From Candidatus Saccharimonadota bacterium (GTDB lineage Bacteria; Patescibacteriota; Gracilibacteria; UBA4473), in contig JAUIFI010000001.1 of assembly GCA_030429505.1 (NCBI GenBank), positions 870,001 to 902,000 of the forward strand: a stretch of DNA of 32,000 nt, written 5' to 3'. The notes beneath the pieces are model-generated. The model was given only the letters and a program-made list of their open reading frames with translations. It made no database searches and had not been told where the DNA came from. The translations under genes were made by a program, and so were the position numbers. Shown here one piece after another: positions 1 through 32,000 of the stretch. Every line of letters starts with the position of its first letter. Position 1 is the first letter of the stretch.

Positions 1-2
1 TT

Positions 3-428
3 TTTGCCAATACCCATCAAATTCCCACCATCGGAGAAGACTCAGGCTTTATCCTTGAAGCCTTCCCTAAGAAATTTGGACTGAAAAGTAAACGAGAAAT
101 TCAAGCCAAAGATGACATAGAATGGACACGTCTATTTTTAGAAATGATGGAAAACACCTCCAACAGAAAAGCCACCTTTTACTCTGCTATTGCTTTTTAT
201 AATCCTCAAAATCAAACAAAACATATAACCATCGGAGAAACAAAAGGAGCAATGTCCGAATTTCCGCAAACACCACTTGAGCCAGGAATTCCAGCCTCCG
301 CTCTCTTTACTCCAAATGGAGAAACTGAAGTTTACTCTGCCATGAACAAAACCAAATGGAAAAAAGTCTCACATCGCGGAAAAGCTACTGCAAAAATGGC
401 TCAATTTTTACAAACACTTTCACTTTAA
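3..428 (+). CDS. rdgB: dITP/XTP pyrophosphatase (RdgB/HAM1 family), 5' end cut by window edge
   Basis: Frame 3 is open from nt 3 with no stop. The translation contains TIGEDSGF (compare ADDSGL) and a C-terminal KKVSHRGKA (compare ISHRG). Track ORF 144..428 is only the part after an internal Met. Confidence 0.7.
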   Translation, partial: FANTHQIPTIGEDSGFILEAFPKKFGLKSKREIQAKDDIEWTRLFLEMMENTSNRKATFYSAIAFYNPQNQTKHITIGETKGAMSEFPQTPLEPGIPASALFTPNGETEVYSAMNKTKWKKVSHRGKATAKMAQFLQTLSL

Positions 429-460
429 TTCTTACATCTCTCAAGTACAATCAATCTGAC

Positions 461-1183
461 ATGACAAGCTCAACCACAAAATACAAACGAATTCTCCTCA
501 AACTTTCAGGCGAAGCATTACTCGGAAAAAAAGAATTCGGCATAGACTATGACATCATCAATCAAATCTGTCAGGAAATAGAAGAAGTGAGAAATATGGG
601 CATAGAAATCGTCATCGTCATCGGCGCTGGCAATATCTGGCGTGGGAAAGAAAATGAAGAATCAGGCATTGATCGAGTACCTTCTGATTTTATCGGCATG
701 CTCGGAACCATCATGAACTCCGTCGCTCTCCAAGCCGCACTTGAGAAAAAAGGTATTCACTCTCGCGTCTGCTCTTCCATCGACGTCCCAGCCGTCGCTG
801 AACCATACATCACCCGGAGGGCCGACAGACATTTAGAAAAAAAACGAGTCGTTATCTGTGCCGCTGGCACTGGCAATCCATACTTTACCACCGATTCTGC
901 CGCCGCCCTCCGAGCACTCGAACTCAAATGCGACGTCCTCCTCAAAGCCACCAATGTCGACGGCGTATACTCAGACGATCCGCGTACAAACAAAAACGCT
1001 ACAAAATTTAACACCATCACCTTTGACGAAGTCCTCGAACAAGACCTCCGATTTATGGACGCCACTGCCATCGCCCAATGCCGGGACAATGACATGCCCA
1101 TAATCGTCTTCAAGCTCATGGAACCAGGTAATCTCAAAAAAGCGATCCAAGGAAAAACCATTGGTACACAAATAAAATTATAG
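461..1183 (+). CDS. pyrH: UMP kinase
   Basis: Starts at the internal ATG (Met36) of track ORF 356..1183. MTSSTTKYKRILLKLSGEAL, IVIGAGNIWRG and GTGNPYFTTDSAAALRA are UMP-kinase signatures. Length is 240 aa. Confidence 0.9.
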   Translation: MTSSTTKYKRILLKLSGEALLGKKEFGIDYDIINQICQEIEEVRNMGIEIVIVIGAGNIWRGKENEESGIDRVPSDFIGMLGTIMNSVALQAALEKKGIHSRVCSSIDVPAVAEPYITRRADRHLEKKRVVICAAGTGNPYFTTDSAAALRALELKCDVLLKATNVDGVYSDDPRTNKNATKFNTITFDEVLEQDLRFMDATAIAQCRDNDMPIIVFKLMEPGNLKKAIQGKTIGTQIKL

Positions 1184-1210
1184 AATCATACCAAAGGAAT
1201 AAAAATATTT

Positions 1211-1243
1211 AAAAAAAACCGCTGATAGAAACTATCAGCGGTT
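1211..1243 (-). terminator. Rho-independent terminator for the minus-strand gene 1320..1799; possibly bidirectional
   Basis: Perfect 12-bp stem aaccgctgatag (1217-1228) / ctatcagcggtt (1232-1243) with a 3-nt loop. On the minus strand it is followed by a U-run (the A-run 1211-1218 on plus). On the plus strand no U-run follows. Confidence 0.7.
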
Positions 1244-1319
1244 ATGTTAAAGTTAGTTGATGATAACTGCCAAGCGAGTAAAACCCTCGGCAGAAAAAAC
1301 CAACAACAAGCCAACCATC

Positions 1320-1799
1320 TCAGGCACGTACCGAATAAATCTGGTTATTTAACCAAAAATACATTGTGAACTTCTGTTTCGGCAACAGTTTTTCCCGATT
1401 AAACGAAAGAGGTTGTACCACCTCTCTGTATCGAAAGACCAAAAGCCAGGAAAAAAGCAAAACCACCCCCAAGACCAGTCCGCCCAAAACATAGTTTTGT
1501 GGCGAAAGAAAAAAGCCAAAAAGTGCCCAAAGAAGCAAAACCACCCAACTGGTCCCGCTCAGAATCATGGTAAAATAATACAGAAAACCACCTCCATCAA
1601 TTTTATGAAGACGATTATTCGATGGCACCAAAACAAAAAAACGAGCCAGCAAAAAAAACATAAAAAACTTGAATACAGAATGAGAAGTTATCACAACCTC
1701 TCCTTCTAAGGAAATATGGGATAAATGGGGAATAAGCGTAAGAAGAAAAGCAATTCCCACAGAAGTCAAAACCGAAGAATAACGATTGAAAAAAAACAT
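1320..1799 (-). CDS. hypothetical multi-pass membrane protein
   Basis: The track ORF 1320..1823 begins with a TTG codon. The internal ATG at 1799 has GGGAGG 6 nt upstream. The protein has four or more hydrophobic segments and I recognise no family motif. Confidence 0.45.
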   Translation of the reverse strand: MFFFNRYSSVLTSVGIAFLLTLIPHLSHISLEGEVVITSHSVFKFFMFFLLARFFVLVPSNNRLHKIDGGGFLYYFTMILSGTSWVVLLLWALFGFFLSPQNYVLGGLVLGVVLLFSWLLVFRYREVVQPLSFNREKLLPKQKFTMYFWLNNQIYSVRA

Positions 1800-2055
1800 A
1801 TCTATCCTCCCAAAAATGTACAATAAGGTTACAAAACTGAGTGTCCATCACCCAAATTCGTAACCTCATCAATACAAATAAAAACATTTTTACCTGAGAT
1901 GTGAAAGAGCTATTTAAATAATAAGACAAAAAAAAATTTTGTCAAGAGAATCCATGGTTTTCTCTACCCTAGAAAGAGACTTTCGGGGGAAAATAAAACA
2001 GCATTCAGCCTCTCTTCAAGAAAAGATCTGCTATTTTTTAATTATCTTTTTTCTC

Positions 2056-2991
2056 TTAATCAAACACCACATACCCAAACGCCCCGATCGCTGTTCGCTC
2101 TGGAATACGAACGGATAAAGATTTCTGAAAATCATCAGCCGTCACATTCGCCGTTACCGTATAAGATGTATCCGGCAAGACATTCGGCGAAGAAGTAGAT
2201 ACCTGATAAGGAATTCCCACGATCTTTGCACTTGTCGTCGAATCCTCAAACTTCAAAGGCGACAAAAAAGACAGTTTATATTCACTCCCACCCACACTAT
2301 CAAAAAAAGCATTCAAATCCGTATTGGCTTGCCCTGGAAAAATCTTTCCAGGAAAAGTACCCGTCGAAGAAATTGGAAAATACGTCGAGCTCTGAGCTAA
2401 AAATTCATCCTCACACAAATACCCCGTACCAGAACCACACACCCCTCCGGATCCCTGTACAGGAAAGAAAGACTGTGCTTGTCCCGAAACATTTTTACGA
2501 GATAAAGACCAATCCACCACCAATTCATTCGCGGCAGAGCCAAAATCAATCGATATTCCAGTATTATCCAGTTCAAAAGAAAAATCCCCTCCATCAACCA
2601 ACTCCGTCACAAAAGGAGTTTGCGTAGGATTAGTTGAACCATCCCAAAACAAAGGTACCTCCACCGTTTGCCCCTCATCAAGCACTCCTGTAACAACTTC
2701 TTCACGACCATCCAGAAGCCAATCCACCTGAATATTCACTGCATCAAGTCCCAAAGACTGAGAACCATGCGAAGTCATAAAATGAGTTCCAGCTCCTCTC
2801 GCATTATGATGAAAAAAAGCCGCCTCCATCCCTGATTCGGCCGCAAAAAAAATCTGATTCGCTCGTTCGATATGAGCACTCCTTTCAATAGAATGAGAAA
2901 TCAATTGTAAAATCACTAGTGCCATTCCCAACACCGTAAATGATACCGCAAAAGAAATAAGCAAAGACACTCCAGGATTTTTCCATTTCAT
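2056..2991 (-). CDS. PilX_N-like minor pilin / pilus-associated protein
   Basis: N-terminus MKWKNPG|VSLLISFAVSFTVLGMALVIL resembles a prepilin-like hydrophobic helix without Glu at +5. It is followed by RANQIFFAAESGMEAAF, which parallels AEKAYFAAESGIETAL in the ORF at 10158..11012. Confidence 0.5.
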   Translation of the reverse strand: MKWKNPGVSLLISFAVSFTVLGMALVILQLISHSIERSAHIERANQIFFAAESGMEAAFFHHNARGAGTHFMTSHGSQSLGLDAVNIQVDWLLDGREEVVTGVLDEGQTVEVPLFWDGSTNPTQTPFVTELVDGGDFSFELDNTGISIDFGSAANELVVDWSLSRKNVSGQAQSFFPVQGSGGVCGSGTGYLCEDEFLAQSSTYFPISSTGTFPGKIFPGQANTDLNAFFDSVGGSEYKLSFLSPLKFEDSTTSAKIVGIPYQVSTSSPNVLPDTSYTVTANVTADDFQKSLSVRIPERTAIGAFGYVVFD

Positions 2992-3039
2992 CAGTTTTTA
3001 TTGTAAGCTAGAAACAACTCTAGTGCGAATATTTTTCTC

Positions 3040-3735
3040 ATGGCCTACAAAATAGTCATCATCAGACACGGCGAAAGTATTTGGAATGCTGAAAACAAAT
3101 TCACCGGATGGACCGATGTCGATCTGAGCGAAAAAGGTGTTTTAGAAGCACAAAAAGCCGGTAAAATATTGAAAAAAAACAATTTCGAATTTGATCTTGC
3201 CTATACTTCTTACCTGAAGCGAGCGATCAAAACACTGAATATTGTGCTCGAAGAGATGGATCAACTCTGGCTGCCTATTATGAAAGACTGGCGCTGGAAT
3301 GAGAGACATTATGGAGCTCTTCAAGGATTCAACAAAGCTGAAATGTCCGAAAAAGTCGGTAAAGATCAGGTTCATCTCTGGCGGCGAAGCTTTAGTACTC
3401 AACCTCCAGCCCTCGAGAAAAAAGACCCCCGCTATCCAGGTCACGACCGACGCTACCAAGACTTAAACGAAAAAGACATTCCACTTACAGAATGCCTCAA
3501 AGATACCATCGACCGCTTCATGCCTCTGTGGAAAAACGACATCATTCCCCTTATCAAAGAAGGAAAACGCCTCATCATCTCCGCCCACGGTAATACAATT
3601 CGAGCGCTGGTCAAACATTTAGATAATATTTCCGATACAGACATCCCAAACCTCAACATCCCCACCGGCGTTCCCTTGGTTTATGAACTCGATAAAAATA
3701 TAAAACCCATACAAAAATACTATCTAGAGCAATAA
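3040..3735 (+). CDS. gpmA: 2,3-bisphosphoglycerate-dependent phosphoglycerate mutase
   Basis: N-terminus [33 protein letters not shown] carries the RHGE catalytic-His motif. ERHYGALQG and [10 protein letters not shown] are also present. Length is 231 aa. Confidence 0.9.
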
Positions 3736-3762
3736 TTTTCTTTTCTTCTTAATACTCCACTT

Positions 3763-5385
3763 CTATCCCGCCACCCGATACAGTTCCTCCAACGTCGTCC
3801 TTCCTTCCAATACCTTCAAAAGACCATCCTCAAAAAGCGTCAAAAAATCTGTATTCTCTTGAAGATGTTTTTCAATATCTACCACCGGTTTATCCGCCAA
3901 AATCATTTTTTGAATAGTTTCAGTCATCATAAATACCTCCCCAATAGCCATTCGTCCTAAGTACGTAGCATCAACATCATTTTTTTCGGAGACCCTCGGT
4001 ACCTGAGAAGGAAAAGACCGATCCGGAAAAACAGTTTTTAAACGCGCAAAAGCCTGTTGAATCCTAGAATCAGAAGGCAAATCAACCATATCAACTCGAT
4101 CCAAATCCACCGTCCGCACCAAACGTTGTGCCAAAACCAAATTAATGGAAGGTGCAATATTAAAATTCTCCAACCCCAAATTTCGCAGTCGAGCGACTGC
4201 ACCTACTGCAGAATTGGTATGAAGAGAACTCAAAACCATGTGTCCCGTCAAAGAAGATTCGCTCGCCAACCTTGCCGTCTGAAATGTCCGAACCTCTCCC
4301 ACCAAAATAACATCTGGATCATGCCGTAAAATTGCTTGAAATCCAGTTTCAAAATTATACTCCTTTTTTTCATTCACCTGAGATTGCAAAATCCCATTCA
4401 GTCGATATTCAATTGGATCTTCCAGCGTGATAATCTTTTGCTCTTTAGAATTAAGAAGAGAAAGCAATGAATACAAAGTAGTTGTTTTACCACTTCCTGT
4501 CGGACCAGTAACCAAGATCAAACCATTGCTTTTTTGAAGCGCCTTTTGAATTTTCTTTTGAATATTTATATCAAAACCAAGCTCCGACAAGGTCCGAATG
4601 CCCCGCCCAGAATCCAAAACCCGAATCACCACCGATTCGACCAAAGGCGTAGGCAAAGTCGAAACCCTTAAATCAACCGAACGCTCATTTACCATAAAAT
4701 CGATATGACCATCTTGAGAAATGTCAGTAACATTAGACTTCATACCAGCCTCATACTTAATATGAGTCACCAGCTTTGTATAAACATCCCTATCTAAAAC
4801 ACAAATATCATGCAACACGCCATCAATTCGAAATCGAAGCATAATACCACACTCTTCAGGCTGAAAATGAATATCAGATGCACGAAGCTGTATAGATGCC
4901 AATTTAATTTCTTGAAAAACACTTGAACTTGGCACAACATTCCACGTCTTTTGATGATCCTTTAACCGCTGTAAAATATGATCAAGATCAGCTTGATTCT
5001 CTTCCTGAACATGAGACTGTAAAACAACCTCCTTTTTTTGAAGTAATCCAGAATCATAAAGTTTTAAAGCTTCATGAAGACCAATTTCAGAGCACACAAA
5101 CACCTCAACTATAAATTTTTCCTGCTCTAATTTTCGTAACAAAGTAGTTGTTTCAGGATCATAAGGATCCACTGCCGCAACCTTTAGTCTTTGTCCAGAC
5201 CGATCAAAGACAAGAACACGTGAAGTCTTCGCATCTTGACGAGAAATCAAGCGTAACCAATCAAGATTCAATGATACATTCGATAAATTCACATACGAAA
5301 CCCCCCATTGATTCGCATTTTTTTGAGCTTGTTTTTCCTCAAATTCACGATCAATGTTCTGTAAAAAATTCGCCTTGGTACGCAT
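3763..5385 (-). CDS. pilB: type IV pilus assembly / GspE-family secretion ATPase
   Basis: Walker A GPTGSGKTTT, Walker B ILVGEVR, His box GHMVLSSLHTN, and an N-terminal T2SSE_N-like region. I chose the start at 5385 (MRTKANF) because GGAGGG lies 9 nt upstream. The track ORF extends to 5421. Confidence 0.85.
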   Translation of the reverse strand: MRTKANFLQNIDREFEEKQAQKNANQWGVSYVNLSNVSLNLDWLRLISRQDAKTSRVLVFDRSGQRLKVAAVDPYDPETTTLLRKLEQEKFIVEVFVCSEIGLHEALKLYDSGLLQKKEVVLQSHVQEENQADLDHILQRLKDHQKTWNVVPSSSVFQEIKLASIQLRASDIHFQPEECGIMLRFRIDGVLHDICVLDRDVYTKLVTHIKYEAGMKSNVTDISQDGHIDFMVNERSVDLRVSTLPTPLVESVVIRVLDSGRGIRTLSELGFDINIQKKIQKALQKSNGLILVTGPTGSGKTTTLYSLLSLLNSKEQKIITLEDPIEYRLNGILQSQVNEKKEYNFETGFQAILRHDPDVILVGEVRTFQTARLASESSLTGHMVLSSLHTNSAVGAVARLRNLGLENFNIAPSINLVLAQRLVRTVDLDRVDMVDLPSDSRIQQAFARLKTVFPDRSFPSQVPRVSEKNDVDATYLGRMAIGEVFMMTETIQKMILADKPVVDIEKHLQENTDFLTLFEDGLLKVLEGRTTLEELYRVAG

Positions 5386-5525
5386 AGATCCCATCCCTCC
5401 ATTATACCAAAAAATAAGCATAAAATCAATGACAACAACAGCAAATTACTCATAAAAAACAACTTATAATATTTTTTTGTAACAAGATGTATAACAAAAA
5501 TTATATTGTTTGTTCGTAAAACCAC

Positions 5526-6218
5526 TTACTGGTCCATCTGTATACTCGATTTCTCCAACTTCGTCCTCAAAATCTTCTCTGCCCTCATCCGTGTAAAGCC
5601 CACCCCATCTCCCGTTACAATCTCAAGTTTCCGCTCCGAAACCGCAGACTCAAAAAATTCAGAACCCAAAAAATCACTCGGAAAAAAAAGTTTTATCTGA
5701 CTGCCAGCAATATGCTGCAAAATATTTCGTGTCTTTTCTTCTCCAAAAATTACCTCCAGAAAAAAAATACTATCCACATGTGCATGCTTGGCCCGCCGAA
5801 TATATTTACGCGCCAAACGACGAAACTCTACCGTATCACTCAGTCCTTCGTTCGCCATCTCATGTAATACCTGAGCCTCAAAAGAGGTAATACAAACATT
5901 CTTCTCCGCTCGTTTATCCAAAGGTTTATACTCAAATGAAATAGTTTGAATTTGTTCACAAAATTGATTCGCTCGAGTATTTTTCCTATCAAAAAAAAGT
6001 CCAATACGACCAAATCTGGAGTGATTTTTCACAATACTGTGAAACCCTAGACTCCAGAAACAAGATTCTGTACACTTTTTTTGATCAAGTGACTTAGAAT
6101 CACCTTGTTGCACCTCAAAAGTCAATATAGTCTTAGGAGTACGTCTTAAAATCTCTCGTCCAAACACCAACGGACCAAAGTCAGAACCACAAAAATGATA
6201 TGCCATTGACCGCACCAT
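5526..6218 (-). CDS. divergent Asp/Glu-racemase-like protein (degenerate MurI-like); function uncertain
   Basis: An alignment by eye to remembered MurI/RacE sequences gives four parallels: GSDFGPLVFGREI ~ FDSGVGGLTVxKEI, KKCTESCF ~ ACNTASA, GRIGLFFDRKNTRANQF ~ IGVIGTxxTIKSxAY, and VDSIFFLEVIFGEEKTRNILQHIAGSQIKLFFPSD ~ IDSLILGCTHYPxLKxxIxxxxGxxVxIIDSGD. The start is taken at Met43 (6218) or Met47 (6206), which avoids overlap with the divergent gene. Confidence 0.35.
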   Translation of the reverse strand: MVRSMAYHFCGSDFGPLVFGREILRRTPKTILTFEVQQGDSKSLDQKKCTESCFWSLGFHSIVKNHSRFGRIGLFFDRKNTRANQFCEQIQTISFEYKPLDKRAEKNVCITSFEAQVLHEMANEGLSDTVEFRRLARKYIRRAKHAHVDSIFFLEVIFGEEKTRNILQHIAGSQIKLFFPSDFLGSEFFESAVSERKLEIVTGDGVGFTRMRAEKILRTKLEKSSIQMDQ

Positions 6219-6272
6219 AGAGAAAGACTGAAAATTTTGCAAAAACCAAGTCCTCGCACTATCATAAAAAAA

Positions 6273-6845
6273 ATGAAAATAAACACAGACAAAGTTCCCG
6301 ATCTCCTCAATCCATTTGGAGAAAAGCCGGTCAAAACACACCACAAAAAAAACAAATCCCCCATAACATCTCTAGTCATACTTCTTGCCGGGATAACAGT
6401 AGGTGCAACCGGGTTTTTCTGGATACAGCAGACCAGCCTCCAACAAATACAACAAACTCTCACACAAAGCATCCAAAAAAAGAAGCAAACTATTCAAAGC
6501 AAAACCGGTGGACAAGATTCTGATATCTATATCAATCTGACACAAAGCCTCGCACACATAGAATCCAATCGAGTACAGTGGTCAGAAGTAGTTTATGAAA
6601 TTCTCAATATCGAAGAAAAAAATAATCTCGTTTTTTTGAGTTTCTCAGCCACTCCAGAACAAAAAATATCTGTCAGAGGCAAATCTCCCTCTATCGAAAA
6701 CATTCAAACACTCCTCACCAGACTCAAAAATCAAGAAAAAACGAAAAATCCATTTGTCAGCTCGCTCGCAGAAATAAAAGAACAAAACGGAACCATCTCA
6801 TACCAATTTGAACTCACCTTTGACATGACCTCATCTCCCTCATGA
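6273..6845 (+). CDS. PilN-like bitopic pilus alignment protein
   Basis: Internal ATG at 6273. The protein has a short cytoplasmic N-terminus (MKINTDKVPDLLNPF), one TM segment (ITSLVILLAGITVGATGFFWI), a Q/K-rich coiled segment and a small C-terminal domain. It sits directly 5' of the pilO-like and pilC genes, and its stop overlaps the next start (ATGA). Confidence 0.5.
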   Translation: MKINTDKVPDLLNPFGEKPVKTHHKKNKSPITSLVILLAGITVGATGFFWIQQTSLQQIQQTLTQSIQKKKQTIQSKTGGQDSDIYINLTQSLAHIESNRVQWSEVVYEILNIEEKNNLVFLSFSATPEQKISVRGKSPSIENIQTLLTRLKNQEKTKNPFVSSLAEIKEQNGTISYQFELTFDMTSSPS

Positions 6846-7348
6846 AAATCTGGCACATTATCAGTATCATAGTCATTATTGGCGTTCTAGGATTCGTCAC
6901 CTATCCCATTATGAATGAAAACCAAGATATAAAGAGAGAAAATAGTAAACTCAACAGCGATATTGAAATTCTCAACCAAAAGCTCGTCAAAGTCGCTGAT
7001 ACACAAAAAAGAACCAAAGCTGAGAACGACCAAATTTTAAAAAAAATTCCACTCGACAGCGAACAAGAAAATCTTATCCAAGATCTACAAAAAATTTCTA
7101 AAAGAAGTGGTTTCAAATTTAATAATCTCAAATTCTCAAAAAACCAAAATTCTGATTTTGGCTTACCAGAGCTCAAAGTATCATTTTCCACAGAAGGAAA
7201 TAAAAAAAGCTTGCGTAACTTTCTTCTTCTCATTGAAAACAACGAACGCTTTTTAAGCATGGAAAATCTGGACATACAAGCCAAAGAAGATGGTAGATCT
7301 CAAAGCGTAAGTTTTGGAGTATCAATCAATGCTTTCTATCAGCAATAA
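6842..7348 (+). CDS. PilO-like bitopic pilus alignment protein
   Basis: N-terminal TM (IWHIISIIVIIGVLGFV), a coiled coil, then KIPLDSEQENLIQDLQKISKRSGF and LRNFLLLIENNERFLSMENLDI. This layout is typical of PilO. The gene lies between the pilN-like gene and pilC. Confidence 0.5.
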   Translation: MKIWHIISIIVIIGVLGFVTYPIMNENQDIKRENSKLNSDIEILNQKLVKVADTQKRTKAENDQILKKIPLDSEQENLIQDLQKISKRSGFKFNNLKFSKNQNSDFGLPELKVSFSTEGNKKSLRNFLLLIENNERFLSMENLDIQAKEDGRSQSVSFGVSINAFYQQ

Positions 7349-7352
7349 AAAG

Positions 7353-8525
7353 ATGAATACCGAACACAAAGTAGAACAAAAAACAAAAAAAGAAATTCGA
7401 AAAGTAATTTACGGTATTACCGATCGTCGTTTTGATCCTTGGTGGCAAAAACTGAACGACTTTCTTATTGATCATTCCCCAGTAAAACAAAAAGAAAAAA
7501 GTATTTTTTTTAATTCCTTACAACTTCTTGTTTCCTCTGGTGTGCGTATTGTAAAAGCACTTGAAATACTCGCAGAAAGACAAAGAAATCTACGTTTTCG
7601 AAGAATTTTGGACACCATCATTTACGATATGCTGGAAAAAGGATTTAGCTTCTCAAAAGCCCTCGAAAAATATCCTACCATCTTTAAAAAACCAGAAATA
7701 AAAATTATCTACGCTGGAGAAGTATCTGGTCAAGTCGAACAAAACCTAGGCTCTGTCGCAAAACAAATCAGTAAAAACATAGAAATCGCTATACGCATAA
7801 AATCAGCCATGATGTACCCCATTACTGTTATCAGCGCTATTATTATTGCTACTGGTATAATTATGGTATTTGTCGTTCCCAAATTCATGGTGCTCTTCGC
7901 CGAGTTTCCTGCATCAGAACTTCCTATCTCCACAAGAATACTTATGGGAGTATCTAACTTCGTTCAACAGTTTTGGTGGTTCATCATCACTCTTTCTATC
8001 GGTGGTTGGTTTATCTTCCAAAACTGGAAAAGAACCGAAACCGGAAAAAGGCAATGGGATGGATTTATTCTAAAACTGCCAAAAATAAAAAATATCATCC
8101 GTAATATTCAAACTATTCAAATCTCCAGTAATTTCTCCACCCTCATGGCTGCCGGAATTTCTGTGGACAAAGCTCTTCATATTCTAGGAGAAATCGTATC
8201 AAATAGCGTCATGACTGACGCTATTTGGGAAGTAAAACGCAAAACGATCGCCGGGACAGAACTTCACACCAGCTTCAAAGAAGACCCTCTCTTCGATCCT
8301 GTTTTAGGTGAGGTTATAGAAATCGGAGAAAAGGGAGGAAAAATACCTTCCATTTTAGAAAAAACCGCTACTCAATACCAAATAGAAGTCGACGCGCAAC
8401 TCAAAAACATCAATACCATCATTGAACCCATCATCTTGGTACTGATGGGAGGAGCCGTGGTGTTTATGGCACTCGCCATAATGACACCAATCTTCAAACT
8501 CCAAGAACTCTTTACCAGTAGCTAA
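7353..8525 (+). CDS. pilC: type IV pilus platform protein (GspF/PilC family)
   Basis: About 390 aa with two repeated T2SSF-like cytoplasmic domains and three TM segments, including LSxxLxxFP-type segments and a C-terminal EPIILVLMGGAVVFMALAIMTPIF. The ATG at 7353 follows the pilO-like stop at 7346-7348. The track start at 7314 would overlap it by 35 nt. Confidence 0.85.
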   Translation: MNTEHKVEQKTKKEIRKVIYGITDRRFDPWWQKLNDFLIDHSPVKQKEKSIFFNSLQLLVSSGVRIVKALEILAERQRNLRFRRILDTIIYDMLEKGFSFSKALEKYPTIFKKPEIKIIYAGEVSGQVEQNLGSVAKQISKNIEIAIRIKSAMMYPITVISAIIIATGIIMVFVVPKFMVLFAEFPASELPISTRILMGVSNFVQQFWWFIITLSIGGWFIFQNWKRTETGKRQWDGFILKLPKIKNIIRNIQTIQISSNFSTLMAAGISVDKALHILGEIVSNSVMTDAIWEVKRKTIAGTELHTSFKEDPLFDPVLGEVIEIGEKGGKIPSILEKTATQYQIEVDAQLKNINTIIEPIILVLMGGAVVFMALAIMTPIFKLQELFTSS

Positions 8526-8528
8526 AAT

Positions 8529-9026
8529 ATGAAAAAGCAAAAAGGGTTTTCTCTGATAGAACTTATCATTACTATCAGCATCATTGCCTTACTCGCCAGC
8601 ATTATTGCTCCTAGTTTTTTAGACTATCAAAAAGAAGTGCGCTTAGAGTTTTCCAGAGATTTAATAGAAACCAGCCTATCAAAAGCATTTTCAGATGCCA
8701 GGTCACAATCAAAAATCTTTGGCGTCAAAGCCAATGGTGGAGATGAAGAATATCAAAGCTTCGAATGTAAATATACTGTAAATGTTCAGGGAGAAGCTCA
8801 AAAGTGTTCTCCAGCCTCGCAAGACTACGAAAGCAACATTCATCCTATAGAAAAAGGCGTCGCTGTAAAAGGAAGTTTCGATATTCAGTTTTTCCCCCCT
8901 CACGGAGACACACCAAAAAACATGATCTCCACAGAAATCAGTATCATAAATACCGGAAATTCTCAGACCATAAAAAAACTAAAAATCCACCCACAATCAG
9001 GACTTATTGAAAAAGTATTCAAATGA
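8529..9026 (+). CDS. type IV prepilin / pseudopilin (candidate major subunit)
   Basis: Class III signal MKKQKG|FSLIELIITISIIALLASII, with Phe at +1 and Glu at +5. A Cys pair (ECKYTVNVQGEAQKC) lies in the globular part. Length is 165 aa. Confidence 0.8.
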   Translation: MKKQKGFSLIELIITISIIALLASIIAPSFLDYQKEVRLEFSRDLIETSLSKAFSDARSQSKIFGVKANGGDEEYQSFECKYTVNVQGEAQKCSPASQDYESNIHPIEKGVAVKGSFDIQFFPPHGDTPKNMISTEISIINTGNSQTIKKLKIHPQSGLIEKVFK

Positions 9027-9580
9027 AATTCATAGAAAAAAAATCGGGATTTTCGCTTATTCAAACGATCGTCGCAATCGTAATACTAGCACTCAGTCTA
9101 TCTGCCACCATAACCCTAGTCACCACCGTCCTAAATCAAACTGACCTTAACAAAAAAAGAATCACTGGTACCTACCTTGCCCAGGAATGCCTGGAATTGG
9201 TAAGAAACATACGAGATAGTGCCTGGAAGCAAAATCTTTCTTGGAATTGTGGTTTTTCAGACGAAGGCGAATACCTAATACAATCTCACAAAAGTACAAC
9301 ACAATCATCGACCGAAAAAGACATATGCCAAAACGAACTCGGCGCTAAAATAACCACTGGAAGCGACGGAAAGCTTTTTCTTAAAAATGGAGTCTTCACA
9401 CATGATGGCAGCGGAAAAGAAACTCCTTTCGAACGAAAACTCATCATATCAGACAAAAAAGAAGTCGATAGCAAGACAACTCAAATCACCGCTACATGCA
9501 AAATAACCTGGGATCAAAAAAACCAGAATCCAGAAATCATAGAAATATCTGAAGTGCTTTCTAACTGGCAGAAAAAATGA
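9023..9580 (+). CDS. prepilin-like minor pilin (PilV-like position)
   Basis: N-terminus MKFIEKKSG|FSLIQTIVAIVILALSL, with Gln rather than Glu at +5. The start overlaps the upstream stop (ATGA). Confidence 0.7.
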   Translation: MKFIEKKSGFSLIQTIVAIVILALSLSATITLVTTVLNQTDLNKKRITGTYLAQECLELVRNIRDSAWKQNLSWNCGFSDEGEYLIQSHKSTTQSSTEKDICQNELGAKITTGSDGKLFLKNGVFTHDGSGKETPFERKLIISDKKEVDSKTTQITATCKITWDQKNQNPEIIEISEVLSNWQKK

Positions 9581-10155
9581 GAAAACCCGGAACTACTCTC
9601 ATAGAACTTATCGTTATTGTAGTAATTTCTGCCATCATCCTGTCAGCAGTCATGACCAGTTATGCATCCCTGGTAAAAACAAACCAGAAAATAAACGTCT
9701 CTCGACAACTCCAAAAAGAAATAAACTTCGCCATGATTCGTCTTACTGACAAAATGCGTTCATATTCTGTCGACTACGAAGCATATGATTCTGGAAACTG
9801 TAGTGGATACAATCTGAGCGACAGCAATAATCTTCTTTGTATACAAGGAGAAGGAGAAACTGACTCTTACTTTTTCAACCAAGGTGACTTCATAGCTCCC
9901 GATGGAGAAACCTATAAAACCCTCTTCATGAATCAAGAACCGCTATTTTCATCTTTTTTCGAAGTAAAAAACGTACACTTCTTCGTTACTCCTTCAAAAG
10001 ACCCTTTTGACATCAAAAACCTCCAAACACCCGCAGATATAAAAGCCTATAATCTCCAACCCAAAGTCACCATCACACTAGAGGTTGGATCTATTCAATA
10101 CGAAGACCTTGAATTCCATATCCAAACAACTATTTCCTCACGAAAATACCAATAA
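9577..10155 (+). CDS. prepilin-like minor pilin (PilW-like position)
   Basis: N-terminus MRKPG|TTLIELIVIVVISAIIL, with Glu at +5. The start overlaps the upstream stop (ATGA). Confidence 0.7.
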   Translation: MRKPGTTLIELIVIVVISAIILSAVMTSYASLVKTNQKINVSRQLQKEINFAMIRLTDKMRSYSVDYEAYDSGNCSGYNLSDSNNLLCIQGEGETDSYFFNQGDFIAPDGETYKTLFMNQEPLFSSFFEVKNVHFFVTPSKDPFDIKNLQTPADIKAYNLQPKVTITLEVGSIQYEDLEFHIQTTISSRKYQ

Positions 10156-10157
10156 TA

Positions 10158-11012
10158 ATGCCCAAAAAACTCAAATCCAAAGGATATATCCTCATCATTA
10201 CCGTAATTCTTTCTGCACTCATCCTTACAATAAGCCTAGGACTAAGCAAAATTCTCGCTACAGAAATAGAGTTTTCTGCCGACCTGCTTTTCGCTGAAAA
10301 AGCTTATTTTGCGGCCGAATCTGGCATTGAAACAGCCCTCATAGAGCTCAAATCAGAACCGGTCCAAAACGTAGTCGATCAAACATTAAGCTTCAGAACA
10401 GATCAAAATGGAGACCAAGATGACAGTGCCCAATTCAATCTCAACATTCAAAATCTAGTCTCAGAATTCTCCATACTCATTCCTCCTCAACAAACCAAAA
10501 AATTCCGCCTCAAAAAAGATACTGACGTCACGCTCAACATTACCGATCAAGCCGTCACAGATTTCACACTCAATGGCTCTCACGACACTTTTCAATGGAA
10601 AGTACAATGTCAAAAAAATGACAAAACCACATCCATTCAGGGAAAATGGAATGGAGGAAGTCTTCAAAATCAATCCGGAACATATGACGATATAGACGGA
10701 AACTCAAGCCTCAATGAAAGAGTCTCCACAATCTTCGCCAATTCAGATCCAAAAACCTGCTTCTTTTCCATTCAAAACCTAAGTAATGACGAATTAGAGA
10801 TCGACATTACCAACACCCAAGTCGCACCGGAAACGACTACTGTCAGTGCCACCGGATTATCAGGAAATAGGCAAAAAACTATCGAATTCGAGTATTCTCA
10901 AAAAAATATCTCCTCCTTCTTCGACTTTGGTTTCCTTCAAAGCGAAAAAGCTCCTTCTCCGCCAACCACGGGCGATCCAAATCGGGAAGCTCTCAAAAAT
11001 TCTACACAATAA
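10158..11012 (+). CDS. PilX_N-like minor pilin / tip-associated protein
   Basis: N-terminus MPKKLKSKG|YILIITVILSALILTISLG with no Glu at +5, followed by AEKAYFAAESGIETALIEL (PilX_N-like). It is a paralog of 2056..2991 in its N-terminal roughly 70 aa. Confidence 0.55.
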   Translation: MPKKLKSKGYILIITVILSALILTISLGLSKILATEIEFSADLLFAEKAYFAAESGIETALIELKSEPVQNVVDQTLSFRTDQNGDQDDSAQFNLNIQNLVSEFSILIPPQQTKKFRLKKDTDVTLNITDQAVTDFTLNGSHDTFQWKVQCQKNDKTTSIQGKWNGGSLQNQSGTYDDIDGNSSLNERVSTIFANSDPKTCFFSIQNLSNDELEIDITNTQVAPETTTVSATGLSGNRQKTIEFEYSQKNISSFFDFGFLQSEKAPSPPTTGDPNREALKNSTQ

Positions 11013-11061
11013 AATAAACAATTTTTCGATAAAAACACGAAAACTACATTACAATACAAAA

Positions 11062-12270
11062 CTATACTCCTAAAGAATCCTGGGCATCACGTAGCATTTC
11101 GGATTCCAAAGGCGCCTTGGAAGTAGTAAGTTTCGAAACCTCTCGTCGTTGCTCATGAAGATTTTGAGAGATTTTTTTAATATCAGATTCTTTTAACTTC
11201 ACGGACCGCATATTTTGTTTTCGAATTTCCACCGCATTTTGAAAATCCTCTGGCAAATGATCTTTACTTTCCATAAGACCAATCGACTCCTTCGTCAGTA
11301 AAATATTCGCCGCATTTTGAAACGAAATATGTCGATCATAATTCGCAATAAGATTTACAATATTTTCCCGATCCTGCGGATCAAATTCCTGAATTTTATC
11401 GTACTCAGTAATGCGTTTAAAATTCGCCAAAATTGGCTCCACAGATTCCACAGAAATCACAAAGAAAGAAAACCCCTCCTCCACAAAGCTCAATTTTTTC
11501 AACTCTGAAATATCATCTCGAGGCACTACAAAAAAGATTGTCGAATAAATCTTATCATTCCCCCTACACTTCCGAGCCGTTTCCTTCACCTGTTCAGGAA
11601 TATATCGCTTTATATCCTTCGATTTTTTCGCATCAAACACAATGTACTGCCCCAAAAAATCTACCAAAAAATCTGGCTTCAATGTTCCATCAAAATCCGG
11701 CGGCAAATCATTATTTTCAAACCACTGAAAACCAATGCGAGCATCTTGGCATACCCGACGAAGTTCAGCCAACGCCGCATTTTCATGGTCATTCCAAACA
11801 CGAGTCTGTTCTTCCAGTATTTGAGCTTGCTTAACCTCATCTTCTCGAATCACCCGATGTTGTTCTTTCTCAAGCTTCTCTCGCGAATGCTCTAATTTTT
11901 CCACTTTTTCCAAAAATTCTCGCTCCCGCCGTTCTTTATCCGCTTCAAATTGAGAAAGCACTTTTTCTCGTTCTGCTAACTTATCTCGCAAAATTTTAAT
12001 ATCACTTTCCAAAAGATTATTTCGCTCTCGCAACTGCTTACCCCGTTCCAAAAATTGATCCTTTTCTGACGTCTCACGCTTGAGTAATTCAGACATCTCA
12101 CCTAGCTTTTCCAGTTTAACTTCCAACTCTGCTCGCAACCGAGCCTGTTCTTCTAATAAAGCTTGATACTCCTGTCGCAACTGACCTTCATCACCATTTT
12201 TTCGCCCCCACAACCAAAAACCACCACCAATACCACACGCTAAAAACAAAATATAACCAAATATCTCCAT
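11062..12270 (-). CDS. RmuC-like membrane-anchored coiled-coil protein with a PD-(D/E)XK-type nuclease core
   Basis: N-terminal TM (IFGYILFLACGIGGGFWLW), then a long E/K/R/L-rich coiled coil, then KPDFLVDFLGQYIVFDAKKS. That last segment matches the RmuC-type pattern PD..(hydrophobic)D-A-K. Length is 402 aa. Confidence 0.5.
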   Translation of the reverse strand: MEIFGYILFLACGIGGGFWLWGRKNGDEGQLRQEYQALLEEQARLRAELEVKLEKLGEMSELLKRETSEKDQFLERGKQLRERNNLLESDIKILRDKLAEREKVLSQFEADKERREREFLEKVEKLEHSREKLEKEQHRVIREDEVKQAQILEEQTRVWNDHENAALAELRRVCQDARIGFQWFENNDLPPDFDGTLKPDFLVDFLGQYIVFDAKKSKDIKRYIPEQVKETARKCRGNDKIYSTIFFVVPRDDISELKKLSFVEEGFSFFVISVESVEPILANFKRITEYDKIQEFDPQDRENIVNLIANYDRHISFQNAANILLTKESIGLMESKDHLPEDFQNAVEIRKQNMRSVKLKESDIKKISQNLHEQRREVSKLTTSKAPLESEMLRDAQDSLGV

Positions 12271-12349
12271 CGTATCAGCATACTAGCAGGTTTTCATTTT
12301 TATAAAACCATAATAATATTACGTAAAAATAAGAGTAATATACAAATTA

Positions 12350-12859
12350 ATGAGAATATTGTTCATCTGTGGAATAAACAATTATGAGTGGCAACTCAAA
12401 GGATGGAAAAAAGATCTATCATCTCTTCTTCCAGAAAATGAAGTCATATTTCTTAGCCAATGGTATCTCCACCCACAACGAAAAAAAATAAACACCCTTG
12501 TGCAAAAAGGAATATCCATCATGGAGGATTGCAAACCAACCATCATCATAGCACATTCTTTCGGAGGCATCCTTGCGAAAAGCATTATTGCTCAAAGCAA
12601 AAACCACAACATCCAAAAGCTCATCACCATGGCATCTCCTCACCAAATGAACATGCTAAAACTCAAAGAAGCCAAAACATATTTACAAACCCCAGAATCC
12701 GTAAACACAAAAACCCTCACCTTCGGCGGCATATTTGACCCCATAGTCCCTTTCTGGAAAACACATACAAAGAACTCCATCCACAAAAATTTTTGGTGCA
12801 ATCACTGGAGCTTTCTATATTCAAAAAAAATAAGAAAAAAGATTATAAAGATGATTTAA
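12350..12859 (+). CDS. small alpha/beta-fold serine hydrolase
   Basis: 169 aa. The beta-strand start RILFICG and the nucleophile elbow IIIAHSFGG (GxSxG-like) are present. No signal peptide. Confidence 0.45.
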   Translation: MRILFICGINNYEWQLKGWKKDLSSLLPENEVIFLSQWYLHPQRKKINTLVQKGISIMEDCKPTIIIAHSFGGILAKSIIAQSKNHNIQKLITMASPHQMNMLKLKEAKTYLQTPESVNTKTLTFGGIFDPIVPFWKTHTKNSIHKNFWCNHWSFLYSKKIRKKIIKMI

Positions 12860-12869
12860 AACAAAAAAA

Positions 12870-15800
12870 TCAAATAAATTTCTCAACCTGCAAAATAATA
12901 TCCTCCCCATCAACCTCAATAACATCATTCTTAAGCGAAGTATCAATCGGACCACCATCAATAACCTCTTCTGCCAAAACCTCTCCAAAAATCATCAGTC
13001 CAAAGACTTCAAAAGCTTTTTTGATATCATCTGAATCAGTCTTATAGTGAAGAGAAATACGATCCGAAACATCAAAATCACTTGATTTTCTGAGGTCTTG
13101 AATCGCTCGAATTAGCTCACGAGCCGTTCCTTCGACCTTCAAACCTTCGGTAATTTCCGTATCGAGAAGAACCAAGACACGAGAATTCGCATCAGCCTCA
13201 ACTCCAACTTCACACACAAATCCCATCTCATACTCATTCTGTTCCAAAACCTCACCCCCAACCTCAACTCTCCCATCCTCCAAAGACTCATACTCGCCAT
13301 CCTTACCAGCTTTGATTAAAACTTGAACCTTTGCTCCCAAACGAGGTCCTACTTTCTTCGCATCAATCCGAATAATTTGCTGAGCAATACCCTTTGTAGA
13401 TTTCAAAATCTCTACTTCTTTGACATTCGCCTCCGCTTTAATAACCTCCAAATCCAAATGCTTCCCATCAACAGAAACAAATCGCAACTTACCAAGCGGT
13501 TGCCTCAATTTTATCTTTTTCCGAGACCGGATTCCTGCCGCTAGACCAACAATTTCTCGTGACAAATTAACCCTGTCTTCGGTCTTTGTATCAATCCAAG
13601 ACGAAACAGCACAAGGAAAAGATTCTAAATGGACAGATTCCCCCCCCTTCAAATCTTTGTACAATTTTTCCGCTACAAACGGACACACAGGCGCCAAAAT
13701 CTTGGACAGCGTCAGCAAGACATAGTGTAACGTCTCGTATCCTGATCGCTTTTCATTAGACATTCCATCTGCCCAAAATCGTCGTCGTGAACGACGCAGA
13801 TACCAGTTATTAAGTTTATCAATAAACACCGGAACAAGCTTCAATGCTCCCTCCAAATCATACGAATCAAACGCTTTTCGATATTCTCGAATTAGCGTCT
13901 GTAACTCTGATACAATCCATCGATCTAAATCAGAAACCAAAGTATGCTTTAATCCTTTCTCACGAGAATCACTATTCTCTGGATTATCATCCAAAATGTC
14001 ACACGGCAAAAAAGAAAACTCTTTTGGCTTCCATCCATCAATATTGGCATACGTAGAAAAAAACTGATATGCCGACCGTAAAGGCAAAATGACAGATTTT
14101 AAAACCTCTTCTACTCCCTTCTCCGAAAACCGCAAATTCTCTCCCCGAGCCACGGGAGAATTAAGCAAGTAAAACCGCATCGCATCTGCACCATATTTCT
14201 CGAAAACCAGATTCGGATCCGGATAATTTTTCTTAGATTTGGACATTTTTGCCCCATCCTCAGCCAAGACAATTCCGTTCGTAATGACATTCTTATATAC
14301 ATTCGTTCCAAAAAGTGCCACTCCCAACACATGCAAGTTATAAAACCAACACCGCGTCTGATCCAAACCCTCAGCAATAAAATCCGCTGGCTGAAAAGTC
14401 TTATCTTGTTCTTCAAAAGGATAATGCTTGGAAGCATACGGCATAGAACCTGACTCAAACCAGCAGTCCAAAACCTCAGGAATCCGGCGCATCACACCAC
14501 CCGTCTCTTCATTCTTCCAAGTCAGATCATCGATAAAATGCCGGTGCAAATCCGTCACCTTTTTCCCCGAAAGCTTTTCTAATTCTTCCCGAGAACCAAT
14601 CACCTGAACCTCTCCAGTCTTATCACATCGCCATACCGGTATGGGCGTTCCCCAATATCGATTACGAGAAATCGCCCAATCAGGAGCATTTTCCAATCCC
14701 TTCGCGAATCGCCCATCCTTCAAGTATGAAGGAATCCAATTAATATTTTTGTTTTGCTCCAAAAGCTGATCTTTGATTTTCTGCACATTCACAAACCACG
14801 TCTTAATCCCCCGATACATCAGGGCACACTCTGTCCGCCAACAATGCGGATAACTGTGACGAATTTGTTCCCTCTTAAAAAGCAGTCCCTTTCCCTTAAG
14901 CTCCGCCAACACCCAATCGTTCGCATTATATTCTTTCGAACCTTCGACCTCTAGATCAGAACGAAAATATCTATCTTGCAACTCCTTCACATCTTCTGCC
15001 GCTTCTGGATGTGTCTCGATATCCGTAAAATCAAAAAAACAGTTATCTGTAAACGGATACACAAGCTCCACCCCATTCGCCTGCAATATCCTCGCATCAT
15101 CCTCACCCGTCGGCGCCATATGCACAATCCCAGTTCCCTCAGTATCAGACACAAAATCATCAGCAAAAACCTGATGAGCGTTTTTTCGTCCCTTGAAGAA
15201 AGGAAAAACTGGTTTGTATTTTTTACCAATAAGTTCTGATCCCTTTATAAAGGTTTTTTCTCCTAAAGAAAAAACTGAGTTTAAATTTTCTTCATAATAA
15301 TTCTTAGAAATTATCAAACACTCTGGTGATAAAAGTTTCGTAGAAGCAATGGGCTTACTAAGTACTTCTGGATTTTTTAAATTATTCCTGTTTCCGCGTG
15401 GAACATAAGACAAAACTCCATCTTTTTCATAAACCTGAAGCTTAAGTTTCACATACTCCATTTCAGGATGAACCACCAAGCCCAAATTACTCGGCAATGT
15501 CCACGGCGTCGTCGTCCATGCTAGTAAATATGTCCCCGGCTCATCTTCTAGCTCAAACTTCACCGTCACCGCCGGATCATCAATGTCCTTATAATTCAAA
15601 TTCGCCTCAAAATTCGACAAAGGAGAGCCTAGTTTCGGAGAATAGGGAACTACCTTTTCTCCTTCATAAATCAAACCCTTCTTCCACAGCTCCGAAAATA
15701 CCCACCACACCGACTCCATAAACTCCGGATCCATCGTCTTGTAATCATCCTGAAAATCCACAAACCGACCCATTCGATCCACCGTAGCCTCCCAATCATC

Positions 15801-16190
15801 ACGACATCGCAACACCACCGATCGACACAATTCATTAAATTTTCCAATTCCCATCTTTTCAATCCCGGGTTTTCCACCAATCCTATGTTCCTTCTCCACC
15901 TGAAATTCCACCGGAACCCCATGACAATCCCAGCCCCACTTTCGCTCTACTCGATAGCCCTTCATCGTATAGTAACGAGGAATTGCATCTTTCAGTGTCC
16001 CTCCAACCATATGCCCATAATGCGGCAATCCCGTCGCAAACGGCGGCCCGTCAAAAAACACAAACGGACGCTCTTTGCTCCGAGAATCAACCGTTTTTTG
16101 AAAAATATTCTCCTTTTTCCAAAAAGACAATATTTCTTCTTCTGTTTGTGATACAGACTTTTTCGAATCCAGGGGAGGAAAAAAACTCAT
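12870..16190 (-). CDS. ileS: isoleucyl-tRNA synthetase, type 2 (eukaryote/actinobacteria-like)
   Basis: HIGH motif as PHYGHMVGG and KMSKS as GAKMSKSKKNYPDP. WCISRQ-like AISRNRYWGTPIPVW is present. The C-terminus EGTARELIRAIQDLRKSSDFDVSDRISL has no Cys-rich Zn cluster. Length is 1106 aa. Confidence 0.95.
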   Translation of the reverse strand: MSFFPPLDSKKSVSQTEEEILSFWKKENIFQKTVDSRSKERPFVFFDGPPFATGLPHYGHMVGGTLKDAIPRYYTMKGYRVERKWGWDCHGVPVEFQVEKEHRIGGKPGIEKMGIGKFNELCRSVVLRCRDDWEATVDRMGRFVDFQDDYKTMDPEFMESVWWVFSELWKKGLIYEGEKVVPYSPKLGSPLSNFEANLNYKDIDDPAVTVKFELEDEPGTYLLAWTTTPWTLPSNLGLVVHPEMEYVKLKLQVYEKDGVLSYVPRGNRNNLKNPEVLSKPIASTKLLSPECLIISKNYYEENLNSVFSLGEKTFIKGSELIGKKYKPVFPFFKGRKNAHQVFADDFVSDTEGTGIVHMAPTGEDDARILQANGVELVYPFTDNCFFDFTDIETHPEAAEDVKELQDRYFRSDLEVEGSKEYNANDWVLAELKGKGLLFKREQIRHSYPHCWRTECALMYRGIKTWFVNVQKIKDQLLEQNKNINWIPSYLKDGRFAKGLENAPDWAISRNRYWGTPIPVWRCDKTGEVQVIGSREELEKLSGKKVTDLHRHFIDDLTWKNEETGGVMRRIPEVLDCWFESGSMPYASKHYPFEEQDKTFQPADFIAEGLDQTRCWFYNLHVLGVALFGTNVYKNVITNGIVLAEDGAKMSKSKKNYPDPNLVFEKYGADAMRFYLLNSPVARGENLRFSEKGVEEVLKSVILPLRSAYQFFSTYANIDGWKPKEFSFLPCDILDDNPENSDSREKGLKHTLVSDLDRWIVSELQTLIREYRKAFDSYDLEGALKLVPVFIDKLNNWYLRRSRRRFWADGMSNEKRSGYETLHYVLLTLSKILAPVCPFVAEKLYKDLKGGESVHLESFPCAVSSWIDTKTEDRVNLSREIVGLAAGIRSRKKIKLRQPLGKLRFVSVDGKHLDLEVIKAEANVKEVEILKSTKGIAQQIIRIDAKKVGPRLGAKVQVLIKAGKDGEYESLEDGRVEVGGEVLEQNEYEMGFVCEVGVEADANSRVLVLLDTEITEGLKVEGTARELIRAIQDLRKSSDFDVSDRISLHYKTDSDDIKKAFEVFGLMIFGEVLAEEVIDGGPIDTSLKNDVIEVDGEDIILQVEKFI

Positions 16191-16645
16191 TGGGAATGTT
16201 CAAAATCAGAAATTTTCTGCAGTCGGGACACATGGCGTCCACCTTCAAACTCCGTATCAAGCCACAGCTTCACCGCCTCCTTTGCTTCATCAGTAGAGAG
16301 AAAGCGAGCTCCAAGCGACAAAACATTCGCATTATTGTGCTGACGAGATAACTTCACAATCTCCAAGTCTCCTCCATAAAAAAGTGCCGCACGAATTCCC
16401 TTTGTCTTATTCGCCGCCAAGGCCTCCCCTTGTCCAGAGCCACCAAAAACAATCCCAAAGCATTCATCGACACATTCAGATACTTTTTGAGCTACTTTCA
16501 GGATGAAATCCGGATAATCATCATCCGGCTGCAACACATACGCCCCACAGTCCTCAACTTCACACCCAAGTTCAAGCAAATAAGACTTTATATCATCTTT
16601 CAACGCAAAACCTGCGTGATCGGTACCAAGAAAAATTTTAACCAT
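16187..16645 (-). CDS. rpiB: ribose-5-phosphate isomerase B (Glu-type active site)
   Basis: MVKIFLGTDHAGFALK and GGSGQGEALAANK are present. As I recall, this is the Mycobacterium-type GGSGxGE motif rather than the E. coli CGTG motif. The start is the internal ATG at 16645, and the stop overlaps the ileS start (ATGA at 16187-16190). Confidence 0.85.
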   Translation of the reverse strand: MVKIFLGTDHAGFALKDDIKSYLLELGCEVEDCGAYVLQPDDDYPDFILKVAQKVSECVDECFGIVFGGSGQGEALAANKTKGIRAALFYGGDLEIVKLSRQHNNANVLSLGARFLSTDEAKEAVKLWLDTEFEGGRHVSRLQKISDFEHSQ

Positions 16646-16679
16646 AAAAAAAACGCATAAGAAAACATTTTCTTCTACG
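16646..16679 (-). terminator. intrinsic terminator of the T-box-like leader
   Basis: Minus strand reads CGUAGAAGAAA-AUGU-UUUCUUAUGCG (16679-16654): 10 pairs with one G/A mismatch and one G.U. It is followed directly by U8 (16653-16646) and then the rpiB AUG. Confidence 0.55.
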
Positions 16680-16987
16680 AGAACCTCACCAAAGGTGGGC
16701 GGTACCATCTCGATTCAAGGTTTTAAAAGTTCGAACTCTTTGTGTTTCTGAGTTCGAACTTGGCAAAAACCAAGCTCTTCATTATTTGATAACGCTCAAA
16801 GCCTTGTCCCAGACTTGTTCTGGAATCTGCAGACAAAAACGATCTGGTCTACTCTCGATTCCTGTCATCCTGAATTTATTTCAGGATCTCTTCAACAAAA
16901 ACCAATTTCTTCAGACTCCCATTCCGATAAGTCAGAAATCGTGGGTGATAGCCACTCAATGGGATTTGTAAAAAACTCATAAAGAAC
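16646..16987 (-). promoter_or_regulatory. T-box-like riboswitch leader of the rpiB-ileS operon (3' domain well supported, Stem I unresolved)
   Basis: The minus strand reads CGAGA (16712-16708), UGGUACC (16707-16701), GCCCACC-UUU-GGUGAGGU (16700-16683), UCUCG (16682-16678). This gives helix A1, a 7-nt UGGNACC bulge and a capped helix A2. The core UGGUACCGC matches the T-box consensus. A perfect 12-bp hairpin (16761-16750 / 16738-16727) sits at the Stem III position, and the terminator shares C16679/G16678 with A1. Confidence 0.5.
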
Positions 16988-16993
16988 AAAGGT

Positions 16994-17021
16994 ATCATAT
17001 CCTCCCACACTACAAAGTCAA
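16994..17021 (-). promoter_or_regulatory. sigma70-type promoter for the leader-rpiB-ileS unit
   Basis: On the minus strand TTGACT (17021-17016), a 16-nt spacer, then TATGAT (16999-16994). It starts 7 nt after the stop of the upstream NifS-like gene. Confidence 0.4.
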
Positions 17022-17027
17022 TAACCA

Positions 17028-18074
17028 CTATTTCCTCAGCTCCTCTACATAATGCCCCAGTACCTCACAAAAGTGATTAATATCCTGATCTGTCAAAAAC
17101 TTATGCAGAGAAATACGAATCGGATACTGCCATCTGGGGTCCGGTTCTAAAAATCGTATCACCGGAGTCGGTGACAAGATATCTGTTGTACACGCAGAAC
17201 CCGTCGACACACAAATACCCTCTTCTTCGGACAAAACCGTCATTAGCTCCGATCCACGAATCCCCTGAAAAGCGACATTAATAATCCCTGAAACTCGTTT
17301 ATCACTGGAATTATGAATTTTGTATTCCGGAATATTTTTCTGTATAAAATCCTCAATCTGACACGTCCAATGCTCCATGTTTTTGCTTACCTCAACTTTC
17401 TCCTGTTCCCACACTTCAAATGCTTTAGCCATACCAGCCACCAAAAACACATTTTTGGTATGACTATCCTTCGAAATTTCGGGAAAAAGTTCTGGATGTT
17501 TCATGTAAACTAATCCCACCATCTTCGGTCCATAAAATTTCTGCGGAGCAAAAGTAACAAAATCGCTATTTTTAAAATCCGGCATTATTCCTTTCGGAAA
17601 GCTCTGGGCACAATCTGATAAAATCAAGGCTTCGGAAAATTTTTCTCTAAAAGGAACGATGTCATATACAGCCCCCGTTTCTGAATTTGCCTGCATCAAG
17701 GCCAAAAACTGAGCCCTATCTCGAACAGAGTCTGGATCACGCGGATCAAATCTATTTGTTTCCAATGTCTCATCTGCCACCGAAGAGTGCTCAACTGCTG
17801 ATGACCATAAACTTTCATGCCCAAAACGATTTCGACACGCCCACACAACCCGACGATTGGCATCTGTTCCAGAGTACGTCACCGCCAATTGATCCTTTGA
17901 AACACCCAAAACCGAGGCAATTCGCTCCAAAGAGTCATCAATAGCCCTTCGAGATTCAACACCCCTCACGTGTTTAGAGTTTTCATTACCCCAAATGTCC
18001 ATGCTTTCAAGCATCGCTTGCTTCACCCGAAGATCAAGGGGGGTCGTCGCCGCCGCATCAAAGTACAAATTCAT
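17028..18074 (-). CDS. class V aminotransferase / cysteine desulfurase (NifS/IscS-like, short form)
   Basis: LYFDAAATTP, SGTDAN, ANSETGAVYD, PQKFYGPKMVGLVY (PLP Lys context) and STGSACT (catalytic Cys loop) are all present. Length is 348 aa. Confidence 0.75.
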   Translation of the reverse strand: MNLYFDAAATTPLDLRVKQAMLESMDIWGNENSKHVRGVESRRAIDDSLERIASVLGVSKDQLAVTYSGTDANRRVVWACRNRFGHESLWSSAVEHSSVADETLETNRFDPRDPDSVRDRAQFLALMQANSETGAVYDIVPFREKFSEALILSDCAQSFPKGIMPDFKNSDFVTFAPQKFYGPKMVGLVYMKHPELFPEISKDSHTKNVFLVAGMAKAFEVWEQEKVEVSKNMEHWTCQIEDFIQKNIPEYKIHNSSDKRVSGIINVAFQGIRGSELMTVLSEEEGICVSTGSACTTDILSPTPVIRFLEPDPRWQYPIRISLHKFLTDQDINHFCEVLGHYVEELRK

Positions 18075-18694
18075 GATTTTCGAGCTAAAACAATATAGTT
18101 TCTTTCTCGAAAAAGCTCCGATCGTAGAACCTTAAAGCCACTTTTTAAACACAGCTTGTTCAGCATCTCATGGTTAACCCGACGATACGTACGAGGCTTT
18201 TTATCATGCCCAAAAGGCACGAGCCAATTGCGCCATCGTCCTCGCAATATATTGGACCAAAAATACTTCGAGGGTAACTTCCACGTCGTCAAAAAAAGTA
18301 TTCCTCCAGATTTTAAAACCCGTGCACATTCAGACAAGAAAAAAAGCTGATCTTTTTTCGATAATAAATGATGAAAAGAAGCTATTCCTACCACGATTTC
18401 AAAATTATCATCTCCAAATGGAAGTTTTTGAGCAAAATCCCCCCTGAAGAAATGGTCTTTTGGAAAAGAATTACGAGCAATGTCCAACAGTTTTTGCGAA
18501 ATATCAAAACCAAAATAATGTCCATGAGATAAGTGATCACATCCCAAAAACTTTCGCAATCGCCCATTTCCACAGCCTAAATCCAACAATCGATCCTTTT
18601 TCTTCACAAAAGGAAAAATCAAATCAAACTCAGACCACGCCCGCCCCCTAGTCCGGGAAAAATGATCCGCAAACGCATCATATTCTGACTTCAT
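18071..18694 (-). CDS. class I SAM-dependent methyltransferase (Trm9/ALKBH8-like N-terminal motif)
   Basis: Motif I LLDLGCGNGR. DAFADHFSRTRGRAW resembles the HFSxTRxxxW motif of Trm9-type tRNA methyltransferases. Start taken at ATG 18694 (MKSEYD). The stop overlaps the NifS-like start (ATGA). Confidence 0.65.
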   Translation of the reverse strand: MKSEYDAFADHFSRTRGRAWSEFDLIFPFVKKKDRLLDLGCGNGRLRKFLGCDHLSHGHYFGFDISQKLLDIARNSFPKDHFFRGDFAQKLPFGDDNFEIVVGIASFHHLLSKKDQLFFLSECARVLKSGGILFLTTWKLPSKYFWSNILRGRWRNWLVPFGHDKKPRTYRRVNHEMLNKLCLKSGFKVLRSELFRERNYIVLARKS

Positions 18695-18764
18695 AGACTC
18701 TTGCAAAGTAAAGAATCTCAAACCCATATGCAAGGCAAAATAATGTATGATACAATCCCAAGGA

Positions 18765-19148
18765 ATGAAAAAGAAATCAATCTTTCTTGTCGGAATGATA
18801 AGCATTGTTTTCCTTCAAGAAGTGTCTGCGCAAAGTGGAAAGACCTTCAAAGGTGTTATTCCCGTGCAAAAAGGAGTTGATAGTCTCGGCTACAAGATCC
18901 AAAACGGCACGGTAACACTAAATGACATTCCACTCGTTATCATTCATTTTATCGATCTTGCCACAAAACTCGCAGGAACCATTGCGGTAATCTTTATTCT
19001 CTATGCCGGATTTCAAATGATGACCAGTGGGGTTACCGAGAGCAAGGAGTCAGCAAAAAACACACTTAAGTGGGCCGTCGTAGGTCTGACTGTAACATTT
19101 TTGGCCTGGGTGATCGTTAATCTTATTCAAGTACAACTTACCGCCTAG
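18765..19148 (+). CDS. small secreted two-TM protein resembling VirB2/TrbC-type (T4SS) pilins
   Basis: Signal peptide MKKKSIFLVGMISIVFLQEVSAQ, then two hydrophobic helices joined by a short polar loop: LAGTIAVIFILYAGFQMMTSGVTESKESAKNTLKWAVVGLTVTFLAWVIVNLI. I recall this layout from the small pilin-like proteins common in CPR genomes. Confidence 0.4.
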   Translation: MKKKSIFLVGMISIVFLQEVSAQSGKTFKGVIPVQKGVDSLGYKIQNGTVTLNDIPLVIIHFIDLATKLAGTIAVIFILYAGFQMMTSGVTESKESAKNTLKWAVVGLTVTFLAWVIVNLIQVQLTA

Positions 19149-19163
19149 AAGCAAGAAAGTGCT

Positions 19164-19192
19164 TTGACTTTTTCTTCTAGCTCTGTTACAAT
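19164..19192 (+). promoter_or_regulatory. sigma70-type promoter upstream of rnj
   Basis: TTGACT (19164-19169), a 17-nt spacer, then TACAAT (19187-19192). This implies a leader of about 150 nt before the rnj ATG at 19347. Confidence 0.45.
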
Positions 19193-19346
19193 GCTTCGGA
19201 TCTACGAATAGTAACGAAAAATCTATTCGTTTAAAGGGGGGAAGGGACTGTCTCAAAATAGACCCATACCACAACAAGTGGAAAAGGCTTTCTAGAAAAG
19301 TCACAAAGTTCTTTAAAACACAATTTTATTTAATTATTTTGAACAA

Positions 19347-21239
19347 ATGAATACACAAAAACTAAACCAATGGATTGAAAAAGAATTGGTTGAAAACAAA
19401 ACAATACAAAAAAAAGTGGCTCCGGCGCCAGCCACAAACAAAACAAGCGCTCCCAAAAAAACAATTCCGGCAAAATCAAATTCCTCAAAAACACCTTCTC
19501 GAAGATTTTCTGATCATAATCCCAACAGAGGACGAAAAACAGCGTATAAACGACACGCTTTTCATCCCACCACACGACTTAAACCAGGAAATCATGGAAC
19601 CATTCGTGTCATTCCCATGGGAGGTTTGGAAGCCATAGGACAAAACATGACCTTCATCGAATGGGAAAACGATATTATTGTCATTGACACTGGAATCCTT
19701 TTTGCCACTCATGAAGAACCGGGTGTCAACGGAATTGTTCCCGATATAGAATATTTGAAAAAAAACAAACACCGCATCAAAGGTGTCATCTATACCCACG
19801 GACACCTTGATCATATCGGAGGCGTTCCCTATATCCTCCCACAACTTGGATTCCCTCCGATTTTCACCACCAGACTTACCCAAGCCATGATCACCGGAAT
19901 GGCTGAAGAATACGGTTTTGCCGACAAACTCCGCTTTACCAGCGTTGACCCAAAATCAAAAATGAGAATGGGGCGATTTGAAGTCGAGTTTTTTCATATC
20001 AATCATTCCATCCCAGAATGTCTCGGCGTCGTCGTAAACACGCCTTATGGAGCTATAGTTACTACTGTAGACTTTAAATTCGACTACAAACCCGCAGATG
20101 GACACATGACTGATTTCGCTCATATTGCTCATTTCGGACACAAAGGAGTAGCTCTTCATTTATGTGACTCGACAAATGCAACCATTCCTGGCTTTGCACA
20201 ATCAGAAAGTAATATCATCGAACCCATCACCAAAATTCTCAAATATACTCCAGGACGCATTATTCTCACGCTCTTTGGTTCTAATATGTCTAGAGCCAGT
20301 CGTATCATTGAGCTCGCCGAAAAATTAGGACGTACCGTCTACCTATCTGGTAGATCGCTTGAAAAAAATGTCGGCTACGCTCGAAAATTTAACTATCTCA
20401 AATGTAAAGATAAAACCCTCAAGCGTCTCAAACCAGGGGTCAAAATGGGACCACCAGACAAAACCCTTATCATGTGTACAGGCGGACAAGGTGAAGAATT
20501 CGCAGCACTCAGTCGCATGGCACGAGGAGAACACAAACAAGTCATACTAAAACCGGAAGACACCATCGTATTCTCTTCTTCTAAAATACCCGGCAACGAA
20601 CTTCAGATATTCAATCTTATGAACAAGCTCGTCGACAAAGGCGTGAATCTTATCGAAGGAAAAGACGAAAGTGTTCATGCCTCTGGACACGGAAATCAGG
20701 AGGATATCAAGCTCATGGCATCTCTTCTTGATCCAAAGTACTTTGTGCCCATTCACGGAGATCAATATCTCAGACACGCTAACAAAACCATGATTAGTGA
20801 GGGGTTGGACTTCCCAGAAGACCACGTCCTCATGATGGAACACGGAAAAGGAATTGTTCTCAATCAGCACGGAGCCAAAATAATGAGCGACAAGGAAAGG
20901 GTTCCAACCAAAAAAGCCTATTATGAAGACATGGTCAGACTCCGAGAAGAAACTATAGAAGAGCGAAAAAACTTAGGAAAAAAGGGCATTATTATCGTTG
21001 ATGTGGAAAACAACAAAGGAACCATTAAAAAAATAAATATCCGAACCCATGGATTTTTCCTTCTCGGAACCGATGAAAAAGCCTTTTCTCCACTCAAAAA
21101 AGAGCTCACAGATACCTTTAATCGGACCTACGACCCGGCTAGATCAGAAAAAGCTCTCGAAGAAACTCTCAAAAAAACAGCTCAAAATTACTTGTGGCAA
21201 AAATATAAAAAAGAGCCAACAATCGAAGTTGTCTTATAA
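19347..21239 (+). CDS. rnj: ribonuclease J (metallo-beta-lactamase / beta-CASP) with a basic N-terminal extension
   Basis: IRVIPMGGLEAIGQNM and THGHLDHIGG (the HxHxDH motif) are present, along with SGHGNQED and VPIHGD. The core is preceded by about 85 K/P/T/S-rich residues. Length is 630 aa. Confidence 0.9.
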   Translation: MNTQKLNQWIEKELVENKTIQKKVAPAPATNKTSAPKKTIPAKSNSSKTPSRRFSDHNPNRGRKTAYKRHAFHPTTRLKPGNHGTIRVIPMGGLEAIGQNMTFIEWENDIIVIDTGILFATHEEPGVNGIVPDIEYLKKNKHRIKGVIYTHGHLDHIGGVPYILPQLGFPPIFTTRLTQAMITGMAEEYGFADKLRFTSVDPKSKMRMGRFEVEFFHINHSIPECLGVVVNTPYGAIVTTVDFKFDYKPADGHMTDFAHIAHFGHKGVALHLCDSTNATIPGFAQSESNIIEPITKILKYTPGRIILTLFGSNMSRASRIIELAEKLGRTVYLSGRSLEKNVGYARKFNYLKCKDKTLKRLKPGVKMGPPDKTLIMCTGGQGEEFAALSRMARGEHKQVILKPEDTIVFSSSKIPGNELQIFNLMNKLVDKGVNLIEGKDESVHASGHGNQEDIKLMASLLDPKYFVPIHGDQYLRHANKTMISEGLDFPEDHVLMMEHGKGIVLNQHGAKIMSDKERVPTKKAYYEDMVRLREETIEERKNLGKKGIIIVDVENNKGTIKKINIRTHGFFLLGTDEKAFSPLKKELTDTFNRTYDPARSEKALEETLKKTAQNYLWQKYKKEPTIEVVL

Positions 21240-21428
21240 AAAAGCAAGGAAAAAGCCTCTGTTTAATTTTTTTAAAACAAAACAAAGGCTTCAATGGCAA
21301 ACTCCAACAACAATCATTCGTTTGAAATGTTTATTATATAATTGTCATTTGAAAAACCCCCAAGGACACATTAAAAACTATCAAACAAAATTTTTTCCTC
21401 TCGAGGAAGCAAAGGCTTGAGTATGTCT

Positions 21429-21884
21429 TCATGAAGACATTTCCACCCACATATCTATCACTCGAATCTCTCCCTCATACAAACGAGGCAAAAGATTTCT
21501 AAGAATCTTTACAACCCTCCTTACTTCATCTTCGTTAAAAAAAAATGCCATTAACTCTTTATCATCAAGCTCAAAAAACAACTTTTCACCCTCCTGTTCT
21601 ACTGCCAACAAAGAAGTGAAAGAAAAAAACGGGGAGTTAATACCAGCTAAAATTCCTAGACCATACTCATCCTTATAGTCAATATACTCAATGTAAAAGA
21701 AAAAAGCTGAACGGACTTCTTCCAATAACTGTCCCTCAACATATACCGAATCAACCACCGCCCGCATAAAAACAGTTGTATCCAAAGGAAGCGGATCCGA
21801 AACAAAAGGTCCATTAATTTCATCACAATCAGAACAAGACACAAACAAAGAGAAAGCAAAAAGAACTACGTAAATCCTAGTCAT
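21429..21884 (-). CDS. hypothetical lipoprotein
   Basis: Internal ATG at 21884 gives MTRIYVVLFAFSLFVSC with a lipobox (LFVSC). GGAG lies about 10 nt upstream. I recognise no family. Confidence 0.45.
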   Translation of the reverse strand: MTRIYVVLFAFSLFVSCSDCDEINGPFVSDPLPLDTTVFMRAVVDSVYVEGQLLEEVRSAFFFYIEYIDYKDEYGLGILAGINSPFFSFTSLLAVEQEGEKLFFELDDKELMAFFFNEDEVRRVVKILRNLLPRLYEGEIRVIDMWVEMSS

Positions 21885-22017
21885 ATAAAGGACTCCAATA
21901 TATGAAAAACAAGAAGAGCAGGAATAAACTCTGGAATTACAACAAACAACCAAAGCAACTTAAAATATAGATAAGTATCTACAAAAAATCCATTATCTAT
22001 AAAGAAGTTTTTAAAGA

Positions 22018-22221
22018 TTATTTAAGCTTTTTATATTTCATAAAAATTTGAGGCATATCTGATATAATAGTCTTTACAATTTGTTTCTTATTATCAGGAT
22101 CAGAAAAAGAGTAAAAAGCCTCAAAAAAGGATATTACTACAAATGAATAATGAGTATTATGAAGGAGCTGGGAGGAGGAATTGTTGTGTATCGAGAGGGT
22201 ATTCTCGTACTCACTACGCAA
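22018..22221 (-). CDS. doubtful small ORF (67 aa)
   Basis: It fills part of the 357-nt gap between the rluD-family gene and the lipoprotein gene. It would have to start at a TTG codon, and it has no motifs and no SD. Confidence 0.2.
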   Translation of the reverse strand: MRSEYENTLSIHNNSSSQLLHNTHYSFVVISFFEAFYSFSDPDNKKQIVKTIISDMPQIFMKYKKLK

Positions 22222-22241
22222 AACCTCTTCTCAGCTTTTTT

Positions 22242-23141
22242 TTACGTCACAAAGAAAGACCATTGCTTATTAATATCTGATAAAACTTTTGTGAATATCC
22301 CTTTTTTGTCTGGATCTGGAAAACGCAACATATGCGCATGCAACATCATCCTTTCTGCCACCTTTCCTCCATATTTCTCGTCACCCAATATCGGAAAGCC
22401 AATAGAACTTAAATGCACTCTAATCTGATGGGTTCTGCCAGTTGGAATACGAACTTTAAGCAAAGAATATTCCAAATTGTCTTCAACTCTCTCAAAAAAT
22501 GTCACTGCCTCTCTAGCCTTTTCGCTGTCTGAAACGGACATTTTTTGTCTATCTCTCGTATCTCGTAAAATTCCTGCCTCAATTCGTCCTTTTTTCGGCG
22601 GTACGCCCTGCACCACTGCATAATAAATCTTTTCTACTTCACTCCAATGTTTTTGAAAATACGCATGGGTTTTATTGGTTTTCGCTACCAAAAGAACCCC
22701 CGATGTCCCTTTATCCAGGCGATGAACTAATCCTGGCCGTGCCACCTCACAACCATTAATTTCCTCTGTATACTTCGATAAGTGATTGCCAAAATGATAC
22801 ACCAAGGCATTCAAAATAGTCTGTTGCGATGGGTCTGAAGATGATGGATGAACCGAAACTCCTTCGGGCTTTTCAATAACCACCCAGCTTTGTGATTCTT
22901 TCAAAATTTTGAGAGGAAAATTCCACGGTTCAACATGATTTAAGTCCATCTTTTCTTCATATTGTACGAGCCATGTTTCATCCGACTTCGCTTTTGTTGA
23001 AGGTTTTTTGTCCTTCCCCTCACAAATAAATTGTCCCTCGTTCGTCCACTGACTTCGAGAAATATCAGGAAACCGAGCGGCACACACCGCATCAATACGC
23101 TGTCCAGATTCTGATGTATCAACACTAAACTCTGCCCTCAT
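22242..23141 (-). CDS. rluD: RluA/RluD-family 23S rRNA pseudouridine synthase with an S4-like N-terminus
   Basis: HRLDKGTSGVLLVAKT contains the catalytic Asp motif. PTGRTHQIRVHL is present. The N-terminal RIDAVCAARFPDISRSQW is S4-like. The start at ATG 23141 overlaps the murJ 3' end by 17 nt. Confidence 0.8.
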   Translation of the reverse strand: MRAEFSVDTSESGQRIDAVCAARFPDISRSQWTNEGQFICEGKDKKPSTKAKSDETWLVQYEEKMDLNHVEPWNFPLKILKESQSWVVIEKPEGVSVHPSSSDPSQQTILNALVYHFGNHLSKYTEEINGCEVARPGLVHRLDKGTSGVLLVAKTNKTHAYFQKHWSEVEKIYYAVVQGVPPKKGRIEAGILRDTRDRQKMSVSDSEKAREAVTFFERVEDNLEYSLLKVRIPTGRTHQIRVHLSSIGFPILGDEKYGGKVAERMMLHAHMLRFPDPDKKGIFTKVLSDINKQWSFFVT

Positions 23142-24435
23142 TATTTCCAAAATACCTCGCCCAGAGCCAAATACCAAATAAAAAAGCCGACAATGTATTC
23201 GCCACAAAATTACCAATCGCCAACCCTAAAATTGCTAAATCACGAGGAAAAACAAATAAAGAGAGCCATGCTGCTAGTCCTGTCGCAATCAGCAAAGATA
23301 CCGCTGATAACCTTAAAGGAGTCTTCGTATCATCATTTGCCAGAAAAACACGAGAAAAAATAGGAATAACACAGGCAAAAGGCAAAGAAATCACTGTCCA
23401 AATAAATACCGTTTTCGTCATCCACAATGCCGATCCCTCAAGAGAAAAAAGAAGTTGAACGAGCCATTCTGACAGAAAAGCACTTATCAAAGAAAAGGGA
23501 ATCACTAAAACAACAATCCAACGAATGGTTTGGTACACAATTTTTTTCTGCTCTTCATAAAAATGTTTCGCTTTCGTGAGTTTTGGAAAGGCCGCATTTG
23601 CAAGCGGCAATCCTACAATGGACAAAAGCACATGACCCAAGTTTGAACCGATTGAAAACGCACCCACCGTCCCAGCAATCAAGAACGAAGCAATGAGAAT
23701 GTCCACCGATTGATTAATCTGAAAACTCGCACTTGTTATCACCCGATATAAAAAATCAGATTTGAAATGTTTCCACGCCCGTATGGGTTTTTTCCAGACC
23801 CAGCTCAATCGACCTCCTTTTAAAAAGAAGGCCCCCACATTACAAAGAAAGTGAAAAAAAGCCCCTCCCAGGGCACCAAAACCAACCGTTAAAAGTCCCC
23901 ATTGATCACGAAAAATAAACAAAACCAGGCAAATAGTCCCCGTATACAAAACCGGCGCCAACGCAATAGACCAAAATCGCTCCTTACTTTGCTGAAAGGC
24001 TGAAAACACAGAAGATAGTGCCAATAAAAACACTGAACCAAAAAGCAGACGAGCCAAAGGCACCATCTGTTCCTGCAAAAAAAGATCAAACCCACCCGCA
24101 AAAATAGCTATCAGTGATTTCGTAAACAAAGCACCCGCTCCACACAAAGCCCCAAAAAGTACCACCACTCCCCACATAAAACTTGATACAAACTCATGCT
24201 GCTCATCTTCCTTTTTTAAAGGAGATAGACGAGGCAAAAACAAGGTAGAAACAGTTCCTCCAATGAAAAGAAAAAAGAAAAAATCTGGAATTCGAAAACT
24301 TGCAAAAATCAAATCAATCACCTCCCTCTCTCCAAATGTATCTAAAAGCAATCGATCACGCCATAAGCTCAAAAACTTTGACGCTATCGCTGACATTCCT
24401 AGTAAAAAACCACCCGTAGCAAGTATTTTCTTCAT
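23125..24435 (-). CDS. murJ: lipid II flippase MurJ/MviN family (short, 436 aa)
   Basis: Polytopic membrane protein. The N-terminus SKFLSLWRDRLLLDTFG...ASFRIPDFFFFLF..G..S..FLP parallels the MurJ pattern SRxLGFxRDxxxAxxFG...AFxxPNxxRRLF..G..S..FVP. Confidence 0.6.
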   Translation of the reverse strand: MKKILATGGFLLGMSAIASKFLSLWRDRLLLDTFGEREVIDLIFASFRIPDFFFFLFIGGTVSTLFLPRLSPLKKEDEQHEFVSSFMWGVVVLFGALCGAGALFTKSLIAIFAGGFDLFLQEQMVPLARLLFGSVFLLALSSVFSAFQQSKERFWSIALAPVLYTGTICLVLFIFRDQWGLLTVGFGALGGAFFHFLCNVGAFFLKGGRLSWVWKKPIRAWKHFKSDFLYRVITSASFQINQSVDILIASFLIAGTVGAFSIGSNLGHVLLSIVGLPLANAAFPKLTKAKHFYEEQKKIVYQTIRWIVVLVIPFSLISAFLSEWLVQLLFSLEGSALWMTKTVFIWTVISLPFACVIPIFSRVFLANDDTKTPLRLSAVSLLIATGLAAWLSLFVFPRDLAILGLAIGNFVANTLSAFLFGIWLWARYFGNNEGRV

Positions 24436-24492
24436 ATGTACTTCTATAATCGGAACACCTCAGTATTCATGATGACAATAAGGCTTTTTAAC

Positions 24493-24517
24493 AAAAAAAC
24501 CACCCTTTCGGATGGTC
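24493..24517 (-). terminator. Rho-independent terminator after rplL
   Basis: Minus strand reads ACCAUCC-GAAA-GGGUGGU (24516-24499): a 7-bp stem with one G.U and a GAAA tetraloop. It is followed by a U-run and lies 25 nt after the rplL stop. Confidence 0.75.
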
Positions 24518-24540
24518 TCTTTGTCGTGAAACAAAATAAA

Positions 24541-24951
24541 TTATTGTAGCTCAATCGTCGCGCCAGCTTCTTCAAATTTTTTCTTCATTTCTTCAGCCTC
24601 TTCTTTCTTCACGTTTTCTTTAATTGTTCCTCCTCCTTCGGCCAAAGCTTTAGCTTCCCCGAGACCAAGACCAGTCGCTTCACGAACGACTTTAATAACC
24701 GCAATCTTTTGCGCTCCACAATCTTTAAGAACCACATTAAATGCCGATTTTTCTTCTGCTACCGGAGCGTCTCCACCTGCTGCACCACCCACTGCAGCAA
24801 CTGCGACAGGCGCAGCAGCTGAAATACCATACTTCTCTTCAAAGTATTTGGCGACATTATTGGCCTCTACGACCGTTAGTTTTTCAATGGCATCAACCAC
24901 TGATTGCTCTCCTTTAGAGAGTTCTACCGTTACCGTATTTTCTTCTGACAT
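24541..24951 (-). CDS. rplL: 50S ribosomal protein L7/L12
   Basis: An Ala/Gly-rich hinge ([16 protein letters not shown]) is followed by a C-terminal domain with [24 protein letters not shown]. Length is 136 aa. Confidence 0.95.
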
Positions 24952-24990
24952 GAGATAAAAAATGAAAAATAAAAAGAATAAAAAACAAAA

Positions 24991-25536
24991 TTAAGAAGCA
25001 AACTTCTCAGCATTTTCCAGTACATTGTACATTTTCTGAAAACCAGAATTGAAAACGCCATGAAGTTTTTGTGGACCACTTTTGAGCATTCCGACAATTT
25101 TTCCCAGAGATTCTTCTCTGCTCGGAATGTTCGCAAGTTCTGTGGCTGCAGCAGCATCCAAAAACCTTCCTTCAAACACCGCTCCAGCAAAATCAAGCTT
25201 TGATTTCTTGCTTTTACGATCAACATAATCCTTTTTGAGCTTTTTAATGACTGAAGCAGGTGCAATTTCGTCATCACTCGACACAATCACTGCCACGCTT
25301 CCATCCAAGTCTCCTGAAGCAAATTCTGCCAATTTGGTATTTTTGGCGGCCAACTCGATCAAAGTCTTCTTGATCACTGTATAGCTCATACCTTGTTCTC
25401 GAAGAGAACGACGAATAGCCTGTGCTTCATCAACCAAAAGACCAGAAAACTTCACAAACGCCACTCCCTTGGCATTTTTAAACTTATCCTCAAGGGCTTG
25501 TAACTGATCTGTTTTTTTCGCTTTTGATGTAGCCAT
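24991..25536 (-). CDS. rplJ: 50S ribosomal protein L10
   Basis: Internal ATG at 25536 gives MATSKAKKTDQLQALEDKFKNAKGVAFVKFSGLLVDEAQAIRRSLRE, a typical L10 N-terminus. The gene lies directly 5' of rplL. Confidence 0.9.
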   Translation of the reverse strand: MATSKAKKTDQLQALEDKFKNAKGVAFVKFSGLLVDEAQAIRRSLREQGMSYTVIKKTLIELAAKNTKLAEFASGDLDGSVAVIVSSDDEIAPASVIKKLKKDYVDRKSKKSKLDFAGAVFEGRFLDAAAATELANIPSREESLGKIVGMLKSGPQKLHGVFNSGFQKMYNVLENAEKFAS

Positions 25537-25542
25537 GTTTTT

Positions 25543-25571
25543 AAAAAAAAGTCTTGAACGTATCAAAGACT
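25543..25571 (-). terminator. terminator-like attenuator hairpin in the rplJ leader
   Basis: Minus strand reads A-GUCUU-U-GA-UACG-UU-C-AAGAC-U (25571-25550), with a UNCG-type loop and one U/C mismatch. U8 (25550-25543) follows, then AAAAAC-AUG. Confidence 0.4.
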
Positions 25572-25674
25572 TATTCAGAAGAACAGATCAGCTATGAATC
25601 AACCAAAATGCTCCCGTGTGTCTCGGTTGGATTTACAGAATATTTCCCTACCAACAGTCTCTGACGCACCCGCC

Positions 25675-25702
25675 ACTCTAAACAAGAAAAAAGGTTTGTC
25701 AA
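25675..25702 (-). promoter_or_regulatory. sigma70-type promoter for rplJ-rplL
   Basis: On the minus strand TTGACA (25702-25697), a 16-nt spacer, then TAGAGT (25680-25675). It lies downstream of the preceding terminator and gives a leader of about 130 nt that starts G/C-rich. Confidence 0.4.
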
Positions 25703-25743
25703 ATATTTCTTATGTAACACATTCTCCCACCTGCAAAATGAAC

Positions 25744-25782
25744 AAAATAAAAAAGCCCTGCTTATATGAAGCAGGAGCTTTT
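25744..25782 (-). terminator. Rho-independent terminator after the inserted lipoprotein gene
   Basis: Minus strand reads AAAAGC(U)CCUGCUU-CAUAU-AAGCAGGGCUUUU: 13 bp with one bulge. It is followed by UUAUUUUGUU and lies 33 nt after the stop at 25815. Confidence 0.65.
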
Positions 25783-25814
25783 AAAAAACACTCACACAAA
25801 ACATTAAAAGTCCG

Positions 25815-26504
25815 TCAAGATTCCGAAGTTATTCTCTCAAAATCATCAACCGAAAAGTAAACAGCCTCTTGTCCCCGCACCGAAGCGAACCATAGTTTCG
25901 TTTTGTATGCAAGTACTTCATTAATTTCGATATAAATATTTGAATACCGGCTGTCAACACTAAAACGAGCCCTCGCTCTCAGGGCTTCACATTCTTGCAG
26001 AATCTTTTTTCCCTTTTTACTTTGGAGAAGTACTTGCTGAAACTGATCCCATCCCATCTCTGTAGGATGGCACATTGAGATCCATTCAGATTTAGACTTA
26101 CCTTTTATATAAAAGTAAAAATCATACCGATCCTTCTTAAGCAGACTATCCATTGTCGAAAATTTCATCGAAATTTGATACCCTGAATAAGGATCATCAA
26201 TATCTCCAACCTTCTCAACCGGATAACGTCCCAATATCTTATCGTTTCTTATAAGGTAAGCAATCGGGGGGGTGACAAAAGTGTCCACCTGAATATTTCC
26301 TCTTAACGTATCTTGACGACCACTCATTCGATCGAAAACAGGGTTTTGATTATCTCCCCATGACAACAAGACCCTGTTATAATTTGCGTCTGGGAATGCG
26401 GCTGATAAATAATTATCAGAATAATACCGAGGAGATTCCTGGGTACAAGAAGAGAGGGCAAAAAACAACATCCCCAAAAAAACACTATGAGATAAGAATT
26501 TCAT
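25815..26504 (-). CDS. hypothetical lipoprotein (229 aa)
   Basis: Internal ATG at 26504 gives MKFLSHSVFLGMLFFALSSC (lipobox). A strong SD, AAGGAGG, lies 5 nt upstream. I recognise no family. Confidence 0.55.
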   Translation of the reverse strand: MKFLSHSVFLGMLFFALSSCTQESPRYYSDNYLSAAFPDANYNRVLLSWGDNQNPVFDRMSGRQDTLRGNIQVDTFVTPPIAYLIRNDKILGRYPVEKVGDIDDPYSGYQISMKFSTMDSLLKKDRYDFYFYIKGKSKSEWISMCHPTEMGWDQFQQVLLQSKKGKKILQECEALRARARFSVDSRYSNIYIEINEVLAYKTKLWFASVRGQEAVYFSVDDFERITSES

Positions 26505-26677
26505 AATAACCTCCTTATTCGATTTAAAATACATTTCTGACGGAAGGCTCAACCATCTCTCCAAAAATAGCCGGGCATTCCACCAGAAAAAAACATGAGT
26601 TGAAAAAGAGCGAGTGTCTTGGTCGTATTATTTCAGTCAATCCCAAAAGAAGAGAAAGAAAAAATGAATACAAAATA

Positions 26678-26705
26678 AATATAAATAAAAAACAAAATTT
26701 GTCAA
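26678..26705 (-). promoter_or_regulatory. sigma70-type promoter for the lipoprotein gene
   Basis: On the minus strand TTGACA (26705-26700), a 16-nt spacer, then TATATT (26683-26678). Confidence 0.4.
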
Positions 26706-26760
26706 ATTAAAAAAAATCAACAAAAACTATCCATTCCTTCATCAATCATGATTCAATCCT

Positions 26761-27288
26761 TCAGTACCGTGCCAAATGAGCAAAGGCTTTATTGGCCTGT
26801 GCCATACGATGTGATTCTTTCTTTTTCGTGACCGCCTGCCCAAGATCTTGAGAAGCATCCATCAACTCTGAAGCAAGACGTTTATACATTGGCTGACCTT
26901 TACGAGCTCGAGCAGCATCCAAAATCCAACGAATAGATAAACTCTGCTGTCTTTTTGACGTGACTTCAATTGGAATCTGATACACCGCTCCTCCAATACG
27001 TTTTGGACGAACTTCCATCATAGGAGTCGCATTTTCAAGAGCAAGCTCAAAGGTCTTGAGAGGGTCTTTTTCTCCTCTACGAAAAAGCTCTTCAAAAGCA
27101 TCCATTAAAATCCTTTGTGCAATTGTTTTTTTTCCTTCTTTCATAATACAATTCACAAGCTTTGTCTGAAGGGGATCCGTATAAGAAAACTGGCTCGTAT
27201 ATTTTTTCTTTTTTTCTCCCGAAGAAGTCTTTGCTTCATCAGTCTTCGGTCGCAGTTCAGTAGAGGTTGTCTTATCTTTATCAGTCAT
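26761..27288 (-). CDS. rpsG: 30S ribosomal protein S7 with an N-terminal extension
   Basis: DPLQTKLVNCIMKEGKKTIAQRIL, MEVRPKRIGGAVYQIPIEV and HRMAQANKAFAHLARY are S7 signatures. About 20 extra K/T/E-rich residues precede them. Length is 175 aa. Confidence 0.95.
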   Translation of the reverse strand: MTDKDKTTSTELRPKTDEAKTSSGEKKKKYTSQFSYTDPLQTKLVNCIMKEGKKTIAQRILMDAFEELFRRGEKDPLKTFELALENATPMMEVRPKRIGGAVYQIPIEVTSKRQQSLSIRWILDAARARKGQPMYKRLASELMDASQDLGQAVTKKKESHRMAQANKAFAHLARY

Positions 27289-27299
27289 ATCAAATCAAA

Positions 27300-27710
27300 T
27301 TATTTAGGCTTCTTGGTTCCATAACGAGACCGCCCCTGTTTTCGATCTGTAACCCCTTGGGTATCAAGAGTTCCTCGTACAATATGATAACGAACTCCTA
27401 CCAAATCTTTCACTCTTCCACCTCGCAAAAGCACTACAGAGTGTTCTTGAAGATTGTGACCTTCCCCCATAATATAGGCATTCACCTCATATCCATTAGT
27501 AAGTCTCACCCGAGCCATTTTTCGCAAAGCCGAATTTGGCTTCTTAGGAGTAATTGTTGTTACTTTTACACATACACCTCTTTTTTGAGGAGAGAAAAGC
27601 ACTCGAGACTTATTTTTCAAAGCATTAAGTGTATACATCAACGCTGGAGACTTAGACTTCGTAGTCTTGTCTTTCCTTGGCTTTCGAATGAGTTGGTTCA
27701 CAGTAGGCAT
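27300..27710 (-). CDS. rpsL: 30S ribosomal protein S12
   Basis: Internal ATG at 27710 gives [37 protein letters not shown] and [18 protein letters not shown] are also present. Length is 136 aa. The track ORF 27300..27932 over-extends into rpoC. Confidence 0.95.
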
Positions 27711-27720
27711 AAAATAAAAC

Positions 27721-30700
27721 TTAGGCTGCAAGGGGTTTTTTGTTTTTAAAACCAGTCCCAGCTGGAATAAGCCGACCGATAATAACGTTTTCTTTGAGTC
27801 CGTCAAGATGATCAACCTTTCGAGTAGTAGACGCTTCAACCAAAACCCGAGTAGTTTCTTGAAAAGAAGCTGCTGATAACCACGAATCAGTCCACAAAGA
27901 CACTCGGGTAAGACCCAAAAGCAAACGTTCAAACCGAACTGGTTTCTTCTTCTTTCTCCCTAAATCTTTATTAAGATGTATACAATCAACATGATCTTTT
28001 ACTTCCCCTGGTAACCAACTTGAATCTCCCGGATCAATAATACGAACTTTTGAAAACATCTGCCGGACAATAACCTCTATATGTTTTTCATTAATATCTT
28101 GTCCTTGAGAAGTATAAATATTAAGCACTTCATACAAAATATACTCCTGAACCTTCTCAACCGAAGTAAGATCCATAAGTTTTCGTAGATCAAGATGTCC
28201 AATAGTTAATGGTTGTCCTTTTTCGACAAAGTCACCATCATTCACCTTTAAGGTTACGCGAGAAGAAGTCGTATATACTCTTTCGGCTTTTTTGTCCTGA
28301 TGAACAACAATTTCTGTATCAGAAAGGGATTTAACCGTACCGCTTGAACGAGATTTTAGTGTCTCCTTACTCTCAGTAGAACGAGCAATAATCTGTTTTT
28401 CTTTAATCTTGTCTCCCTTCTTCACCACTACTTCAAAGTCAAAAGGAACATGATGAACATCATCCTCTATCTTCTCCGAGTGAATAGCAATATGGGTTTC
28501 TTTTTTTCCTTTTGTAATAGATACCTTACCAGATATTTCAGCTATTTCCGCTGCTGCATTCGGAGTACGAGCTTCAAAAACTTCTTCTACTCTAGTAAGA
28601 CCTTGGGTAATTGATGCCCCCTCTGTCGCAATTCCTCCCATATGAAAGGTTCTCATCGTCAGCTGCGTTCCAGGCTCTCCAATTGACTGGGCCGCAATGA
28701 TCCCCACGGGCGTTCCAAACTCAACCGGTTTATTGTGTGCTAAATCATAACCATAACTTCTACGACAAACTCCCCCCTGAGTAGTGCAGTACATAACCGA
28801 AAAAATACCCACTTCATCCAACTGCTCATTACGAACCACCTCGAGAGCCTCTTCATTAAAAAGAGTTCCCTTTTTTAATACAACTTTTTTTCCTTTCATA
28901 ATATCATGAGCCAAATATCGACCAAAGATTCTTTTTTCAAAATTAATTCCAAGACGAGCCGACTCCTCTCGAGTAATAATACGATATTTATCCACTCCAC
29001 AATCTTCTTCTTGAACAATAACATCTTGAACAGAATCTACCAAACGGCGGGTAAGATAACCTGCTTCAGCAGTTTTCAATGCTGTATCTGATTTTCCTTT
29101 TCGTCCTCCATGAGTCGCAATAAAATATTCCAAAATAGTAAATCCTTCCTTTAAGTTTGAACGAATAGGAAGCTCGATAGTTCTTCCAGAAGGACTCGCC
29201 ACCAACCCCTTCATTCCAGCCATTTGAGTAATCTGCCCCCAGTTTCCCCGAGCACCCGAATCAATTTGATAATAAATATCATTCTCAGTGTCATAAGAAT
29301 CAATCATCTTCTGCATCACATCTGATTTCACTCGAGCCCAAATTTTAATCGTATGATTATATCTCTCTTCATCAGTAATAAGACCATACCAATACTGCTT
29401 ATTAATTTTATTCACAATATTATTTGCACGCTCAATAAGTTCTTCTTTATTTGCAGCCCCATGAAGATCAAAAACTGAAAAAGAAATTCCTGATTTCGTA
29501 GCATACTTAAATCCGAGATCCTTAATTGAATCTGCCAGCTTAGCTGTTGGATCATACCCACAAACCCTATACACTTCTGCTAATAAATTACTCAAAGCTT
29601 TTTTATGAAAAGCTTTATTTTGAAAAGTAATTTCTGGCGGAAGAATATTATTAAAAATCACCCGACCCACAGTCGTTTCCAAAAGTTCATCCTTAATACG
29701 AATTTTCACCTTAGCTTGAAGGTGTAGTATACCTGATTCATATGCATAAATAGCTTTTTCAGGAGAAGAAAAAGACATCCCAACACCTTTTTTATTTTCA
29801 AATCCTTGAGTCAAAAAATAACACCCCAACACCATATCCTGAGAGGGATTTACCACTGGATCACCACTTGAAGGCTTGAGAAGATTTCTTGAAGAAAGCA
29901 TGATTTCCTCAGCCTCCTGCTGAGCTCTCACTGAAAGTGGTAAATGAACAGCCATTTGATCTCCATCAAAATCTGCATTAAACGCCGCACACACCAAAGG
30001 ATGGATCTGAATAGCCTTTCCCTCAACCAACCGAGGCTTAAATGCCTGAATACCAAGCCTATGAAGAGTTGGAGCTCGATTAAGTAAGACATGCTTATCA
30101 CGAATTACCTCCTCAAGCACATCCCACACAATCTTTTCTCCACTTTTTATAATTTTTTCAGCGCTCTTTACATTAAAAGCCAACTCATACTTCACCAAAC
30201 GAGAAATCACAAAAGGCTTAAATAATTCAAGCATAATATACTTTGGCAAACCACACTCATCTATCCTTAGTTGTGGCCCAACCACAATCACAGAACGACC
30301 AGAGTAATCCACTCGTTTTCCCAAAAGATTTTGTCGAAAACGCCCCTGCTTTCCTTTTAACATATCAGACAATGATTTGAGTTTTCGTTTTTGAACGTAA
30401 TTCATCCCTGCTTTTGAGTTTCTCACTTGATTCGAAATCAAAATATCCACAGCCTCTTGGAGCATTCGTTTTTCATTTCGACAAATAATTTCAGGAGCTC
30501 CAAGTTGAATTAGTTTCTTAAGACGCTGATTCCTATTAATAACCCTACGATACAAATCATTAAGATCTGAGGTTGCAAACCTTCCGCCATCCAATTGAAC
30601 CATGGGCCGAAGATCTGGAGGAATAACCGGAATAACCGTTAAAACCATCCACTCTGGTTTCATCTTGCTTCGATGAAAAGACCCAGCCAATCTCATCCTT

Positions 30701-31566
30701 TTTACAATCTTTTTCTGTTTTTGCCCAGAAGATTTTTTATACTCCTCCTTCATATCACTAATAAATTTTTCTAAATTTATACGTTGCAAAAGCTCTCGAA
30801 CAGCATCAGCACCCACCCCAGCTCGAAAAATATTTCCAAACTTCATAGAAACATTTCTATAATCACTCTCTGTTAAAACCTCTCCCTCTCGAAGAAGTTT
30901 TAGTTCACCCTTTGCGGTGTCAAAATTCTCATTAATGCTTTCTAAATTCGCCACCAATTCCTGCTCAAGAGTAATAATGTCGGCTTCTTTTATATCCCCA
31001 GCCTTTAAAGATTTTTTAGCAGCACTCAAACTCTCACTATTCTCTTTTTTCGTTTGCTCTATCATTTTTTTATACTCCTCTTCTAATTTAACCAACTCTT
31101 TTTCTTTAGCATCTTCATCAACATCAACCACAATATATGAAGCAAAATAAACAACTTGTTCTAACCTTTTCACCGGCAACCCCAAAAGCAAACCTATTTT
31201 TGAAGGGGTTGAGCGTAGAAACCAAGTATGTGTTACTGGCACAGCAAGTTTTATATGCCCCATCTGCTCTCGGCGAACAATTGAGCGCGTCACCTCCACA
31301 CCACACACTTCACAAACAATTCCTCGATATCGAATTCGTTTATATTTTCCACAAGCACATTCCCAGTTTTTTACTGGACCAAAAACCTTTTGACAAAAAA
31401 GACCATCTCTCTCAGGTTTTTGAGTTCTATAATTAATAGTCTCCGGTTTTGTAATCTCTCCACGAGACCATCCTAAAATATCTTCAGGGGAAGCAATCGA
31501 CAAGGCAATAGCATTAAAGTCTTTTGCTGGCTTACGTCCGGAAGAAGTTTGAGAAGGAGGAACCAT
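27721..31566 (-). CDS. rpoC: DNA-directed RNA polymerase subunit beta prime
   Basis: The N-terminus is complete: [32 protein letters not shown], then the Zn ribbon [23 protein letters not shown]. The catalytic [12 protein letters not shown] motif is present. Length is 1281 aa. Confidence 0.97.
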
Positions 31567-31582
31567 AGGATAAAAAAGAAAG

Positions 31583-31604
31583 AAAAAAAGACGTTCAAAC
31601 GTCT
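31583..31604 (-). terminator. terminator-like hairpin plus U-tract in the rpoC leader
   Basis: Minus strand reads AGACGU-UUGA-ACGUCU (31604-31589), a 6-bp stem. It is followed by UUUUUUUCUUUCUUUUUUAUCCU and then the AUG at 31566. Confidence 0.45.
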
Positions 31605-31662
31605 ACACAAACTAAGAAATTGGATCTAAAAGATATATACACCAAAAATCATGATCGCCAGC

Positions 31663-31690
31663 ATTGTAGGAACAAAAAACAAAGCGTCAA
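31663..31690 (-). promoter_or_regulatory. sigma70-type promoter dedicated to rpoC
   Basis: On the minus strand TTGACG (31690-31685), a 16-nt spacer, then TACAAT (31668-31663). It lies about 95 nt upstream of the rpoC ATG. Confidence 0.45.
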
Positions 31691-32000
31691 GTTATTTTAT
31701 CCCCATTAAAACATTTCTATTTTATTAGAATTAATAAATATTTAAAAATTAGTTATATAGAAAAGAAAAAATGTGAAAAAAAAAAGATCTTTATTTAAAA
31801 AGGTTTTTTAAATTATTTGACTTTTTTGATCAAAAAATAATTTCTTATTTATTTTCAATTTTTTAAAATTTGTATTCATTATTTTTTCCTTTTCTATAGA
31901 TATTTCTTATGAAACAAAAAAAGATTCTGAAATATCCATTTATTTTTGTGGAAAACTTTTGGAAAAAAAGACAAAAACCTCAATTTTTTTTGTGTAAAAA

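Follow-up and report, generated by a model that had tools for sequence, protein, structure and literature searches.

Gene content of the rpiB-ileS locus

The 32,000-nucleotide stretch of DNA analyzed here (the window) carries on its minus strand the genes rpiB and ileS, preceded by a promoter and a leader of ~340 nt. The features flanking the structured part of the leader are as follows.

16994–17021, minus strand: sigma-70-like promoter TTGACT-N16-TATGAT, 10 of 12 matches
16981–16987, minus strand: conserved GUUCUUU, 7 nt 3' of the -10 box
16187–16645, minus strand: rpiB, 152 aa, LacAB_rpiB, the first gene 3' of the leader
12870–16190, minus strand: ileS, type-2-like IleRS, 1106 aa, with a DUF5915 C-terminal domain

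The promoter and the leader length were as given in an initial annotation of this DNA. The TGA stop of rpiB overlaps the ATG of ileS (ATGA). Genetic code 25 was considered for the window and rejected because TGA is the stop codon of 10 of 29 ORFs and takes part in ATGA overlaps. The public gene call for rpiB begins within the riboswitch described below. In related leaders (see next section), a -10-like box was found at equal distance from the conserved GUUCUUU, and 11 of 15 leaders had G(U/C)UCUUU ~20 nt ahead of AAAUCCC. Judging from its placement relative to the -10 box, GUUCUUU probably represents the 5' end of the transcript. Pairing of this motif with the S-turn strand, the purine string or the terminator arm was also considered and discarded, as none was consistent across leaders.

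The closest relatives of the window IleRS were found in Gracilibacteria/Altimarinota and those of RpiB in Patescibacteria, which does not agree with the earlier description of both proteins as actinobacteria-like. Because the T-box lies directly before ileS in 12 relatives, rpiB is a passenger gene, which entered the regulated unit in the window lineage. The statement that the first regulated gene encodes a pentose-phosphate enzyme holds for this genome, whereas ileS comes first in the 12 relatives; L099 has a different passenger, a hexapeptide-repeat gene.

A family of T-box leaders upstream of ileS in CPR genomes

An Rfam check with the T-box model RF00230 was proposed with the initial annotation. 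The window had no match at the gathering threshold (score 93), and at a relaxed threshold the leader gave a weak but full-length alignment of 25.1 bits (E = 0.0013 in a 551-nt search). An Rfam scan of six relatives (54 kb, E<1) returned no T-box match, so their leaders were located by eye and with a custom model. This covariance model, R1, had as its training set eight homologous leaders from related Gracilibacteria/Altimarinota genomes, the window being excluded. It matched the window at 16967–16649 of the minus strand with 92.9 bits (E~7e-23), the sole significant match across the 32 kb. Besides, the 342-nt leader had a folding z-score of -4.07. Taken alone, the 9-mer TGGNACCGC was close to chance expectation, with at least one copy in 31 of 100 shuffles; it is the R1 match and the folding score, not the 9-mer, that place the resemblance beyond chance.

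The R1 search yielded 15 distinct leaders including the window, 14 of which adjoin ileS in CPR genomes; linkage to ileS is 14 of 14 among leaders with a verified downstream gene (all but L092). Scores were 155–189 bits for the eight training leaders and 108–116 bits for L001, L092 and L004; the window ranked fourth-lowest among the 15 and lowest among the 12 closest. On RF00230 the CPR leaders reached 25–41 bits (e.g., L097 30.7 and L105 40.6), and canonical Firmicutes ileS leaders scored 101.9 (L032) and 90.1 bits (L026). A metagenome pattern scan gave 15 matches, of which 13 were chance and only L087 (identical to L022) and L092 were genuine. No leader was found by R1 upstream of ileS in L101, L104 and L106. 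We also looked for tRNA-Ile genes in the window and in the fetched loci of relatives, where none was present.

All 15 leaders share a predicted K-turn, a 4-bp Stem I, a Stem II S-turn and a IIA/B pseudoknot with an F-box; on the 3' side, the family has a UGGNACC bulge between helices A1 and A2, followed in all but L097 by a predicted weak hairpin and a U-run. The window leader is 120–130 nt longer than its compact relatives and has three large lineage-specific inserts, one each within Stem II, within the IIA loop and next to Stem III. In a plain MAFFT alignment that had not been fitted to the model, 94.6% of cells were paired and 24 of 37 pairs showed double changes, with a covariation score of 0.611 compared with at most 0.163 in slid controls. 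The R1-fitted alignment of the 15 sequences showed double changes in 31 of 34 pairs. Independently, RNAalifold recovered the C-stem, Stem I, hairpin X, Stem II, IIA, A1 and A2 from the unfitted alignment. These data support the leader before rpiB-ileS as an isoleucine T-box, for which tRNA binding and control of termination are predicted. The initial annotation had proposed a T-box with an antiterminator, a terminator-like hairpin with U-run and a non-canonical 5' half; its coordinates were all correct on the minus strand, and the R1 match and the covariation back the proposal. The comparative alignment of related leaders that it called for gave both covariation and an invariant AUC specifier in 15 of 15.

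The frequency of the 9-mer and an Rfam score far below gathering could be taken to mean that the resemblance is fortuitous, or that this is some other structured leader (e.g., a protein-binding K-turn RNA) containing the UGGUACCGC word. We find this scarcely credible given the R1 E-value, the strict tie to ileS, a specifier that is an invariant Ile codon, and covariation in the F-box pseudoknot, S-turn and 7-nt bulge modules alike.

K-turn, ultrashort Stem I and specifier

The 5' part of the leader contains the following elements.

16960–16964 with 16921–16917, minus strand: K-turn C-stem, UCCCA paired with UGGGA, supported by covariation
16956–16959, minus strand: K-turn bulge UU (AUU if A16960 is unpaired) and the 5' G-A of the tandem sheared G.A pairs
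16939–16940, minus strand: 3' G-A of the tandem G.A pairs, assigned by sequence
16941–16955, minus strand: ultrashort Stem I, 4-bp GUGG/CCAC with the 7-nt apical loop CUAUCAC, supported by covariation and RNAalifold
16922–16937, minus strand: hairpin X, UUCUGA-CUUA-UCGGAA, between the K-turn G-A and the 3' strand of the C-stem

The C-stem was 97–100% paired, with double changes in 3–4 of its 5 pairs, and 10 of the 14 leaders aligned at the K-turn had NUGA on the 5' side and GA on the 3' side. A K-turn thus appears to be present at the base of Stem I, and we infer the fold itself from the covarying C-stem, the 2–3-nt bulge and the GA on both strands beside the NC stem, with hairpin X interrupting the element. 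All four Stem I pairs covary, and the helix was also predicted by RNAalifold from the unfitted alignment. Its loop presents AUC (16949–16947) followed by A16946. AUC is invariant in 15 of 15 leaders and fits the downstream IleRS in the window and 13 other leaders; the base 3' of the codon may be A, C or U, with no conserved purine.

Among the four Ile-codon candidates put forward initially, this AUC-A in the GUGG/CCAC loop is the one borne out by the family. The AUA-A at 16879 falls within an insert common only to the window and L004, the AUC-A at 16790 marks the point where the F-box meets the Stem IIB strand, and GAA-AUU at 16909 belongs to the 5' strand of the Stem II S-turn. A canonical Stem I had been reported as not found; the leader does have a K-turn and a Stem I, the latter very short, and what is absent is an extended Stem I bearing the AG bulge and distal loop (the IDTM), Stem I of the window being 4 bp under the specifier loop. 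The cmscan placement of Stem I at 16931–16840 was rejected because this region is Stem II with its lineage-specific extension; AGAGA, which cmscan took for the AG bulge, is part of the Stem II insert common only to the window and L004.

Hairpin X was observed in 13 of 15 leaders (it is missing in L105 and L099), with unrelated sequences that nevertheless covary, and it also appeared in the single-sequence MFE of the window. It would make the K-turn a three-way junction. An elaboration of this type, the k-junction, in which a K-turn is extended into a three-way junction, was reportedly described in TPP riboswitches by the Lilley laboratory in 2014. The likeness, a third helix leaving a K-turn-like element, is an analogy alone; to our knowledge, the k-junction motif has not been reported in T-boxes.

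Stem II, pseudoknot, linker and Stem III

The central part of the leader comprises the following elements.

16842–16916, minus strand: Stem II, supported by covariation
16916–16912 with 16846–16842, minus strand: proximal helix of Stem II, GUCUG with CAGAU
16911–16906 opposite 16854–16847, minus strand: S-turn internal loop of Stem II, AAGAAA opposite GAGUAGAC
16905–16855, minus strand: distal extension of Stem II, including AGAGA and the hairpin CCUGAAAUAAAUUCAGG
16785–16841, minus strand: Stem IIA/B pseudoknot
16841–16839 with 16795–16793, minus strand: IIA, CGU with GCG
16800–16796 with 16789–16785, minus strand: IIB, UUUGA with UCAAA
16795–16790, minus strand: F-box GCGUUA
16838–16801, minus strand: 38-nt lineage-specific insert in the IIA loop
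16775–16784, minus strand: purine-rich linker UAAUGAAGAG, with the conserved (R)AG immediately 5' of Stem III
16759–16774, minus strand: short 5-bp Stem III, CUUGG-UUUUUG-CCAAG, in the same place as Stem III of relatives
16727–16761, minus strand: perfect 12-bp hairpin (16761–16750 with 16738–16727), overlapping Stem III by 3 nt

In Stem II, 5 of 5 proximal pairs covary around invariant AGAA and UAGA cores, and the distal extension, common only to the window and L004, shows a compensatory change in L004. IIA covaries through the combinations CGG/CCG, CGU/ACG, CGA/UCG, CAG/CUG and CGU/GCG, and the family alignment supports IIB as well. The linker position keeps UAAG or AAAG in relatives, and RAG or RRRxG motifs are known from the T-box literature. 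Stem III, which follows GAAGAG in the window, occupies the same position as in L022, L001, L004, L097 and L105 and is absent from 7 of 15 leaders, L100 and L103 among them. The 12-bp hairpin, which the initial annotation had located correctly and assigned to the Stem III position, is a lineage-specific insert beside the 5-bp Stem III: no counterpart was found in relatives and no second copy in the window, and on these grounds both a conserved Stem III and a repeat element were rejected.

Antiterminator and terminator-like hairpin

At the 3' end of the leader, the following elements were identified.

16678–16712, minus strand: antiterminator (T-box proper), -11.2 kcal/mol
16712–16708 with 16682–16678, minus strand: A1, CGAGA with UCUCG, covarying
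16707–16701, minus strand: 7-nt T-box bulge UGGUACC, between A1 and A2
16700–16683, minus strand: A2, GCCCACC-UUU-GGUGAGGU, closed by a G.U pair, with a single A bulged out (RNAfold), covarying
16679–16654, followed by U8 at 16653–16646, minus strand: terminator-like hairpin, 10 pairs with one mismatch, -6.1 kcal/mol

A1, A2 and UGGUACC lie where they had been placed initially, and both helices covary. The UGGNACC bulge occurs in 15 of 15 leaders and is UGGUACC in 14 of them, L003 (OZ245819.1) having UGGC for UGGU. A2 is closed by G-C in 10 of 15. The U8 tract abuts the rpiB AUG (16645), and C16679 and G16678 are common to A1 and the terminator-like hairpin; when these two nucleotides are withheld, only -2.7 kcal/mol is left to the hairpin, and a gap of 5 nt separates it from the U-run. 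A hairpin with a U-run of 4–8 U abuts A1 with zero spacer in 14 of 15 leaders, although the hairpin sequences are unrelated; for L097, no stable hairpin was predicted after A1. Terminator and antiterminator have 2 nt in common in the window; across the family their overlap ranges from 0 to 5 nt and is 0 nt in 6 of 15 (RNAfold), and in L099 the terminator spans the entire A1 3' strand as in the classical design. Most of the hairpins are weak (-2 to -9 kcal/mol). In 14 of 15 leaders the antiterminator equals or exceeds the hairpin in thermodynamic stability, and both can coexist in the MFE structure, so that classical mutually exclusive folding is not evident. Of the competing terminator described initially, the hairpin with U8 ending at the AUG is confirmed, and its overlap with A1 is minimal. 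No SD or anti-SD sequence was visible in the leaders.

Comparison with known T-boxes

The closest architectural parallels are the class II ileS T-boxes of Nocardia farcinica (PDB 6UFM) and Mycobacterium tuberculosis (PDB 6UFG), which have a short or ultrashort Stem I. Both groups have a K-turn base, a very short Stem I with AUC in its apical loop, and no IDTM, and the register is that of N. farcinica, with C14 in the apical loop, C18 as third codon base and A19 next. Both also have a Stem II S-turn with an A-rich 5' strand opposite A-G-A, a IIA/B pseudoknot with an F-box ((C)CGUCA in class II), RAG purines, a UGGNACC bulge between A1 and A2, and a type-2-like ileS under control. The window F-box GCGUUA corresponds to CCGUCA in N. 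farcinica and to CGUCA in M. tuberculosis. Judged by sequence and covarying pairs, the decoding half is arranged as in these solved structures, with no platform for the tRNA elbow.

Several differences were also evident. The hosts are CPR/Patescibacteria here and Actinobacteria in class II, an extra hairpin occupies the non-bulged K-turn strand (13 of 15 leaders), IIB is longer (5–6 bp), 7 of 15 leaders have no Stem III, 10 of 15 close A2 with G-C instead of the G.U sensor pair, and a purine does not always follow the codon. Moreover, the output consists of a hairpin and U4–8 (14 of 15 leaders) without an SD-sequestering helix. Sherwood et al. reportedly described Actinobacterial ileS T-boxes with short or ultrashort Stem I in 2015, and the initial annotation had drawn such a parallel; it stands for the architecture (N. 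farcinica register, F-box) and fails for the taxonomy, the relatives being CPR.

With canonical RF00230 members the window shares AUC followed by A, the K-turn, the Stem II S-turn, the UGGUACC bulge, a CGUUA F-box and a terminator-like hairpin with U-run after the antiterminator. In contrast, canonical T-boxes hold the specifier in an internal loop within a long Stem I, which also bears the AG bulge and the distal loop (IDTM), and their terminator 5' strand is the entire antiterminator 3' half, compared with 2 nt of overlap in the window. According to reviews, transcriptional T-boxes generally need an elbow-binding IDTM and Stem III. With regard to a transcriptional output, a contrary point is that the window is without an IDTM and that seven relatives are also without Stem III.

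Proposed mechanism and alternative readings

On balance, we think it probable, though by no means certain, that the leader (~16987–16646, minus strand) is a T-box for tRNA-Ile(GAU) that controls rpiB-ileS with a transcription-termination output. The K-turn would set the geometry, and the apical loop of the 4-bp Stem I would present AUC; the Stem II S-turn would be expected to clamp the helix formed by codon and anticodon, and the IIA/B pseudoknot would keep the parts positioned. In T-boxes N of UGGN is complementary to the discriminator base of the tRNA, which in bacterial tRNA-Ile is generally A73; the ACCA end of an uncharged tRNA would thus base-pair with UGGU in the 7-nt bulge. A1 would then be locked and retain C16679 and G16678, stripping the downstream hairpin of its only G-C pairs beside U8 (-6.1 to -2.7 kcal/mol); the weakened hairpin would end 5 nt before the U-run, and RNA polymerase would read through into rpiB-ileS. 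With charged tRNA, the A1/A2 3' strands could not anneal, the full hairpin would form against the U-run, and transcription would stop immediately before the rpiB AUG. A termination/antitermination output of the leader is thus what this model predicts. Points against it are UGGC in L003, the tiny overlap, the stable antiterminator, the weak hairpins, the variable base 3' of the codon and the three inserts of the window.

A T-box sensor could instead act mainly, or also, on translation: the start-codon hairpin would block 30S loading on an SD-less mRNA, and the tRNA-stabilized antiterminator would lift this block. Apical-loop-specifier T-boxes known so far are mostly translational, in 8 of the 14 leaders that were read, the window among them, the U-run is followed within 0–10 nt by the start codon, nothing SD-like can be seen, the hairpins are weaker than expected of terminators, and on manual reading CAUGAA beside A1 in L097 can pair with UUCAUG at the start codon. 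However, a U-run of 4–8 directly follows all 14 predicted hairpins, as in intrinsic terminators, and in six leaders the start codon is 18–60 nt further downstream, where the hairpin cannot mask it. The minimal overlap between terminator and antiterminator affects a translational switch equally. We consider such an output unlikely, while giving it more weight than the other alternatives to termination.

The extra 120–130 nt of the window copy, its low R1 rank and an antiterminator (-11.2 kcal/mol) more stable than the terminator (-6.1) might suggest a decaying relic, made constitutive by the inserts and the insertion of rpiB. Against this, the core motifs are intact (AUC, G-A pairs, S-turn, F-box, IIA pairing and UGGUACC), as are the A2 G.U closing pair and the A1/A2 complementarity; the inserts all lie at helix tips or loops, where T-boxes tolerate them, and the Stem II insert is kept in L004 with its compensatory change. 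Decay therefore seems quite improbable.

A broader proposal, which we advance tentatively and regard as somewhat doubtful, is that CPR bacteria have a T-box class of their own, which would control transcription termination without contact to the tRNA elbow, often without Stem III, with a terminator merely abutting A1 (0–2 bp of competition, or steric/stacking exclusion) and with a three-way-junction K-turn.

Implications for T-boxes and for CPR bacteria

T-boxes are a model system for RNA-RNA recognition and antibiotic targets, and their known range is mainly Firmicutes and Actinobacteria. In the literature searched, there was no mention of T-boxes in CPR/Patescibacteria. A T-box family supported by covariation is now seen in these ultra-small uncultured bacteria, below Rfam detection (25–41 versus 93 bits), and the stripped-down ileS form, described so far only in Actinobacteria, occurs here in Gracilibacteria-like CPR. 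The family joins a minimal "Actinobacterial" decoding module with a terminator-like output, minimal overlap and frequent loss of Stem III. At the level of annotation, the public start of rpiB needs correction. An amino-acid-controlled operon can also take in genes with no relation to it, as with rpiB in the window and a hexapeptide-repeat gene in L099. If the proposed CPR class is true, the need of transcriptional T-boxes for an IDTM would not be universal, and Stem III would not be indispensable for sensing the tRNA 3' end. The compact natural variants (~190 nt) could show which T-box parts co-transcriptional tRNA sensing requires.

Elements of the leader and its identification as a T-box

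The minus strand of the window was read from 17200 to 16500 and each element was placed by script. All coordinates in the initial annotation, which proposed a T-box-like switch before rpiB-ileS, proved exact on that strand when the sequence was re-read and located by script.

Elements of the window leader, in transcript order
17021-16994 (-), promoter TTGACT-N16-TATGAT
16964-16960 with 16921-16917 (-), C-stem of K-turn (UCCCA with UGGGA)
after UCCCA, and 16940-16939 (-), K-turn/GA motif: bulge of 2-3 nt and G-A after UCCCA, second G-A on the returning strand
16949-16947 (-), AUC in Stem I, the non-canonical arm of the K-turn (4 bp GUGG/CCAC, 7-nt loop CUAUCAC)
16937-16922 (-), hairpin X, between the 3' G-A and the C-stem strand
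16916-16912 with 16846-16842 (-), Stem II (GUCUG with CAGAU)
within Stem II (-), S-turn internal loop (AAGAAA facing GAGUAGAC)
16841-16839 with GCG of F-box GCGUUA 16795-16790 (-), IIA (CGU with GCG)
16800-16796 with 16789-16785 (-), IIB (UUUGA with UCAAA)
16774-16759 (-), Stem III, 5 bp, purine linker ending in AG just 5'
16761-16727 (-), 12-bp hairpin, window-specific, 3' of Stem III
16712-16708 with 16682-16678 (-), helix A1 (CGAGA with UCUCG)
16707-16701 (-), T-box bulge UGGUACC
16700-16683 (-), helix A2 (GCCCACC-UUU-GGUGAGGU), G.U closing pair and one bulged A
16679-16654 (-), terminator-like hairpin, then U8 (16653-16646), with the rpiB AUG (16645) immediately 3'

The T-box 9-mer alone was no better than chance (present in 31 of 100 shuffles). 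A search with the Rfam T-box model RF00230, suggested in the initial annotation, gave no match at the gathering threshold and a weak full-length alignment of 25.1 bits (gathering score 93; E=0.0013 in a search space of only 551 nt). A covariance model (R1) was built from eight compact homologous leaders with the window left out; it matched the window at 16967-16649 (-) with 92.9 bits (E~7e-23), the sole significant match in 32 kb, and retrieved all other leaders plus one more in loci L098/L099. In a plain MAFFT alignment (alignment A1), which was not structure-fitted, standard pairs occupied 94.6% of cells versus 77.1% after shuffling, both sides changed in 24 of 37 pairs, and the covariation score was 0.611 versus at most 0.163 with partners slid by 1-3 columns, a score attained in none of 500 shuffles. 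From the same alignment RNAalifold independently predicted the C-stem, Stem I, hairpin X, Stem II, IIA, A1 and A2, with 29 of 39 predicted pairs compensated. Double changes were found in 31 of 34 pairs of a model-fitted alignment of 15 leaders (window included), where the A1/A2 pairings covaried as the T-box reading predicts and AUC in the Stem I loop was invariant (15/15). These comparative data settle the question of chance. Also, the 342-nt window leader folded with z=-4.07, its minimum free energy (MFE) structure including the three-way junction and the antiterminator. The leader is almost certainly a real T-box, as proposed, and very probably senses tRNA-Ile.

Decoding half and its variation among leaders

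The initial annotation found no canonical Stem I; Stem I is indeed cut to 4 bp, but the K-turn/GA motif that it did not find is present. Counting from the U of UCCC, C14 lies in the loop, A16-U17-C18 form the codon and A19 follows. Hairpin X, found in 13 of 15 leaders with unrelated yet covarying sequences, creates the three-way junction. IIA pairs also covary (CGG/CCG, CGU/ACG, CGA/UCG, CAG/CUG). The 12-bp hairpin previously placed at the Stem III position exists as described, but a separate 5-bp Stem III precedes it. Seven compact leaders (L002, L003, L024, L096, L100, L102, L103) lack Stem III, with only an A-rich linker of ~15 nt (e.g., AAUUAAGUAACAAUU) between the IIB 3' strand and A1.

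Stem II carries a 51-nt distal extension in the window, and likewise in L004; cmscan labelled this region as Stem I, misled by AGAGA and the hairpin of the extension. The extension, at the Stem II tip (window 16855-16905 (-), L004 ~2770-2810), has an A/G-rich bulge (AGAGA/AUAAGA) and a hairpin, (U/C)CCUGAAAUAAAUUCAGG(A/G), in which one base pair differs by compensatory change. From S-turn to tip the helix spans ~20 layers, about the reach of canonical Stem I. In the Altimarinota leader L003 (2935-2941), UGGCACC replaces UGGUACC, which implies that the discriminator is G or else that A73 is mismatched. Upstream, G(U/C)UCUUU is conserved ~7 nt past the -10 box and ~20 nt ahead of the K-turn (window 16981-16987 (-); GUUCUUU in L001, L003, L022, L024, L092, L096, L100 and L103, GCUCUUU in L002 and L004). 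It is probably the transcript 5' end, and no consistent pairing partner was found for it across leaders. A short motif, AAUCCCGCGAAA(U/A), is repeated in and around the L001 leader (2487-2505, 2610-2625, 2850-2870, 2940-2955) and the L092 leader, with copies at the tip of Stem II and within Stem III, and looks like a genome-specific small repeat.

Proposed mechanism

Because of homology to solved T-boxes, and on established knowledge of them, we infer that the AUC codon would be recognised by a GAU anticodon in a helix stabilised by the Stem II S-turn, with the geometry set by the IIA/B pseudoknot, and that the tRNA 3' end, ACCA, would base-pair with UGGU. No tRNA-Ile gene was found in the window or fetched loci.

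The output is less certain than the sensor. A hairpin followed by 4-8 U begins exactly at the A1 end in 14 of 15 leaders, and this spacing, always zero although the hairpins have unrelated sequences, speaks for antiterminator-hairpin coupling; in L097 RNAfold gave no stable hairpin after A1. The two structures overlap by 0-5 nt (2 nt in the window), with a classical full overlap in L099. In most leaders the antiterminator is of higher stability than the hairpin, and the window values (-11.2 vs -6.1 kcal/mol) let both coexist in the MFE. A translational component is a serious alternative: in 8 of the 14 leaders read, 0-10 nt separate the U-run from the start codon, and no Shine-Dalgarno sequence (SD) is visible. 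The shared C16679 and G16678 form the only G-C pairs of the window hairpin adjoining the U-tract, and their loss leaves a hairpin of -2.7 kcal/mol ending 5 nt short of the U-run. This weakening favours transcription attenuation through a minimal-overlap switch, and on balance we lean towards regulation acting mainly at termination.

The ileS operon and distribution of the leader

The leader is followed by rpiB (LacAB_rpiB) and a type-2-like ileS (tRNA-synt_1, Anticodon_1, DUF5915), which overlap at ATGA. Although a pentose-phosphate enzyme is the first regulated gene in the window, as initially annotated, twelve leaders lie directly before ileS and RpiB finds its nearest relatives among ordinary Patescibacteria enzymes; rpiB thus seems to be a passenger of an ileS regulon, not a sign of a pentose-phosphate link. 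A hexapeptide-repeat gene, intervening before ileS in L098/L099, is a second, independent passenger. The public rpiB call (P0121, 173 aa) begins at an ATG within the T-box bulge (GAG-AUG-GUACC, 16708) and adds 21 spurious residues spanning A2 and the terminator (16646-16708 (-)); the Pfam match and homologues start at ATG 16645.

The IleRS of the window is closest (58-70% identity) to those of MAGs labelled Candidatus Gracilibacteria or Altimarinota, which places the window in a bacterium of the Candidate Phyla Radiation (CPR)/Patescibacteria. All of the first six relatives' loci examined had a recognisably homologous leader directly before ileS. Contigs of IleRS homologues added L096, L097, L100, L102, L103 and L105 (Peregrinibacteria CP065009), and the one addition from a metagenome pattern scan was L092. 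The region upstream of ileS yielded no leader in L101, L104 or L106, so the distribution is patchy.

Several other features of these loci were observed. In L099 (1087-2407; L098 2182-3001) the hexapeptide-repeat ORF contains an in-frame TGA, which is thus probably a sense codon there (code 25), unlike in the window, where TGA is a stop codon. Most Gracilibacteria/Peregrinibacteria IleRS (P0002-P0120) measure 1200-1860 aa and contain a His_Phos_1 insertion (PF00300), in some cases along with GNAT or further domains; the window enzyme, at 1106 aa, lacks all such insertions. Contigs L033 (labelled Bifidobacterium breve MAG) and L046 (labelled Rhizobium sp. MAG) encode Flavobacterium-like IleRS, L033 also a Flavo-1 RNA, and are probably mis-binned. 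GC skew on the plus strand is strongly negative throughout the window (1-32000; -0.08 to -0.40), irrespective of gene strand.

Comparison with known T-boxes

The decoding half belongs to the short-Stem-I ileS class of Actinobacteria. The Actinobacterial parallel drawn earlier thus holds for this architecture but not for the proteins, whose nearest relatives are Gracilibacteria/Altimarinota (IleRS) and Patescibacteria (RpiB). Compared with that class, the CPR leaders differ in host phylum, have hairpin X in addition, frequently lose Stem III, close A2 with G-C in 10 of 15 cases (G.U in the window), vary in the base 3' of the codon and have a terminator-like rather than SD-sequestering output. 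Canonical Firmicute ileS T-boxes from the same search have a long Stem I with GAAAAUCA and score 90-102 bits on RF00230, versus 25-41 bits for CPR leaders. Full-text searches for T-boxes in the Candidate Phyla Radiation, Patescibacteria, Gracilibacteria and other named CPR groups gave no match, an absence from the literature searched that is not proof of novelty. According to the review literature, transcriptional T-boxes generally require the IDTM, the elbow-binding distal part of long Stem I, and Stem III is indispensable, reportedly for tRNA 3'-end binding. If the termination model is true, the CPR leader family would be a useful counter-example to both the IDTM requirement and the indispensability of Stem III.
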